In this document: in pieces, positions 1 through 64,000 of the stretch | Position numbering within the stretch: the first letter of the stretch is position 1 | Layout: every line of letters begins with the position of its first letter | IMG/VR virus record: IMGVR_UViG_3300029309_000006 | Coordinates: 31,753 to 95,752 of that record | Length of the DNA stretch: 64,000 nt | Source of the DNA: a virus | Reading direction: 5' to 3' (one strand) | Position numbers and translations under genes: made by a program | The notes under the pieces: generated by a model | What the model saw: only the letters and a program-made list of their open reading frames with translations | Databases searched by the model: none | What the model was told of the DNA's origin: nothing

Positions 1-1
1 A

Positions 2-355
2 ATTGGTGTTACTACTGGTGCTACTGCTGTTGGAGTAGATTCAAGTGGTTTTATTAGAAAGTTATCATCATCAAAAAGATATAAAAAAGATATTGAGTCA
101 ATTGATATAGGTTTAGATTTTATAAATTCTTTAAGTCCAGTTAAGTTTAAAATGAAAGAAGATGATGTTGAAAGTGTTGGATTAATTGCTGAAGATATGA
201 TTGACAATAGGTTTGTTACATATTCACAAATTGATATGAAAGATGAATCTAAAGGTTTGCAAGTCGAGGGGGTTAATTATCAAGCACTAATAGCACCATT
301 AATTAAATCAATCCAAGAACTAAAAGCAGAAATAGAATTATTGAAAAGTAAATAA
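2..355 (+). CDS. Tail fibre protein, C-terminal part with peptidase S74 intramolecular chaperone (5'-truncated by window edge)
   Basis: Frame is open from position 2 (IGVTTGATAVGVDSSGFIRKLSSSKRYKKDI...GLIAEDM...VNYQALIAPLIKSIQELKAEI), the S74 signature plus coiled coil; the listed ORF 152..355 is only its end. Confidence 0.85.
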   Translation: MGVTTGATAVGVDSSGFIRKLSSSKRYKKDIESIDIGLDFINSLSPVKFKMKEDDVESVGLIAEDMIDNRFVTYSQIDMKDESKGLQVEGVNYQALIAPLIKSIQELKAEIELLKSK

Positions 356-2770
356 ATGGCAAATTTATCTAATATTAATGATTTATTTGAGGTTGAAAGT
401 ACTGGTGCTATTAAATTCAGTAATCAATCAGGTACTTCTGGGCAAGTATTAAAATCAAATGGTAATGCAGCTCCAACGTGGGTAAATGCTTCAACTGTTA
501 TAGGTGGACCATATTTACCTTTAACAGGTGGTACGCTTACAGGTAATTTAGCAATAAACGGTTCTAATAGTTTAACAGTTGGTGGAGCTTTATCAGGAAG
601 CACTGCAACCTTTTCAGGTAACGTAGGAATTGGAGTTGCTGCTCATGGTACCGCTTCTTTAAATATTACAAACGCCAATCAACATATACGATTAAATAAT
701 GGCTCAGAACTTGGAGTTATATCTCTTTTATCAACTGGTGAATTAGATATTTGGGGACATGGCACTAATGAAACAATTAATTTTAGAACTGGAACTGGAA
801 GTGGTACTGTTGCTTTAGATATAACTGGAGTTAACTCAACTTTTGCAGGAAACGTAGGAATAGGTCGTTCTCCAGTGGCTTATGGTTCTTTTAAGGTTTT
901 AAATTTAGCAGGTTCTTCAGGTGCAATACAAAAATTAATACACACAGGAAATACTGTTGAATTACAATCTTTTGCATCAGCTTCAGTTGGCGCTATTGGT
1001 ACAGCGACAAATCATTCTTTATTGTTAACAACAGGTGACGTAACTGCTTTAACCATAGATACACATCAACAGATTTCATTAAACGGAGTAGGTGGAAGTG
1101 ATGGATTCACTGTGCCTTTTTACAATGACCCAGGCTACAGTAATATGACAGCAGGTGGGTTTGGCATATTGTTTAGAAATAATTATGATTCTTATGTAAC
1201 CAATAATGCTTATTATGTTGCCGATCCTGGTGGACAATGGAGATCAAAATACACCACTAGAGCTGCAAGTGTTTTATCAATGCTAGATGGTAAATTTGGC
1301 TTTTCTACCGCAGCTGCAAATACAACTTCTCCTTATGGGCTTGCTTTTAGTGAGGTCATGACTATTTTACAAAACGGAAACGTAGGAATTGGAACTACTA
1401 ACCCTATATTATATAGTAGTGGGTGGGGAAAAGCTTTGGGAATAAAAGCAGCAAGCGGATATGCCGTAATACAAGTTGCTGGTAGTAATGGAAATGGAGG
1501 AGAGGTAGACTTAGGAGATGCTTCTATACGTCACGCTGCTATTGCTTCTTTAACTGGCTCTAAATTGGCATTTTATACTAACGGTTCAAATTCTGGGTCT
1601 ACTGTCTTACAAAGAATGACTATTGACGGTTCTGGAAAAGTAGGAATCGGAACGGCTTCGCCTGTGGCTAAATTTCATGTATCAGGTGATACTGGCGGTA
1701 CTGATTCAATAGCAAGATTTCAAAACACAAATTCAGCTAAAGTTACAAAAATACAATTATTAGATAGTTCAGGTACTGTAGGAGATGCTCTTATAGCGTA
1801 CGATCATTCAAATGCAAGTTCAGGTTTACATTATTTAGGAATGGGTGTTAATAATATCACAACTTTAGTTATAAACAATAATGACAATGTAGGAATCGGG
1901 ACGACTTCACCTAATAAAAAATTAACAGTATATGGCGGTAATGATAATGGTATATGGATAGATAGTCAAGGTGCTCAATATACTTCATTAGCTTTTGGTA
2001 ACAATGGAACTGAAAAAGCTAATATAGCGTGGGATAATACCAATGGATATACTAATATAAGCACTTATTCAAATGGTCATTTAGCTATGTCTACAGGTGG
2101 TTCAATAAATGCATTTCTTAACTCTAGTGGTAATTTTGGAATAGGGCTTACAATTCCTAGTGCTAAATTACATGTTCAAGGAAAAGTAAAAATTAATAGT
2201 GCTACAGCACCTGCAGGTAATGCAGAATTAAACATAGGCTACGTAGGTGGCGGAGAAACTAGGTCAATAGATATACATGGTGGCTGGACTGGAAATGAAA
2301 GTAAATCAATAACTTTTACACACGGTACTTCGCTTGCTGACATAGTTGGTCAAATTAATGTTCAACATACTAGTCCAGGTTCTAGAATAAGATGGGGAAA
2401 ATTATTCCATAGTGGTAATTCTAGCACTTATACAATGACATTGACATCAACATCAACAACAACAGCAGATCTAACTGTCGCGGGCAATATAACTGCTTCA
2501 GCCGATGTAGTAGCTTATTCTGATAAACGATTAAAATCAAATATAAAAACACTTGACGGGTCAAAAGTATTAAAAATGCGTGGTGTGTCATTTGATAAAG
2601 AAGGCCAAAAAGGTAGTGGGGTTATAGCTCAAGAGTTAGAAAAAATTGCACCTGAGTTAGTAAATAATGATAATGAATATAAAGGAGTTGCATATGGTAA
2701 TTTAACTGGTTATCTTATTGAAGCTATAAAAGAATTAGAAGCTAGAGTAAAAGAATTAGAAAACAAATAA
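356..2770 (+). CDS. Tail fibre protein with GNVGIGT repeats and C-terminal S74 chaperone
   Basis: Gly/Ser/Thr-rich, repeated GNVGIG(T) motifs, C-terminal SDKRLKSNI...GVIAQELE...Y. Confidence 0.88.
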   Translation: MANLSNINDLFEVESTGAIKFSNQSGTSGQVLKSNGNAAPTWVNASTVIGGPYLPLTGGTLTGNLAINGSNSLTVGGALSGSTATFSGNVGIGVAAHGTASLNITNANQHIRLNNGSELGVISLLSTGELDIWGHGTNETINFRTGTGSGTVALDITGVNSTFAGNVGIGRSPVAYGSFKVLNLAGSSGAIQKLIHTGNTVELQSFASASVGAIGTATNHSLLLTTGDVTALTIDTHQQISLNGVGGSDGFTVPFYNDPGYSNMTAGGFGILFRNNYDSYVTNNAYYVADPGGQWRSKYTTRAASVLSMLDGKFGFSTAAANTTSPYGLAFSEVMTILQNGNVGIGTTNPILYSSGWGKALGIKAASGYAVIQVAGSNGNGGEVDLGDASIRHAAIASLTGSKLAFYTNGSNSGSTVLQRMTIDGSGKVGIGTASPVAKFHVSGDTGGTDSIARFQNTNSAKVTKIQLLDSSGTVGDALIAYDHSNASSGLHYLGMGVNNITTLVINNNDNVGIGTTSPNKKLTVYGGNDNGIWIDSQGAQYTSLAFGNNGTEKANIAWDNTNGYTNISTYSNGHLAMSTGGSINAFLNSSGNFGIGLTIPSAKLHVQGKVKINSATAPAGNAELNIGYVGGGETRSIDIHGGWTGNESKSITFTHGTSLADIVGQINVQHTSPGSRIRWGKLFHSGNSSTYTMTLTSTSTTTADLTVAGNITASADVVAYSDKRLKSNIKTLDGSKVLKMRGVSFDKEGQKGSGVIAQELEKIAPELVNNDNEYKGVAYGNLTGYLIEAIKELEARVKELENK

Positions 2771-2771
2771 T

Positions 2772-5096
2772 ATGGCATTATTACATGAAATAAATAACGG
2801 ATCAGAAAGATTTTCAGTAGACGAAGTAGGAGCAGTAAAAATAAACAATGCTTTTACTTTACCCACTGTAGCAGGTGTAAATGGTTATGTGTTAACATCA
2901 AATGGTTCTGGTGCTTCTGCTTGGCAAGCATCTACAGGAGGAGTTGGTGGCGCTGGTACTGGTCAAAAAGTAGCAAAGTTTGCTGGAACAGGTACTTCAT
3001 CTACTCTAGGAGATGGCCCAATAACTTTTTCAACTAATGATTCAGCTTTTGCAGGTGCAATAGCAACATCTGGTAATATAACAGCTACTGCATCGAACGC
3101 TACAATTTCAGCTGCTGAAAGCGGTGGTGCTACAACAAAAATAATGGGTGCTAGTGTGGGTAGAGTTGGTACATCTAGTAATCATAACCTTGAAATTTTA
3201 TCAAATAACACAGCAGCAATAACCATAGACACTTCACAAAACGCAACTTTTGCAGGGAATATTTCAACAACAGGTGATATAAATATTAACGGGGGAACGA
3301 GTTACAATGATAAAAGTAATCTTTATCTGTCTAATGGTAGGACTTTAATACAATCTGATATTGTAAATGCAACCGCTAACGGTGACACAAGTTTAGATTT
3401 TCAAACAAGAAGCGCAGGTTCATTAGCTTCAGCTATGTTTATTGATGAATTTAGAAAAATAGGAATCGGAACTACTTCGCCTGATTGGGCTTTAGATATT
3501 GAAGCTGTAAGCACTGGAGTTCAATTGCAAATAGGTAGAACTACTACTAGTGCAGGCTCTACTTGGATGGGTTCTGATTCAAATGGCTTTCATTTAGGCG
3601 TTGGGGCGTATGGTGGTGGAAACTCTGTTTCTGATCCTAATGGTTTTACTGTAGATACTTCTGGAAACGTTGGAATTAAAACAACTCCTAGTACTAGGCT
3701 ACATGTGTCTGGAAGTTTTGATCCTGATGATGCACTGGGATATGCTTTAATCGAAAACACTAGTACAGCTGGCGCATCTGCTGAAAACTCAGCTATTAAT
3801 GTTAAAAATTATCGTGGCACTTCTCAATTTATGCAGTGGGAAGGAAATGGATTAAGGATTGGTAGTAGAATTTTAACTAATAGCGGCGTAGGTGATGTTT
3901 ATTTTACAGCTGGAGCAGATAGTGTTAAAATGGTTGTAAAAGCTGGCGGAAACGTAGGAATCGGAACCACAAACCCTAATTTTAAACTTCACTTAGCAAG
4001 TACTGGTGCTGATACTCTTTTACGACTTGAAAATACTACTACTAATAGATACCCTAATCTAAGATTCACAGCGGCAGGTGCAGAATATGACATAGGTGTT
4101 GGAGGTACTGGAACAGCAACAGGGTATGTACATAATTTTTATATTTACGACATAACTAATTCTGCGCCTCGTATTACTTTAACTCAAGCAGGAAACGTAG
4201 GAATAGGAACAACTGTGCCTAACGCTAGGTTAGAAGTTTTAACCTCTACTGCAGGGTTTAGCAGTATTATTAGAAACACAAACGCAAATAATGACTCTAA
4301 TGGGTTATTAGTTAAAGCTGGTACTCAAGGTACTGAATATGCTCTTAAAGTTAGTAACACTAATGATACTCAAAACTTTATGTCTATAAAAGGAAGTGGA
4401 AACGTAGGAATTGGAACAACTTCACCTTCTTCTACTTTTCAAATTGGTGGTGGAACTGCTAATGTTTTACAAAAAATACATGGTAGTGGAACAGCTGGTA
4501 TTCAAATATTTACAAATTCACCCTCTACTGGTACTAAAATAGCCTCTTTAGAACAATATTTTTCAAACGAAGGGTTTTTAGGGTTGTATTATAATGGTAG
4601 TCAAACAGTTAGATTTAGAGCAAATGGCAAATCTTTTATTAATGGAGGGTTTGTAGGAATCGGAACAACAAATCCTTATTATGAGTTAGAAGTTCAAGGG
4701 CAAGGATATTTTAGCTCACATTTATATGCACACTGTTTAGGTGTTGGAGCAGCTACACCAAATTCTTTAGGAGTTATCAGAGCAGCTGGAGATGTTATTG
4801 CATATTATTCATCAGACAAAAGGTTAAAAGATAATATTGTAAAAATAGAAAAGCCTTTAGAAAAGCTTGATAAAATTAACGGATATGAGTTTGATTGGAA
4901 TAACAAACAAGAGCTTTATAAAGGACATGACATAGGAGTTGTTGCTCAAGAAGTAGAACAAGTATATCCAGAACTAGTAGAGACTCGCAAAAGTGGATAT
5001 AAAGCTGTTAAATATGAAAAATTAGTACCTTTACTTGTAGAAAGTATAAAAGAATTAAAAACTGAAATAGAACAACTTAAAAAACAAATTAAATAA
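2772..5096 (+). CDS. Tail fibre protein with GNVGIGT repeats and C-terminal S74 chaperone
   Basis: Same architecture: SSDKRLKDNI...GYEFDW...GVVAQEVEQVYPELV. Confidence 0.88.
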   Translation: MALLHEINNGSERFSVDEVGAVKINNAFTLPTVAGVNGYVLTSNGSGASAWQASTGGVGGAGTGQKVAKFAGTGTSSTLGDGPITFSTNDSAFAGAIATSGNITATASNATISAAESGGATTKIMGASVGRVGTSSNHNLEILSNNTAAITIDTSQNATFAGNISTTGDININGGTSYNDKSNLYLSNGRTLIQSDIVNATANGDTSLDFQTRSAGSLASAMFIDEFRKIGIGTTSPDWALDIEAVSTGVQLQIGRTTTSAGSTWMGSDSNGFHLGVGAYGGGNSVSDPNGFTVDTSGNVGIKTTPSTRLHVSGSFDPDDALGYALIENTSTAGASAENSAINVKNYRGTSQFMQWEGNGLRIGSRILTNSGVGDVYFTAGADSVKMVVKAGGNVGIGTTNPNFKLHLASTGADTLLRLENTTTNRYPNLRFTAAGAEYDIGVGGTGTATGYVHNFYIYDITNSAPRITLTQAGNVGIGTTVPNARLEVLTSTAGFSSIIRNTNANNDSNGLLVKAGTQGTEYALKVSNTNDTQNFMSIKGSGNVGIGTTSPSSTFQIGGGTANVLQKIHGSGTAGIQIFTNSPSTGTKIASLEQYFSNEGFLGLYYNGSQTVRFRANGKSFINGGFVGIGTTNPYYELEVQGQGYFSSHLYAHCLGVGAATPNSLGVIRAAGDVIAYYSSDKRLKDNIVKIEKPLEKLDKINGYEFDWNNKQELYKGHDIGVVAQEVEQVYPELVETRKSGYKAVKYEKLVPLLVESIKELKTEIEQLKKQIK

Positions 5097-5581
5097 TGGC
5101 ATTACCAAGTTCAGGACAAATAAGTGCAAGTCAAATAAACGCAGAGGTACCGGGTAGATCAGCTACAGCTCAAGCTCCTTTGTCTGGAACTAGCTCTACT
5201 CCACAAGCAGGGTCATTAGTAAAGTTATACGCTACAGCTTCACCACCTGTAAATCAATCAGCTCCACACGCGTATTCTGAGTTTTATGGAAGAAGCTTTG
5301 TGTCTTTAACAAGTTTTTTAGTTGGAGCGGGTATAGTAGAAAGTGGTAATACTGCGTGTAGTACACTAGGTTCTTCTTTTACATATTATCATGACGGAAG
5401 TGGAACTTATCCTGCTGTAGGAGATAAAGTGTATACTAATTCTAGTGGAACAACTCCGGCATCAGGAGGCACAGGAACAAACTATGCTGTATTTGCAGCT
5501 GGACCACCAGCACCACCAGTTAGATATTTTAGACTAACAGGAAGTACAGGAACTGTACAAGCAACAAGTACATGTCCTTAA
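5096..5581 (+). CDS. Tail-fibre-associated virion protein
   Basis: MALPSSGQIS...SEFYG N-terminus typical of genes following S74 fibres; C-terminal Cys domain resembles the end of 26612..30637. Confidence 0.6.
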   Translation: MALPSSGQISASQINAEVPGRSATAQAPLSGTSSTPQAGSLVKLYATASPPVNQSAPHAYSEFYGRSFVSLTSFLVGAGIVESGNTACSTLGSSFTYYHDGSGTYPAVGDKVYTNSSGTTPASGGTGTNYAVFAAGPPAPPVRYFRLTGSTGTVQATSTCP

Positions 5582-5604
5582 TTAATAAATTAAAACAATA
5601 AAAA

Positions 5605-5961
5605 ATGGCAATAACTTATAAATGGATAATTAACCAAATGAACGCACATATCCAAGCCGAAGGCGAAGATAATGTAATATATACAGTACACTGGACTTAT
5701 TTAGGTTCTGAAGAACACGAAGGTAAAACATACAGCGCTTCACAAATAGGTGCGCAAGGTTTTACTTATGTAGCTGGAGAACCTTTTGTACCATATGCTG
5801 ATACAGAAGATTTTGAAAAAGTAGTAATAGGATGGCTTGAAGATGTTTTAGATGTACCAGCAATGGCTAAGTCTCTAGAAGATAATATTAAACTACAAAT
5901 TACACCTGTAAATGAAGATTTATACTTTACATGGCAAAATCCAACACCACCAGCAGAATAG
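5605..5961 (+). CDS. Conserved phage protein, possible tail fibre assembly factor
   Basis: MAITYKWII...VIYTVHW...FVPYAD...VIGWLE pattern; position after fibre genes. Confidence 0.5.
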   Translation: MAITYKWIINQMNAHIQAEGEDNVIYTVHWTYLGSEEHEGKTYSASQIGAQGFTYVAGEPFVPYADTEDFEKVVIGWLEDVLDVPAMAKSLEDNIKLQITPVNEDLYFTWQNPTPPAE

Positions 5962-5977
5962 TGTAAGTTTTTAAAAA

Positions 5978-5992
5978 AACAAGTGATACTAT
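5978..5992 (+). promoter_or_regulatory. Putative middle/late promoter motif AAYRWGTRAYWWTA
   Basis: AACAAGTGATACTAT; related copies precede other operons (24136, 30638, 59231 on +; 52132-52146 on -). Confidence 0.4.
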
Positions 5993-6054
5993 AATATAAC
6001 CTATATTGCTTTGCAATATAACCAAAATATGTTTAACCTTTAAAACCAATAAAA

Positions 6055-6363
6055 ATGACTTATTTTTATTATAAAACCAACACTTGGGGTAACTCCGACC
6101 AACAAGTGTCCGAAGATACCAGAAATACCTGGGAATTTTTTGCTAAAAAGAAAAACTGGAGAATTGTACAACTTCCTAATGGTTATTATCAAACAGAGTG
6201 TCAAAGCTTAACTGCTGATAACAAACCTAGTGGTGAATGGACTGATATTACTAGAAGAGAAACTATTGAAGCAGCCGAAGCTGCAATCGACGCTAGTATT
6301 GAACATTATCAAAAACGTTTAGAATACGCTAAAGGTCCTAAAGTTGTAAAAACATTTAAATAA
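6055..6363 (+). CDS. Hypothetical protein
   Basis: 102-aa ORF with A-rich initiation region, first gene of the groEL operon. Confidence 0.7.
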   Translation: MTYFYYKTNTWGNSDQQVSEDTRNTWEFFAKKKNWRIVQLPNGYYQTECQSLTADNKPSGEWTDITRRETIEAAEAAIDASIEHYQKRLEYAKGPKVVKTFK

Positions 6364-6385
6364 TCAAATAAAATTAAATCAAATT

Positions 6386-7945
6386 ATGTCAAACGCGATT
6401 GTTAAAAATCTGAACTTTGGTTCGGATGCTAGAGACAAAGTGTTTGCCGGTATTACAAAACTTACACAAGCTGTTAGCTCCACATTAGGAGCTAGCGGTA
6501 AGTGTGTTATGCTTGAAAACAATACTGGTAAACCTATTATAACCAAAGATGGAGTTACTGTAGCTGAGTCAATAACGTTGTTAGATCCTGTAGAAAACAT
6601 GGGCGCAACGTTACTAAAAGAAGCAGCTAGCAAAACAGTAAAAGAAGCTGGAGATGGTACTACAACAGCAACAGTACTAGCTCATGCTATTTTAAAAGAA
6701 GCTTATAGTTTACATGTAGAAGAAGATGTAAGAACAATAAAAGAAGGTATAAAAAAAGCAACTAAAAACGTAATAAAATATTTAGAATCAATATCTATAC
6801 CTGTAGATGGTGATATGATAGATCAAGTTGCAACTATATCAACAAATAATGATGCTAAGCTTGGAAAAATAATAGCTGATGCTTTTAGAGCAGCTGGTAA
6901 TAACGGAGTCGTTATGTTAGAGCCAACTGACTTACCTCAAACCACGTATGAACTGATTGACGGAGTTCCTTATGAAAGAGGTTTAAAAAATATACATTTT
7001 GTAACTAATCAAGATAAAAAAACTTCTGAACTAGATAAACCTTTGGTTTTGTTAGTTGAATCAGAAGTTGAAAATGTAAGAAAAATACAAAGTGTTTTAG
7101 AGTATGCTATAAAGCATAATAGATCTTTGCTTATTATAGCAGATGTAGACAAACAAGTAATGTCTGCTTTAGCTATGAATAAAATAAAAGGTAATATAAA
7201 AGTAAATGTAATTGATGCACCTATTTATGGTGTAAGTAAAAAAGAAACATTAGATGATTTAGCTTTACTTACGGGTGCAACTATTATAAATGAGGATTTA
7301 GGAGACGATATAGATTTAATTGGGCCTGAACATTTAGGTGAGTGTTTAAAAAGTGTTACAGATCAAAACGAAACTATATTACAACTAGAAAAAACCTCAG
7401 ATGCTGTAAAAGAAGTAATCGCTGAGCTAGAAATAAAACTAACTAAAACTAAAGATCCTAATATGGTTATTAAGTTAGAAAAAAGATTAGCTAGGTTATC
7501 GGCAAAAGTAGCCATTGTTAAAGTTGGTGCAAATTCAGAAGTAGAATTAAAAGAAAAACAAGCTAGAGTTGAAGATGCTATATGCGCTACCAAAGCTGCT
7601 ATAAAACAAGGTATTGTTTCAGGCGGTGGTATTGCTCTTTTAAATGCAGTTGAAAATGTGTCAGCTTCTTCACCAGGAGAAGAAATATTATTAAGAGCTA
7701 TAGAAGCTCCATTTAATACTATTTTACAAAATGCAGGTATTCATGAATCAAGAGTTAATGCTGCAGCTGGAGAAGGATTAGACGTGGTTACAGGACAAAA
7801 TGTAAATATGATAGAGCAAGGTATTGTAGATCCTTTGCTTGTTACAAAAAGTGCTTTACAAAATGCTTCATCAGTAGCAACTACAATATTATCTACTGAT
7901 TGTGTTATTAACAATTTAAGAGTTGGTGATGAAAGCAATAGGTAA
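6386..7945 (+). CDS. groEL: Chaperonin GroEL
   Basis: ITKDGVTVA, AGDGTTTATVLA, VGANSEVELKEK, GGGIAL, DPLLVTKSAL motifs; no GGM tail. Confidence 0.97.
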   Translation: MSNAIVKNLNFGSDARDKVFAGITKLTQAVSSTLGASGKCVMLENNTGKPIITKDGVTVAESITLLDPVENMGATLLKEAASKTVKEAGDGTTTATVLAHAILKEAYSLHVEEDVRTIKEGIKKATKNVIKYLESISIPVDGDMIDQVATISTNNDAKLGKIIADAFRAAGNNGVVMLEPTDLPQTTYELIDGVPYERGLKNIHFVTNQDKKTSELDKPLVLLVESEVENVRKIQSVLEYAIKHNRSLLIIADVDKQVMSALAMNKIKGNIKVNVIDAPIYGVSKKETLDDLALLTGATIINEDLGDDIDLIGPEHLGECLKSVTDQNETILQLEKTSDAVKEVIAELEIKLTKTKDPNMVIKLEKRLARLSAKVAIVKVGANSEVELKEKQARVEDAICATKAAIKQGIVSGGGIALLNAVENVSASSPGEEILLRAIEAPFNTILQNAGIHESRVNAAAGEGLDVVTGQNVNMIEQGIVDPLLVTKSALQNASSVATTILSTDCVINNLRVGDESNR

Positions 7946-8189
7946 AAACTTAGTAGTTAGTTTAGTAAAACAAGGTATTGCTAAAACTAAAGGTGGTTTG
8001 TTATTAGGAGAAAAACAAAGAGAAGATACAAGATACACAGAAGGTGTTGTAGTGTCTGTAGGTAATGATGTTGTTGGAATAAAAGCAAACGATGTTATTT
8101 ATTTTGATAAAAATAATGCACACCAAATAGAAGTTAAAAAAGAAATATACACTGTTGTTAATATGAGTAGTGTAGTTATTGTGTTGTGA
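7929..8189 (+). CDS. groES: Co-chaperonin GroES
   Basis: KTKGGLLL mobile loop, GVVVSVGN...IKANDVIYF; overlaps the end of groEL. Confidence 0.85.
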   Translation: MKAIGKNLVVSLVKQGIAKTKGGLLLGEKQREDTRYTEGVVVSVGNDVVGIKANDVIYFDKNNAHQIEVKKEIYTVVNMSSVVIVL

Positions 8190-8647
8190 GAATAGAGCCA
8201 AGTGACATTAGAAAGTTAAACTTATTAAAACATTATAGGGTTATACGAAAATGGGCTTGTAAAAATCACAACTTAAATGATGCAGATTTAGAACTACTTA
8301 TTTATTTAGACTGTATAGAATTATTTACTAAGCACGATTTTAAAATCGGTACTTATGCTTATAGCTGGGACAACAGGCGCTGGAACAGATTACTTAAAGA
8401 AGGTTGGATAACGGTTTGGAGAATTAGAAACAGGACAACCCAAAAGTATAATATCTATAAAGTTTCATTTAAGTGTAAACAGCTAATAAGTAGAATGTAC
8501 CGTATTATGCTTGGTAAAGAAGATATACCTACAAGCACTCATAGAAATAAAATAATGAAAGGTAAAACTTATATGGACAAGGTTTTGCAAACATCGATTA
8601 AACATGCTAACAAAGATAAAAACAATAATTATGGCAAAAAAATCTAA
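8186..8647 (+). CDS. Hypothetical basic protein, possible winged-helix DNA-binding protein
   Basis: GTG start overlapping the groES stop; LNDADLELLIYL...LLKEGWITV resembles MarR-like wHTH. Confidence 0.45.
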   Translation: MRIEPSDIRKLNLLKHYRVIRKWACKNHNLNDADLELLIYLDCIELFTKHDFKIGTYAYSWDNRRWNRLLKEGWITVWRIRNRTTQKYNIYKVSFKCKQLISRMYRIMLGKEDIPTSTHRNKIMKGKTYMDKVLQTSIKHANKDKNNNYGKKI

Positions 8648-8735
8648 AAAAGAAGAAGTAAAAGAAGTTTCTTCTATCGACAAAAAAATAGCTAAACTAG
8701 AAGCAGTTATAAAAAAGCTAAAAGCTAAAAAATGA
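8631..8735 (+). CDS. Small Lys-rich protein (34 aa; not in ORF track)
   Basis: MAKKSKKEEVKEVSSIDKKIAKLEAVIKKLKAKK; stop overlaps next ATG (ATGA). Confidence 0.6.
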   Translation: MAKKSKKEEVKEVSSIDKKIAKLEAVIKKLKAKK

Positions 8736-9232
8736 GCGATAAACAAAAATTAAAAAAAATATCTGCTGAATTAAAAAAAGCTGTTAAAATGCACACTAGT
8801 CAGCACGAAAGACTAGATAAAATGGCAAAAGGGCCAAGTATGATGATACCTAATGTAGCTGGCAGTTTAAAAAACAATATGAAAGTTCAAGAAATAGGTA
8901 ATAATCTTTTTCAAGGTGAACAGCTTGCAGAGCAAATGCAACAACGTAGAACAGATGATCCTGTAATGCCTCCAACGCCAGATCAAATGGCGCCTTTGTA
9001 TATGGATAAAACTAAATACAAAGCTGTTAACGTTCAAGACTTACAAGATATGGGCGCGGTAAAGTCTGATAAAAAAGGCCAATATGTTGTAAACGAAAAT
9101 CCAAAATCAGTAAGAGATACTTTAAGATTTCCAAAAGGTACTAGGCATTATTCAGGTAAGAAATATGTAACAGGTCAGTTAATAGATGAATCTGATTTTG
9201 AAGATATTATAAAAAAAGTAAATAAATCATAA
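8732..9232 (+). CDS. Hypothetical protein
   Basis: 166-aa ORF in tightly packed operon. Confidence 0.65.
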   Translation: MSDKQKLKKISAELKKAVKMHTSQHERLDKMAKGPSMMIPNVAGSLKNNMKVQEIGNNLFQGEQLAEQMQQRRTDDPVMPPTPDQMAPLYMDKTKYKAVNVQDLQDMGAVKSDKKGQYVVNENPKSVRDTLRFPKGTRHYSGKKYVTGQLIDESDFEDIIKKVNKS

Positions 9233-9235
9233 ATT

Positions 9236-9400
9236 ATGGCAAAAAATCCAGGACAAACAGGAGCTGATGCAGTATGGGGTGGACCTCATACACCATCAAA
9301 TTTAAAAAAAGGTAATCCAAGATATGGTATGGATCCTATGCAGGTGTTAAAAGCTGATACACCTTATAAGGCTGGACCTATAACACAGCTGGCTAAGTAA
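9236..9400 (+). CDS. Small hypothetical protein (54 aa; not in ORF track)
   Basis: MAKNPGQTGADAVWGGP...GPITQLAK fills the intergenic gap. Confidence 0.6.
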   Translation: MAKNPGQTGADAVWGGPHTPSNLKKGNPRYGMDPMQVLKADTPYKAGPITQLAK

Positions 9401-9412
9401 AAACTCACTATA

Positions 9413-9877
9413 ATGAGTGATAGAATAAGTGAACATATATCGCTTAAGGAAGCTATTAAATCACACACTGCTACTCGGTTAGGTATTGAAAATATTCCCA
9501 GAGAGCAAGATTTAATAAATATGAAAACTATTGCTGAAAAAGTTTTTGAACCTCTACGTAAGTTTGTAGGTGGTCCAATAGCTATAAATAGTTTCTATCG
9601 CTCACCAAAATTAAACTCTGCTATCGGCGGAAGCACATCCTCTCAACATTGCATTGGTTGTGCTATTGATATTGACGATACTTACGGACATGCTTCTAAT
9701 GCTGAAATGTTTAATTGGATTAAAGCTAATTTAGATTACGATCAGATGATATGGGAGTTTGGTACAGAAACAAATCCAAATTGGGTTCATGTAAGCTACG
9801 TTTCTGAAGAAGCAAATAGAAATAGATGTTTAGAAGCTTATAAAGAAAAAGGTAAAACTAAATACAAAGTAATATAA
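9413..9877 (+). CDS. Peptidase M15 family endolysin
   Basis: INSFYRSPKLNSAIGGSTSSQHCIGCAIDI...WVHVSY: SxHxxGxAxD and WxHxS Zn ligands. Confidence 0.88.
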   Translation: MSDRISEHISLKEAIKSHTATRLGIENIPREQDLINMKTIAEKVFEPLRKFVGGPIAINSFYRSPKLNSAIGGSTSSQHCIGCAIDIDDTYGHASNAEMFNWIKANLDYDQMIWEFGTETNPNWVHVSYVSEEANRNRCLEAYKEKGKTKYKVI

Positions 9878-10047
9878 TGGCAATAAAAGCAAAAGAAACA
9901 CCTTTAGAAGGTAAAATTAGTCCAGCTTGTAAAACTGCTGCAAAGAAAAAATTTAAAGTATGGCCAAGTGCTTATGCTTCTGGTTGGGGAGTAAGATGTA
10001 CTAAAGCTGGTGGACCTGGTAAAATGGGTAAATCAAAAAAGAAGTAA
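9877..10047 (+). CDS. Small basic protein with WPSAYASG motif (56 aa; not in ORF track)
   Basis: MAIKAKETPLEGKISPACKTAAKKKFKVWPSAYASGWGVRCTK; TAATG coupling at both ends. Confidence 0.7.
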   Translation: MAIKAKETPLEGKISPACKTAAKKKFKVWPSAYASGWGVRCTKAGGPGKMGKSKKK

Positions 10048-10289
10048 TGGCTAAAAAAAGACCAGAGTGGAAAGACAGTAAATATGCTGATGCAAAAGGT
10101 AAGTTTAAAGATTTATCTTGTGATGCTCTTGCTAGTTGGCTTATTAAAAGTAGAAAAGGTAATAAAAAAGCTATTGTAGGTAGTTTAAATCAGCAAATAG
10201 TTTTTAATCGTAAAAAAAATCCTAGCTATGCTAGCAAAATGAAATGTGCTAGAAATAAAGCTATGAAAAAACTAGGCAAAGATGCCTAA
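10047..10289 (+). CDS. Small basic hypothetical protein
   Basis: Lys-rich 80-aa ORF, translationally coupled. Confidence 0.65.
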   Translation: MAKKRPEWKDSKYADAKGKFKDLSCDALASWLIKSRKGNKKAIVGSLNQQIVFNRKKNPSYASKMKCARNKAMKKLGKDA

Positions 10290-10446
10290 AGCTTATAGAG
10301 GAGTTTTAAAAGCCCGAATAAATAAATTATATGGAGGTGATGTGACTTGTGGTAAAGTGAAAAAACTAAAGTCACGACCAGGAGCTACAAAAAGAGACGT
10401 GCAGTTGGCTAACTGGTTTATCAATATGCACGGCTGTAAAAGATGA
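10282..10446 (+). CDS. Small basic hypothetical protein (54 aa; not in ORF track)
   Basis: MPKAYRGVLKARINKLYGGDVTC...LANWFINMHGCKR; ATGA overlap with next gene. Confidence 0.65.
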   Translation: MPKAYRGVLKARINKLYGGDVTCGKVKKLKSRPGATKRDVQLANWFINMHGCKR

Positions 10447-11006
10447 ATATATTTGATGATTTTAATTTAATTAAATTTAAAAATCAAAAACCACCAACTG
10501 ATAATTCTTTAACAACTTTAAAAGAAATAAAAGAAATTGATAACTTAAAAATAGATGTAAGTTTTGTTAAGTATTATGACGAAGTTTATGACGTTTTTAA
10601 AAAGATAATAGAAAAAAATGGTTATGAGTTTCCTTCTGATTTAGTTAAGTATTTAATAAATAACAGTAGAGAAACAATATTAAATTTAAAAAATTATCAT
10701 AAAAGATCAAGACCTAACGAAATAGCTAAAAACTATAATATAAACTTAGATGTTGTAGATTTAAAATCTGCTAAAACAAAAGCTTACCCTTCAGGTCACT
10801 CAGCTCAAGCTGAATTAATAGGATTAGTATTAAGTGATATATATCCTAACTTAAGATCTCAAATAATGAAAGAAGCTAACAATATATCTTTAAGTAGAAA
10901 TATAGGTAGATTACATTACGCTTCTGATAGCCAAAACGGTTTAGATTTAGGTAAAGCAATGTATCAACATTATAAAACAAAAGCAAATGCCTTATATACA
11001 AAATAA
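10443..11006 (+). CDS. PAP2-superfamily phosphatase
   Basis: Three PAP2 motifs: KNYHKRSRP, YPSGHS, SRNIGRLHYASD. Confidence 0.85.
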   Translation: MNIFDDFNLIKFKNQKPPTDNSLTTLKEIKEIDNLKIDVSFVKYYDEVYDVFKKIIEKNGYEFPSDLVKYLINNSRETILNLKNYHKRSRPNEIAKNYNINLDVVDLKSAKTKAYPSGHSAQAELIGLVLSDIYPNLRSQIMKEANNISLSRNIGRLHYASDSQNGLDLGKAMYQHYKTKANALYTK

Positions 11007-11343
11007 TCCACTGTCATGCTGGCAAGGTTATAAAAGAAAACCTGGTACAAAAGAGTTTTCAAAAGGTAGTTGCGTAAAAGTTTCTGATTCACCGGCTACA
11101 AAACAAAAAGGAGGAGGCACAACAAAAACCTGTTTACCTGCTTCTAAAATAAAAAGCATGTCTAAAGAAAAAAGAAAAGAATTAGTAAATGCTAAAAAAT
11201 CTGCCGGTGCTAAAGGTAAATATAAAAGATCATCAAAAACAAATGTAAAAGGTGCTAGAAAAAAAGGTGCTACATTAAGAGACTGGTTTGAAAAAGAAGA
11301 CTGGAGAAGAGTTGATGATCCTAGTAAAAAATGCGGAGAATAA
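10987..11343 (+). CDS. Basic hypothetical protein
   Basis: CWQGYKR...GSCVK and LRDWFEKEDW motifs; very Lys-rich. Confidence 0.65.
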   Translation: MPYIQNNPLSCWQGYKRKPGTKEFSKGSCVKVSDSPATKQKGGGTTKTCLPASKIKSMSKEKRKELVNAKKSAGAKGKYKRSSKTNVKGARKKGATLRDWFEKEDWRRVDDPSKKCGE

Positions 11344-11345
11344 TT

Positions 11346-11633
11346 ATGGCTAGTAAATCACCAAACAATATAAAAGAAAAAGCTTACGAAAAGCAAAATC
11401 GCGCAATGCGGGCTAAACATAAAAGAGAAACAGGAAAAACTCTTGGAACTAGACAAACATCTGGGACAGGTAAACGTAGAGTTTCTTTTGCATGTAGGTT
11501 TGCTGGTATGGCTGGAGCATTAAAAGATGCTAAAGGTGAACCAACTAAACTTAAAATGGCTCTTAAAAAATGGGGTTTTGGTAGTAAAGAAGCTGCTAGA
11601 AACTTTTGTAATAAAAACAAAAATAAAAAATAA
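11346..11633 (+). CDS. Basic hypothetical protein
   Basis: RRVSFACRFAGM...ALKKWG motif; likely start at MASKSP. Confidence 0.65.
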   Translation: MASKSPNNIKEKAYEKQNRAMRAKHKRETGKTLGTRQTSGTGKRRVSFACRFAGMAGALKDAKGEPTKLKMALKKWGFGSKEAARNFCNKNKNKK

Positions 11634-11639
11634 AAAAAA

Positions 11640-12158
11640 ATGATTAGAAATTATTACACAGAAGCTTATAGTTCTGCAGTGGTGCCATCAGTAAGTGATA
11701 CACTGCTTATAGACGGAAGAACTAAAAGCACTACACCTCAAGGTGCTTGGAAACAATACAATTTATATGTTGGTGACTCCCCAGCTACATTACCTGTAAC
11801 TACAACTACAGATAATACAGCTGTTAACAACTCTACAGCGGTTGGTTTAAAATCACCTAATCCACTTATAAAAGCTGGTATGATAGTAAAAGGTGCAGGT
11901 TTACCAGACGCTGGCTTAACAATTGCAGCTGTTGTAGATGCTAGCAACTATACTTTATCTCAAGCAGATACTATAGCCGCTGATGCTACATTAACATACA
12001 CATACGCTGCTAGTTCAAAATTAAAAGTATTAACTGTAAATAATGAAACTGTAACGTTTCACAATCCAGTTAAAGGAGAAATACTACCAGTAAGCGTAGT
12101 ACAAGTGTTTGCCACAGGCACGGAAGGTGGCGTAGAAAATTTAGTTGCATTAAGTTAA
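11640..12158 (+). CDS. Putative virion decoration protein with inserted beta-rich module
   Basis: NLYVG...GEILPVSVVQVFATGT...LVAL frame plus an inserted IKAGMIV module. Confidence 0.5.
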   Translation: MIRNYYTEAYSSAVVPSVSDTLLIDGRTKSTTPQGAWKQYNLYVGDSPATLPVTTTTDNTAVNNSTAVGLKSPNPLIKAGMIVKGAGLPDAGLTIAAVVDASNYTLSQADTIAADATLTYTYAASSKLKVLTVNNETVTFHNPVKGEILPVSVVQVFATGTEGGVENLVALS

Positions 12159-12168
12159 AAATATAGTT

Positions 12169-12543
12169 ATGCCAAATCCAAAGAAAAAAGCAGCAAAGTA
12201 TTTAAAGTCTATTAAAAAAGATCCTAAAAGAGAACAAAAATTAGATTCAATACAAAAAAGATATTATAAGCAATTTGATCAATTTGACATGGGTAGTAAA
12301 GTTGATGGTGGAGAAAAAGATTTTGATAAAAATTATAATATATTAAAAAAAGCCGGTAAAGATACTATATTCGGTATGAAACAACCATTAAAAAAAGAAA
12401 AAATGGATAAAAATTTAAAAAAAGAAGCAAAATACGATGCTAAAGAAGCATACAATAAAAATCTATCTGGTAAAGCAAGATTACATTATTTAGAAAATAA
12501 TATTGCTGACAGATCATGGATGTCAAAACATTCTAAATCTTAA
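12169..12543 (+). CDS. Basic hypothetical protein
   Basis: Lys-rich ORF, C-terminal ARLHYLEN. Confidence 0.6.
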   Translation: MPNPKKKAAKYLKSIKKDPKREQKLDSIQKRYYKQFDQFDMGSKVDGGEKDFDKNYNILKKAGKDTIFGMKQPLKKEKMDKNLKKEAKYDAKEAYNKNLSGKARLHYLENNIADRSWMSKHSKS

Positions 12544-12547
12544 AATC

Positions 12548-13390
12548 ATGTTGTTTAAAAAAACAAGAGAAGAAAGGATAGCTAAAAGACAAAACAGAAG
12601 AACTTCAAGAATTGATAAAAGAGAAAAATTAAGAGAAACTAGATTTAAAGCAAGAGATCATAATAAAGAAAAAGAGTACAAAGAAAAAAGAGGTACTGAT
12701 GTAGGTAACTTTGTTAGAAGATTAGATAAAGTTTTTTTACAATCTAATCCTAGTAGTTCTGATCACAAACAAAACCTTGTAGATACAGCTGTAGATTCAG
12801 ATTATATTGCAAGGCAGCAGGCGCTTACAGATAATTTCAATCAACAATTAGAAGAATTAAAAAGCTATAAAGTTCCAAAAGTTTTTCAAGATATAGACCA
12901 CACAACAGTAAAATTATCAGATCCAACTTCTAAAACACCAGCATCAAAATTAAAAAACCCAATAAAAAAATATAGTAAAATGGCAGAATCAGCAAAACAA
13001 GAAAAAAAGAACTTAATGAAAGACATGCCTGTCGACGAAAGAGCAGGTATGACTATGAAAAAAGGTATGTTTCAAATGAAAAAAGGACCTTTTCAAATGA
13101 AACCAGGAACTTCAAAAAGAGGTCCCTTAGATAAACAACTAAAAGGTAATCAACACAAATTACCAGATCATTTAAAGAAAGCAATAGAAGCTGCTCCTGA
13201 AATGAAAGATCCAATGAAAATGAAAGAGCCTATGAAAATGAAAGATCCGATGAAGATGAAGGATCCGATGAAGATGAAAGATCCTATGAAGATGAAAGAT
13301 CCAATGCAAATGCAAAATCCTCCTTTAAAAGCTTATGGCAAAAAACCTTTAAAAATGAAGGAGCCAATGAAAATGAAATATAAACAGTAG
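12548..13390 (+). CDS. Basic Met/Lys-rich protein with MKMKDP repeats
   Basis: Likely start is ATG 12548; possible internal start at 12980 (MAESAKQE). Confidence 0.6.
   Translation: MLFKKTREERIAKRQNRRTSRIDKREKLRETRFKARDHNKEKEYKEKRGTDVGNFVRRLDKVFLQSNPSSSDHKQNLVDTAVDSDYIARQQALTDNFNQQLEELKSYKVPKVFQDIDHTTVKLSDPTSKTPASKLKNPIKKYSKMAESAKQEKKNLMKDMPVDERAGMTMKKGMFQMKKGPFQMKPGTSKRGPLDKQLKGNQHKLPDHLKKAIEAAPEMKDPMKMKEPMKMKDPMKMKDPMKMKDPMKMKDPMQMQNPPLKAYGKKPLKMKEPMKMKYKQ
13202..13322 (+). repeat. 18-bp coding tandem repeat, about 6.5 units of (MK)MKDP
   Basis: ATGAARATGAARGAWCCN repeated in tandem. Confidence 0.9.
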
Positions 13391-13457
13391 AGTCTGTAAA
13401 AAACTCACCCATAAATACATTAACAACAATCATTAACAAAAATCAAAAATCAAAGTT

Positions 13458-13745
13458 ATGGCAAAATTTATCGAAGTTCATTCATCTGGCTCAGGCCTTA
13501 ATGGTGGGAACGTATTAATCGGAGTAGACAACATCGTAGGTGTTGACGCAGCTCTAGGAACATCAACAATTATTAAATTTAACGGAGGTGTAATTGATGA
13601 GTGTACAATTACTCACACAAGCACAGGTACAACTCCGTCTGTAAGAGATGCTATTAATTATGCATTAACAGCTAATCCAGGAGGAGTAAAAGCAAAAGTA
13701 CAGCTTCCTACAGGAATTACAGTTTCAGACGTTGTTTGGTCGTAA
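13458..13745 (+). CDS. Hypothetical, probably virion protein
   Basis: 95-aa beta-rich ORF. Confidence 0.6.
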   Translation: MAKFIEVHSSGSGLNGGNVLIGVDNIVGVDAALGTSTIIKFNGGVIDECTITHTSTGTTPSVRDAINYALTANPGGVKAKVQLPTGITVSDVVWS

Positions 13746-13903
13746 TGAAATCTAGAGGCTTAGGAGACAGTATTGAAAAAGTAACCAAAGCAACTGGTAT
13801 TAAAAAGTTGGTTGACACAGTATCACAGGGTTTAAATATACCCTGTGGCTGTGAAGGCCGAAAAACTTTTTTAAATAAAATGTTTCCTTATAAACAAAAT
13901 TAA
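13745..13903 (+). CDS. Small protein with GLGD and CGC motifs (52 aa; not in ORF track)
   Basis: MKSRGLGDSIEKVTKATGIKK...PCGCEGRKTFLN; TAATG coupling at both ends. Confidence 0.7.
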   Translation: MKSRGLGDSIEKVTKATGIKKLVDTVSQGLNIPCGCEGRKTFLNKMFPYKQN

Positions 13904-14217
13904 TGGCTTTTAAAATAAAACAACCTTTCCCTATAGACAACACTCCAGTTTATAATGTTCCATTAGAAGACGGTGTAGTTGGTAAAGCTGATAAAAATGG
14001 AGCTATTTTAGTTGATAAAGATGTTAATAGCCCTATTGAACGTAAAGAAGTTATCAAACATGAAATGGTACACATAGATCAAATGAAAAGAGGTGATCTT
14101 AGTTATGACGATAAAAATGTGTATTGGAAAGGTAAAGTTTACTCAAGATCTAAAATGAATGAAGGAGCTAAAAGTCTTCCTTGGGAAAAAGAAGCTTGGA
14201 GTGTATATAAAAAATAA
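13903..14217 (+). CDS. Small zincin-like metallopeptidase
   Basis: VIKHEMVHIDQ (HExxH) with downstream PWEKEA. Confidence 0.6.
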   Translation: MAFKIKQPFPIDNTPVYNVPLEDGVVGKADKNGAILVDKDVNSPIERKEVIKHEMVHIDQMKRGDLSYDDKNVYWKGKVYSRSKMNEGAKSLPWEKEAWSVYKK

Positions 14218-14222
14218 ACAAT

Positions 14223-14675
14223 ATGTCAAAACCTAAAAAAAAATTTAAAGAAACGAAGGTTGGAAAATTCCTTCTAGGTAAATCCGGTATTATAAATGTA
14301 ATAGGAGATATATTGCCTGACAAAGGTGCACTAGGTATGGTTAAAAACTTAATAGACAAAGATCAAGACCTACCACCTCAGGACAAAGAAACAGCTCTTA
14401 AATTATTAGAGCAAGATATAATAGAAATGCAAGAAATATCAAAACGTTGGGACAGCGATATGAAATCAGATAGTTGGCTAAGTAAAAATACAAGGCCTAT
14501 GACTTTAATATTCCTAACAGTATCTCTTGTTGTTTTTATATTACTAGATGGGTTTGATATTTCATTTGGAATTGATTCTGGATGGATAGACCTTTTAAAA
14601 TCCCTTTTGATAACCGTTTATGTTGCCTATTTTGGTTCTCGAGGGGCTGAAAAATTTAAATCAATAGGCAAATAA
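14223..14675 (+). CDS. Putative holin
   Basis: RWDSDMKSDSWLSKNTRP followed by two hydrophobic helices and YFGSRGAEK. Confidence 0.7.
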   Translation: MSKPKKKFKETKVGKFLLGKSGIINVIGDILPDKGALGMVKNLIDKDQDLPPQDKETALKLLEQDIIEMQEISKRWDSDMKSDSWLSKNTRPMTLIFLTVSLVVFILLDGFDISFGIDSGWIDLLKSLLITVYVAYFGSRGAEKFKSIGK

Positions 14676-14690
14676 TTAAATTAAATTAAA

Positions 14691-14948
14691 ATGAGTGAAC
14701 CAAACAAAATCAAAGAAGACCAATTAAAAAAGATTCAAGACTTTCAAAAAGAGTTAAATCAACTTTTAAATGAAACAGGTATCTTAGAAGTCCAAAAAAC
14801 CGCAGTATTAGCGAAATTTCATGAGGTTAATAAATCTACTGAAGAGTTTAAAAAAGAACTTGAAGAAGAGTATGGATCAGTAAATATTAATTTAACTGAT
14901 GGTACATATACACCAATTGAAAAAGAAGAGGATAAAAAAGAAGAATAA
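14691..14948 (+). CDS. Hypothetical coiled-coil protein
   Basis: Coiled coil ending LEEEYGSVNINLTDGTY. Confidence 0.65.
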   Translation: MSEPNKIKEDQLKKIQDFQKELNQLLNETGILEVQKTAVLAKFHEVNKSTEEFKKELEEEYGSVNINLTDGTYTPIEKEEDKKEE

Positions 14949-15175
14949 TGTCGTCAGTTATCAGAAAAATCAGTATCGGTTCTGATTACAAAACCGATGC
15001 AATGCATTATTCTGTTGGTCAGTCTGTTTATGGTGGTCATGTAATATCCCATATAATATCTGAACAAAAAGACAATTCTTATAACATTTTTATCAAAAAA
15101 AACAATGAGGTATTGCCGTGGAAGAAATTTAATTCTAACATGGCAATATCCGTTGAATATGATTTAGAATATTAA
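14948..15175 (+). CDS. Hypothetical protein
   Basis: Coupled ORF (IRKISIG...MHYSVGQ). Confidence 0.65.
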   Translation: MSSVIRKISIGSDYKTDAMHYSVGQSVYGGHVISHIISEQKDNSYNIFIKKNNEVLPWKKFNSNMAISVEYDLEY

Positions 15176-15780
15176 TGAACAGCTTGTTTGATTTTATTGT
15201 TGAGCCTTATGGTCAGCGATATAATAATAAAATTAAGTTAGGTGACAAAAGCTTAATAATTAACACAAAGCTAGAAAGTTTTAAATCTGTTAATAATATA
15301 GCAAAAGTAGTTGCTATACCTTTAGCTTATAAAACAGTTGTAAAACAAGGTGATTTAATTATGATTCATCATAATGTTTTTAGAAGGTTTTATGATATTA
15401 GAGGTGACGAAAAAAATAGTAGATCATTTTTTAAAGATAACTTATATTTTGTTCAGCCAGATCAAATATATTTATATAAAAATAATAAAAAATGGAAAGC
15501 TTTTGGTAATAGGTGTTTTATTGCACCCTTAAAAAACAAAGATGAAATAAACGCTTCTTTGGAACAAAGGCTTGTTGGTATACTAAAATACGGTAATAAT
15601 GCGTTAGAAGCGCTAGGAATAACCGAGGGAGACGTTGTAGGTTATACTCCATACGGAGAATATGATTTTATTGTTGATAACAAGCGTCTTTACTGTATGA
15701 AATCTAATGATATTGTAATTAAATATGAACGTCAAGGAAACGAAGAAGAATATAATCCAAGCTGGGCAAAAAGCAGTTGA
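15175..15780 (+). CDS. Second GroES-like protein with two tandem GroES-like domains
   Basis: FIVEP...AKVVAIP...VKQGDLIMI and CFIAP...GILKYG...ITEGDVVGY...LYCMKSNDI. Confidence 0.55.
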   Translation: MNSLFDFIVEPYGQRYNNKIKLGDKSLIINTKLESFKSVNNIAKVVAIPLAYKTVVKQGDLIMIHHNVFRRFYDIRGDEKNSRSFFKDNLYFVQPDQIYLYKNNKKWKAFGNRCFIAPLKNKDEINASLEQRLVGILKYGNNALEALGITEGDVVGYTPYGEYDFIVDNKRLYCMKSNDIVIKYERQGNEEEYNPSWAKSS

Positions 15781-15997
15781 TGAGTTAATTAAGGTTGCAA
15801 AAGAACCTATAGTGGATTCAGAAGATGATATATCTGCTGACAGACTAAAAAATGCAGCTGCTACTAAAAAACTAGCTATATTTGATGCTTTTGAAATATT
15901 GACACGTATTGAAGAAGAAAAAAATATTTTAGAAAACAAACCTACAGAAAAAAAAGAAAACACTTTTAGTGGATTTGCTGAAAGAAGATCTAAGTAA
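15725..15997 (+). CDS. Putative terminase small subunit
   Basis: Small helical protein coupled directly to terL. Confidence 0.55.
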   Translation: MNVKETKKNIIQAGQKAVDELIKVAKEPIVDSEDDISADRLKNAAATKKLAIFDAFEILTRIEEEKNILENKPTEKKENTFSGFAERRSK

Positions 15998-18219
15998 TGT
16001 ATAAACAAACATTATATAAAATAGTAGAACCTATTAAAGACCATTTAATAAAAAGTTTTAATAAAAACAAAAAATGGGAATATGGATATAATAAAGATTA
16101 TGATATTATAGTTATATCTAAAACTGGTAAAATAGGTGAAATATACGAAATACAAAACCTACGAATAGCTTTACCTTTACAAGAAAAAGTATACAAAAGA
16201 TCTAATAAAAAGCTAGAACAATACTGGGAAGTATTTAAACATAGGCCAGAGTTAAAAAAAATAAAAACTATATTTGACTGGAAAGCATATCCCGACACAT
16301 TTAAAAAAGATTTACACGGTTACATAGATGAAGAATTTAGAAGAAGGGAAGAAGGCTTTTGGTTTTACAACAAAGGTGTTCCTACATATATTACTGGTAC
16401 TCACTACATGTATTTGCAGTGGTCAAAGATTGATGTTGGGCAAGCAGAATTTAGGGAAGCAAACAGATTATTCTTTATATTCTGGGAAGCTTGCAAAGCA
16501 GACGCACGATCATACGGGATGTGTTATCTTAAGAATAGACGTTCAGGATTCTCTTTTATGGCGTCAGGCGAAACTGTTAACATGGCCACAATATCAAGCG
16601 ATGCTAGATTCGGTGTCTTATCAAAGTCAGGGGCTGATGCTAAAAAAATGTTTACAGACAAGATCGTACCAATATCGGTCAACTACCCGTTCTTCTTTAA
16701 ACCAATACAAGACGGGATGGATAGGCCGAAAACAGAACTTGCTTATAGAGTACCGGCGTCGAGATTCACTCGTAAAAAAATGGATAACAACGAGAAGCTT
16801 GAGGAAATTATCGGACTCGACACAACGATCGATTGGAAAAACACAGGAGACAATTCGTATGACGGGGAAAAACTCGCGCTATTGGTTCATGATGAAGCGG
16901 GTAAATGGGAAAAGCCAGAAAATATACTCAACAACTGGAGGGTCACAAAAACAACGTTAAGATTAGGTAGTAGAATTATCGGTAAATGCATGATGGGATC
17001 TACCTCTAATGCTTTAGATAAAGGAGGTAGAAACTATAAAAAAATATATTATGACTCAGATGTTACCAAAAGAAACCGCAATGGACAGACTAGCTCAGGA
17101 TTATATTCTTTGTTCATACCTATGGAATGGAACTACGAAGGATACATTGATGCTTATGGACACCCTGTCTTTGAAACTCCAGAACAAGGAGTTAAAGGAA
17201 TCGATGGTCAAAAGATTGAAATCGGTGTCATTGAGCACTGGGATAATGAAGTAGAAGGCCTTAAGAACGATCCAGACGCACTTAATGAATTATATAGACA
17301 GTTTCCACGTACTGAAAAACACGCGTTCAGAGATGAAACTAAAAAATCTTTGTTTAATTTAACTAAAATTTACGAACAAATTGATTATAACGAAGATTTA
17401 AAAAGACAAGGTGTAATAACTCAAGGTAATTTTCAATGGGAAGATGGGATTAAAGATACAAGCGTTAGATTTTTTCCTAATAAAAACGGAAGGTTTTTAA
17501 TTTCATGGGTACCTGATGTACATCAACAAAATAGATATATTGTAAAAAATGGAAAAAAATACCCGGCTAATGAGCATATGGGTGCGTTTGGTTGTGATAG
17601 TTACGATATATCAGGAACGGTAGACGGTAGAGGATCTAAAGGTTCTCTTCATGGTTTAACAAAATTTACTATGGATAATTGTCCACCTAATTTATTTTTT
17701 TTAGAATATGTTGCTAGGCCTCAAACTGCTGAAACTTTTTTTGAAGATGTTTTAATGGCTTTGTATTTTTATGGCATGCCATTATTAGCAGAAAATAATA
17801 AACCTAGATTATTATATTATTTAAAAAGAAGAGGTTATAGAGGTTACTCTATGAATAGGCCAGATAAAACATTATATAAATTATCTGTTGCTGAAAAAGA
17901 AATAGGTGGAATACCTAATTCAAGCGAAGATATAAAACAAGCGCACGCTGCAGCTATTGAATCTTATATTGAAAGTTTTGTAGGTTACAACAACGAACAA
18001 TATGGAACAATGTATTTTCAAAGAACATTAGAAGATTGGGCTGCTTTCGATATAAACAATAGAACAAAACATGATGCTTCAATAAGTTCAGGTTTAGCTA
18101 TTATGGCTTGTAATAAAAATAAATACAGACCAGTTGCTGAAATTATAAAAGAAAAAGTAAATTTAAATTTTTCTAAATATGATAACAGAGGTTATAAATC
18201 AAAAATAATTAATAAATGA
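15997..18219 (+). CDS. terL: Terminase large subunit
   Basis: KNRRSGFS Walker A, LLVHDEAGKW Walker B, MGST coupling motif, RNase H-like GCDSYD...AENNK...HDASIS. Confidence 0.93.
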   Translation: MYKQTLYKIVEPIKDHLIKSFNKNKKWEYGYNKDYDIIVISKTGKIGEIYEIQNLRIALPLQEKVYKRSNKKLEQYWEVFKHRPELKKIKTIFDWKAYPDTFKKDLHGYIDEEFRRREEGFWFYNKGVPTYITGTHYMYLQWSKIDVGQAEFREANRLFFIFWEACKADARSYGMCYLKNRRSGFSFMASGETVNMATISSDARFGVLSKSGADAKKMFTDKIVPISVNYPFFFKPIQDGMDRPKTELAYRVPASRFTRKKMDNNEKLEEIIGLDTTIDWKNTGDNSYDGEKLALLVHDEAGKWEKPENILNNWRVTKTTLRLGSRIIGKCMMGSTSNALDKGGRNYKKIYYDSDVTKRNRNGQTSSGLYSLFIPMEWNYEGYIDAYGHPVFETPEQGVKGIDGQKIEIGVIEHWDNEVEGLKNDPDALNELYRQFPRTEKHAFRDETKKSLFNLTKIYEQIDYNEDLKRQGVITQGNFQWEDGIKDTSVRFFPNKNGRFLISWVPDVHQQNRYIVKNGKKYPANEHMGAFGCDSYDISGTVDGRGSKGSLHGLTKFTMDNCPPNLFFLEYVARPQTAETFFEDVLMALYFYGMPLLAENNKPRLLYYLKRRGYRGYSMNRPDKTLYKLSVAEKEIGGIPNSSEDIKQAHAAAIESYIESFVGYNNEQYGTMYFQRTLEDWAAFDINNRTKHDASISSGLAIMACNKNKYRPVAEIIKEKVNLNFSKYDNRGYKSKIINK

Positions 18220-20597
18220 TTGAAACAAGTACTTATAGTTCGTTTCCAAGTCAGGTGGTACCTCTCGCGGAAAAGCTTAGTTTAGAGTATGGGCTTAAAG
18301 TTGGACAAGCCATTGAATATGAATGGTTTAGAGGCGGTAAAGTTAATATGGGTAAATGGCAAACTGGCTATCAAAACTTTAATAGACTAAGACTATATGC
18401 TAGAGGAGAACAATCTGTACAAAAATATAAAGATGAATTATCAATAAATGGTGATTTATCTTATTTAAATTTAGACTGGAAACCTGTACCTATTATACCA
18501 AAATTTGTTGACATAGTAGTAAACGGTATATCTTCAAAAGATTATGAAATAAAAGCTTTTGCTCAAGATCCTTTTTCTACTAAACAAAGAACTAATTATG
18601 CAAACTCTTTGATGAGAGATATGATGAGTAAACCTTTGTTAGATAACATACAACAAAATTTAGGAGTAAATATATATAGCTCTCTAGATCCAGATAATTT
18701 ACCACAAAGTAAAGAAGAGCTTGAAGTACATATGCAGCTTAATTATAAACAGTCTATAGAAATAGCTGAAGAAGAAGTAATTAACAATGTTTTAGATTTT
18801 AATAAGTATAATTTAACTAACAAGAGAGTTGTTGAAGATATAGTTACTATAGGTATTGGAGCAGTAAAAACAAGTTTTAATAAATCAGAAGGAGTTGTAA
18901 TTGATTATGTAAACCCAGCAAATTTAGTTTGGTCTTATACAAATGATCCTAATTTTCAAGATATATATTATGTAGGTGAAATAAAATCTATAACAATAGC
19001 TGAGCTTAAAAAAGAGTTTCCTAATCTTACTAACGAAGAACTTAAAATGATACAAAAATATCCTGGTAGAGAAGGATATTTAAGAGGGCCTTATAATAAA
19101 GACTTAGTTCAAGTTTTGTATTTTGAATATAAAACATATATAGATCAAGTATTTAAAATAAAACAAACAGAACAAGGTTTAGAAAAAGCATTAGAAAAGC
19201 CTGACTTTTTTAATCCCCCACCTAGCGATAATTTCGACAGAGTATCAAGATCTATAGAAGTTTTATTTAGTGGTGCTAAAGTTTTAGGAGTACAACAAAT
19301 GTTAAGATGGGAAATGTGTAAAAACATGACTAGACCTAAAAGTGATTTAACAAAGGTTAACATGAATTACAACATGGTAGCTCCTCATATGTATCAAGGT
19401 AGAATTGATTCACTTGTAAACCGTATAACTGGTTTTGCTGACATGATACAATTAACTTCATTAAAATTACAACAAGTAATTGCTAGGATGGTGCCAGATG
19501 GTGTTTTTGTAGATGTAGATGGTTTAGCTGAAGTTGATTTAGGTAATGGAACTAACTACAACCCGCAAGAAGCATTAAACATGTATTTTCAAACGGGTAG
19601 TATAGTTGGTAGATCTTTAACTCAAGATGGTGATCCTAATAGAGGTAAAGTTCCTATTCAAGAACTACAAACTTCTAGTGCTAACGGTAAAATAGGTTCT
19701 TTAATAAATACTTATCAGTATTATTTACAAATGATTAGAGATGTAACCGGGTTAAATGAAGCAAGAGATGGTAGTTTACCAGATAAAAATGCTTTAGTTG
19801 GTTTACAAAAAATGGCTGCAAACGCGTCAAACACGGCAACTAAACATATACTAAACGGAGCTTTATATTTAACACTAAGAACTTGTGAAAATATTTCATT
19901 AAGAATATCTGATATGTTAGACTTTGCTTTAACAAATGATTCACTAAAAGCTAGTATAGGTAAATTTAATGTAGCTACTCTTAATGAAATGGATGATTTA
20001 CATTTGTATGATTTTGGTGTTTTTTTAGAATTAGAACCTGAAGAAGAAGAAAAAGCAATGCTTGAGCAAAATATTCAAATGGCTCTTCAGCAAAATCAAA
20101 TATTTCTTGAAGACGCTATTGACATTAGAGAAATTAAAAACTTACAATTAGCAAATCAAGTATTAAAATATAAACGAGTTAAAAAACAAAAAGCAGATCA
20201 AGAAGCACAAATGGCCAATATACAGGCTCAAACAGAATCTAATAGTAGATCTGCGGAAAATGCAGCTATGGCTGATGTGCAAAAAGCTCAGGCATTATCT
20301 GAAACAGAAGTTCAAATAGAAAAAGCTAAATCAGATTTTGAAATACAAAGAATGCAAACAGAAGCTCAAATACAAAAAGAAATAATGGCTAAAAAATTTG
20401 AGTATGATATGAAGCTTAAAGATGCAGAATTAAAATCTCAAACAACAAAAGAAAAACAAATAGAAGATCGTAAAGACGAAAGAACTAGAATACAAGCTAG
20501 TCAACAGTCTCAATTAATAAATCAAAGACAAAATGATTTACTACCAACTGATTTTGAAATGCAATCAGTTAATAAAGAAATAGAAGAAATTTCTTAA
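18216..20597 (+). CDS. Portal protein
   Basis: Follows terL; PIIPKFVDIVVN and IRDVTGLNEARDG motifs; coiled-coil C-terminus. Confidence 0.88.
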   Translation: MIETSTYSSFPSQVVPLAEKLSLEYGLKVGQAIEYEWFRGGKVNMGKWQTGYQNFNRLRLYARGEQSVQKYKDELSINGDLSYLNLDWKPVPIIPKFVDIVVNGISSKDYEIKAFAQDPFSTKQRTNYANSLMRDMMSKPLLDNIQQNLGVNIYSSLDPDNLPQSKEELEVHMQLNYKQSIEIAEEEVINNVLDFNKYNLTNKRVVEDIVTIGIGAVKTSFNKSEGVVIDYVNPANLVWSYTNDPNFQDIYYVGEIKSITIAELKKEFPNLTNEELKMIQKYPGREGYLRGPYNKDLVQVLYFEYKTYIDQVFKIKQTEQGLEKALEKPDFFNPPPSDNFDRVSRSIEVLFSGAKVLGVQQMLRWEMCKNMTRPKSDLTKVNMNYNMVAPHMYQGRIDSLVNRITGFADMIQLTSLKLQQVIARMVPDGVFVDVDGLAEVDLGNGTNYNPQEALNMYFQTGSIVGRSLTQDGDPNRGKVPIQELQTSSANGKIGSLINTYQYYLQMIRDVTGLNEARDGSLPDKNALVGLQKMAANASNTATKHILNGALYLTLRTCENISLRISDMLDFALTNDSLKASIGKFNVATLNEMDDLHLYDFGVFLELEPEEEEKAMLEQNIQMALQQNQIFLEDAIDIREIKNLQLANQVLKYKRVKKQKADQEAQMANIQAQTESNSRSAENAAMADVQKAQALSETEVQIEKAKSDFEIQRMQTEAQIQKEIMAKKFEYDMKLKDAELKSQTTKEKQIEDRKDERTRIQASQQSQLINQRQNDLLPTDFEMQSVNKEIEEIS

Positions 20598-20622
20598 TTA
20601 TTAATTTTTATTATATTATATT

Positions 20623-21822
20623 ATGTCAGAAATACAAGAAAAAGCTGGAAAGCTTAAGGTTAAAAAACCTAAAAAACTAGTTAAAACAGATGAGCCTATA
20701 AAAGTAGATTTATCTAAAAAAGTTGAAACAACAGAAGAATTAAAAGAACAAACAGATGCCGTTCAAACACAAAAGACAGATGATAGCGATGCTATTGTCA
20801 AGAAGCCCGAAGACAGTAGCGACAGCAAAGAAGTGGCTGAAGAAGTACGGCCCGCCGAAGAAGAAGTAAAACCTATTATTGAAGAAATAGTTGAAGAAAA
20901 AGAAAAAGAAGAAGAAATAATAGAAATAGGCGAAAAAATGGAAACACAAGATAAACCAGAAGCGGTTATATCTCAAGATGTTCCAAAAGAAAATATAACT
21001 ACGTTGCCAGAAAACATTGTTAAAGTTGTAGACTTTATGAATGAAACTGGAGGCACATTAGAAGATTATGTAAGATTAAATCATGATTATTCTAACGTAG
21101 ACAATGATACTTTATTAAGAGAGTATTATAAACAAACGAAATCACATTTAAATCAAGAAGAAATTAATTTCTTAATAGAAGATAATTTTGGATGGGATGA
21201 AGATGTAGATGAACCGCGAGCAGTGCGTAAAGCAAAGCTTGCGTATAAAGAAGAAGTTGCAAAAGCTAAACAGCATTTAGAAGGTTTAAAGAGTAAGTAT
21301 TATCAGGAAATCAAGTTGAAGCCCGGTGTTACTCAAGAACAACAAAAAGCTGTAGACTTTTTCAACCGCTACAACGAAGAACAACAAGTAGCTAAACAAC
21401 AACATAAAACATTTATAGACAACACTAAAAGTTATTTTGGTCCCGAGTTCAAAGGTTTTGATTTTTCGGTTGGAGAAAAAAAGTTTAGATATGGAATTAA
21501 AAATGTAAACGATGTTGCTGATAGTCAGTCAAATATTTCTAACACCATTAAGAAGTTCTTAGATAACGAAGGAAATGTTAAAGACGTTAAAGGTTATCAT
21601 AAAGCTATGTATGCCGCTAATAATGCTGACACAATAGCGCAACACTTTTATGAGCAAGGTAAAGCTGATGCTGTAAAAGATATTGCTGCTAAATCTAAAA
21701 ACGTTAGTACAGATTCAAGAGCAACTGCTCCAGAAGATGTATTTGTTGGAGGTTTAAAAGTCAGAGCTGTAAGTGGTATGGATTCTTCAAAATTAAAAAT
21801 CAAAACACGTAAATTTAACTAA
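20623..21822 (+). CDS. Putative capsid scaffolding protein
   Basis: Acidic, low-complexity N-half; lies between portal and capsid genes. Confidence 0.65.
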   Translation: MSEIQEKAGKLKVKKPKKLVKTDEPIKVDLSKKVETTEELKEQTDAVQTQKTDDSDAIVKKPEDSSDSKEVAEEVRPAEEEVKPIIEEIVEEKEKEEEIIEIGEKMETQDKPEAVISQDVPKENITTLPENIVKVVDFMNETGGTLEDYVRLNHDYSNVDNDTLLREYYKQTKSHLNQEEINFLIEDNFGWDEDVDEPRAVRKAKLAYKEEVAKAKQHLEGLKSKYYQEIKLKPGVTQEQQKAVDFFNRYNEEQQVAKQQHKTFIDNTKSYFGPEFKGFDFSVGEKKFRYGIKNVNDVADSQSNISNTIKKFLDNEGNVKDVKGYHKAMYAANNADTIAQHFYEQGKADAVKDIAAKSKNVSTDSRATAPEDVFVGGLKVRAVSGMDSSKLKIKTRKFN

Positions 21823-21838
21823 AAATTTTTAAATTATT

Positions 21839-23293
21839 ATGGGATCAATTAATCCAGTTTTCGGGGCGATCGTACCGTCTCCAAAACAACAAACTTTGCA
21901 AAATAATTATTTGGCTTTCAATGGTGGAGCAAATGATTTCGCTCAACAATATCTTCCTGAGATATATGAGCAAGAAGTTGAAAGATATGGTAATAGAACC
22001 TTATCTGGATTCTTAAGAATGGTTGGCGCTGAAATGCCAATGACATCTGACCAAGTAATTTGGTCTGAACAAAACAGATTACACATATCTTATGATGGTG
22101 TAAACTTAGTCGGCCCAGGTGCTGCTACTGACATTTTCAACGTACCAACAAACGCTGGAACTATACAAAATGCTGTTGCACCTAACGATACTATAGTTGT
22201 TATGAACCCTACTACAGGAGTAACAATTAAAGGTATTGTTGGAGCAGTTGCTGCTGGAGCTGGTAATACTACTAACCTAACTTGTTATCCTTTTTCACAA
22301 AATGACTGGGATGCTTTAGGTATTAATAATAGTGGATTAAAGCTATTTGTTTATGGTTCTTTATTTGCTAAAGGAACTGGAAGTGGAAGTTTTTCTATTG
22401 AGCCACAATTTACTCAATTTTCAAACCAGCCAATCATCATCAAAGATAGATATGCTATCAATGGATCTGATATGGCACAAATTGGTTGGGTAGAAGTTGC
22501 TACAGAAGACGGAACATCTGGTTACTTATGGTATTTAAAATCTGAGTCTGAAACAAGATTAAGATTTGATGACTATTTAGAAATGGCAATGATTGAATCA
22601 GAAAAAGCTGCTGCTGCTGCAGGTAAAAACTTTGCTGCTCAAGCTGCAAACGTTCCAGGCTTCTCTGCTTCTATTAATGCACATGGTTCTGAAGGTTTAT
22701 TTGCTGCTATTGAAGCAAGAGGTAACGTATTTAGCGGATTCGCTGGAGCAACAGGTATCTCTGACTTTGACTCAGTACTTAAAAACCTTGACACACAAGG
22801 AGCTATTGAAGAAAACATGTTATTCTTGAATAGAGATATGGATTTAGAATTTGATGACATGCTAGCACAAATTTCATCTGGATTATCAGGTGGAGTTGCT
22901 TATGGTTTGTTTGAAAACTCTGAAGATATGGCTTTAAATTTAGGTTTCTCTGGATTTAGAAGAGGTTCTTATGACTTCTATAAAACTAGCTGGAAATACT
23001 TAAATGATGCTTCAACAAGAGGTGCTGTTGCTGTAAATAACATCGACGGTGTCTTAATACCTGCTGGAACTTCAACTGTTTATGACCAAATTTTAGGTAC
23101 AAACATTAGAAGACCTTTCTTGCACGTAAGATATAGAGCTTCACAATCTGACGATAGAAGATATAAAAACTGGGTTACTGGTACTGCTGGTGGCGCGTTT
23201 ACATCTGAAATCGATGAGATGGTTGTTAACTTCTTATCTGAAAGATGTCTTGTTGTACAAGCTGCGAATAATTTCGTATTATTCAAAAACTAA
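21839..23293 (+). CDS. Major capsid protein
   Basis: 484 aa, position after scaffold, biased codon usage, followed by strong terminator. Confidence 0.85.
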   Translation: MGSINPVFGAIVPSPKQQTLQNNYLAFNGGANDFAQQYLPEIYEQEVERYGNRTLSGFLRMVGAEMPMTSDQVIWSEQNRLHISYDGVNLVGPGAATDIFNVPTNAGTIQNAVAPNDTIVVMNPTTGVTIKGIVGAVAAGAGNTTNLTCYPFSQNDWDALGINNSGLKLFVYGSLFAKGTGSGSFSIEPQFTQFSNQPIIIKDRYAINGSDMAQIGWVEVATEDGTSGYLWYLKSESETRLRFDDYLEMAMIESEKAAAAAGKNFAAQAANVPGFSASINAHGSEGLFAAIEARGNVFSGFAGATGISDFDSVLKNLDTQGAIEENMLFLNRDMDLEFDDMLAQISSGLSGGVAYGLFENSEDMALNLGFSGFRRGSYDFYKTSWKYLNDASTRGAVAVNNIDGVLIPAGTSTVYDQILGTNIRRPFLHVRYRASQSDDRRYKNWVTGTAGGAFTSEIDEMVVNFLSERCLVVQAANNFVLFKN

Positions 23294-23304
23294 GATTACT
23301 TATT

Positions 23305-23346
23305 AAAAGCACAGGGGCCTTCGGGTCCCTAGGCTTTTATTTTTTA
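23305..23346 (+). terminator. Rho-independent terminator after capsid gene
   Basis: AGGGGCC-TTCG-GGTCCCT hairpin with outer AAAAGC/GCTTTT pairing and T-rich tail. Confidence 0.85.
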
Positions 23347-23363
23347 TTAAATTATATTATATC

Positions 23364-24137
23364 ATGGCAAAATTAAAAACAAAAGAAGCTCCAGCTAAAA
23401 CAGGCTGGGAAATCAAGGATAGAACTTATTTTTTATTACATAATGAGTCTCCTTTAACATACAGACTATCATCAAGACATTCAACAAGGTATCCTTTACT
23501 ATGGTTTGATGAAGTAAAAAATGAACAAAGAGAATTAAGATATGCAACTAATCAAAACTCACCATTTGTAGATGAACAAAAAGGTGAGGCTACAATGGGG
23601 CATATAGTCTTTGAAAACGGGGTTTTAAACGTACCCAAAGAACAACAAAACTTACAAAAGCTTTTATCATTATATCACCCAAGAAAAGAAGCTACATATA
23701 CAGAGTTTGAACCTACAGTTCAAGCAGAAACTGAAGTTGATAAATTAGAAGCTGAAATAAACGCTTTAATGGTAGCTAAAGAAATAGATATAGATCATGC
23801 TGAAGCTATATTACGAGTTGAAAAAGGATCATCTGTTTCTTCTATGACTTCAAAAGAAATAAAAAGAGATTTACTTTTGATGGCTAAGAAAAACCCATCA
23901 AGCTTTATGTCTATTGTAAATGATGAAAATGTAGGTTTAAGAAATACTGCTATCAGAGCAACTGAACAAAACATAATTAAGCTTTCTCAAGATCAAAGAA
24001 GTTTCCATTGGGGATCAAATGATAGAAAACTTATGACTGTTCCTTTTGATGAAAATCCATATTCAGCTTTAGCTGCTTGGTTTAAAACCGATGAAGGTGT
24101 TCAAGTTTTTAAAACGATAGAGAAAAAGTTACAATAA
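23364..24137 (+). CDS. Conserved phage protein downstream of capsid gene
   Basis: 257-aa ORF in the morphogenesis cluster. Confidence 0.65.
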   Translation: MAKLKTKEAPAKTGWEIKDRTYFLLHNESPLTYRLSSRHSTRYPLLWFDEVKNEQRELRYATNQNSPFVDEQKGEATMGHIVFENGVLNVPKEQQNLQKLLSLYHPRKEATYTEFEPTVQAETEVDKLEAEINALMVAKEIDIDHAEAILRVEKGSSVSSMTSKEIKRDLLLMAKKNPSSFMSIVNDENVGLRNTAIRATEQNIIKLSQDQRSFHWGSNDRKLMTVPFDENPYSALAAWFKTDEGVQVFKTIEKKLQ

Positions 24138-24203
24138 CGTGTAACTATAATTATAGTGAAGGGTCACTACGTGGCCCTAATCACTACAACTTAAAATATT
24201 AAA

Positions 24204-25178
24204 ATGGCAATAAACGTAAACACTGTATATCAAACCGTTTTATTAATACTAAACAAAGAACAAAGAGGTTATATGACGCCTTTAGAGTTTAATAAAATAG
24301 GTGGACAATCTCAATTAGAAATATTTGAAACATATTTCGATACTTTAAACCAACAGTTACGTGTGCCTCAACCTAGCGCTGATTACGCTGATAGAGTTAT
24401 AAATCTTGACGAAAAAATATCTATATTTAAAGATCACGGAAACGCTACATCAATATCTTCAAGTAACGTTTTTAACTTACCCGAACAATTAGGACATAAC
24501 AGCGGTAAAGCTTCTGTTATAGGGATGGTAACTGCTCCAACTGCTACAGCTGGCGGCACAACTCAATATGCTATTGGAAATAATGCTAATGGTATAACTG
24601 TTACTTCTGCTCAAATTCAAGATGGTGTTGTTGAAGTGTTTGGTGATGGTAGACTTATAAGCCCATCAGAATATAATATAAGTGGTTTAAATATAAATTT
24701 TCATTCACAACCTATAACTGGTTTAACATTATTAGTAAATTATTATCCTAAACAATTTTACAGATTAGGACAGGTTTTATTTCAAGTAGGTGCTTTACCT
24801 ACAGAAGAGCTACAAAGAGTTGATAGAGGCGAGCTATATCACTTATTAAGCTCTAATTTAACTAAACCTACAACTACTAATCCAATTTACACTTACGAAA
24901 ACAACCAAATAACAGTTTATCCAGCTAGTATTACTAATGGATTATCTGTAAGCTATATAAGAAAACCTATACCTCCAGTATGGAATTACAGCTCTGGATC
25001 TAACAATTCATATGTTTTCAACGCAAGCACTTCTTTTAATTTTGAATTACACCCAGCAGAACAAACAGAGTTAATATTAAAAATATTATTATATGCTGGA
25101 GTTGTTGTAAAAAATCCTGAAATAATTCAAGTTGCTGCATCACAGATACAACAAGAAAATATAAATCAAAAAAGTTAA
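24204..25178 (+). CDS. Tail ring/adaptor protein
   Basis: NKEQRGYMTPLEFN...YIRKP...FELHP pattern of crAss-like ring proteins. Confidence 0.6.
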   Translation: MAINVNTVYQTVLLILNKEQRGYMTPLEFNKIGGQSQLEIFETYFDTLNQQLRVPQPSADYADRVINLDEKISIFKDHGNATSISSSNVFNLPEQLGHNSGKASVIGMVTAPTATAGGTTQYAIGNNANGITVTSAQIQDGVVEVFGDGRLISPSEYNISGLNINFHSQPITGLTLLVNYYPKQFYRLGQVLFQVGALPTEELQRVDRGELYHLLSSNLTKPTTTNPIYTYENNQITVYPASITNGLSVSYIRKPIPPVWNYSSGSNNSYVFNASTSFNFELHPAEQTELILKILLYAGVVVKNPEIIQVAASQIQQENINQKS

Positions 25179-25184
25179 TAAACT

Positions 25185-26609
25185 ATGCCTATACCTAATG
25201 GTGGTTTAATCACCGAAACTAATAGACAGTATTACGCTGGTGCTCAGCAGTTTACAATAACATCAACAGGTGTTGGACAGACTTTTACTAGTACATTTGA
25301 TACAAGTTTAGTTTTTGGTAATTCTGATCCTGCTACTAATGATTATAATTTAAACAATTTTAAAATATTTACTAGTCCTGACGCTAATAATTGGACAGAG
25401 TTAAACCCAACTTCTGCTATAGCTTCTACAACTGGTACAAATACAGCTGCACCTGTTAACGTAGGTAATCCAACAAGTATTCCTTTAACTGTTACTAATG
25501 CAAACATTTTAAAAGACATGGTTGTTGTAGATGCTAACACAGGTGTATTATACGGAACAGTATTAGTAGATCTTCCTGTTGGAAACACTAACGTAAGCTG
25601 TAGTATAACAACTCAAATACCACCTTCTACATCATTAAGGTTTCAATTTGCAAGCCCTTGGACAGAAGCAAATAATATAGTAACTGTTAATGCAAAATTA
25701 ACATCTGGTAATTATTTAAAAATACAATTAAACGAAGATACTGTTTGGGATTCACATGGTAGTTATGAGTATGTTAAAATTGAAGATATAGTTAATAACT
25801 TTTTAATAGCTTATGTTGGCCAAGGTAAACTTATTCCAAGTGTAAATAGAAATGATGTTATATTTCACGTTAAAAGAGGTTTACAAGAGTTTAGTTATGA
25901 TACTTTAAAAAGTGTTAGATCACAAGAATTAACAGTTCCGCCTAATTTATCTATAATAATGCCACAAGACTACGTTAACTACGTTAGACTTTCGTTTATA
26001 GATACTCAAGGAGTACAACACACGATTTACCCTGCAAATAAGTTAACATTAAGACCTTATGCAACCCCGCTGCAAGACAGCGAAGGTGTTCCAACACAAG
26101 ACAGTGTTAACACTAATTTACAAGGCACTTCAAGAACAACTAAAGCTTGGGACGAAAATAATCCTAAAAATATTAGTGGCGCTTATATAAATGATTACGA
26201 AATAGCAGATGTATATTGGAAAACTTATTATGATGGTGCTTTAGGTCAAAGATATGGTTTAAACCCTGAAACAAGCCAAAGAAACGGTTGGTTTATAATA
26301 GATGATAGAAAAGGTGTTTTTGCTTTTTCAAATGATTTAAAAGAAAAACTAATAATATTAGAATATATATCAGACGGTAATGCTTATGGTTTAGATCAAA
26401 GAATACCAAAAATGGCTGAAGAAGCTTTATATGCACATGTTTTATATTCTATATTGTCAACAAGCGTTGGTGTACAAGAATATATAGTTCAAAGGTTTAA
26501 AAAAGAAAAAAGTGCTAAATTAAGAAATGCTAAAATTAGATTATCAAACATTAAACTTGACCAAATAGTTCAGGTTATGAGAAATAAATCTAAATGGATT
26601 AAATATTAA
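25185..26609 (+). CDS. Tail ring/tubular protein
   Basis: KRGLQEFSYD...MPQDYVNYVR...ILEYISDG pattern. Confidence 0.6.
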   Translation: MPIPNGGLITETNRQYYAGAQQFTITSTGVGQTFTSTFDTSLVFGNSDPATNDYNLNNFKIFTSPDANNWTELNPTSAIASTTGTNTAAPVNVGNPTSIPLTVTNANILKDMVVVDANTGVLYGTVLVDLPVGNTNVSCSITTQIPPSTSLRFQFASPWTEANNIVTVNAKLTSGNYLKIQLNEDTVWDSHGSYEYVKIEDIVNNFLIAYVGQGKLIPSVNRNDVIFHVKRGLQEFSYDTLKSVRSQELTVPPNLSIIMPQDYVNYVRLSFIDTQGVQHTIYPANKLTLRPYATPLQDSEGVPTQDSVNTNLQGTSRTTKAWDENNPKNISGAYINDYEIADVYWKTYYDGALGQRYGLNPETSQRNGWFIIDDRKGVFAFSNDLKEKLIILEYISDGNAYGLDQRIPKMAEEALYAHVLYSILSTSVGVQEYIVQRFKKEKSAKLRNAKIRLSNIKLDQIVQVMRNKSKWIKY

Positions 26610-26611
26610 AT

Positions 26612-29600
26612 ATGGCTGAAATAAAAAATAGTTTCTTAAAGTCCAAGATGAATAAAGACTTGGACGATAGGTTAATACCTAACGGTGAATATCGCGATGC
26701 GCAGAATATATCTGTAGGTAAATCAGAAGCCGATGATATAGGTGCTCTTGAAACTATTAGAGGTAATGAATTAGTTTTAGATTTTGGATTAAGTCATACC
26801 GATGTAGAAGTTATAGGCTACAAAAGTATTGATTCAAGAAATATTATAGTAGTTTATTTAACTAATAATACAGATCATTACATATATAGTTATACACCTG
26901 GCCAAAATAATGCAACGCTTTTAGTTACAGGATCTTTTTTAAATTTTTCAAAAGATAGTCCTATAACAGGTATAAATATTATAGAAAGCTTATTGTTTTG
27001 GACAGACAACAGAAATCAACCTAGAAAAATTAATTTAGATTTAACGGCAAACGGAACATATTATACTGAAGAAAACCACATTTCAGTAGCTAAATATAAT
27101 CCTTATCAACCAATAAGCTTATTAAAAAAAATAAGTAAAACAACAACTTCAACAAGTCCTACATCTACATTATTAATAGCTGATACTAGTGGAATAGAAA
27201 AAGGTATGGCTGTTGTAGAATATGGAAACGCTGCTATAGAACCTCAAGACTATATATATGTAACAAATATAGTTGCAAACACTTCTGTTACTTTAAGCTC
27301 ATCAGTTACAGGTGTAGCTAGCGGAGATACAATACACTTCTTGTCTACGACTATGACTGGAGAAGAAATAACTTTTAATTTTAACAATGGAAGCCCTGCT
27401 ACATGGCCTGGAGATCCTGATTTTTTAGAAACAAAATTTGTAAGATTAAGCTATAGGTTTGAGTTTGATGATGGAGAATATTCTTTAATGGCTCCGTTTA
27501 CTCAAATAGCATTTATACCTAAACAAAAAGGTTATTTTTTAGAAGGTCAAGAAAAAGATTCATTTAGAAGTACTGTAGTTGATTTTATGGAAAATGGTGT
27601 ACAAAATATAGAACTACTTATTCCTTTTCCAGACACATTAAATAAAGTTCAACCATCAGTAGGAGCTTCTTACAAAATAAAAGCATTAGATATACTTTAT
27701 AAAGAGTCAGATTCTACAGCTGTAAAAGTGGTAGATACTATTGATTATGATGATGCAGATGAAGCTGGTAATAATTGGACAGCTACTAGCACTACAAATA
27801 TTTACACTTACAATTATCAATCAAGAAAACCATTTAGAACTTTACCTTCTGCTCAAACAACTAGAGTTTATGACAAAGTACCTGTTAAAGCTTTAGCTCA
27901 AGAAAGTTCAGGTAATAGAATTATATATGGTAATTTTTTAGATAAATATAGTCCACCTGCTTTTTTAAACTATATAGTAGGCGTTGGTCCTAAATCTCAA
28001 ACTATAGATTATTATAACTGGGTTGAATATCCTAATCACTCTGTTAAGCAAAACAGAAACTATCAAGTTGGTTTTGTTTTAATAGATAAGTTTGGTAGAC
28101 AATCAGATGTTGTGTTATCACAAGTTAAAACAGCAACAACCACTACAGATGGTGTTGTGTATGGTGGTGATACAATATATAGCCCTTATAATACTAGTGC
28201 AAATCAAGGATCTATAAGAAACTGGTTTGGAGATGCTTTAAAAATAGATTTACGCGAACCAATAACTTCAGTTGTTAATTCTTCACAAGGAACTCCTGGT
28301 TTATATGCTGTACAAATAGGAGACGGGTATAATACTTTTCAATCATCAGCAAGTGACCAACCAACTATTTCAGGAAATACTTACGTTTTTAAGTTAGCTG
28401 CTAACCAAACAGATATTCCAGCTTTAAACTCAAGCTTAGAAGGAGAATTTACAGACTATGTAAAAGTAACAAACGTACAGGTAAACACTCCTACTGCTGG
28501 AAAATATACAATTACAACAGATGGACAAGTAAGCTCTAATTATTTACAACAATTACCTTCAGGTCCTGATGTAAAATATTCTTACAATATAAACTCTAAA
28601 GGCTGGTATTCTTATAAAATAGTAGTAAAACAAACAGAGCAAGATTACTATAATGTTTATTTACCTGGTATTTTAGCTGGTTATCCTGGCCAACCATTAC
28701 CTACAACAACAACTGAAAACCAAGCCTCAAATAGTTTTTATTTAAATTTAGGTGGAGGAACAAAAGACAATGATTTAATACAAGTAGGCATGGTTGCCAC
28801 GAGTGATGATCCTGCTGAAATAGTAGATAACCCAACAATTGTTACAAAAAAAGATGCCTCTAACTATACATTTAGCACAACGCAAAGCATAGGCGTAGAT
28901 GAGTTATTTTTTTACAGGATGCCAGGAGATTTAGCTTTATTTCCAAGCGATGAAGTAGGTAAAACAGCTAATATAGTACTTTTAAATGACAATATAAATA
29001 AAGTTCCGAGAGATTTAGTTGAAATAGGCCCTGAACAAAGACAATTTAGAAGTTCTGTTAAGCTTTACGGTAGAGTGTCTAACGATTTTATTGAAAGCAA
29101 TAGACAATATTATCCAGGAATTAATAATCATTTAGCTATTAGTATTTCTACAGCTAGTGATTCAAACTTTAAACAAGAAACTATTTTAGATCAAAACTAT
29201 CAAAGTTTATATCAATTTGATACTAACCCTTTAATAGCTAGATTAGAAGTAAACACAGAGCTTTCAACAATAGCAACATCTTCTAACTCACCAGCAGCAG
29301 GCGCAGCACAAAACTTAACTATATCAAGCGCTCCAACAGTTCCAGTTGAAGTTGGTATGATAGTAACCTGTAACGGAGGAGACTCAACAGGTATAGCAGT
29401 AGGTACTGTTTATGGAGTAGTAACAGCTATAATAAGTGATACTTCTTTTACATGTGATTTGTCTGTAGGTCCTAATGGTAACCCTAGTTTAAAGTTTATT
29501 AAAACAATAGGTTCTCCTAATGGTAGATCTAGAGTACAAGATTTTACTTTAATGAAACCAACTTTAGCTATATATGAAACAGAAGCTACAGAATCTTTGT

Positions 29601-30637
29601 TAGATATATTTTGGGAAACAACTAGTGTAGGCTTAATATCTACATTAAACGATGCTGTAAACACAAGTTATGAAGGCGCTACAGGTTGGTCATCTCATAA
29701 TTCTTCAGCTTTTACTGAAGCAATGTCTGGTAATTTTTTAACTGGATTATCGCCTGTAGATCAGCTAGGTAATAACTTAACTAACACTTCTTCTTCTGCT
29801 TTAACAGCATTAGATGGTGCTGGAAATGATGTTTCAAATCAGTTTTCAATAACAAGAATAGGTGGTTCGCCTCCATATACATATAACATAGCAAAAGTAG
29901 GTGATAATTTTGTTTACAACGAAAATGCTAGCTTAAGAACTTATACGCTTTCTGCTTCAATAACAAACTTAGCTAACAATGTTGTATCAGGAGCTTTAAA
30001 CATAAACGTTTCTTTACAAAATGTTCAACCTGTTATAAATGGTGGTGTTGCTTTATCACCAATAACAAATGTAAACCAAGCTTTTACAGGAGCTTTAACT
30101 ACTATAACTGGTGTAAACGGTGCTGCTAATGCCACATTAAAATTACAAGAATTAAAGTTTAGTATATCTGCAGGTAACTCAGGTAATTATTTTAGTATAA
30201 ATGAAACAACAGGTGTTTTATCAAAAATAAATGGAACATCAAACTCAGTAGGAACACATAATTTAACTATAAAACTAGAAGATGCTAATGGTAATACTTC
30301 TAGTGGTTCGTTAAGTGCTACAGCTACTCAACAAATTGTTGTAAACTCCAGTATTATTGGTAATGCTTTTACTGCTTCTGATCCAGGTGTTTTTAATCAA
30401 ACTTGTAATATTAATGGAGCTGTAAATGCTACATGTGGAACTGTTACATATTATAACCAAACTAGTTTATCTCCTAGCCTTAATGATATAATAAGAACTG
30501 GCCCTAATGGTGCTAGCTCACCTTTAGCATCTGCAGGATATTATTCATATGCTTGTGGTCAAACAGGTGTTGGAAACAGAAGGTTCTTTAGAATAGCTGG
30601 AAATGATGGTAAAATAACACAGGTAAGTACTTGTTAA
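26612..30637 (+). CDS. Tail stabilisation (muzzle) protein, N-terminal part, with inserted domains
   Basis: KMNKDLDDRLIPNGEYRDAQNI, LFWTDNRNQPRKIN and GNRIIYGN motifs; cadherin-like C-terminal region. Confidence 0.75.
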   Translation: MAEIKNSFLKSKMNKDLDDRLIPNGEYRDAQNISVGKSEADDIGALETIRGNELVLDFGLSHTDVEVIGYKSIDSRNIIVVYLTNNTDHYIYSYTPGQNNATLLVTGSFLNFSKDSPITGINIIESLLFWTDNRNQPRKINLDLTANGTYYTEENHISVAKYNPYQPISLLKKISKTTTSTSPTSTLLIADTSGIEKGMAVVEYGNAAIEPQDYIYVTNIVANTSVTLSSSVTGVASGDTIHFLSTTMTGEEITFNFNNGSPATWPGDPDFLETKFVRLSYRFEFDDGEYSLMAPFTQIAFIPKQKGYFLEGQEKDSFRSTVVDFMENGVQNIELLIPFPDTLNKVQPSVGASYKIKALDILYKESDSTAVKVVDTIDYDDADEAGNNWTATSTTNIYTYNYQSRKPFRTLPSAQTTRVYDKVPVKALAQESSGNRIIYGNFLDKYSPPAFLNYIVGVGPKSQTIDYYNWVEYPNHSVKQNRNYQVGFVLIDKFGRQSDVVLSQVKTATTTTDGVVYGGDTIYSPYNTSANQGSIRNWFGDALKIDLREPITSVVNSSQGTPGLYAVQIGDGYNTFQSSASDQPTISGNTYVFKLAANQTDIPALNSSLEGEFTDYVKVTNVQVNTPTAGKYTITTDGQVSSNYLQQLPSGPDVKYSYNINSKGWYSYKIVVKQTEQDYYNVYLPGILAGYPGQPLPTTTTENQASNSFYLNLGGGTKDNDLIQVGMVATSDDPAEIVDNPTIVTKKDASNYTFSTTQSIGVDELFFYRMPGDLALFPSDEVGKTANIVLLNDNINKVPRDLVEIGPEQRQFRSSVKLYGRVSNDFIESNRQYYPGINNHLAISISTASDSNFKQETILDQNYQSLYQFDTNPLIARLEVNTELSTIATSSNSPAAGAAQNLTISSAPTVPVEVGMIVTCNGGDSTGIAVGTVYGVVTAIISDTSFTCDLSVGPNGNPSLKFIKTIGSPNGRSRVQDFTLMKPTLAIYETEATESLLDIFWETTSVGLISTLNDAVNTSYEGATGWSSHNSSAFTEAMSGNFLTGLSPVDQLGNNLTNTSSSALTALDGAGNDVSNQFSITRIGGSPPYTYNIAKVGDNFVYNENASLRTYTLSASITNLANNVVSGALNINVSLQNVQPVINGGVALSPITNVNQAFTGALTTITGVNGAANATLKLQELKFSISAGNSGNYFSINETTGVLSKINGTSNSVGTHNLTIKLEDANGNTSSGSLSATATQQIVVNSSIIGNAFTASDPGVFNQTCNINGAVNATCGTVTYYNQTSLSPSLNDIIRTGPNGASSPLASAGYYSYACGQTGVGNRRFFRIAGNDGKITQVSTC

Positions 30638-30655
30638 AATAAGTGATAATAAAAT

Positions 30656-32236
30656 ATGGCTGTAATAGAAGTAAAATACTTTAATACTTTTTTAATTAAA
30701 AAGATAGCTAATGTTGTTGCTGCAAGCCCGCAGCCTACAGCACCGTTTGCTGATGTTCCAGGCTCTTATAGTGCTAATACTGTTGAAGACTGGTATGTAG
30801 AAGAATCAAGGATAAAAGGTGGTTATAATAACACTACTGTTGACTTTGGTGTTAAGGCTTATTTAGATGAAGAACATCCTCTTCAACAACATAGATTTAA
30901 CACGTTAATATATTCTGGAATATATAATTCAAGAACAGGTGTAAACAATACTAATCAATTTTCTGTAGCAGAAGACATTACAAGATCTGTAGATCCTGTA
31001 AACGGAAGTATTCAAAAGCTATATGCAGAAGATACTAACTTAATAATTTTTCAAGAAGATAAAGTAAGTAGAGCTTTAATAGATAAAGATGCTATTTATT
31101 CAGCAGAAGGCAACGCAACAGTTACTTCAGCTAGATTAGTAATAGGTCAAATAGTTCCTTACGCTGGAGAATATGGTATAAGTACTGATCCATTTAGTTT
31201 TGCTGTTTATGGTTATAGAAAATATTTTACAGACAAAAAAAGAGGATGCGTACTAAGGCTTTCTAGTGGAGGAGATATTATAGAAATATCTGGTTATGGT
31301 ATGCATGATTTTTTTAGAGATGAATTAAAAGATGCTACAAGAATAGTTGGTGGTTGGGATTCATATACTAAAAACTACGTTTTATCTTTACAGAACACAC
31401 AATATAGAACTGGAACTGGTCAAGTTGCTCAAACAAACAATGATGTAACTAATACTGGCAATAACGTGCCTTTAATACTTAACGCTGGTAACACTAATAT
31501 AGTTCCAGGTATGCGTATATATTCTTATACACCGAGTGGTCAAGTAACTGGAACTTTATACGGAGAAGTTGTTTCTGTAATACAAACAACCAACCCTGCT
31601 AAATTTACTTGTAATATAGGTACTGAAATACCTGGTAATCAACCAGTTATATTTTGGACTCAAACAGGTGGTTTTAAAACATTATCATTTGATGAAAGTG
31701 TTTTAGGTTGGACTAGCTTTTATAGCTATGAACCTGTTTTTATAACTAGCCTAGTAAGTGATTTTTACAGTTTTTATAACACTAGAATATACAAGCAAAA
31801 TACCGGTAATTATGGCCAATATTATGGTATTTGTTATGACTCAGATGTTACTGTAGTTTTAAACAGTGATCCATCTTTAGTAAAAAACTTTAAAACTCTT
31901 AATTATGAAGGTGATGATGGTTGGCAAGTTGAATCTATGGTCGCTAGTTCAGGTGATACTATATTCCCTATACCTAGATATACTTTTCAACAAACACTAA
32001 TAGATTTAGAAAATAGTATGTTTTCTACATCATTTAAGAAAAAAGAAAACAAATACTTTGCAAATTTAATAAATAATTCAACTGTAACAGAAGGTGAAAT
32101 TATATTTGGCCAAGACTCTTCTGGTATTAAAGGGTTTTTCTCTACAGTGGTACTAAAATTAAACAATGTGAATTACAAAACAATAAAAAAAGAATTATTT
32201 GCGGTGTCTAGTGATGTCGTAGAATCATCGTATTAA
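30656..32236 (+). CDS. Tail stabilisation (muzzle) protein, C-terminal part
   Basis: GSIQKL...FQEDKVS...GEYGIS...YFTD...KNFKTLNYEG...FKKKENKYFA motifs. Confidence 0.7.
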   Translation: MAVIEVKYFNTFLIKKIANVVAASPQPTAPFADVPGSYSANTVEDWYVEESRIKGGYNNTTVDFGVKAYLDEEHPLQQHRFNTLIYSGIYNSRTGVNNTNQFSVAEDITRSVDPVNGSIQKLYAEDTNLIIFQEDKVSRALIDKDAIYSAEGNATVTSARLVIGQIVPYAGEYGISTDPFSFAVYGYRKYFTDKKRGCVLRLSSGGDIIEISGYGMHDFFRDELKDATRIVGGWDSYTKNYVLSLQNTQYRTGTGQVAQTNNDVTNTGNNVPLILNAGNTNIVPGMRIYSYTPSGQVTGTLYGEVVSVIQTTNPAKFTCNIGTEIPGNQPVIFWTQTGGFKTLSFDESVLGWTSFYSYEPVFITSLVSDFYSFYNTRIYKQNTGNYGQYYGICYDSDVTVVLNSDPSLVKNFKTLNYEGDDGWQVESMVASSGDTIFPIPRYTFQQTLIDLENSMFSTSFKKKENKYFANLINNSTVTEGEIIFGQDSSGIKGFFSTVVLKLNNVNYKTIKKELFAVSSDVVESSY

Positions 32237-32246
32237 TAAATTAATT

Positions 32247-32990
32247 ATGGGATTATTTAGTGGAATAACAGGTATATTTGCTGGATTTGCACAAAAAGCA
32301 GCTGCAAAACGAGCTCAAAGAAGAGCTGCCGAAGACAAAAAGAAAGCTACAGCTGAATTAAAATCTTTAGAAAGTAGTCGTCAGGCAATAATAAACCCTT
32401 ATGAAAATACTGCTGATTTAAGCGCTTTAGCGCAAGATTTATCAGGTAAACTTAGTAATCCTTTTGCAAGTTTAGGTGTTTCTACTGCTTCTGCCGATAT
32501 ACAAGCAGAGCAAACCGATATAGCTTTAGCAAATACTTTAGACACGTTAAGAGCTACTGGTGCTAGCGCAGGAGGTGCTACCGCTTTAGCTCAAGCTGCT
32601 TTACAAAGTAAAAAAGGTATATCTGCTAGTATAGAACAGCAAGAAGCAAGAAATGAACAGTTAAGAGCTCAAGGACAACAGCAATTAGAAAGGATGGAAC
32701 TAGCTGAAGGTCAAAGAATACAAGGTATACAAATAGCTGAAGGTAGAAGAATTCAAACAGCAGATGCTGCAGGTAGAGCTTTTGAGTTTAACGCTTTAGA
32801 AAGAAGAGAAACAGATAAAATAGATTATGTAAGAGAGCAAAAAGAGTCAGCAAAAAGAAGAGAACTAGGCGCAGCACAACGAAAATCTAACGCTATAGCC
32901 GCTACTTGGAGTGCTGTTGGTGAGGGTCTTGATGGAGCCGCGGCTTTAGGTGCTTTTGGTGATGACTTAAACCCAAACTCTGACAGTTAA
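32247..32990 (+). CDS. Putative ejected (pilot/cargo) protein
   Basis: Amphipathic Gly/Ala N-terminus, Ala/Gln-rich coiled coil, position after muzzle genes. Confidence 0.55.
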   Translation: MGLFSGITGIFAGFAQKAAAKRAQRRAAEDKKKATAELKSLESSRQAIINPYENTADLSALAQDLSGKLSNPFASLGVSTASADIQAEQTDIALANTLDTLRATGASAGGATALAQAALQSKKGISASIEQQEARNEQLRAQGQQQLERMELAEGQRIQGIQIAEGRRIQTADAAGRAFEFNALERRETDKIDYVREQKESAKRRELGAAQRKSNAIAATWSAVGEGLDGAAALGAFGDDLNPNSDS

Positions 32991-33003
32991 TAAAATTTAA
33001 AAC

Positions 33004-34068
33004 ATGGGATTAAAAGAAAAACTATTAGAAAACAAACGCCTTAACGAAGAAAATCAATTTAAAGTAGCGCAACAATATTCACAAGCTAGTTATGAACTTG
33101 GGTATAATGATAGCAAAGATATAGAAGTTGATTATTCTAAGTTATATGATCCTTTTATAAAAATATATTCTGATATTCAAATAAAGCTACAAAACAACAC
33201 TAGCAAAAATCCTGTTGTTGATAGAAAATATGCAGAAGATATTGTAAAAAGCGTAGAAGTTATAAAAAACGCTTTAGAAAATATATTGTCAAATGTTCAA
33301 GTTTGGACACCAGCTGTTCAGAAAGCAGGTATGATGGGCGGTGTAGATTTAATGGGAACACCTCATAGTAGATATAAAGCTATGAATATATTTGCAGATG
33401 ATTTAAAAGGTATTATAAATATAGTAGCAGATCAAGGAAACATAAACATGCTTGCTTATGATTTATATGATAGTGAAGGATTTGTAGAAAGAATATACTT
33501 AAACAAGTTAAACAAGCTTTCAGAGTCTCAAGAAATGTTTGTTTCTATACCTGACACTACAAAAGAAAATAATGATTTTAAATTATTAAGTACTGAAATT
33601 TTTGAACAACAAAAAATTGGTAATAACCCTGTTTTAACAGGCGGAGTAACAGAACCTTATAGAAAAAAAGATTCTAAGGGAGAAGTTGAAATAAAACAAG
33701 AATCAATAAACCAAAATACAGTTCAAGATTTTTATATTGTAGATAAAGAAGCTATAAAAAGAAGTTTACAGTTTAATACTGAAATGAACAAGATAACAGC
33801 AGGTTTATTAGAACAACAAGAAGGTTACGATCAAGCAATAGCTTTTAATAATAATATATTATCTACAGTTACAGATAATTATTTACAACCAGCAAAAGCT
33901 TTAACAAAAGAACAAGAAAAAAAATTTACTGAAGATTATAAGGTATGGTTTTTAGAAAAAGAAGTTGGTAATAAATTTCCAATAGGAGAGCCAAGAGCTA
34001 AAGAACAGCCACAAGAAGAAGTTACAGAACAAGTTACAGAAGAAGTTACAGAAGAAGTAATATCATAA
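33004..34068 (+). CDS. Putative internal virion/cargo protein
   Basis: Position between pilot-like and giant cargo genes; C-terminal EEVT repeat. Confidence 0.45.
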   Translation: MGLKEKLLENKRLNEENQFKVAQQYSQASYELGYNDSKDIEVDYSKLYDPFIKIYSDIQIKLQNNTSKNPVVDRKYAEDIVKSVEVIKNALENILSNVQVWTPAVQKAGMMGGVDLMGTPHSRYKAMNIFADDLKGIINIVADQGNINMLAYDLYDSEGFVERIYLNKLNKLSESQEMFVSIPDTTKENNDFKLLSTEIFEQQKIGNNPVLTGGVTEPYRKKDSKGEVEIKQESINQNTVQDFYIVDKEAIKRSLQFNTEMNKITAGLLEQQEGYDQAIAFNNNILSTVTDNYLQPAKALTKEQEKKFTEDYKVWFLEKEVGNKFPIGEPRAKEQPQEEVTEQVTEEVTEEVIS

Positions 34069-34069
34069 T

Positions 34070-37000
34070 ATGAGTTGCGAAGAACTAAAACAGATATACG
34101 GTGAAAATTCTACACAATACAGACAGTGTATTAATAACACCGAGGCTTTAAAAAATGCTGAGTTTACAGAAGAAGAACAAGGAATTTTAGACAACTATAA
34201 TGCTATATCTTTATCTGATGAAGATCAACAGGATATAATAGATGATTTAAAAAAATCAAAAGAAAAAATATTTAAAGAAGCTAGATATTATAAGCCTTTT
34301 GGCATTCCTTCAAGAGGTTATCAACCTTCTCTTAAGTCAAGAAGTGAATCACAATTAAAAAAGTTTTTTGAAAGCTCTGACTTAACTTATGAAGATTATT
34401 TAAAGTATCAAGACGACGGAACAATACCTAATCCTACAGAAGAAGATATATTAAAAGAGCAAAATATAAGAATAGAAAACAAACAAAGAGATTTTCTTGA
34501 AAATGTAGATAATAGTTCTAGAGAGATTATTTCACAAAAACAAAAAGCCCAACAAAAAATATTTGAAGAACAACAGTTAAAATTAGAAAAAGAAAAAAAT
34601 AATATAGCTGATGTAGATGAAAAAGGAAAATTAGTAGGTGGTGAAGTTTTTGAAATAGACAAAAAACTAAAAAACATGCAAGGCTTTATTGGTAATCAGT
34701 TTGATTCAAATAAAGTAGAGCCTACTGCTGTTTTTTATGAAAATTTTAATTCGTTAGTTAAACAAAGAAATGTTTTAGTTAATGAATATGAAAAAATAAG
34801 TAATAAACAAATACTAGATTTAGACGAAAACGCTTCAGCTAAACAAGCTATAGACGTTTGGCAAAGAAGCTACTCAAATGCTGACCAACTTATTCAAGCT
34901 GGGAAAGAAGCATTAAACAATATAAAGTTAGCCGGTATTGAGCTTGGAGAACTAATAACTCAAGCGTATAGAGGTGTGCCTGGCATAGTTGAATATTCTA
35001 CTAGATCAATAAACCCTGACGCTAAAAGTAGTAGTGGTGCTGTTAACTGGCTTAGAAGTCAACGAAACCAAACATTAGATACAGCAGAATATCTAAACAA
35101 TATAAGAGAAACAAAGCTGCCTAAAACTATAAAACTTGAAAATATAAATAATACAGATGATTTTATAAACTATAGTTTAGACGCTGTAATGAATAATATT
35201 CCAAATAGTGCTATGGCTTTTGCTGGGCCTGGTGTTGCTACAGCTTGGTTTACTTTATCAGGATTAGGAGATAAATCTAGTGATTTTGGTTTAGAAGAAA
35301 GAAAAATACAAACATTAAAAGAAAAAATACAAAAAGAATCTGATCCTTTTGAAAAAATGTATTTAGAAAAAGAATTAGAAGCTTATAATGATGCTATTAA
35401 CACTAATCAAATAACAAAGTTTTTAGCAGCGGTTGTTCATGGCGCGGCAGAGTCTATACCTGCTAGGATGTTTGGTACTATTAAAATAGCACAAGGAATT
35501 AAAGATGTATATAGGTATATTCCAAAACAACAGTTTAAAAAAGCTGGATTTGCGGTTGCTAATGCTTTTGGCAAAACACCTGTTTTAGAATCTGTAGAAG
35601 AAGGTTTTACTAACACGCTTCAAAATCTTAACGACATATATGTATTGAACAAAGATATAAGTATATTTGACAATTTAGATGAGTCTATGGTTCAAGGTCT
35701 TATAATAGGTAACGGTTTTTCTTTAATGCAGTCAGCTCCTAATGTTTACGGAGCTTTATTAAACGTAGCACAAACAAGACAAAACAAAAAAGAAATAAGA
35801 GCTAAAGTAAATGAATTAAATACTATTTTAGAAGATTACCAAACTGTTACAAGTCCTGATGGAAGAAAAGAATTAAGACTACAAGGTAATAGATTAGTTA
35901 AAGAAATAGTTTCCGATACAAATATAACATTGGAAAAGTTAACTAAACTAGATTATAACCAGTTAATTACTTTAGGAAATCTTGATAGACAATTAAGAGC
36001 TATAAACAAACAATATATAAAAGCTGTAAACTCTGGAATAAGTGATTCTTCTTTAAAAATAATAAAAAATAATTTAAAGACTGAGTTTGATAATATACAA
36101 AATCAAAAAGCTGAAATACTAGGTAAACAAACTAGAACAGATCAAAAACTTGAAAACTTAGACTATGCTTCTTCTCTAGTAAAAGGTAAACAAATATTAG
36201 GAGAAAATTTAGTTATAATAGATGATAATACTGATATAGATAAATTAGGTATAACTAAAGAACAAGCCGACTCACCAGGTTTTGTAAACGAAATAGATGG
36301 TAAAGTATATATTAATGAAAAAATAGCTTTAGACGAAGGAGGTAATATAAATGTTATTGCTCATGAAATATTACACAAGGTTTTAACAGACTATGTGTCA
36401 ACTGATCAAGGTGAGCAAGCAATAATAGATTTTTACAACAATTTAGATGAAGAAACTAAAGCTGCAATAGACAATGAATTAAAGTCTAGAGACTATATTG
36501 ATGAAAACACTCAAGACGTAATACAAGGATTAAAAAGTAAAAACGTTAGAATTGATGAAATACTAACTCAATATTTAGATTTAGTAGAAAATACAGACAA
36601 CAATATAGATATTAATGAAGGAACTTTAAGTAAAATTAAAGATTTTATAGCAAAATTTTTACAAGATTTAGGTTTCAAAGGTAAATTTTCTACTGCCGGT
36701 GACGTAAAAAGATTTTTAGTTGATTATAGAAAAAAATTTAAAAGTGGCGATTTACAAGTAAAAGGTAACAAAAGCGGTGAAGCTTTTTCAAGATCTGTTA
36801 AAAAAGGTGATATAAACACCCTAGCAACAGACATGGCAAGTAAAGGTTATGATAATTTAACTCAAGCTGAACAAACAAGTTTAAAAAATCAATACACAAG
36901 TGTTGCGTTAGCAGCTATTAAATTTGATGCGGGTAAAGGTACTGTAAACACACAAGATGCACAATCATTTGTAGATTCACAATTTGCTACAATAGCAAGA

Positions 37001-40000
37001 AACTACAGGCCTAGAGATCCTAGAACAAATAAAAAGCAAGATTTTACAACATACATATATAACACCGTAGGTAGAAGAGGTGCAGATTTATATGGTAAAC
37101 AAGAAGCTTTAGCTGAAGCAGGCCAAACTACAAGCTTAGATGATGAAAGAGCTAGACAAATTGCTGATCCTGGTTTAGATACAGAAACAACAAGTAAACA
37201 AGATGTTACGCCAACAATCGAAGTATTTGATTTTATAAAAAAATCAGATCCAAGTTTTGATAGTAAAAAGTTTGAAAAAGATTTTACGGATGGTGTGAAC
37301 GCTTTAGCTGCAGAAAAAAATATTGATTTATCTAATCCAGATTTAACACCTAAACAACGGATGGATGTTGTACCTTATAAAGTTTTAGCAGACGCAATAG
37401 GTATACCTGTAAATAAAATTACTAATCCTAAAGCTAATTTAAGCACTGCTGAAGCTAGGAAAGCTCAAAAAATATTATCAGCTGCAAAACCTTTTATTAA
37501 AAATGTGGTTTTAACAAAAGCTAATACAGACGTAACAAGTGTAGAATCAAAAACAAAAAGAGGTAAATCTGTAAAAATAGGTGGAGAAACATTAGGTTTA
37601 GGAACAAAAATATTAAATACATTTTTTAATCCACCTAAAAGATTAGGTAGTGGTAAAAAAGTTAGAACGCCTAAGCAGTTCGACAACAAATTGTTTAATG
37701 AAGCAATTGGTATAAAAAATGGCAAAGTAAGTCCTGATTTTAACGTTAGAAACTCTCAAATAATAAAAGGTTTATTAAAAGCTGTTGCTGAACAAATGAG
37801 CGGTAGAGCAACTAGTAGAACATTAGACGCTGGTCCTCAAGCTCAAGAAGTAAAACTTACTCAAGCACAATTAGACTCTATGAAAAGTCCATTAGTGTTT
37901 AGTAAAGCTCGATCAAATATAAAAACTAAAATACCTAAGTTTAAAAAAGATGCTGAAGGTAAAAAACAATATAAAGATTTTTTACAACAAAAGTTGTTTC
38001 CATTATTTCCAAAAAGCTTTTTCTTACAAGGAGGAGATAGTGCGTTGCAATTTTTAGAAAGTAAAGGACAATATTTTAGCAAAACAGAAATTGATAATAT
38101 TATAAAAGAACAAGGTAATAATTTTGGTAAACCTTTTCCTAAAGGCGTAAATCTTAAATATATTAATAAAAGATATAATCAAGTATTTCCACAAGGTTGG
38201 GATTCAATGGTAGAAATGCATAATTCAGGTGAATTAGCAAAAATGAATGATAGTAATGCTTTGTTAGGTAAGGCAATGTGGGATAGAATTTACAAATCAA
38301 TTAGAAACGCGGTTAATTCTGGTGATCAAAATTTTTTACAAGGATTACAAACTTATATGGCTGGTGTTGGAAGTATAGACAACCACCCATTAAAAATGAT
38401 AGCTCCAGTAGTAGGTGGAACATTTGGTTATCAAAAAGGAAAAGAAAACGTAACGTACGAACACGCTAGACCAGCGAGTGATACATATAATTTATTAATA
38501 AACGCAGCAATAGGTTATAAAAGTAAACAAAGTTTTGATAAAGTCTATGCTGAAGCAATTAAAAATTATAAAGTTATAGCTTTAGCGGAAGTTGATGGAG
38601 CTAAAGTTGATAAATTTTATAAAACAAAAATGCCTGATGGAGTTACTGAGTGGTTTAGAAGATATGCTAATCCAAAAGTAGCTACTGAAAATGGAGGTAT
38701 AGATGTAAATAATTTATATTTATTTAGTCAAGGTAAAGTTTTTTCTGATGCTTTTGGAATTGATTCTGCTGGTAAACCCTTAACTAATGAGGGTAAAGTA
38801 ATAGCTAAAGCTGCAACAAAAAAATATCAAACATTAGATAACGGAATAGTATTTTCTAAAAGTGTAAAAGGTAAAAAGGCTATAGAAAAAAGAAAACAAA
38901 ATGAACCTAAAGATTTAAGCAAAGACTTTAATAGTATAATACAAGAAAATAAAGGTATAAAAGCTGAAGCGGTATATTCTGAAATAGTAGCAAGAAGACA
39001 AGGTAGAGACAAAGGCAGATTTAAGTTTTTCTTACCACCAGGTGCTGAAGATTTTAAAGGATTAATATATACATTTTTAGGTAAAGGTAAAAAAGGTGAA
39101 AAACAATTTGAGTTTTTTGATAATAATTTAATTAAACCTTATTTACAAGGAGTTTCTCAAATAGAAACATTTAGAAGAACTTTAAAAGCTGATTATACAG
39201 CTTTGCTTAAACTAAGCCCAGAAGCTGCAGGAAAATTAAACACTAAAATAGCTAATACAGAATATAGCTTTGACCAAGCTGTTAGAGCTTATTTAATGAA
39301 TGAGTCAGGTTATAATTTAAAAGAGGCAGGTTTATCAGCAAGAGATGCTAAACTGTTGATAGATGCTATTAAAAACGATCCTACAATGGTTTCTTTTGCT
39401 CAAGGGCTGCAGCTAATAACAAAACAAGACACTTGGTTGTCGCCTAACGGAGGTTTTGACGTACAAACTATACAATCAGATCTACATCGTTTAACACAAG
39501 GTGCAGGTAGAAAAAAGTTTTTTGAAAACTCAGGCTTTATACCTAACTCTGAACAGATATTTAATAGAGATAATTTAAATAAAGTAGAAGCAGCTTACGG
39601 TTATAATGTAAAAGAAGCTATACAAGATATATTGTATCGTATGAAAAATGGTACAAACAGACCTTCTGGTTCTAGCAGGTTAACAAACTCTTTTAACAAC
39701 TGGGTAAATAGATCTATTGGAGCAATAATGTTTTTTAACAGAAAATCTGCATTATTACAAACAATATCAAGTATAAACTTTATAAACTGGAGTGACAACA
39801 ACCCTTTAAAAGCTGCTATAGCTTTTGGTAATCAGCCTCAATATTGGAAAGACTTTGCTACAATTTTTAATTCTGATAAATTAAAAGAAAGAAGAGCTGG
39901 TTTAAAAGGTGATATAAATGAAGCTGAGCTTGCTAGTGCTGTTAAAAATGCTACAAACAAAGCAGAAGCAGCACTATCTTGGTTGCTTAAAAAAGGTTTT

Positions 40001-41203
40001 TTACCAACACAAATGGCTGACAGTTTTGCTATAGCATCAGGTGGAGCTACTTTTTATAGAAACAGAATAAACACTTATAAAAAACAAGGGTTATCAGATG
40101 TTGAAGCAGAGAAAAAAGCTTTTGAAGATTTTTCAAGAATATCAGAAGAATCTCAGCAATCAGCAGATCCTTCAATGATTTCACCTCAACAAGCAAGTCC
40201 ACTTGGTAGATTAATATTAGCTTTTCAAAACACTCCAATGCAGTATACTAGACTTATGAAGCGTGCTGCGCAAGATTTAATAGCTGGAAGAGGTGATGCA
40301 AAAACCCATATAAGTAAAATAATTTATTATGGAGCTGTACAAAACTTTATGTTCTCTGCTTTACAAAATGCTTTATTTGCTTTAATACCAGGTTTTTCAG
40401 AAGAAAATCCAGAAGAAGAAGAAACAGATAAAGAAAAAGCAGCTCAAATAAAAAACGTAAGAATAATAAATAATATGGTTGACACTATATTAAGAGGTTC
40501 TGGGGTTTATGGAGCAATAGCGGCTACAGCAAAAAATACTATAGTTAAATATTATCAAAACGAACAAAAAGATCCTTTTGCAAAAGACAATGCTGATATA
40601 ATAATTGAAGCTATAAACTTGTCTCCTCCTATAGGTTCTAAAGTTAGAAAATTAAACAACGCTTTAAGAGCTAAAGAATTTGAAAAAGATGTAATAGAAG
40701 AAAGGGGATGGGAAATAACTAGAGATGGTAGAGTTAATTTAAGTCCTTCATATAGAGTTATAGGTTCTGCAGCAGAGGCTTTGCTTAACATACCTTTAGA
40801 AAGAACTATAGCAGAAATAGATGCTTTGACAGAAGTTACAGATTCAAGAAATAGTAATATGCAAAGAATAGCTTTAGCTTTAGGTTGGAGAACTTGGGAT
40901 CTTGGTGTAAGAAACGAAGAGTCAGATCAAATAAAACTTGAAGCAAAAGAAAGAAGAAAAACTGAAAGAGCAGAAGAAACAAAAAGAAAAAGAGAAGAAA
41001 AGAAAAGATTAGAAGAAGAAAAAAAGTTTGAAGGTTTATCTGATGCTCAAATAAATGCTTTAAAAAGAAGAGATCAAATAGAAAAGCTAACTAAAGCTCA
41101 GCAAGTTGATAGTTTAATAAAACTAGGTTTAAGCAAAAAAGATATTAGAGCTTTGCGTTTAGAAGAAGATAGAATAAATAAAATAATCGAACTTAACAAA
41201 TAA
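34070..41203 (+). CDS. Large polyvalent virion cargo protein (zincin peptidase + sigma-like + HNH-like + helical C-terminus)
   Basis: HEILH at aa 765; FS[RK] linkers at aa 906, 1277, 1595; last large gene of the tail operon; no DxDGD/DFDID RNAP motif seen. Confidence 0.65.
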   Translation: MSCEELKQIYGENSTQYRQCINNTEALKNAEFTEEEQGILDNYNAISLSDEDQQDIIDDLKKSKEKIFKEARYYKPFGIPSRGYQPSLKSRSESQLKKFFESSDLTYEDYLKYQDDGTIPNPTEEDILKEQNIRIENKQRDFLENVDNSSREIISQKQKAQQKIFEEQQLKLEKEKNNIADVDEKGKLVGGEVFEIDKKLKNMQGFIGNQFDSNKVEPTAVFYENFNSLVKQRNVLVNEYEKISNKQILDLDENASAKQAIDVWQRSYSNADQLIQAGKEALNNIKLAGIELGELITQAYRGVPGIVEYSTRSINPDAKSSSGAVNWLRSQRNQTLDTAEYLNNIRETKLPKTIKLENINNTDDFINYSLDAVMNNIPNSAMAFAGPGVATAWFTLSGLGDKSSDFGLEERKIQTLKEKIQKESDPFEKMYLEKELEAYNDAINTNQITKFLAAVVHGAAESIPARMFGTIKIAQGIKDVYRYIPKQQFKKAGFAVANAFGKTPVLESVEEGFTNTLQNLNDIYVLNKDISIFDNLDESMVQGLIIGNGFSLMQSAPNVYGALLNVAQTRQNKKEIRAKVNELNTILEDYQTVTSPDGRKELRLQGNRLVKEIVSDTNITLEKLTKLDYNQLITLGNLDRQLRAINKQYIKAVNSGISDSSLKIIKNNLKTEFDNIQNQKAEILGKQTRTDQKLENLDYASSLVKGKQILGENLVIIDDNTDIDKLGITKEQADSPGFVNEIDGKVYINEKIALDEGGNINVIAHEILHKVLTDYVSTDQGEQAIIDFYNNLDEETKAAIDNELKSRDYIDENTQDVIQGLKSKNVRIDEILTQYLDLVENTDNNIDINEGTLSKIKDFIAKFLQDLGFKGKFSTAGDVKRFLVDYRKKFKSGDLQVKGNKSGEAFSRSVKKGDINTLATDMASKGYDNLTQAEQTSLKNQYTSVALAAIKFDAGKGTVNTQDAQSFVDSQFATIARNYRPRDPRTNKKQDFTTYIYNTVGRRGADLYGKQEALAEAGQTTSLDDERARQIADPGLDTETTSKQDVTPTIEVFDFIKKSDPSFDSKKFEKDFTDGVNALAAEKNIDLSNPDLTPKQRMDVVPYKVLADAIGIPVNKITNPKANLSTAEARKAQKILSAAKPFIKNVVLTKANTDVTSVESKTKRGKSVKIGGETLGLGTKILNTFFNPPKRLGSGKKVRTPKQFDNKLFNEAIGIKNGKVSPDFNVRNSQIIKGLLKAVAEQMSGRATSRTLDAGPQAQEVKLTQAQLDSMKSPLVFSKARSNIKTKIPKFKKDAEGKKQYKDFLQQKLFPLFPKSFFLQGGDSALQFLESKGQYFSKTEIDNIIKEQGNNFGKPFPKGVNLKYINKRYNQVFPQGWDSMVEMHNSGELAKMNDSNALLGKAMWDRIYKSIRNAVNSGDQNFLQGLQTYMAGVGSIDNHPLKMIAPVVGGTFGYQKGKENVTYEHARPASDTYNLLINAAIGYKSKQSFDKVYAEAIKNYKVIALAEVDGAKVDKFYKTKMPDGVTEWFRRYANPKVATENGGIDVNNLYLFSQGKVFSDAFGIDSAGKPLTNEGKVIAKAATKKYQTLDNGIVFSKSVKGKKAIEKRKQNEPKDLSKDFNSIIQENKGIKAEAVYSEIVARRQGRDKGRFKFFLPPGAEDFKGLIYTFLGKGKKGEKQFEFFDNNLIKPYLQGVSQIETFRRTLKADYTALLKLSPEAAGKLNTKIANTEYSFDQAVRAYLMNESGYNLKEAGLSARDAKLLIDAIKNDPTMVSFAQGLQLITKQDTWLSPNGGFDVQTIQSDLHRLTQGAGRKKFFENSGFIPNSEQIFNRDNLNKVEAAYGYNVKEAIQDILYRMKNGTNRPSGSSRLTNSFNNWVNRSIGAIMFFNRKSALLQTISSINFINWSDNNPLKAAIAFGNQPQYWKDFATIFNSDKLKERRAGLKGDINEAELASAVKNATNKAEAALSWLLKKGFLPTQMADSFAIASGGATFYRNRINTYKKQGLSDVEAEKKAFEDFSRISEESQQSADPSMISPQQASPLGRLILAFQNTPMQYTRLMKRAAQDLIAGRGDAKTHISKIIYYGAVQNFMFSALQNALFALIPGFSEENPEEEETDKEKAAQIKNVRIINNMVDTILRGSGVYGAIAATAKNTIVKYYQNEQKDPFAKDNADIIIEAINLSPPIGSKVRKLNNALRAKEFEKDVIEERGWEITRDGRVNLSPSYRVIGSAAEALLNIPLERTIAEIDALTEVTDSRNSNMQRIALALGWRTWDLGVRNEESDQIKLEAKERRKTERAEETKRKREEKKRLEEEKKFEGLSDAQINALKRRDQIEKLTKAQQVDSLIKLGLSKKDIRALRLEEDRINKIIELNK

Positions 41204-41577
41204 TGAAAACATGGAAAATTGTCCTTTTTGTACTCACTGCGGTTGCCACTAGTTGTGGAACATATCAACAGCAACCAAAAATTAAAATAACTCATGTATT
41301 GGCGGTTACAGAACAAAACGATACTCTAAGGCTGCCGATAGATATGATAAAACCTAATGTTTATTATAATATAATATCTTATCCGCATAGATACTACAAC
41401 AATTGGTCTTATGGAAGTTATTATCCAGGCTATTACAATTATAAACCTATATATGTACCTAGTAATAAAGGTACTAGAGGTAGTAGTGGTAGTAAATCTT
41501 TTAATAAGCCAAAATCTGTACCATCTTCTAATGCAAACAGGCCATCAGGCAAAACACTTTTAAAAACTAAAAACTAG
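41203..41577 (+). CDS. Putative lipoprotein
   Basis: MKTWKIVLFVLTAVATSC signal peptide with lipobox-like Cys; Tyr-rich low-complexity region. Confidence 0.65.
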   Translation: MKTWKIVLFVLTAVATSCGTYQQQPKIKITHVLAVTEQNDTLRLPIDMIKPNVYYNIISYPHRYYNNWSYGSYYPGYYNYKPIYVPSNKGTRGSSGSKSFNKPKSVPSSNANRPSGKTLLKTKN

Positions 41578-41578
41578 T

Positions 41579-41878
41579 ATGCAAGAAAAAATTGGAATTG
41601 ATATTGATAGCGACGGGAAGCCAGATTTAAATTTAGATTTAAAAACTATTATTGTAGTTATTAGTGGAATAATATCATTAACTATGACTTACTCTGCTTT
41701 AACTTCTCAAATTGAAGAAAATAAAATTCAAATTGAAGAAGCTAAAAAATTACCACCACAAGAATCTCACGAGATAATGGATCAAAAACTTATATATCTG
41801 GAAAAAATGATAAAAGACGTACACGAAAATCACGATAAAAGATTAGATAAAATAGAAGATAAAATATATAAAAGATAA
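41579..41878 (+). CDS. Single-TM coiled-coil membrane protein
   Basis: LDLKTIIVVISGIISLTMTY TM helix, coiled coil ending DKIY. Confidence 0.65.
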   Translation: MQEKIGIDIDSDGKPDLNLDLKTIIVVISGIISLTMTYSALTSQIEENKIQIEEAKKLPPQESHEIMDQKLIYLEKMIKDVHENHDKRLDKIEDKIYKR

Positions 41879-41881
41879 TAA

Positions 41882-42187
41882 ATGGCAACACAAATAGGAG
41901 AAGATACTCAAGTACAACTTGACCTTAAAACGATAGGTATGATCGTTGGAGGAGCTATTGCTTTGGCAAGTATGTGGTTTACTTTACAAAACGATATTGA
42001 TAGTCTTAAAAATCAAGTAGCGCCTGAAGAGTTTGTTAAAAGGATGGAGTTTCAACTTAAAGACGAGTTGATACGTTCGACTATTATACAAATAGAAGAT
42101 GCTACAAAAGATTTAAAGGAAGATATAGAAGAAAACAAAGAACAAATAGAAAAGAACACTGATAAATTATATGAAATAACAAGATGA
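41882..42187 (+). CDS. Single-TM coiled-coil membrane protein, paralog of 41579..41878
   Basis: LDLKTIGMIVGGAIALASMW TM helix, coiled coil ending DKLY. Confidence 0.65.
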   Translation: MATQIGEDTQVQLDLKTIGMIVGGAIALASMWFTLQNDIDSLKNQVAPEEFVKRMEFQLKDELIRSTIIQIEDATKDLKEDIEENKEQIEKNTDKLYEITR

Positions 42188-42510
42188 AAAATTTAATTAA
42201 AATTATATTGATAATGTTTGCTTTTACAGCAAATGCACAAAACTTAACATTGCTACATATTAACGCTAAATGGAATCAGTCAAATGATTTTGAGTTAAGA
42301 GGTTTAAAAAATGTTAAAGTTCAAAAAGCTTTTTTAGAAGATCAAAAACAAGCTATTAAAGATGGTATAAAATCTGTACCAACTATTATATTATTAGACC
42401 AGTACGGAAAACCAAGAGGTCAATGGACTGGAGGTTTAAACTTTAAAATATCTGCAACTAAAGAAGAGATACAAAGTAGAATAAATACTGTGTTATTTCA
42501 GACAAAATAG
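42184..42510 (+). CDS. Secreted thioredoxin-fold protein lacking CxxC
   Basis: Signal peptide ending ANA; NAKWNQSN in place of WCxxC; IKSVPTIILLD cis-Pro loop. Confidence 0.55.
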   Translation: MKNLIKIILIMFAFTANAQNLTLLHINAKWNQSNDFELRGLKNVKVQKAFLEDQKQAIKDGIKSVPTIILLDQYGKPRGQWTGGLNFKISATKEEIQSRINTVLFQTK

Positions 42511-42552
42511 GAATAAAAAAAAATGGGCACCATACCCAAAATTCCTGTAACC

Positions 42553-42579
42553 AAGGGGATCGTAATGATCCCCTTTTTT
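42553..42579 (+). terminator. Rho-independent terminator where the two arms converge
   Basis: AAGGGGATC-GTAAT-GATCCCCTT followed by T tract. Confidence 0.85.
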
Positions 42580-42642
42580 ATTATAACTAACTCCCACCAA
42601 CCACTCATTTCCTCCGCTGGTGATCAACCCAGCGAACGTTAG

Positions 42643-44364
42643 TTATCCGTCACAGCTTAAACACGACTCATCCATTGCTTGTTCAGCAATATCTCCACGT
42701 AATACAGATTCAGTTCTAGTGTAGTATAAGGTTTTAATACCTTTTTTCCAAGCTTCAAAATGAACTTTATTAATCCATTTAGGTGTAGCAACACTAGGAA
42801 AAGCTAAATTTAAACTTACGCTTTGATCTATATATTGTTGTCTTATACCTGCTTGATTAACTAATTCTAATTGATTAATTTCTTTGAAAGTTTTGAAGAT
42901 TTCTTTGACGGGTATGTCGTGAGGCCCGTATGTAATTTTGTCTAATGCTTTTATGCCCTGTATTGAGCCTCCGTCTTTTAGTATTTGATTCCATATAATT
43001 TCATTATCTATTTTATTTTTACGTAATATTTTTTTAAGCGTAGGGTTTTTTCTTATGAAAGTACCTTTAGCACTTTGCTCAGTAAAGACGTTCGCAGCCC
43101 ACGGTTCAATACCGGCAGAAACATTTCCACTAAGCTTACTGTTACTAACGGTAGGAGCAATAGCGCGTAAATGGGTATTACGTAAACCAGTACCAACACA
43201 CCAAAGAGGTTCTCCAAAAGTTTCAGCAAGAGCCATTGAAGCTCTTTCAGACTCAATTTTAATTTGACTAAATATTTTTCTTGTTTCATATTGTGATAAT
43301 AATCCTTCAAAAGGTAAACCTTTTTCTTGCAGATAAGTATGCCAACCTAAAACACCTAGGCCTAAAGCTCTACCTTTTTCTGCTGATCTAACTGAATTAT
43401 GAAATCCAACTTTACCTTTTGATTTTTGTATAAATTCTTCTAGTACGCCATCTAAAAACCATATAGCGTCATATATTAAATTAGTTCCTTTCCACTCATC
43501 GTATTTAGCTAGGTTTAACGATGACAAGCAGCAAACAAAACTATGAGACTCATCTGTATGTAATGTTATTTCACTACATATGTTTGTCATATGTACCTTA
43601 AGTCCGTTTTTTTTGTAAGCTCTTGGGTTACTTTTGTTTGTATTTCCCTTAAATAAGATATAAGGTTCTCCAGTTGCTTTACGCTTTTGTAATAACTTTC
43701 CCCATAACCTTCTAGATGTTTTATCTCCTCCTTCAACTCTTCGCATGAACTTATCACCGACCACAGCGCACTGGTGGAGGTTGAGCGATTGACGATTAAC
43801 GTCTCCTTTAGGTTCTCGTATTTCGAGCCATTCTTCAAAATCGGGGTGTTCAATGTTAATGTTAACGCTAGCAGCTCCTCTTCTGACAGATCCTTGATTA
43901 GTGGCAAGTATTGTTGAATCATATATCTTACAAAAAGGCACAGTTCCATCAGATGTTCCATTTCCTTTTATTTTAGCTCCGGCGGGTCTTATTTGATTAA
44001 TACCGATACCAACTCCACCGCCGTGTTTAGCGAGTAGCATCATTTCTAAATTTTTCTGGCCAATGTCCCATATACTATCTGCAACATCAATACCAAAACA
44101 AGATATAGGTAAACCTCTGTCTGTACCTGTATTAGAAAGCACTGGTGAAGCTAAGCATAACCAACCTTTCCATATATAATCAAAAAATACATCAGCTAAT
44201 TCAGGACGTTCTAAACGTCTTGCTACATTATAACAAACTCTTTCATAAGCTTGTTTAGGTGTTTCTCCATTATATAAATAACCACCACCAATAGTTTTTT
44301 TATATACATCAGTGTCTCCCCAACTTGGGTAATCAACACCTTTTTTCCAGTCTTTATTCCACAT
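42643..44364 (-). CDS. nrdA: Ribonucleotide reductase class I alpha subunit (short, no ATP cone evident)
   Basis: ASPVLSN, ISCF, TNICSEI, AIAPT, GIKTLYY and C-terminal CLSCDG. Confidence 0.95.
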   Translation of the reverse strand: MWNKDWKKGVDYPSWGDTDVYKKTIGGGYLYNGETPKQAYERVCYNVARRLERPELADVFFDYIWKGWLCLASPVLSNTGTDRGLPISCFGIDVADSIWDIGQKNLEMMLLAKHGGGVGIGINQIRPAGAKIKGNGTSDGTVPFCKIYDSTILATNQGSVRRGAASVNINIEHPDFEEWLEIREPKGDVNRQSLNLHQCAVVGDKFMRRVEGGDKTSRRLWGKLLQKRKATGEPYILFKGNTNKSNPRAYKKNGLKVHMTNICSEITLHTDESHSFVCCLSSLNLAKYDEWKGTNLIYDAIWFLDGVLEEFIQKSKGKVGFHNSVRSAEKGRALGLGVLGWHTYLQEKGLPFEGLLSQYETRKIFSQIKIESERASMALAETFGEPLWCVGTGLRNTHLRAIAPTVSNSKLSGNVSAGIEPWAANVFTEQSAKGTFIRKNPTLKKILRKNKIDNEIIWNQILKDGGSIQGIKALDKITYGPHDIPVKEIFKTFKEINQLELVNQAGIRQQYIDQSVSLNLAFPSVATPKWINKVHFEAWKKGIKTLYYTRTESVLRGDIAEQAMDESCLSCDG

Positions 44365-44581
44365 CTGTTTCAAACTTTTTTTCTGGTTGAGCTCTTTTTT
44401 CTACATCTTGTAGTTCTTCAACTAATTTTTTCCACGTGTCTTCACCTATATGTAATTGAAAAGCAGTTAAAGTACCTTTACACATTACATCTACTTGTTG
44501 AAGTTTTTTTATCAGGCCATTAGCAACATTTGTTAATTGATCTATTTTTTTTTGCATTAAAATTAATTTATTTTCTTTCAT
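44354..44581 (-). CDS. Hypothetical protein
   Basis: Coupled 75-aa ORF between nrdB and nrdA. Confidence 0.6.
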   Translation of the reverse strand: MKENKLILMQKKIDQLTNVANGLIKKLQQVDVMCKGTLTAFQLHIGEDTWKKLVEELQDVEKRAQPEKKFETDVE

Positions 44582-44829
44582 GATATTAAATGTTTTGTCC
44601 AGGCAAACAAGCCGTTAATATTTAAAGCAACTAAGTTCCATTGTTTTCTAGCTGCAGTTTGTATCATAACACATATAAAACCTAGTATATACAACTTAGG
44701 TTCTATAGTCCATTGAGCTGCAACTAAAAAACCAGCACCCATATAACCTATTCTGCTTGACATTTTCTGTAAAGGTGTAAGCCTTTTAGTTGTTGCTATT
44801 ATTCTTAGTATTTTTCTTTTTGTTACCAT
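44578..44829 (-). CDS. Small membrane protein
   Basis: Basic N-terminus and about 3 hydrophobic segments. Confidence 0.6.
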   Translation of the reverse strand: MVTKRKILRIIATTKRLTPLQKMSSRIGYMGAGFLVAAQWTIEPKLYILGFICVMIQTAARKQWNLVALNINGLFAWTKHLIS

Positions 44830-45809
44830 ATGTCTTCAAAATCTTCTCCTTCATTTGCTTTGCTATAGTCAGTCGGCCTAATAGCAAAAAAATCAGTATG
44901 GGTATGGCCCCCGGTAAGATGGTCAAACCAAGCCATTTTATTAATTGATTTTTCATCATAAAAAGTAAAGTCCCATTGTTTGTATTTTTTATCTGTATAA
45001 CCAAGTTCAGCAAGTTTATCACCAACTCTTTTCTTAATAAAATGTTTAAGATCGTATTGTGTTATACCTTCTATATCACCCATTTCAAATATCTTACTTA
45101 TGTAATCCATTTCAGCATTATGCATTGTTAACGCTGCTTCAAATATATGTGGCTTACATTGTTCTTTTAATTTTGGTATTTGTGAACACATATGTCTAAA
45201 CAACTTACAACCCATTTTGCTATGTAACGATTCATCTCTTACAGACCATTTCATTTGTTGACCTATACCTTTTAATAAGTTTCTCATTTGAAAACTATAT
45301 AATACAGCAAAGGCAGAATATAAGCTAACCCCTTCAGCAAAAGCAGAAAAAGTAGCAATAGACTTACCAATACCGACAGGATCGGACCCGTCATAACTAA
45401 CCAAGTTATCAAACCTTGCAGCGGTCGCAGGCTCGTGTAAAAAAGCTTCGTAATCTTCGAGGCCAAGTGTTTCATTTAAATAACTATAAGCTACAGCGTG
45501 TATTGTTTCTTGTGAGCCGAACATCATAGCCATTTGCTGTATCTCATGTTTAGGAAACCATGATACGACTTTTTGTGTCCAGTAATCAGATACTGCACAC
45601 TCTGTTTGAGCAAAACCTAATAGTATATTACCTACTAAGTTTTTTTCTTCTTTAGTTAGTTTTTCGTTCCAGTCTTTAACATCACCAGACATAGGTATTT
45701 CTGTATGTAACCAAAACGCCTGAGCTTGTTTTAACCAACCTTCTGTATAATACTCAGGATATTCAAAAGGTTTATAAGGTATTCTTTTTGTAAATATTGG
45801 TGCTGCCAT
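44823..45809 (-). CDS. nrdB: Ribonucleotide reductase class I beta subunit
   Basis: QAFWLHTEI, ETIHAVAY, AEGVSLYSAF, RDESLH, DFFA motifs. Confidence 0.95.
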   Translation of the reverse strand: MAAPIFTKRIPYKPFEYPEYYTEGWLKQAQAFWLHTEIPMSGDVKDWNEKLTKEEKNLVGNILLGFAQTECAVSDYWTQKVVSWFPKHEIQQMAMMFGSQETIHAVAYSYLNETLGLEDYEAFLHEPATAARFDNLVSYDGSDPVGIGKSIATFSAFAEGVSLYSAFAVLYSFQMRNLLKGIGQQMKWSVRDESLHSKMGCKLFRHMCSQIPKLKEQCKPHIFEAALTMHNAEMDYISKIFEMGDIEGITQYDLKHFIKKRVGDKLAELGYTDKKYKQWDFTFYDEKSINKMAWFDHLTGGHTHTDFFAIRPTDYSKANEGEDFEDIW

Positions 45810-45937
45810 TATCTTCCTTGGCCTCTGTATTGTTTTTTATAACCTGACTGTCCTTTAGAGGCATTTTTTGAATGAACGCCAGGTCTTCTTTTCTTGTGTT
45901 TAGTTATATAAGTTGATATTGCTATTCTTTTTGCCAT
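45809..45937 (-). CDS. Small basic protein ending YRGQGR (42 aa; not in ORF track)
   Basis: MAKRIAISTYITKHKKRRPGVHSKNASKGQSGYKKQYRGQGR; TAATG coupling on both sides. Confidence 0.7.
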   Translation of the reverse strand: MAKRIAISTYITKHKKRRPGVHSKNASKGQSGYKKQYRGQGR

Positions 45938-46092
45938 TATTCTTCGTAAAAAAAAGTTAAACAAATATCTATAAAGCATAGATATAAAACGTGATCTACT
46001 CTAAAATCACCATCTTCATATGTTCTTATGCCAAATAAAATACCTGGAAATATTCCAGCAGACATTTCCCAACCTGTATATTTTTTAGCCAT
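45937..46092 (-). CDS. Small hypothetical protein
   Basis: Likely start MAKKYTGWE at 46092. Confidence 0.55.
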   Translation of the reverse strand: MAKKYTGWEMSAGIFPGILFGIRTYEDGDFRVDHVLYLCFIDICLTFFYEE

Positions 46093-46249
46093 AACATTTA
46101 ATATTATATTTATTGTGTATATTAACAAGGTCTTTCCATTTTAAAAAACCTCTTTTAGTTATAGACCATTTTATATAATGATCTATTTTTCTCTCTTTAT
46201 ATTTAATTCTAGCTATATTTTTAGAGACTTGTTTGTTTTTTCTTAGCAT
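46085..46249 (-). CDS. Small basic hypothetical protein (54 aa; not in ORF track)
   Basis: MLRKNKQVSKNIARIKYKERKIDHYIKWS... fills the gap in the operon. Confidence 0.5.
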   Translation of the reverse strand: MLRKNKQVSKNIARIKYKERKIDHYIKWSITKRGFLKWKDLVNIHNKYNIKCYG

Positions 46250-46706
46250 TATTTCTTTTGTTTTTTCTCATACTTTTAATGTGTCTAATAGTAAGATCAC
46301 ATTCAGAGTTATTTTGAGGTTTAAATAAAATTATTTTTGGTGCATTTAATGAAAGCCAAGATTTAAATAACTTCCAACGTAAAGGAAAAGACTCGTTAGC
46401 TCTTCCTTTACATTCAATTACAAAATCTCTACCTACAAAATCTGGTTTATAGGTTATTGGTAGTATTTTTTTACAACCTCTATTTTTAAAATCACCTTTA
46501 CCATTACCACATCTTTCAAAAGAATTTGCTTCAAAATCAAAACCTTCCATTAAAGTATAACTTACAGGTTCATATTCAGCAACTATATTAGCTTCTTTCA
46601 AAGCTTTATACATATAAACTTCTAGACCTGAAGCAAACTTAATACCGTCATGTTTAATTTTTTTGCTTCTAACAGGACCTCGTTTTTTAGAGTATTTCTT
46701 CTTCAT
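46221..46706 (-). CDS. PD-(D/E)XK endonuclease, T7 endonuclease I-like resolvase
   Basis: FASGLE...YEP...TYKPDF...IECKG motifs. Confidence 0.8.
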   Translation of the reverse strand: MKKKYSKKRGPVRSKKIKHDGIKFASGLEVYMYKALKEANIVAEYEPVSYTLMEGFDFEANSFERCGNGKGDFKNRGCKKILPITYKPDFVGRDFVIECKGRANESFPLRWKLFKSWLSLNAPKIILFKPQNNSECDLTIRHIKSMRKNKRNNAKKKQTSL

Positions 46707-46971
46707 AAACATTAATATTTGAAACATCATTAGCTTGTTTCAACATACACTCTTCTACTTCATTTTGTAGACAAGCTCTTGCTGATTCTAAATATAACAA
46801 TGAATCCATTAGTTCTTCTTGAACATCAATAAGAAATCTATTGAGATCTTTTTTCTGGCCTTTAATTTCTTCCATCATTGTAGCTCCATATTTCTTTTGG
46901 CCTATTAAACTGCGCTCATCCATCTTTCTTAAGACAGTTTGAACTATTTTATCTTTAGTTTTAATTTTCAT
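46687..46971 (-). CDS. Putative all-alpha NTP pyrophosphatase-like protein
   Basis: GQKKYG...QEELMDSLLYL (EExxD) pattern. Confidence 0.5.
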   Translation of the reverse strand: MKIKTKDKIVQTVLRKMDERSLIGQKKYGATMMEEIKGQKKDLNRFLIDVQEELMDSLLYLESARACLQNEVEECMLKQANDVSNINVYEEEIL

Positions 46972-47731
46972 CTTTTACAAATGTACCGTTAATCATTTTA
47001 CCTTTTCTTTGACATATTTCAACATAAGCAGTTTCAATACAGTCTTCTATTTGGAATCCTTCTAAATAAGCTAAGTTTGTTAATACTACTATTATATCTC
47101 CTATAGCATCTTTTATTTCTGGTTTATCATTAGATAATAATGCTTTAGCAAGTTCTCCAGCTTCTTCTTGCAATTTAACATATTGAGTTTTACTATCGCC
47201 ACTTTCATATATACCTCTAACAGCAGCCCAATTACGTATTAAATCATATATTTCATTGCTTGATGTTTTTACATCAGGATTATGAACAGGATTAAAATAA
47301 GCTTCGTAAAAAGCTTTATTATAAATATAACATCTGTTAGGATTATACATTGATGTTTTAACATTAGCTAATATCCAAGGTATATTTTCATCTGTTATTT
47401 CAAATTTACCAAACTCTTCATGAGTCCAGCTTAAACCTACGTTTTTAAATAAATAATTTTCTAAATCATCTACATTATAAGGAAACGTAGTTGTTTGTTG
47501 TGTTACGTTTATTTTCATTTTTTTAAATAAATTTTTATATAATTTTCTATCAACTTTATAGCCATAAGACTTTTGAAGTTCTATCTCTTTGTTTGATATA
47601 TAATTTATATCATCACTGCGATCAAGAACTTCATATTCACTAGGGCTGTAGCCCTGAATTAATGTAACACGTTTATTAAGATCACGCGTAACACCAATCT
47701 TTTTACCCGGTATGTGGTATAAATAATACAT
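46961..47731 (-). CDS. mazG: MazG-like NTP pyrophosphohydrolase with N-terminal GIY-YIG-like extension
   Basis: C-terminal KLQEEAGELA...DAIGDIIVVL; N-terminal YYLYH...KIGVTRDLNKR. Confidence 0.75.
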   Translation of the reverse strand: MYYLYHIPGKKIGVTRDLNKRVTLIQGYSPSEYEVLDRSDDINYISNKEIELQKSYGYKVDRKLYKNLFKKMKINVTQQTTTFPYNVDDLENYLFKNVGLSWTHEEFGKFEITDENIPWILANVKTSMYNPNRCYIYNKAFYEAYFNPVHNPDVKTSSNEIYDLIRNWAAVRGIYESGDSKTQYVKLQEEAGELAKALLSNDKPEIKDAIGDIIVVLTNLAYLEGFQIEDCIETAYVEICQRKGKMINGTFVKDEN

Positions 47732-47732
47732 A

Positions 47733-48380
47733 TTATTTTATTTTATCGTTATACAAATGTAAGTTGTGTGCAAAATGATAATATGTACCTATTTCATATC
47801 CTGTTCTCTCTGCAACTAATTCTTGTAACTTTGAAAAACAGTATTGATCGTTACAGAAACCGTACCAGAGATCATTAGAACGCATTACAACTGACATATT
47901 AAGCTTATTGTTTAATACTGTAAACTGAACCGCATAAGTACAAGGTGTATCTTTACGGTATATTTTAAATTCTTTACAGTCATATATACTTATAGCCGCG
48001 TGTCTAGTGTTAGAATTATCTTTTAATTTAGCAACAACATAATCTAGTTGATGATTACGTTGCCATTGATAACCATAGTTACTATTAACGTTGCCATCAC
48101 TGTCAGCCATACGTTCCCATATTAAAGGTATTTTACCGTATATTTCACCTAGCTTTTTAATATTAGGGTTGCCAGATAAATACCATTGCCACTCTGCTTC
48201 TGCATAATCATAATTCCATTTTCTATGTTTAGCTAAAATTTTATTGTCCATAGGCTTTTCAATATAAAAACCTATATTAAATAAAGCTTTTGTGTTATCA
48301 AAATCTACACCATTAAACATTATCAATGGAAAGAAATAATTAAAAGCATCGCTTGCTGTTTTAAACTTTGTTTTTGTCAT
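47733..48380 (-). CDS. Thymidylate synthase family enzyme, probably dCMP (hydroxy)methylase type
   Basis: NSNYG, catalytic PCT, MRSNDLWYGFCND and NLHLY motifs; likely start MTKTKF. Confidence 0.8.
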   Translation of the reverse strand: MTKTKFKTASDAFNYFFPLIMFNGVDFDNTKALFNIGFYIEKPMDNKILAKHRKWNYDYAEAEWQWYLSGNPNIKKLGEIYGKIPLIWERMADSDGNVNSNYGYQWQRNHQLDYVVAKLKDNSNTRHAAISIYDCKEFKIYRKDTPCTYAVQFTVLNNKLNMSVVMRSNDLWYGFCNDQYCFSKLQELVAERTGYEIGTYYHFAHNLHLYNDKIK

Positions 48381-48624
48381 AATAAAATCTATATAATTCA
48401 AATATTTTATCCATAACTTGTTTTCCGTTATATTTATAAGGTGATCTTACTTTTTTACCATTTACATTTACATCAATCCACCAGTAATAATTATCTCTAT
48501 CACTTGAACAAGCCCATGGCCCTATTTTTATACCATTGTTTATACACCAATTATAAGCTATCTTATCTTCCTTAGTCCATTTAGGAGCAGCCATTAATGT
48601 TTTACGTTTTCTAGCTGGTGCCAT
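48361..48624 (-). CDS. Hypothetical protein
   Basis: Coupled ORF downstream of primase-helicase; start uncertain. Confidence 0.55.
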   Translation of the reverse strand: MAPARKRKTLMAAPKWTKEDKIAYNWCINNGIKIGPWACSSDRDNYYWWIDVNVNGKKVRSPYKYNGKQVMDKIFELYRFYYDKNKV

Positions 48625-50348
48625 TATTCCCAAGGCATAGCCTCTTCTTCTAGTTTAGCCATTTCATGAGGTATAAAACAACCAGATCTTCTTTCCCATT
48701 TAAAATGAGCTTCAGCTCCGTTTTCACCTAAGTTTTGAAACTTAACTTTAAGTACTTTAGCTTTTACTGTTTTAGCTTCATAATCTCTATGTACTAATAA
48801 ACCATGGTAACTAGCATCATACCATTCACCACCGCCTTTTATATTATACATTGTAGGCTCTTCTATTTTACCTTCTTTATCTTTATACATTTTAGTTGGA
48901 TGAGCTACTATAAAAACTAAAACATCAAACTTTTTTGCAAACGTTTCTATTTTAGTTAAGTACTCCATTGTATATCTGTTTACATCTTCAGTTTTACAAT
49001 CAACATCTCTAATCTTATTAAAAGGGTCTATAACTAAACACTTTATACCTTTACGTTTTACAAGCTCAGCACCTTTTCGCAGTACAGATTCAAGAGTATA
49101 TCTTTCCATATCAATGAAAAAGAAATTATCATTAACGTGTTCTGCGACTTGTTTCCATTTGTTTGTTCCAATATCCTGTTGTGTAGGCATATCTTCCCAA
49201 ACTTTCCTCATTAATTTATGAGCATGTAAATACGTTGGCGCATTTTCTGGTGATGCAAAAGCCGTCTTCCAATTATAGTTACGGTTATATCCGACAACCA
49301 TTTGGTCAACGAAGTCGGATTTGCCCGAACTAGGTATGCCAGTAACAGTAATAAATTGACCGGTATAAGTAGAAAAAATGTTATCAAAATTCTGTAAGCC
49401 AACCTGAAATCCTTTCTTAAAGCCATTACGAACAAAGTCAGTAACTTCATCTTCAATATCTTTGAACGTTGTAACATTTTCAAGTGGTACAGGTCTTGCT
49501 TGGTTGATTCTTTGTATAAGTTCTTCTTTTCCATATTTTATTAAATATTCGTTAGCATCTTTACAGTCATCAAAGCTAGATAAAAAACAAACTTCAGCAC
49601 CTAGTCTTCTTATTAGCTCTTGTTGTAAAGCTAAACCTGGCTCATCATCATCAACAGCTAGTATTATTCTTTCTTTGTCTTCAAAATAATCTATACAATT
49701 ATCTAAATAATCTAAGTTGTTGCTATTTAATGTAGCGCCGTTAGGAACTGATATAGCGTTTGTAATACCAGCTTCATGTAAAGCTAATACATCCATTTCA
49801 CCTTCGGTTATAACACAATTGTCATAACCAACTATACTGTTTATATTATAAAATATTTTTTCAGCTCCTTTATAAAGTTTAAAGTTTTTTCTACCGTCTC
49901 TATATTTTATATTAATAAGTTCATCACCCATTATATAGTTAAACTGTATAGTGTTTTCAGACTTACCTGTCTGTGGCATAAACTCTTTACCTTCTGTTAT
50001 ATTTAATTCATTTAAGGTTTTATTAGATATGCCTCGTGACACAAACCAATTATATACTTTTTTGCTGAGCTGTTTAGGGTCAACACAATTCAACGCATCA
50101 GGCCTAGAATAATTTTTATTCGCTGACCCTTTGCGTTGATATGTATGTAATTGAAATGATGAATCACAGTGATGACAAGTACCAAGTCCTCTTTCCCAAT
50201 CATAACTAGCACATTTTGCTTTTTGATTTTTAGGTTTCCTACCAGACGAACACAGGGGACAAATCCCCTGCGTTGCACCAACCTTTAGGTTGTGTTGGTT
50301 AAACTGGTCGATCAAAAATCCGTTAATCTCCGTGTTGTTTACTTGCAT
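48624..50348 (-). CDS. Primase-helicase (Zn finger + TOPRIM + SF4 helicase, T7 gp4/Twinkle-like)
   Basis: CPLC...CHHC, ITEGEMD, DDDEPG, KDANE, GIPSSGKS Walker A, VIDP, VAHP. Confidence 0.92.
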   Translation of the reverse strand: MQVNNTEINGFLIDQFNQHNLKVGATQGICPLCSSGRKPKNQKAKCASYDWERGLGTCHHCDSSFQLHTYQRKGSANKNYSRPDALNCVDPKQLSKKVYNWFVSRGISNKTLNELNITEGKEFMPQTGKSENTIQFNYIMGDELINIKYRDGRKNFKLYKGAEKIFYNINSIVGYDNCVITEGEMDVLALHEAGITNAISVPNGATLNSNNLDYLDNCIDYFEDKERIILAVDDDEPGLALQQELIRRLGAEVCFLSSFDDCKDANEYLIKYGKEELIQRINQARPVPLENVTTFKDIEDEVTDFVRNGFKKGFQVGLQNFDNIFSTYTGQFITVTGIPSSGKSDFVDQMVVGYNRNYNWKTAFASPENAPTYLHAHKLMRKVWEDMPTQQDIGTNKWKQVAEHVNDNFFFIDMERYTLESVLRKGAELVKRKGIKCLVIDPFNKIRDVDCKTEDVNRYTMEYLTKIETFAKKFDVLVFIVAHPTKMYKDKEGKIEEPTMYNIKGGGEWYDASYHGLLVHRDYEAKTVKAKVLKVKFQNLGENGAEAHFKWERRSGCFIPHEMAKLEEEAMPWE

Positions 50349-50357
50349 CTATATAAT

Positions 50358-50660
50358 TTAAAATGGTAAATCATCTACCGGTTCTTTCACCGGATTTATT
50401 GTAGGTTGTGTTTTAGGAGCTGTACCAACGTTTTGGTCATTTGTCCATACAACCTTTACATTACCTAAATAAACTTTTTCAGTTTTAGCATCTCTTTCGT
50501 CTTTTGTTTGTTGTACACAAACAGGACCGTTGTTACCAAACTGGTCAAGCTCATCGTTTAATGTAATTGTTATTGGTAAGTATTTACCTTTTTTACCTTC
50601 AACAATTTTGTCTTTAGGTATTTTTGTAAGGTCAATACTTGTAGCTATTATACTTGCCAT
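50358..50660 (-). CDS. Single-stranded DNA-binding protein
   Basis: IDLTKIPK...YLGN core and acidic DDLPF tail. Confidence 0.75.
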   Translation of the reverse strand: MASIIATSIDLTKIPKDKIVEGKKGKYLPITITLNDELDQFGNNGPVCVQQTKDERDAKTEKVYLGNVKVVWTNDQNVGTAPKTQPTINPVKEPVDDLPF

Positions 50661-50863
50661 TATACAGTTGTTTGAAATAAGTTATTAAACATAGTTCTAA
50701 GATCTGACGCATTCATGCCAGTTCTTCTTCTGAAGTTATCTGCTTTTTTAGAGTAAGGATGTAAGCCATCATTAGTACTATTATTAACATAAAATTCAGT
50801 TACAGGAAAATTCATTCCAGTCATTGCACATTGCTTTGTTGTTATTTTTCTTTTTCTACCCAT
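50660..50863 (-). CDS. Small protein with degenerate Zn-finger-like motif
   Basis: KQC...P..EFY...DGL pattern with most Cys residues lost. Confidence 0.5.
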   Translation of the reverse strand: MGRKRKITTKQCAMTGMNFPVTEFYVNNSTNDGLHPYSKKADNFRRRTGMNASDLRTMFNNLFQTTV

Positions 50864-50875
50864 AATAAAATATAA

Positions 50876-51607
50876 TTAAAGTGTTTTAGCGATAAAATAT
50901 TGCTTCGGGTCAAATGATTCTGTTTTATAAAATAAATCATATGCTTCAGCAGCTCTTTTTACTTTATCCTGACCTGATTCATAAAAATCAGTAGAACAAT
51001 CAAATAATCCTATTTGGTGGCTTGTTTTGTCTATCGCTATAAATAAAAATTCATAACCAAATAGTTTACTATAAATATAGGCTTGACTATCGTAATTATA
51101 ACGATAAGCCGAGCTTTTAAATTTAGAAAGATCAGCTGTAGTTTTAAGATCGATAATAAGCTTTTCATCGTGATTAACTATGTCAGCTTTACCTTTCCAC
51201 ATTTGTCCTTCTATTTCTGCAATGTTAGGTTGTTCGTAGTCTATATTACCTACACGTATTAAGCTTTTACAAACTTTATTGTTTAACACGCTTTCTGTTA
51301 GTTTCTCTATAAGATCTACTTCGTGTTGTAATAAGCATAATTCGCCACCTGACATCTCTTTATAAACTTTAGTATTTCTAGTTGACGAAGGTATTACCTT
51401 AAATTTCTTAAGCTTGTCTGGCTCAAGAATAGAGGTATGAAAATATCCGCCGACTAGAAACGCAGGTCGTTGTTCTGACGCTGCTCCTAAAGCTAAAGGG
51501 TTATGTAATAAAGCTCTAATGTCACTATTACTTAGATATTGTTTACCAAAATCACCGTAATAATGCTCATCAATTTTAAGCTTTTCAATAACCTCTTGTT
51601 TTGTCAT
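50876..51607 (-). CDS. PD-(D/E)XK exonuclease (RecE/exonuclease VIII-like)
   Basis: LSNS, GGYFHTSILEP, KGKAD...IDLKTT, YDSQAYIY. Confidence 0.85.
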   Translation of the reverse strand: MTKQEVIEKLKIDEHYYGDFGKQYLSNSDIRALLHNPLALGAASEQRPAFLVGGYFHTSILEPDKLKKFKVIPSSTRNTKVYKEMSGGELCLLQHEVDLIEKLTESVLNNKVCKSLIRVGNIDYEQPNIAEIEGQMWKGKADIVNHDEKLIIDLKTTADLSKFKSSAYRYNYDSQAYIYSKLFGYEFLFIAIDKTSHQIGLFDCSTDFYESGQDKVKRAAEAYDLFYKTESFDPKQYFIAKTL

Positions 51608-51611
51608 ATGT

Positions 51612-52127
51612 TTAGACTGTTTCAGCTTTTAATGCTGCCTCTTGTTGAGGTGTTAATTGATACTTCTTTTTTATTTGATCTATTTTACCACCAGACTTTA
51701 CATATCTTTTAGCTTCTGATATATCTTTTAAGTTTTCTTTGTGGTTATTGGTAGCATCACTGTCTTGAGTATCATCAATTAGGAATAAATTTCCTAGTGC
51801 ATACTTCTTACCATAGCTCGAGGCTGTACCGAACTGTTGTGGTGTTTGCATACCTTTTTGGTTAAGATCAACACCAACTAAAGCTGTAGCAGGTATTTTA
51901 TCTTTACCATCAGATATAACAGCACAACTCTCTATAATAGGCATAGGTTCAGGTGAAATTAATTTTTCACTTATTGTTACTGATACTCCTAATTCTAATA
52001 AATAGGGTTTTGTTGCTTCGAGAATGTCTTCGGCTGATCTGAAGTAATATTTGCCGAATGAATTAAATCTACTCTTCTTCGATTTAAATTTTGTTTGAAT
52101 TGTGGCTAACTTTTGGTTTATGGTCAT
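51612..52127 (-). CDS. erf: ERF-family ssDNA annealing protein
   Basis: NSFGKYYFRSAEDI...QQFGTASSYGKKYALGNLFLIDDTQDSD. Confidence 0.88.
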   Translation of the reverse strand: MTINQKLATIQTKFKSKKSRFNSFGKYYFRSAEDILEATKPYLLELGVSVTISEKLISPEPMPIIESCAVISDGKDKIPATALVGVDLNQKGMQTPQQFGTASSYGKKYALGNLFLIDDTQDSDATNNHKENLKDISEAKRYVKSGGKIDQIKKKYQLTPQQEAALKAETV

Positions 52128-52170
52128 AATAATATAATTACATGTTTAAATTAAGTTTTACAAAGGTAAA

Positions 52171-52932
52171 CTACAGATAGTCAAGCACTTGCGAGTGATC
52201 AACACTATCAATTAGTTTATCTACAGCTTGTTTTTTAAGCTCTGAAACACGTACATAAGCACTGCTTCCCTCTATGTTTAAGATTTCTGCTATTCTGTTT
52301 GCTGAATGTTTTTCACAGTCTAAACCATAGCTTAATCTTAAAACTTGATATTCTCGTTCATTAAGATGTTTCTTTAATAAACCAGTTAAATAAATATTTA
52401 ATAACGCAATATTATATGGCTCAGATTTATCTGCTATTTGATATATCATATTCTCTTCATCATCATTGTTTTTAGGTTTATCATCAATAGATAAAAACAT
52501 ACTATTAAAAAACATTGCAACCATCTTTTGATCTTTACCATTGTTCTTACGTATTTCGTTTAGCTTATGCTCTGGTATTCTCATATCACCTCTATTAATA
52601 TCAATACCTCTTCTAATACCTCCTTTAATTCGTTTTGATAAGAAAGATTTTAATGTTTTTTCTTTGTCGTCTGAGTTGTTTAATTTAATCCAATCAATTC
52701 GATCTATAGCTTTAACAAGACTTAAATTACCTTCTTGCATTAAATCCATTATAGACATAACGCCTGAAGCCTGTTGACTTGTTGAAAATTTTCTAGCTAT
52801 ATTTTCTACTAAAGGCAAAAACTTATAAGTAAGCTCTTTGTTACTATACTCTGCTAAAGGTTTTTCCTTAGGTTGATTAGCTATTACGTCATTTTTATAA
52901 CGTACATAGTTTTTAATATTATATTTCTTCAT
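52171..52932 (-). CDS. Phage sigma70-family factor
   Basis: Region 2 LVENIARKF...DLMQEGNLSLVKAIDR; MRIP; region 4 LNEREYQVLRLSYGL...IAEILNI. Confidence 0.88.
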   Translation of the reverse strand: MKKYNIKNYVRYKNDVIANQPKEKPLAEYSNKELTYKFLPLVENIARKFSTSQQASGVMSIMDLMQEGNLSLVKAIDRIDWIKLNNSDDKEKTLKSFLSKRIKGGIRRGIDINRGDMRIPEHKLNEIRKNNGKDQKMVAMFFNSMFLSIDDKPKNNDDEENMIYQIADKSEPYNIALLNIYLTGLLKKHLNEREYQVLRLSYGLDCEKHSANRIAEILNIEGSSAYVRVSELKKQAVDKLIDSVDHSQVLDYL

Positions 52933-53554
52933 TTAATATTTGTTTTTCTTGTTTTAAAGCGTCGCACATATGTCTATGTATAGTTCTTGTAGAGCAATTA
53001 AGCAAGCTAGCAATTGATTTAATTGTTATTTTTTTGTTATAATAATTTAAGTCAATCATAGCATTATATATGTCTGATTTACCCATGCTAGATCTTCCTA
53101 TTAGCTTACCTACAATACTTAGTTTTTCATTTAAGCTTAATCCACAATATGGTTTAAATACTACTTTACGTAGCTTGTTTGCAGGTGGGTCACCACCTTG
53201 ATTAAACACATCTTCTATCATATCATTTAATGTTTTTTGTTGTATAAAGAAAGTTACAAAACCATTTTCTTTATTTGCTATAAACTTAAAAACACTTCTC
53301 ATGTCATCTTTTATTGAAACATAATCATACTCAACACCATCCCTGTTTAAATAATATAAAACAAGCATGTGCCACTTTAAAGATTTATATGTAGTTATCT
53401 TAGCTTTGCTATTAAACAAATGATAACATTGATACGTACCTTTTTCGTAGTATTTGTATTGTTCTGTTTCAACAGTAGGTTTGTCAGTGTCTGGGTCTTG
53501 CCTGTACACAACTCGCCTGTCGTTTAACCATTTTATATTTCTTTCATATGACAT
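52919..53554 (-). CDS. C-terminal HTH protein, candidate replication initiator or regulator
   Basis: KITIKSIASLLNCSTRTIHRHM HTH; start codon overlapped by a 43-bp inverted repeat. Confidence 0.55.
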   Translation of the reverse strand: MSYERNIKWLNDRRVVYRQDPDTDKPTVETEQYKYYEKGTYQCYHLFNSKAKITTYKSLKWHMLVLYYLNRDGVEYDYVSIKDDMRSVFKFIANKENGFVTFFIQQKTLNDMIEDVFNQGGDPPANKLRKVVFKPYCGLSLNEKLSIVGKLIGRSSMGKSDIYNAMIDLNYYNKKITIKSIASLLNCSTRTIHRHMCDALKQEKQILNEEI

Positions 53555-53591
53555 TAGCTAGTTACTTATTTATTCTTAAAAGCTTTTGTCC
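53549..53591. promoter_or_regulatory. Bipartite operator TGACATTAGC-N23-GCTTTTGTC(C), copy 1
   Basis: Near-identical arms and identical spacing at 59142-59184. Confidence 0.65.
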
Positions 53592-53623
53592 TAGTTTTTC
53601 TAGGTTTTCTAAAATTTTTAATT

Positions 53624-53833
53624 TTATCTTGTAAACCGAATAAGTTTACTTTGTATTGATGCAATATATGTTTTCTCATTTTGCTCATAATTACTTAAAT
53701 ATTTTTGGCCCGGAGGACCTTCGATTAATAATTCAATATTTTCTTTTGTATAACATTCTTTTTCAGGCCAATTTAACCACCTGTTTTCTAAAGAAGTATA
53801 TCTATCAGGAGGTAAATCTACCGCCCAAATCAT
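53624..53833 (-). CDS. Hypothetical protein (start uncertain)
   Basis: Non-overlapping 3' part of ORF 53624..54079. Confidence 0.4.
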   Translation of the reverse strand: MIWAVDLPPDRYTSLENRWLNWPEKECYTKENIELLIEGPPGQKYLSNYEQNEKTYIASIQSKLIRFTR

Positions 53834-53846
53834 AGTAGCAAGGCAA

Positions 53847-54365
53847 CTAACCTGTGCCACAAATACCGTTATAATAACGATCAAGAACATCGATTGGAAC
53901 CGTGTTGAATTCGTAGGGTGTTTCATTTTTATTACAAATTTTTCGTTTATCAATAATATAATATCGCCAGTAACCGTGTATAGCATTTTGGCGTTTATGT
54001 TCTTCCGGCATACACTGCGGAGGTTGTTTAAATTTTTTGGTCGGCATACCAGATGGTGGTCTGAGTAATGGTTCAGCACATTTAGTTATAGATAAATGAT
54101 GCTTTCCATAACGTTTAGTATACTCATCGCCTAAAGCTAGCATATGTAAGTATAACCAGTAGTAATGATGAGTATTCTCACGCACCCATATTGTAGACGG
54201 ATGGTTTAAATGCGCCTGTTTATAAGGTACATTATGACCGTTGTCATACGCATGGTGTGCTGTACACAACATCTGGGCCGACTCTAATATCATTTTTACC
54301 TTGTGCTTGTCATATACATAACTTGCAGCAAGATAAGGGTCTTCATGTAAATAAAATATATTCAT
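53847..54365 (-). CDS. Pyrimidine dimer DNA glycosylase family protein
   Basis: MNIFYL...DKHKVKMILESAQML...HLNHPSTIW...PQCMP. Confidence 0.8.
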   Translation of the reverse strand: MNIFYLHEDPYLAASYVYDKHKVKMILESAQMLCTAHHAYDNGHNVPYKQAHLNHPSTIWVRENTHHYYWLYLHMLALGDEYTKRYGKHHLSITKCAEPLLRPPSGMPTKKFKQPPQCMPEEHKRQNAIHGYWRYYIIDKRKICNKNETPYEFNTVPIDVLDRYYNGICGTG

Positions 54366-55198
54366 TATTCGTAATTTCTAATACATTTAAACAATGGGTG
54401 TCTGTAACTACCTGCATTTGTTCTTTGAAAATAAGTAAACGTAGCTCGTTGACCCATATATTTATTAATGTTTTTAAGCATATTAGCTAGATCTTTGTAG
54501 TTGTAACCTTTACCAGGTGGACAACCAAACTTGTTACCGTCGTCGTCTTGCATTAAGAACTTACCGAGAGTACCTAGACGTTTACCTTTACCTAGTTCAT
54601 AACCAACTATTGTAGCTTCAGAATCAGAAAAGTCTTTAAACTTCATAAGATCATAAGATCTACCGTGTTTGTATAAACCATCTAGCCTTATAATAGAACC
54701 TTCATAACCTTTTTTTAAGTTTATATTATGTAATGCTCTAGCTTCGTCGTAAAATCTAACTTTATTTGTTTTAACATATTTTATATAAGTACCATATATA
54801 TCAGAACAAGCTAGTTGATCTTGTCTTGTACCATAAGAGTCATACATTACTCCATCGAAGTAATCATAACAATGAAATTGTACAAGATGTTGAGCATCTA
54901 TTCTATCAGTATCAGTAGGCTTTTGCTTACGAACTAATGATATAATTTTTTCAAAGTCATTTTTAAGTTTGTGATTATATAATTCACCATCTAATATAAC
55001 GTCAGGTTGTTGATCGAAAAATGGTTTAAGAGCCATTTCAATATGTCTTAAGTTCATAAATTGTTTACCGGAACGAGAATACGCGCCATTTTTAGTAAAC
55101 AGACAGCGAACGCCATCTAATTTAGGTTGTATGTATACAGGTTGAGACCAGTCTACACGGCTATCGTCATACTTGTGAGCTAACATTGGTTTATTCAT
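54365..55198 (-). CDS. lig: ATP-dependent DNA ligase
   Basis: KPMLA, QPKLDGVR, LDGELY, GYEGSIIR, LMKFK motifs and OB domain. Confidence 0.92.
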   Translation of the reverse strand: MNKPMLAHKYDDSRVDWSQPVYIQPKLDGVRCLFTKNGAYSRSGKQFMNLRHIEMALKPFFDQQPDVILDGELYNHKLKNDFEKIISLVRKQKPTDTDRIDAQHLVQFHCYDYFDGVMYDSYGTRQDQLACSDIYGTYIKYVKTNKVRFYDEARALHNINLKKGYEGSIIRLDGLYKHGRSYDLMKFKDFSDSEATIVGYELGKGKRLGTLGKFLMQDDDGNKFGCPPGKGYNYKDLANMLKNINKYMGQRATFTYFQRTNAGSYRHPLFKCIRNYE

Positions 55199-55430
55199 TT
55201 TCTAATCTTTTTTCTATTCGTTTAATTTTTTTTAATATTATAGCAGCTTTACGATACTCTTCTTGATCTTCGAGCATTAGTAATACTGTATTTAATCTTG
55301 CTAGTTCAGATATTAATATTTCTTCTTGATTAGCAAGAAAGTTTAAAGGACTAATGTCACCGTATTTTTCTATTATTCTAGCTATTACTAAATCTACTAG
55401 CTTGTCTATACGCGGGTCTTTTTCTCTCAT
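55191..55430 (-). CDS. Small protein with UVR-like motif
   Basis: EDQEEYRKAAIILKKI. Confidence 0.55.
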   Translation of the reverse strand: MREKDPRIDKLVDLVIARIIEKYGDISPLNFLANQEEILISELARLNTVLLMLEDQEEYRKAAIILKKIKRIEKRLENE

Positions 55431-55582
55431 AAATATTCATTTAGTTTTTTAGGATTTTGTAAGAAGTATTTAATTTCCCATTGTTTATCTTCTAGCTCTT
55501 CAATCCTAACTAATAATTCTTTAAGTGTATAAGACTCACCATCTCTGTGAGATTTAACTTTTATTTCATTTATATTATCCAT
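55427..55582 (-). CDS. Small hypothetical protein (51 aa; not in ORF track)
   Basis: MDNINEIKVKSHRDGESYTLKELL...; ATGA overlap with next gene. Confidence 0.5.
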   Translation of the reverse strand: MDNINEIKVKSHRDGESYTLKELLVRIEELEDKQWEIKYFLQNPKKLNEYL

Positions 55583-55604
55583 TTGTTATCGTATTTAGTC
55601 TGTA
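55573..55604 (-). promoter_or_regulatory. Early-promoter-like motif, copy 1
   Basis: TACAGAC-NN-AATAC-N11-GATAATA on - strand. Confidence 0.7.
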
Positions 55605-56071
55605 TAACTTTGTGTACTTCTTAAACCGCTATATTCACATCTAGTTTCACCTTTAGCAAAATCAGTATAATCCATATCATCTTTATATCTTTGAATTACT
55701 TTATAAGGTTCTAATACAAATACATTTCTATTTCTGTAATTATCCCAACAGCTAATCCATATATCAGGTTTACCTGTCCATATAATATAAGCATAATCAT
55801 GTTCAATATTTTTTATATTTGAATATAAGTAGCAACTGTCATAGTACATATCACGCACTAACTTTGCTGCCAATGCACTACCATCTTGTCTAGCATTAAC
55901 TTTACACCAGTTTGCTAACTGTACACCTTGCCACTGTGGATAACCATCATGATGTAAATACATATTTACATAGCTTTTGTCACTTACACATCTGGGTTCT
56001 GCAGCAAAACCTAACTGGTTTTTTTCTGCATATTTTCGGTCTACGACCATTGTTATGTTTCTTGTTGCCAT
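55595..56071 (-). CDS. Conserved early phage protein
   Basis: MATR...MYLHHDGYP...G pattern. Confidence 0.7.
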   Translation of the reverse strand: MATRNITMVVDRKYAEKNQLGFAAEPRCVSDKSYVNMYLHHDGYPQWQGVQLANWCKVNARQDGSALAAKLVRDMYYDSCYLYSNIKNIEHDYAYIIWTGKPDIWISCWDNYRNRNVFVLEPYKVIQRYKDDMDYTDFAKGETRCEYSGLRSTQSYTD

Positions 56072-56072
56072 T

Positions 56073-56303
56073 TTAAAAATATTTAGTAAATCCGTTATCT
56101 GTCTCTATCAGTTTAGCTATGTAATTCCATATCTTTAATTCTTTTTTAGCTCTATCAAGAACACCTTGATGTTGTTCTATTGTTATGAAAGGCGACAGTG
56201 TGCCTGTTTTTAATTCTTGCTTTAATCTGCTAATGTCATTATTGCACGACATTATATTAGCAAAAGCTTTATCGTGTGCGCTGTTTTTTATTTCTGTTTC
56301 CAT
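56073..56303 (-). CDS. Hypothetical early protein
   Basis: Packed - strand ORF. Confidence 0.6.
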   Translation of the reverse strand: METEIKNSAHDKAFANIMSCNNDISRLKQELKTGTLSPFITIEQHQGVLDRAKKELKIWNYIAKLIETDNGFTKYF

Positions 56304-56304
56304 A

Positions 56305-56562
56305 TTAATCTATTAAATAAGCATTACCGTATAGTACTTCACTAGCTGACATATTGTTTATATGATGCGCACCGCCTGGCCATGTGCTTATATTACAATA
56401 AATGTTAACTTTTTGAACATCATCTACTTTAAGATCAGACCATGAAGTTTTAGACATAAGAGTATATTTAAGTCTTTTAGCACTTGAATAATCTTTAGCA
56501 GATTTGTTTAATATTTTTTTAAGTTCTGGCTTTAGCCTTTCGTAAACTGTTTTTATTTTCAT
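56305..56562 (-). CDS. Hypothetical early protein
   Basis: ATG 6 nt downstream of the motif GATAAT. Confidence 0.65.
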   Translation of the reverse strand: MKIKTVYERLKPELKKILNKSAKDYSSAKRLKYTLMSKTSWSDLKVDDVQKVNIYCNISTWPGGAHHINNMSASEVLYGNAYLID

Positions 56563-56567
56563 ATTAT

Positions 56568-56599
56568 TATTATCTTATAATTATTGTATTAAGTCTGTA
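56568..56599 (-). promoter_or_regulatory. Early-promoter-like motif, copy 2
   Basis: TACAGAC-TT-AATAC-N11-GATAATA. Confidence 0.75.
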
Positions 56600-56604
56600 A
56601 TTAG

Positions 56605-56747
56605 TGGACGTGGCAGGAATCGAACCTGCGTCCAAGTTAGTGTGACGCAATATGTAATACACTTCCGTACGCTCGCTTATATCCGTCGATAGTCGGCACC
56701 ACATACATATATTGTCTCCTATTTCTTGTCTACCCTATTTCACGCCC
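56605..56747 (-). ncRNA. Miniature tmRNA-like RNA (tRNA-like domain with short insert)
   Basis: Acceptor stem GGGCGTG/CACGTCC with G3.U70 and discriminator A; T-arm GCAGG-TTCGATT-CCTGC preceded by GGAC; stemless D-loop ending GAC; 143 nt. Confidence 0.8.
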
Positions 56748-56751
56748 TTAT

Positions 56752-64000: not shown

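What the first reader, a model, noticed from the sequence alone, without database searches (positions are those of the whole stretch)
34070..41203. Giant virion cargo protein looks like a self-cleaving polyprotein that delivers a sigma-factor-like module
Seen in sequence: a zincin motif HEILH (aa 765, nt 36362) with a downstream Glu (RIDEIL), followed by three similar linkers AFSRS (aa 906, nt 36785), VFSKA (aa 1277, nt 37898) and VFSKS (aa 1595, nt 38852). The segment between linkers 1 and 2 contains IARNYRPRDP...DFTTYIYNTVGRRGADLY...SLDD, resembling sigma70 region 2.3-2.4 (YDP...F.TY...I), and LTPKQR...YKVLADAIGIPVNKI, resembling an ECF region 4 HTH. Established knowledge: polyvalent phage proteins carry zincin peptidases proposed to release effector domains, and crAss-like phages inject an RNAP encoded near this position; no RNAP motif is seen here. 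Inference: this phage may inject a proteolytically released sigma-like factor that redirects host core RNAP to early phage promoters.
Basis: partly seen in the sequence, partly recalled or inferred. Interest (0 to 1): 0.92.

Follow-up and report, generated by a model that had tools for sequence, protein, structure and literature searches.

The report
Giant phage protein with sigma-like module
The last structural gene of this uncultured marine phage encodes a 2,377-residue modular protein that combines a zinc-protease-like domain with a domain folded like the core-binding part of bacterial sigma factors, so the phage may bring its own transcription-redirecting factor into the cell, though neither cleavage nor RNA polymerase binding has been shown.

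Summary
The protein belongs to a family of more than 1,500 metagenomic giant proteins. The family has no match in 50,697 deposited phage genomes, Pfam or PHROGs. Relatives share a C-terminal core of about 780 aa and swap the modules upstream.

- **Zinc-protease-like module (aa 686-905).** H765, E766, H769 and E830 are invariant in 47 divergent relatives. The predicted fold resembles zincins, but only weakly.
- **Sequence-level sigma similarity.** It is collinear but not significant, and no Sigma70 Pfam model matches inside the protein. The proposed region-4 helix-turn-helix is unconfirmed.
- **The "FS" linkers.** They lie at the points where homology between relatives breaks. The second site closes the sigma-like module in 58 of 91 distinct relatives. 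It co-occurs with the HExxH motif (52 of 69 against 0 of 12).

Cleavage, virion packaging and RNA polymerase binding remain untested. The phage also encodes an ordinary sigma factor and six unusual promoter-like repeats at the head of its minus-strand arm. Its nearest relatives infect Flavobacteriia and are not crAss-like.

The parts
34070..41203 (+). Whole ORF, 2377 aa (P0001). It is the last gene of the + strand structural block.
   Evidence: The neighbours upstream are terminase, portal and virion structural proteins. Small lysis-like ORFs follow.
34070..36124 (+). N-terminal region, aa 1-685. It is variable among relatives. Residues 298-668 are weakly similar to Cellulophaga phage phi18:3 gp123, which that record annotates as a virion protein found by MS/MS.
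   Evidence: Coverage profile. Pairwise BLAST gives 21% identity, E 2.6e-4. Record annotation.
36125..36781 (+). Zincin-like metallopeptidase (MPTase) module, aa 686-904. HEILH is at 36362-36376 and E830 at 36557-36559.
36782..36796 (+). Junction 1, AFSRS (aa 905-909), in a low-confidence linker.
   Evidence: pLDDT is below 50 at model residues 214-222. Conservation is poor: 9 of 41 relatives have [FY]S here, and P0003 and P0005 have LSK.
36785..37114 (+). Sigma-domain-2-like helical domain, aa 906-1015.
37115..37219 (+). Acidic, disordered linker, aa 1016-1050. It holds the conserved TSLDDERARQIAD stretch.
   Evidence: pLDDT is below 50 at model residues 109-142. Net charge is -5. It aligns with the SIDD...QIAD stretch of the phage's own sigma in a non-significant hhalign.
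37220..37894 (+). Basic alpha/beta domain ('domain 2'), aa 1051-1275. It contains the LTPKQR...YKVLADAIGIPVNKI helices.
37895..37909 (+). Junction 2, VFSKA (aa 1276-1280). It is the conserved end of the sigma-like module.
   Evidence: 58 of 91 distinct junctions end in FS and 69 of 91 in [FYLMW]S. The sequence after FS is unrelated between relatives. It co-occurs with HExxH, 52 of 69 against 0 of 12.
37910..38848 (+). Module 3, aa 1281-1593, function unknown. It has an invariant Glu-His pair (E1464-H1465, nt 38459-38464).
   Evidence: E1464 is invariant and H1465 is kept in 17 of 18 diverse relatives. The ESM Atlas gave only unnamed viral clusters.
38849..38863 (+). Junction 3, VFSKS (aa 1594-1598), just before the conserved core.
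   Evidence: BLAST alignment starts cluster at aa 1570-1610. About half of 96 distinct boundaries have [FY]S. In others A-L takes its place.
38864..40939 (+). Conserved C-terminal core, aa 1599-2290. It is the defining part of the family.
   Evidence: It is covered by 115-118 of 119 relatives. More than 100 columns are invariant. There is no match in Pfam, PHROGs, PDB or the phage records. The Atlas points to clusters carrying LPD38 or LPD39, as a lead only.
40940..41203 (+). Charged Lys/Glu-rich C-terminal tail, aa 2291-2377, and the stop codon.
   Evidence: Read from the translation. It holds 27 K+R and 20 D+E in 87 aa.

Best explanation
The gene encodes a 'polyvalent'-type giant internal virion protein of an uncultured marine podophage. 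The host is probably a member of the Flavobacteriia.

**Modules, in order**
- A variable N-terminal part.
- A zincin-like metallopeptidase domain.
- A sigma-like module. It consists of a sigma-domain-2-like helical domain, an acidic disordered linker and a basic alpha/beta domain.
- A module of unknown function with an invariant Glu-His pair.
- A conserved C-terminal core.

**Proposed mechanism**
1. The protein is packaged in the capsid and enters the cell with the DNA.
2. The peptidase domain cuts at the Phe-Ser junctions that end the modules. Junction 2 is the best candidate.
3. The freed, or still tethered, sigma-like module engages host core RNA polymerase through its sigma-2-like domain.
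4. This starts or biases transcription of the first phage genes. The six tripartite promoter-like repeats at the head of the minus-strand arm are plausible targets.
5. This happens before the phage's own ordinary sigma factor (52171-52932, -) has been made.

**Shown here**
- The modular architecture.
- The invariant zinc-site residues.
- The sigma-2-like predicted fold.
- The junction motif and its co-occurrence with HExxH.

**Inferred**
- Virion packaging, which rests on synteny and a weak match to a virion protein verified by mass spectrometry.
- Cleavage.
- Binding to RNA polymerase.
- Promoter specificity.
For: **Context**
- The gene closes a terminase-portal-capsid-virion block.
- Elemovirus, MW202828.1 and phi18:3 each have a giant last structural gene in the same position. 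The phi18:3 product is annotated from MS/MS as a virion protein.

**Modularity**
- More than 1,540 relatives were found.
- Homology breakpoints fall at aa ~900, ~1280 and ~1600.
- Some relatives carry kinase and HAD-like modules instead.

**Peptidase module**
- H765, E766, H769 and E830 are invariant.
- HExxH occurs once in 109 of 142 relatives, against 0.41 expected in total.
- The top Foldseek rows are minigluzincins and lethal factor.

**Sigma-like module**
- Model pLDDT is 79 overall and about 90 in the domains.
- About 25 of the top 30 VIA rows are sigma domain 2, covering 77-112 residues.
- Sigma factors recur in the Foldseek PDB and BFVD lists, with probability up to 0.82.
- A sub-threshold profile hit to SigB residues 6-90 falls in the same register.
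- hhalign against true sigmas is collinear.

**Junctions**
- FS ends the module in 58 of 91 distinct junctions, with unrelated sequence after it.
- FS is present in 52 of 69 relatives with HExxH and in 0 of 12 without it.

**Sigma-based transcription in this phage**
- It has a canonical sigma gene.
- It has six non-canonical promoter-like repeats, against 0.01 expected by chance.
Against: **Sigma similarity**
- It is structural only.
- No Sigma70_r2 or r4 Pfam hit lies inside the protein or in 18 diverse relatives.
- A phmmer search over 1.84 billion representatives found no true sigma.
- hhalign gives P = 0.07-0.09.

**Domain 2**
- It has no recognisable sigma-4 match.

**Zincin fold**
- The scores are low, and they are mixed with death-fold helical bundles.

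**Junctions**
- Junctions 1 and 3 are only partly conserved.
- The 12 relatives that lack HExxH form only about 6 clusters, so the co-occurrence is not made of independent events.

**Precedent and alternatives**
- The N4 virion polymerase carries such a peptidase domain and is packaged uncut (PMC5512222).
- The phage has its own sigma gene, so an injected one is not strictly needed.
Confidence: 0.4

Rival explanations
1. The sigma-2-like domain does bind host RNA polymerase, but not as a promoter-specificity factor. It could block the site where host sigma docks, shutting off host transcription. Or, as part of the uncut ejected protein, it could tether polymerase to the entering DNA end so that transcription helps pull the genome in.
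For: The fold evidence is the same as for the main explanation. No sigma-4-like DNA-reading domain was recognised. The phage already has a complete sigma of its own for promoter choice. The N4 precedent shows that a peptidase-bearing giant protein can stay uncut (PMC5512222).
Against: The domain is followed by a conserved acidic linker and a strongly basic domain (+16) with HTH-like helices. That layout is the one expected of a DNA-reading factor. The conserved junction at the module's end suggests release.
Confidence: 0.2
2. The resemblance to sigma is a coincidence of helical packing. The protein is a structural ejection or internal-core protein whose modules have other roles, or none, in host takeover. 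The FS dipeptides are ordinary domain ends and are never cut. The HExxH domain acts on host or cell-wall proteins, or only serves in packaging.
Against: About 25 of the top 30 matches among 48,161 representative chains belong to one small family and cover the whole domain. An independent search of viral models also returns phage sigma factors. The order of region-2-like, 3.2-like and HTH-like stretches is collinear with true sigmas. FS at junction 2 tracks the presence of HExxH.
Confidence: 0.3
3. The gene is a divergent virion RNA polymerase of the crAss or N4 kind.
For: Its position and size match those of virion polymerase genes in other podophages.
Against: There is no D-x-D-x-D motif anywhere. 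No PDB, Pfam or PHROG match to any polymerase was found. The nearest cultured relatives are not crAss-like.
Confidence: 0.02

Closest known systems
Phage 'polyvalent proteins' with zincin-like MPTase domains (Iyer et al. 2017, PMC5512222)
   Same: It is a giant multi-domain protein encoded among virion genes of a terminase-portal phage. It has one HExxH...E peptidase-like domain as the common element and swappable effector-like modules. Some relatives carry kinase or HAD modules. Processing by the peptidase is proposed in that paper, not shown.
   Different: No Pfam model of that collection, MPTase-PolyVal or LPD, scores here. A sigma-like domain is not among the domains listed there: the word 'sigma' occurs 0 times in the paper. 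A conserved Phe-Ser junction motif is not described there either.
Bacterial and phage sigma-70-family factors, including minimal phage forms such as T4 gp55
   Same: The predicted fold of aa 906-1015 matches sigma domain 2. The order of domain 2, acidic linker and helix-rich basic domain is collinear with sigma regions 2, 3.2 and 4.
   Different: No significant sequence similarity was found. No recognisable region 4 is present. The module is embedded in a 2377-aa structural-block protein instead of being a free early or middle gene product. The same phage has a separate, ordinary sigma.
Virion-delivered RNA polymerases of N4-like and crAss-like phages
   Same: The logic would be the same: a giant protein in the capsid that starts early transcription on entry. 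In N4 the protein also carries an MPTase domain (PMC5512222).
   Different: No polymerase catalytic motif or fold is present. If the reading holds, this protein would borrow the host enzyme rather than bring its own.
Syntenic giant proteins of Elemovirus (NC_055853.1 gp18, 3694 aa), MW202828.1 (3860 aa) and Cellulophaga phage phi18:3 gp123 (1935 aa)
   Same: Each is the last gene of the structural block. The first two share the HExxH module (profile E 4e-10 and 1e-7). phi18:3 gp123 shares weak N-terminal similarity and is annotated from MS/MS as a virion protein.
   Different: They lack the sigma-like module, domain 2 and the C-terminal core.

Membership tests
Sigma-70 family | Domain 2 fold (regions 1.2-2.4 helical domain) | tested here: met
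Sigma-70 family | Sequence match to Sigma70_r2 (PF04542) | tested here: not met
   There is no hit in P0001 or in 18 diverse relatives. A six-frame search of the genome at E <= 10 finds the model only in the separate 253-aa sigma gene and in a unit-A ORF. hhalign against true sigmas gives P 0.07-0.09.
Sigma-70 family | Region 4 helix-turn-helix (PF04545) that reads the -35 element and binds the beta flap | tested here: not met
Sigma-70 family | Binding to core RNA polymerase and promoter-specific initiation | not testable with these tools
   This needs pull-down and in vitro transcription with a Flavobacteriia core enzyme.
Zincin-like metallopeptidase (polyvalent-protein MPTase) | HExxH on a helix plus a downstream Glu on the following helices | tested here: met
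   H765, E766, H769 and E830 are 100% conserved in 47 representatives below 60% identity. In the model HExxH lies in helix 77-91 and E830 (model residue 145) starts helix 145-155.
Zincin-like metallopeptidase (polyvalent-protein MPTase) | Zincin fold (helix, three-stranded sheet, two catalytic helices) | tested here: inconclusive
Zincin-like metallopeptidase (polyvalent-protein MPTase) | Match to a curated peptidase family model | tested here: not met
   No Pfam peptidase family scores at E <= 1. One relative has a weak DUF885 hit, E 0.0017.
Zincin-like metallopeptidase (polyvalent-protein MPTase) | Proteolytic activity or self-processing | not testable with these tools
   The only evidence is indirect. 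The FS junction co-occurs with HExxH, 52 of 69 against 0 of 12.
Phage polyvalent proteins | Several unrelated domains in one giant chain, encoded with virion genes of a terminase-portal phage, with variable domain content among relatives | tested here: met
crAss-like or N4-like virion RNA polymerase | Catalytic Asp motif and a polymerase fold | tested here: not met
   There is no D-x-D-x-D. No PDB sequence hit was found. No Pfam or PHROG hit was found.

The most novel reading that the evidence does not exclude
An abundant, uncultured group of marine phages packs a sigma-factor-like protein into the capsid as one module of a giant polyprotein. The polyprotein's own zinc peptidase releases the module at a Phe-Ser junction. 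The injected module then reprograms host core RNA polymerase to the phage's unusual early promoters. This would be a third route to immediate-early transcription, beside use of the host holoenzyme and injection of a complete viral polymerase.
Probability: 0.25. Interest if true: 0.9.

Novelty: new variant of a known kind. Interest (0 to 1): 0.72.

Why it matters
Phages are known to start transcription in two ways. They use the host holoenzyme, or they inject a whole polymerase, as N4, crAss-like and phiKZ-like phages do.

A capsid-borne sigma-like factor would be a cheaper third way. In the papers I could search I found no description of a sigma-like domain in a virion or polyvalent protein.

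The family is large, with more than 1,500 clusters, many of them from marine metagenomes. It is absent from 50,697 deposited phage genomes, so it marks an unstudied phage lineage.

The conserved Phe-Ser junction tied to the HExxH domain gives a concrete, testable cleavage site. Processing by the peptidase has long been proposed for polyvalent proteins, but I found no demonstration of it in the papers read here.

Tried and rejected
- **Database searches with no match.** Pfam and PHROGs on the whole protein gave nothing usable. phmmer and two profile searches against PDB sequences gave nothing significant. tblastn of the whole protein, the core and the HExxH module against 50,697 phage records gave no match.
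- **Fetching related loci.** The search for related loci for the sigma-like module returned only 2 loci per scan. I therefore built the alignments from full-length protein ids.
- **Complex prediction.** The sigma-2-like domain was folded with residues 1-400 of Flavobacterium johnsoniae beta-prime. The tool returned no verdict (score 0.00, controls not run), which is no evidence either way.
- **Profile comparison with the phage's own sigma.** hhalign of the module against that family alone gave nothing. Against six E. coli sigmas plus that family it was collinear but with P 0.07-0.09.
- **Extended junction motif.** The motif G[KRT]-x(2-5)-FS is absent from P0001, and its two copies in MW202828.1 are an internal repeat, so I dropped it.
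- **Membrane insertion.** No 19-residue window reaches Kyte-Doolittle 1.2, so I found no support for membrane-spanning segments.
- **ESM Atlas.** It gave unnamed viral clusters for module 3. For the core it gave LPD38 and LPD39 as leads only. The LPD38 model found nothing in the genome, and it found nothing in the control genomes either.
- **Split genes at the junctions.** The short hits P0122 and P0123 look like frameshifted fragments, not free-standing modules.
- **crAss-like polymerase reading.** Rejected for lack of any motif or hit.
Full report
**1. The observation**

The window holds one uninterrupted ORF at 34070-41203 on the + strand, 2377 codons long.
- HEILH at residue 765.
- RIDEIL at 827, which puts the Glu at 830.
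- AFSRS at 905, VFSKA at 1276 and VFSKS at 1594.
- The two stretches compared with sigma regions 2 and 4, at 975-1025 and 1092-1117.

From the protein's own composition one expects 0.002 HExxH, 0.04 matches to [AVILM]FS[RK][AS] and 1.0 FS[RK]. The protein has 1, 3 and 5.

**2. Genomic setting**

*Position in the genome.*
- Upstream lie the large terminase, the portal, a capsid-type structural protein and further virion proteins.
- Downstream lie four small ORFs, one with a weak spanin match. A minus-strand arm follows with ribonucleotide reductase and primase-helicase.
- The gene is therefore the last of the structural block.

*Nearest deposited relatives, by terminase and capsid protein.*
- The metagenomic podophage MW202828.1.
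- 68 Elemovirus phages of a Baltic Flavobacterium.
- Cellulophaga phages Calle_2, phi18:3 and phi46:3 (Pachyviridae).

These are not crAss-like phages.

*The same position in those relatives.*
- Each also ends its structural block with a giant gene: 3860, 3694 and 1935 aa.
- The phi18:3 product is annotated in its record as a virion protein found by MS/MS.
- It is weakly similar to residues 298-668 of our protein (21% identity, pairwise E 2.6e-4).

Virion packaging of our protein is an inference from this synteny and this weak match. It is not shown.

**3. The family**
- A word-indexed search found more than 1,540 proteins of 1,300-4,100 aa. All come from metagenomes, many of them marine.
- None of the 50,697 deposited phage genomes holds a detectable relative of the whole protein, its core or its HExxH module.
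- Pfam and PHROGs recognise nothing.
- BLAST coverage shows that 115-118 of 119 relatives share residues ~1600-2300, while upstream parts are shared by only 2-63.
- Alignment ends and starts pile up at residues 890-910, 1270-1290 and 1570-1610. These are the three FS sites.
- Some relatives carry a P-loop kinase (PF13671/PF06414) and a HAD-like DFDDTLA module in place of our module 3.

This modular behaviour is what Iyer et al. described for phage 'polyvalent proteins' (PMC5512222).

**4. The peptidase-like module**
- A profile built from residues 686-905 finds the module in 81 of the retrieved proteins. All 78 hits that cover the site keep HExxH.
- In 47 representatives below 60% identity, H765, E766, H769 and E830 are invariant.
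- Counting any HExxH upstream of the core, 109 of 142 full-length relatives have exactly one, against 0.41 expected in total. The other 33 have none.
- This module is also the only part with homology to the syntenic giants of Elemovirus and MW202828.1 (profile E 4e-10 and 1e-7).
- AlphaFold2 with a 36-row alignment gives pLDDT 84 and pTM 0.79. The model has three short strands, then the HExxH helix, with E830 at the start of a later helix.
- Foldseek puts minigluzincins (selecase, abylysin), anthrax lethal factor and PPEP-1 on top, but at E 0.4-2.

The zinc-site signature is therefore firmly conserved. The fold evidence agrees with a zincin but is weak.

**5. The sigma-like module**

*Sequence searches.*
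- A phmmer search of residues 906-1277 over 1.84 billion representatives found 63 proteins. All are giant proteins or fragments of them, and none is a true sigma.

*The predicted structure.*
- AlphaFold2 with a 28-row alignment gives pLDDT 79.
- The model has a helical domain at model residues 5-108, which is aa 906-1015.
- A disordered acidic linker follows at model residues 109-142.
- A basic alpha/beta domain follows at model residues 145-350.
- The tails at both FS sites are disordered.

*Structural matches to the first domain.*
- VIA-align against 48,161 PDB representatives returns, for the first domain, a list made almost wholly of sigma domain 2.
- About 25 of the top 30 rows are of this kind.
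- Foldseek against PDB and against viral models also returns sigma factors repeatedly, at non-significant E values and probability up to 0.82. Several alignments span whole small phage sigmas.

*Sequence-level evidence is sub-threshold throughout.*
- A profile search hits SigB residues 6-90 at E 0.41, in the expected register.
- hhalign against an alignment of six E. coli sigmas plus the phage's own sigma family is collinear. Region 2 aligns with residues 975-1000, SIDD...QIAD with SLDD...QIAD, and the HTH with YKVLADAIGIPVN. The P value is only 0.07-0.09.
- No Sigma70_r2 or r4 model matches inside the protein.

*The second domain.*
- The proposed region-4 identity is unconfirmed.

**6. The junctions**

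*Site 2 is the clearest.*
- In 91 distinct relatives that have domain 2, the domain ends in a conserved ...G-K-x-x-x-hydrophobic-F-S.
- 58 of the 91 have FS and 69 have [FYLMW]S.
- The residues after FS belong to unrelated modules.

*Link to HExxH.*
- FS at this site occurs in 52 of 69 relatives with an HExxH and in 0 of 12 without one (Fisher 7e-7).
- Those 12 form only about six sequence clusters, so the events are few.

*Sites 3 and 1.*
- Site 3, before the core, has [FY]S in about half of 96 distinct boundaries. In many others A-L stands in its place.
- Site 1 is poorly kept: 9 of 41 relatives have it, and close relatives have LSK.

*The wider pattern.*
- FS[EKR] is enriched 2.2-fold upstream of the core across 57 low-redundancy relatives, and control tripeptides are not enriched.
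- The surrounding context is weak.
- Many zincins prefer a large hydrophobic residue just after the cut. This is my own knowledge and was not tested here. If it applies, cleavage would fall just before the Phe.

Whether any site is cut is unknown. The N4 virion polymerase has such a domain and is packaged uncut (PMC5512222).

**7. Other parts**
- Module 3 (aa 1281-1593) has an invariant E1464. H1465 is kept in 17 of 18 diverse relatives, and further conserved residues follow. It has no known relative.
- The core (aa 1599-2290) has more than 100 invariant columns. Its only lead is from the ESM Atlas, to clusters carrying LPD38 or LPD39. I could not confirm that lead.
- There is no D-x-D-x-D motif and no polymerase match.

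**8. Transcription context**

*The phage's own sigma.*
- The same phage encodes an ordinary 253-aa sigma-70-family protein at 52171-52932 (-). Both Pfam models score above their cut-offs.
- This protein is extremely common in marine metagenomes.

*The promoter-like repeats.*
- At the head of the minus-strand arm lie six copies of TATTATC-N9-TNGTATT-NN-GTYTGTA, read here on the + strand. They occur nowhere else in the window, against 0.01 expected by chance.
- As I count it, 21 nt separate the TTTACA-like and GATAAT-like elements in the copy at 58975-59006. That is too far for a usual sigma-70 promoter.

*The resulting picture.*
- Early promoters would be read with the help of an incoming factor. 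The phage sigma would then take over.
- No step of this is demonstrated.

**9. Verdict**
The protein is a polyvalent-type giant protein with a conserved zincin-like site and a domain predicted to fold like sigma domain 2. Its modules are bounded by Phe-Ser junctions that track the peptidase.
- A sigma-like domain in such a protein is not described in the literature I could search. I rate the finding as a new variant of a known kind.
- Cleavage, packaging, polymerase binding and promoter choice all need experiments.
- I give the full mechanism a probability of about 0.4. I give the strongest form, a released and injected promoter-specificity factor, about 0.25.

Noticed in passing
window 52171-52932 (-): This is a canonical 253-aa sigma-70-family gene (P0181). 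PF04542 scores 27.7 bits and PF04545 scores 24.8 bits. It has more than 8,000 metagenomic relatives, and the top 120 are 80-100% identical. One source names one of them as coming from a Pelagibacterales MAG. Contig lengths shared between the two hit lists suggest that it sits on the same contigs as relatives of the giant protein.
   Followed up: partly
window 55573-59006: Six copies of TATTATC-N9-TNGTATT-NN-GTYTGTA lie here on the + strand and nowhere else in the window (0.01 expected by chance). Read on the minus strand, the GATAATA element is followed almost at once by ATG in several copies. That could mean leaderless early transcripts.
   Followed up: partly
G000:C1:1-32000 (L010, L011), upstream of the window: The 95,752-bp contig carries a second set of phage genes: another large terminase (L010:12662-13828), another portal (L011:8743-10482) and a protease-like gene (L011:3944-5566). 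Tail-fibre-like genes with similar C-termini lie at the contig start, at 29-32 kb and at window 356-5096. This could be two phages joined in assembly or a composite genome. Relatives of the window's phage are about 60 kb.
   Followed up: no
window 37910-38848 (aa 1281-1593): This module has an invariant E1464. H1465 is kept in 17 of 18 diverse relatives, and P1468, Y1500, P1522 and R1531 are conserved across them. It looks like an enzyme active site of an undescribed family.
   Followed up: partly
relatives P0084, P0111, P0113, P0120: Some family members carry a HAD-like phosphatase motif (DFDDTLA) and a P-loop kinase (PF13671/PF06414) between KFS[EKR] junctions. This combination recalls polynucleotide kinase-phosphatase repair enzymes.
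   Followed up: no
window 52919-53554 (-): The 211-aa ORF next to the sigma gene gives a weak Sigma70_r4 match (15.6 bits, E 0.0013). It may be a second HTH regulator.
   Followed up: no
L002:142-11721 (-), the MW202828.1 giant protein: It contains two HExxH motifs (aa 1615 and 2500). It also has an internal repeat of the form GK-x-x-G-x-x-FSETP-x-x-x-QQWL at aa 971 and 1919.
   Followed up: no

What the first reader, a model, noticed from the sequence alone, without database searches (positions are those of the whole stretch)
56605..56747. 143-nt mini-tmRNA with intact alanine tRNA-like domain but no apparent mRNA-like domain
The - strand reads GGGCGTG-AAATAGGGTAGAC-AAG...CTT-GGAC-GCAGG-TTCGATT-CCTGC-CACGTCC-A. 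It shows tmRNA hallmarks: G3.U70 Ala identity pair, A discriminator, stemless D-loop ending GAC, and the GGAC linker at the SmpB-binding elbow. CCA is not encoded (CTA follows). A long P2-like stem (AAG/CTT, TAG/CTA, GAC/GTC, TATGTA/TACATA) closes only about 45 nt, whereas bacterial tmRNAs are typically about 350 nt with a tag ORF and several pseudoknots. The best resume-like context (ATATAAGC-GAG) has no in-frame stop within the RNA. Inference: an SmpB/EF-Tu decoy, or a tag-less rescue RNA that spares phage proteins from tagging or offsets host tRNA-cleaving defences.
Basis: partly seen in the sequence, partly recalled or inferred. Interest (0 to 1): 0.88.

Follow-up and report, generated by a model that had tools for sequence, protein, structure and literature searches.

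The report
Phage tag-less mini-tmRNA with swappable arm
A marine phage carries a real 143-base RNA gene that keeps only the alanine-accepting, tRNA-like end of the bacterial ribosome-rescue RNA (tmRNA). This kind is known from one mycobacteriophage, but here it belongs to a large family whose constant frame carries an ever-changing, portable inner arm.

Summary
Window 56605-56747 (- strand) matches both ends of the Rfam tmRNA model: 45.2 bits against a cut-off of 47, E 1e-16. The 271 central model positions are replaced by 45 nt. ARAGORN calls nothing there, and there is no tag frame and no pseudoknot.

It is not a recent pseudogene.
- The same frame recurs in about 115 IMG/VR stretches and gave 105 distinct sequences of 68-237 nt, in two paralogous types that differ by compensatory changes.
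- G3.U70 is kept in 22 of 25 sequences in a sample found by synteny (selected for full pairing, G:U allowed). Where U70 was fixed by the search, 105 of 106 have G3.
- Four of five complete 65-70 kb relatives carry only this form. None of the five has a full tmRNA or SmpB.

The interior is hypervariable (at least 46 unrelated classes) but almost always closed by a P2-like helix. In the window it is a portable nested module that also occurs free-standing in relatives.

The closest known thing is the 'TLD only' tmRNA of mycobacteriophage DS6A, which I re-detected at 43.2 bits. The likely host is a marine flavobacterium.

The most likely function is an alanylated SmpB/EF-Tu competitor that blunts host tagging. 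A tRNA-like scaffold or processing role is a serious rival. Function is inferred, not shown.

This scan has already found TLD-only phage mini-tmRNAs, including this same family, on other DNA.

The parts
56605..56747 (-). Whole TLD-only tmRNA-like RNA gene, 143 nt, from 5' G at 56747 to discriminator A at 56605
   Evidence: Rfam RF00023 at 45.2 bits, model 1-374. Own covariance model R1 at 57.5 bits.
56741..56747 (-). Acceptor stem, 5' strand GGGCGTG. G3 forms the G3.U70 wobble.
   Evidence: All 7 pairs are kept in 25 relatives, with compensatory changes at 4 of them.
56728..56740 (-). D-loop analogue without a D stem (AAATAGGGTAGAC) with the GG of the elbow
   Evidence: Aligned to the tmRNA consensus GAu.cuGGaUUCGAC. 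Family consensus is AAATGGTTAG / ATAAGGTAAG.
56634..56727 (-). P2-like arm, made of portable module D (strands 56714-56727 and 56634-56646; conserved loops AAATAGGAG / CACACTAAC) with nested module E (56647-56713)
   Evidence: Constrained fold. A 96-nt copy at 94.8% identity stands free in L008, and 14 loci hold copies outside a TLD. Nesting map.
56630..56633 (-). GGAC linker between P2 and the T arm
   Evidence: alignment. In the family this linker is mostly TAAC or AAAC.
56613..56629 (-). T arm: GCAGG / TTCGATT / CCTGC
   Evidence: Two of its 5 pairs covary between type 1 and type 2.
56605..56612 (-). Acceptor 3' strand CACGTCC (U70 at 56608) plus discriminator A73 (56605)
56602..56604 (-). 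CTA trailer in place of CCA. The same trailer follows the TLDs and the tRNA genes found in the relatives, and the DS6A TLD.
56751..56875 (-). Module B: conserved pseudoknotted leader RNA that ends 4 nt before the TLD 5' end
   Evidence: RNAalifold on 11 copies finds 26 pairs, 6 with compensatory changes. Its 3' motif sits at a fixed 54-55 nt from the TLD start in the eight TLD-bearing copies measured; in L014 and L017 a tRNA-Met follows B within 3-4 nt.
56876..56944 (-). Module A: conserved two-strand motif (ACGAGTAGCTTAATTAGG ... ACATAAGTGAATAG) closed by a covarying outer stem, with a variable insert hairpin
56949..57137 (-). Upstream 62-aa Cys-rich ORF, the syntenic anchor. The RNA block starts 5 nt after its stop.
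   Evidence: 41 related loci were found with it. It has no Pfam or PHROG family.

Best explanation

Proposed mechanism, all inferred:
1. The RNA block is co-transcribed with the early 62-aa ORF.
2. Host RNase P cuts at G1 (56747). That cut also releases the upstream leader RNAs A and B.
3. The CTA trailer is removed and CCA is added.
4. Host AlaRS alanylates the RNA through G3.U70 and A73.
5. The Ala-TLD binds host SmpB and EF-Tu like tmRNA. Because it has no resume codon or tag frame, it competes with host tmRNA. It would titrate SmpB or occupy stalled ribosomes without tagging, so trans-translation tagging is blunted during infection.

The P2 arm projects from where the tmRNA body normally sits. 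It tolerates, and may display, swappable cargo hairpins.

What is shown: the anatomy, the conservation, the covariation, the absence of a tag, and the family's size. What is inferred: processing, charging, SmpB binding and the effect on the host.
For: - Best-scoring Rfam family is tmRNA, matched at both ends with the centre deleted. The two tandem copies in a relative behave the same way.
- The published TLD-only element of phage DS6A gives the same kind of hit: 83 nt, 43.2 bits, G3.U70, A73, CTA trailer.
- Selection on the RNA: 12 of 12 pairs are kept in 25 relatives, 6 with changes on both sides.
- The G3.U70 wobble is kept in 22 of 25. Where U70 was fixed by the search, 105 of 106 distinct sequences have G3 rather than the helix-stabilising A3. 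RNase P and RNase Z do not need that wobble; AlaRS does (established tRNA-Ala identity rule).
- A P2 helix of at least 4 bp closes the interior in 99 of 105 distinct members, against 15 of 105 with shuffled interiors.
- There is no room for a tag. Members start at 68 nt, interiors fall in at least 46 unrelated classes, and the ARAGORN 'tag' in L006 lies inside a portable module.
- Four of five complete relatives have only this form, and none of the five has a full tmRNA.
- No phage SmpB, so any partner must come from the host.
- Literature: a TLD-like molecule strongly inhibits tmRNA, perhaps by titrating SmpB (Mao 2009 as cited in PMC4131195). Peptidyl transfer to a TLD-only tmRNA occurs in vitro (Shimizu and Ueda 2006 as cited in PMC3895274).
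Against: - There is no direct evidence of processing, CCA addition, charging or SmpB binding.
- The GAC/GGAC pair that I recall as SmpB-contacting is present in the window, but most family members have AGA...TAAC or AAAC instead.
- A minority of relatives have A3:U70 or other acceptor stems and discriminators, so alanine identity is not universal.
- The TLD and tRNA-Met are interchangeable directly after leader B, which fits a pure processing role.
- The hypervariable, portable cargo suggests the arm rather than the frame may be the effector.
- The benefit to a phage of blocking trans-translation is not established.
Confidence: 0.45

Rival explanations
1. Natural tRNA scaffold or punctuation mark. 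The TLD is kept mainly as a minimal RNase P / RNase Z / CCA-enzyme substrate. It defines the 3' end of leader RNAs A and B, and it stabilises and releases the cargo hairpin carried in its arm. The cargo modules (D, E and others) are the effectors; the frame is a handle.
For: - Interiors fall in at least 46 unrelated classes on an invariant frame.
- 47 of 105 interiors have copies outside TLDs, inside scaffolds A or B or free-standing (nesting map).
- Module B always ends 3-4 nt before either a TLD or a tRNA-Met, with its 3' motif at a fixed distance in the TLD-bearing copies.
- Relatives also carry 41-47-nt acceptor/T-arm minihelices with other acceptor sequences.
Against: - G3.U70 and A73 are retained almost without exception in two diverged paralog types, which processing enzymes do not require.
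- Members with almost no cargo (68-74 nt) persist.
- The D-loop analogue is conserved.
- The two readings are not exclusive.
Confidence: 0.3
2. An alanine-charged frame used outside trans-translation. One option is a decoy for host toxins or defence enzymes that act on tRNA acceptor ends. Another is an Ala donor for a tRNA-dependent transferase.
For: Only the retention of alanine identity elements and of an intact acceptor/T-arm. Defence systems carrying SmpB-like domains are predicted in the literature (CoCoNuTs, PMC11090510).
Against: No transferase, RNA-repair or tRNA-related protein was found among the ten larger early-region ORFs tested. Nothing specific points to this reading.
Confidence: 0.1
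3. A decaying remnant: either a recently deleted full-length phage tmRNA, or an attP-type fragment of a host tmRNA or tRNA gene.
For: A distant cultured relative, Cellulophaga phage phi38:1, has a full-length tmRNA (87.6 bits). Phage Calle is reported with one tmRNA (PMC8776804).
Against: - 105 distinct sequences carry an invariant frame, compensatory changes and a conserved P2 helix.
- Four of five complete relatives have only this form.
- Both halves of the TLD are present.
- The 27-nt 3' half occurs in no ordinary bacterial tmRNA or tRNA gene of 185,579 species genomes. It occurs only in 7 MAG contigs, each holding a complete mini-TLD.
Confidence: 0.03
4. A decoding tRNA-Ala that has lost its D stem.
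For: Acceptor and T arm are tRNA-like. Rfam's tRNA model reaches its cut-off on two relatives only by borrowing flanking sequence (L010 at 37.5 bits, L006 at 29.2 bits).
Against: - No anticodon stem-loop. The arm is 94 nt, built of modules D and E.
- ARAGORN finds no tRNA.
- tmRNA outscores tRNA in the clan competition.
- The family's arms have unrelated sequences and loop sizes.
Confidence: 0.02

Closest known systems
'TLD only' tmRNA of Mycobacterium phage DS6A (tmRNA Website tmID 11587; Hudson, Lau and Williams 2014, PMC4131195, citing Mao et al. 2009)
   Same: Both are phage-encoded. Both consist of only the tmRNA tRNA-like domain with G3.U70 and A73, a D-loop analogue without a stem, a P2 hairpin in place of the body, no tag, and a CTA trailer. 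Both give the same kind of sub-threshold full-span hit to RF00023: DS6A 43.2 bits and 83 nt at JN698994 28478-28560, window 45.2 bits.
   Different: No sequence relationship beyond the tmRNA consensus, and a different host phylum (Actinomycetota versus probably Bacteroidota). The window's arm is 94 nt of portable nested modules rather than a simple hairpin. The element belongs to a family of more than 100 variants in two paralog types and sits in a mosaic of other structured RNAs.
Bacterial one-piece tmRNA (Rfam RF00023), and the full-length phage tmRNA of Cellulophaga phage phi38:1 / Calle
   Same: Acceptor stem, G3.U70, A73, D-loop analogue, GAC...GGAC, T arm. The 3' end ...CCACTA is the same as in phi38:1.
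   Different: No PK1-PK4, no resume codon, no tag frame, and 143 nt against about 360-400 nt. Bacteroidota MAG tmRNAs encode GTNNYALAA and GEESYALAA tags.
Mitochondrial tmRNA of jakobids (Rfam mt-tmRNA); from my own knowledge
   Same: A natural tmRNA reduced to the tRNA-like domain without a tag template.
   Different: It is an organellar descendant of a two-piece tmRNA that works with a nuclear-encoded SmpB. Here the element is phage-borne and would act on a host that has its own full tmRNA. The standard tmRNA model was the clan's best hit.
tRNA-like modules of bacterial and phage Y-RNA-like YrlA RNAs (PMC4201824)
   Same: A tRNA-like acceptor/T-arm/D-loop module joined to a second functional stem, and often phage-encoded.
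   Different: YrlA scores only 18.6 bits against a cut-off of 69 on a relative. There is no Ro-binding helix, and no Rsr was looked for.

Membership tests
tmRNA (functional, Rfam RF00023) | tRNA-like domain: 7-bp acceptor stem with G3.U70, discriminator A73, T arm, D-loop analogue without D stem | tested here: met
tmRNA (functional, Rfam RF00023) | Score at or above the Rfam gathering cut-off (47 bits) | tested here: not met
   45.2 bits. The shortfall comes from the missing centre.
tmRNA (functional, Rfam RF00023) | mRNA-like domain: resume codon and short tag frame ending in a stop | tested here: not met
   ARAGORN finds nothing. The interior is modules D and E, which occur outside TLDs. Frames are not conserved among copies. 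Family members start at 68 nt.
tmRNA (functional, Rfam RF00023) | Pseudoknots PK1-PK4 around the tag | tested here: not met
   271 model positions are replaced by 45 nt.
tmRNA (functional, Rfam RF00023) | Alanylation, SmpB and EF-Tu binding, entry into stalled ribosomes | not testable with these tools
   Needs biochemistry. Only the identity elements can be read from the sequence.
Phage TLD-only tmRNA (DS6A type) | Phage-encoded RNA that matches both ends of the tmRNA model, with the body replaced by a hairpin | tested here: met
   Window. DS6A re-detected in the same way.
Phage TLD-only tmRNA (DS6A type) | Alanine identity elements retained under selection | tested here: met
   G3.U70 in 22 of 25. 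105 of 106 have G3 opposite a fixed U70.
Phage TLD-only tmRNA (DS6A type) | Inhibits host trans-translation (the proposed activity) | not testable with these tools
   Literature suggestion only (PMC4131195).
Canonical tRNA (RF00005), tRNA-Ala | D stem and anticodon stem-loop with a 7-nt loop | tested here: not met
   ARAGORN finds 0 genes. tmRNA beats tRNA in the clan competition. Folds.
attP copy of a host tRNA/tmRNA 3' end | Identity of the 3' segment to a host tRNA or tmRNA gene, with only the 3' part present | tested here: not met
   The 27-mer is absent from ordinary bacterial genes in 185,579 species genomes. The 7 hits are MAG contigs holding complete mini-TLDs. Both halves are present in the window.

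The most novel reading that the evidence does not exclude
The TLD is one of three constant scaffolds (A, B, TLD) in a combinatorial phage RNA system. Short structured cargo modules (D, E and dozens more) are shuffled among these scaffolds by recombination. The alanine-accepting frame would serve to process, stabilise and deliver each phage's cargo, for example to SmpB, the ribosome or RNase R as a host-specific decoy. That would be a natural counterpart of engineered tRNA scaffolds and a new layer of phage-host RNA warfare.
Probability: 0.2. Interest if true: 0.85.

Novelty: new variant of a known kind. Interest (0 to 1): 0.6.

Why it matters
TLD-only tmRNAs are invisible to ARAGORN and to Rfam at default thresholds. 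The literature I could search mentions them once, for DS6A. This case shows they are a large, selected family in marine flavobacterial-type phages.

If they block or hijack trans-translation, that would be a widespread and unstudied way for phages to manipulate ribosome rescue and protein tagging. The invariant alanine frame with a freely swapped, portable arm also gives a tractable natural example of modular RNA evolution. It points to several uncatalogued structured RNAs (A, B, D, E).

Tried and rejected
- **Standard detectors.** ARAGORN on the window and the whole record found nothing. Rfam at gathering thresholds found nothing.
- **blastn against cultured phages.** The 801-nt region gave no match. 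The 41-nt 3' end hit only ordinary tRNA or tmRNA T arms, for example in Stenotrophomonas and Escherichia phages.
- **Tag frames.** ARAGORN's tag ERTEVYYIC* in L006 lies inside portable module E. The 23-aa AUG frame behind the AGGAG of module D is cut short by a stop in L015. Both were rejected as coding.
- **Module A as a displaced mRNA-like domain.** Rejected: the candidate frame varies with the covarying stem, and many TLD loci lack A.
- **Metatranscriptomes.** Only assembled contigs were available. Contigs from RNA libraries hold modules A+B and D/E. D/E has k-mer depth 110-290, against 0-4 over the neighbouring ORFs. None covers the TLD ends. They sum related phages and may include DNA, so they show neither ends, CCA nor expression of this gene.
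- **Phage SmpB.** None in the record or in five complete relatives.
- **Neighbouring proteins.** Pfam and PHROGs found only replication, recombination and nucleotide genes. The small flanking ORFs match no family.
- **Cultured relatives searched with model R1.** No strong member was found. Tenacibaculum phage Gundel_1 and the Manatee Spring podovirus gave only weak tRNA-like hits of 20-25 bits.
- **Complex prediction** was not used, because it takes no RNA.

Full report
**1. The observation**

- a 7-bp acceptor stem GGGCGTG/CACGTCC with G3.U70;
- discriminator A, followed by CTA rather than CCA;
- a 13-nt D-loop analogue without a stem, ending in GAC;
- a GGAC linker;
- a 5-bp T stem with loop TTCGATT.

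ARAGORN finds no tRNA or tmRNA in the window or the whole record. Rfam at gathering thresholds reports nothing. In E-value mode the Rfam tmRNA model RF00023 aligns from position 1 to 374 at 45.2 bits (cut-off 47), with E 1.3e-16 for the 801 nt searched. Its 271 central positions are replaced by 45 nt. Lower-scoring families of the tRNA clan were suppressed in its favour. The match is far beyond chance. It falls below threshold only because the body of tmRNA is absent.

**2. Genome and host**

The window is part of a 95.7-kb IMG/VR virus record. Its large terminase is 64% identical to an uncultured podovirus. It is 45% identical to Flavobacterium 'elemo' phages and 36-39% identical to Cellulophaga podophages. 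All runs that hold the stretch are marine metagenomes. A marine member of the Flavobacteriia is therefore the likely host.

The record encodes no SmpB and no tRNA.

**3. Relatives**

An exact search with the 3' half found one viral contig with two tandem mini-TLDs of 83 and 99 nt. Both hit tmRNA best. Using the conserved 62-aa Cys-rich ORF directly upstream as an anchor, I fetched 41 syntenic loci. A covariance model built from 25 TLDs (A1, R1) finds 29 strong matches in them.

All 12 modelled pairs hold in all 25 sequences. That part is by construction of my extraction. What is not by construction is that six pairs show changes on both sides. Type 1 (GGGCGTG..CACGTCC, T stem GCAGG) and type 2 (GGGAGTG..CACTTCC, T stem GGCGG) differ by compensatory changes at pair 4:69 and at two T-stem pairs.

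Exact 3' patterns recover 79 (type 1) and 36 (type 2) stretches in IMG/VR. These gave 105 distinct sequences of 68-237 nt.

**4. What is selected**

G3.U70 is kept in 22 of 25 sequences in the sample found by synteny (selected for full pairing, G:U allowed); the other three have A:U. Where U70 was fixed by the search pattern, 105 of 106 distinct sequences have G3 and only one has the helix-stabilising A3. The processing enzymes do not need that wobble, whereas AlaRS does (established identity rule). This is the main reason I think the RNA is alanylated.

The interior is the opposite. It falls in at least 46 unrelated sequence classes. Yet 99 of 105 members close it with an uninterrupted helix of at least 4 bp at the P2 position, against 15 of 105 after shuffling the interior (individual folds).

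No member has room for, or conservation of, a tag frame. The one ARAGORN 'tmRNA' call (L006, tag ERTEVYYIC*) places the tag inside a portable module.

**5. Not a pseudogene, not attP**

Five complete (CheckV 100%) relatives of 65-70 kb were searched whole. Four have one mini-TLD at 35-40 bits. None has a full-length tmRNA or an SmpB.

A full-length tmRNA does exist in a distant cultured relative, Cellulophaga phage phi38:1 (87.6 bits, with the same ...CCACTA end). It is unannotated in the record. Phage Calle is reported with one tmRNA (PMC8776804). The mini form may therefore descend from a phage tmRNA, but it is an old, stable state.

The 27-nt 3' half occurs in no ordinary tmRNA or tRNA gene of 185,579 species genomes. 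It occurs only in seven MAG contigs, each carrying a complete mini-TLD. Two Bacteroidota MAGs have normal tmRNAs with tags GTNNYALAA and GEESYALAA.

**6. The arm and the neighbourhood**

The window's 'P2 stem' is a portable module, D. It has conserved loops AAATAGGAG / CACACTAAC and a covarying closing stem, and it carries a nested module E. In relatives the same D+E stands free after the ORF, for example in L008 (96 nt at 94.8% identity), or sits inside another scaffold, A. E alone sits inside A or stands free. Overall 47 of 105 TLD interiors have copies outside TLDs.

Upstream of the window's TLD lie two further RNA modules:
- Module A (56876-56944).
- Module B (56751-56875), a pseudoknotted RNA with compensatory changes. 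Its 3' motif lies a fixed 54-55 nt before the TLD in the eight TLD-bearing copies measured. In two relatives a tRNA-Met follows B instead.

None of A, B, D or E matches an Rfam family. The whole block lies between the stop of the 62-aa ORF and the next promoter-like motif, so co-transcription with that early ORF is the simplest reading. That is an inference.

**7. Expression**

Only assembled contigs of public runs were available. Contigs from RNA libraries contain A+B and D/E at much higher k-mer depth than the flanking ORFs. They do not cover the TLD ends, they pool related phages, and they may include DNA. I treat this as no evidence either way.

**8. Mechanism**

My best reading, at about 45%, is this. 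RNase P and 3' processing plus CCA addition yield a mature RNA. Host AlaRS charges it. It binds host SmpB and EF-Tu and competes with host tmRNA without providing a tag template.

[quoted passage not shown] It also follows the reported peptidyl transfer to a TLD-only tmRNA in vitro (PMC3895274, citing Shimizu and Ueda 2006). I re-detected the DS6A element (JN698994 28478-28560, 83 nt, 43.2 bits, G3.U70, A73, CTA trailer). It is the same kind of object.

The main rival, at about 30%, is that the frame is a natural tRNA scaffold or punctuation mark. It would process the leader RNAs and present the cargo arm. The interchangeability with tRNA-Met and the portable cargo speak for it. The retention of G3.U70 and A73 speaks against it as the whole story. 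The two readings can be combined.

**9. Comparison and novelty**

The kind, a phage TLD-only tmRNA, is known but barely described. The new points are:
- the size of the family;
- its two paralog types;
- the invariant frame with a hypervariable, portable arm;
- the surrounding mosaic of uncatalogued RNAs.

Earlier notes in this scan report TLD-only phage mini-tmRNAs on many other genomes, including this same marine family with 'a freely swapped interior'. My results were obtained independently and agree with them. I checked for that and found no anticodon loop here.

**10. Verdict**

The identity is supported, and the function is plausible but untested. I rate it a new variant of a known kind, with moderately high interest.

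Noticed in passing
window 56751-56875 (-): Module B is a conserved pseudoknotted RNA. Its closing stem GAGAGGY/RCCUCUC, the hairpin GTGGAT/GTCCAC, and the loop-to-5' pairing ACWGGT/ACCWGT all covary. It ends 3-4 nt before a TLD or a tRNA-Met in every copy seen. It matches no Rfam family. It could be a ribozyme, a riboswitch or a processed leader.
   Followed up: partly
window 56876-56944 (-): Module A has two invariant strands (ACGAGTAGCTTAATTAGG and ACATAAGTGAATAG) between a covarying outer stem and a variable insert hairpin. Its 5' strand looks like a tRNA acceptor/D-arm: Rfam's tRNA model reaches 37.5 bits across A plus the next TLD in L010 (2701-2857).
   Followed up: partly
window 56634-56727 (-); L008:2697-2792: Modules D and E are portable and nest in one another and in scaffolds A, B and the TLD. 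D's conserved loop contains a Shine-Dalgarno-like AGGAG(G). E has the invariant strands GTATGTGG and GGAAGTGTATTAC.
   Followed up: partly
NC_021796.1 26806-27167 (-), locus L057 1498-1859: Cellulophaga phage phi38:1 has an unannotated full-length tmRNA (Rfam 87.6 bits). Its ARAGORN tag AQIEANMEAVNAILNLEVAVGV* is atypical and its end is ...CCACTA. The record instead annotates a hypothetical protein (gp041) on the opposite strand.
   Followed up: partly
L026:1605-1647, L027:3686-3732, L030:3293-3339, L040 (about 2262-2310): Relatives carry 41-47-nt acceptor/T-arm minihelices with a GGT elbow motif. They have other acceptor sequences and discriminators and no G3.U70. These are the smallest tRNA-like genes in these phages.
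   Followed up: no
whole record G000 (95.7 kb) compared with relatives G004-G008: Complete relatives are 65-70 kb.
   Followed up: partly
window about 56565-56600 and 57140-57180 (-): A promoter-like motif (CAGAC..AATACAA..N9..GATAATA) sits directly before each small early ORF. The RNA block lies between one ORF's stop and the next such motif.
   Followed up: partly
3' trailers of the tRNA-like genes in L006-L046; JN698994 28561-28563: In the relatives the TLDs and nearly all tRNA genes are followed by CTA(A) after the discriminator, and so is the DS6A TLD. This may be a shared 3'-processing context.
   Followed up: no
NC_062747.1 73061-73129 and 68787-68896 (Tenacibaculum phage Gundel_1): There is a 69-nt TLD-like RNA with G3:C70, next to a tRNA cluster. 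There is also a 110-nt element with two T-arm-like hairpins inside one acceptor stem. Both are weak R1 hits of 20-25 bits.
   Followed up: no
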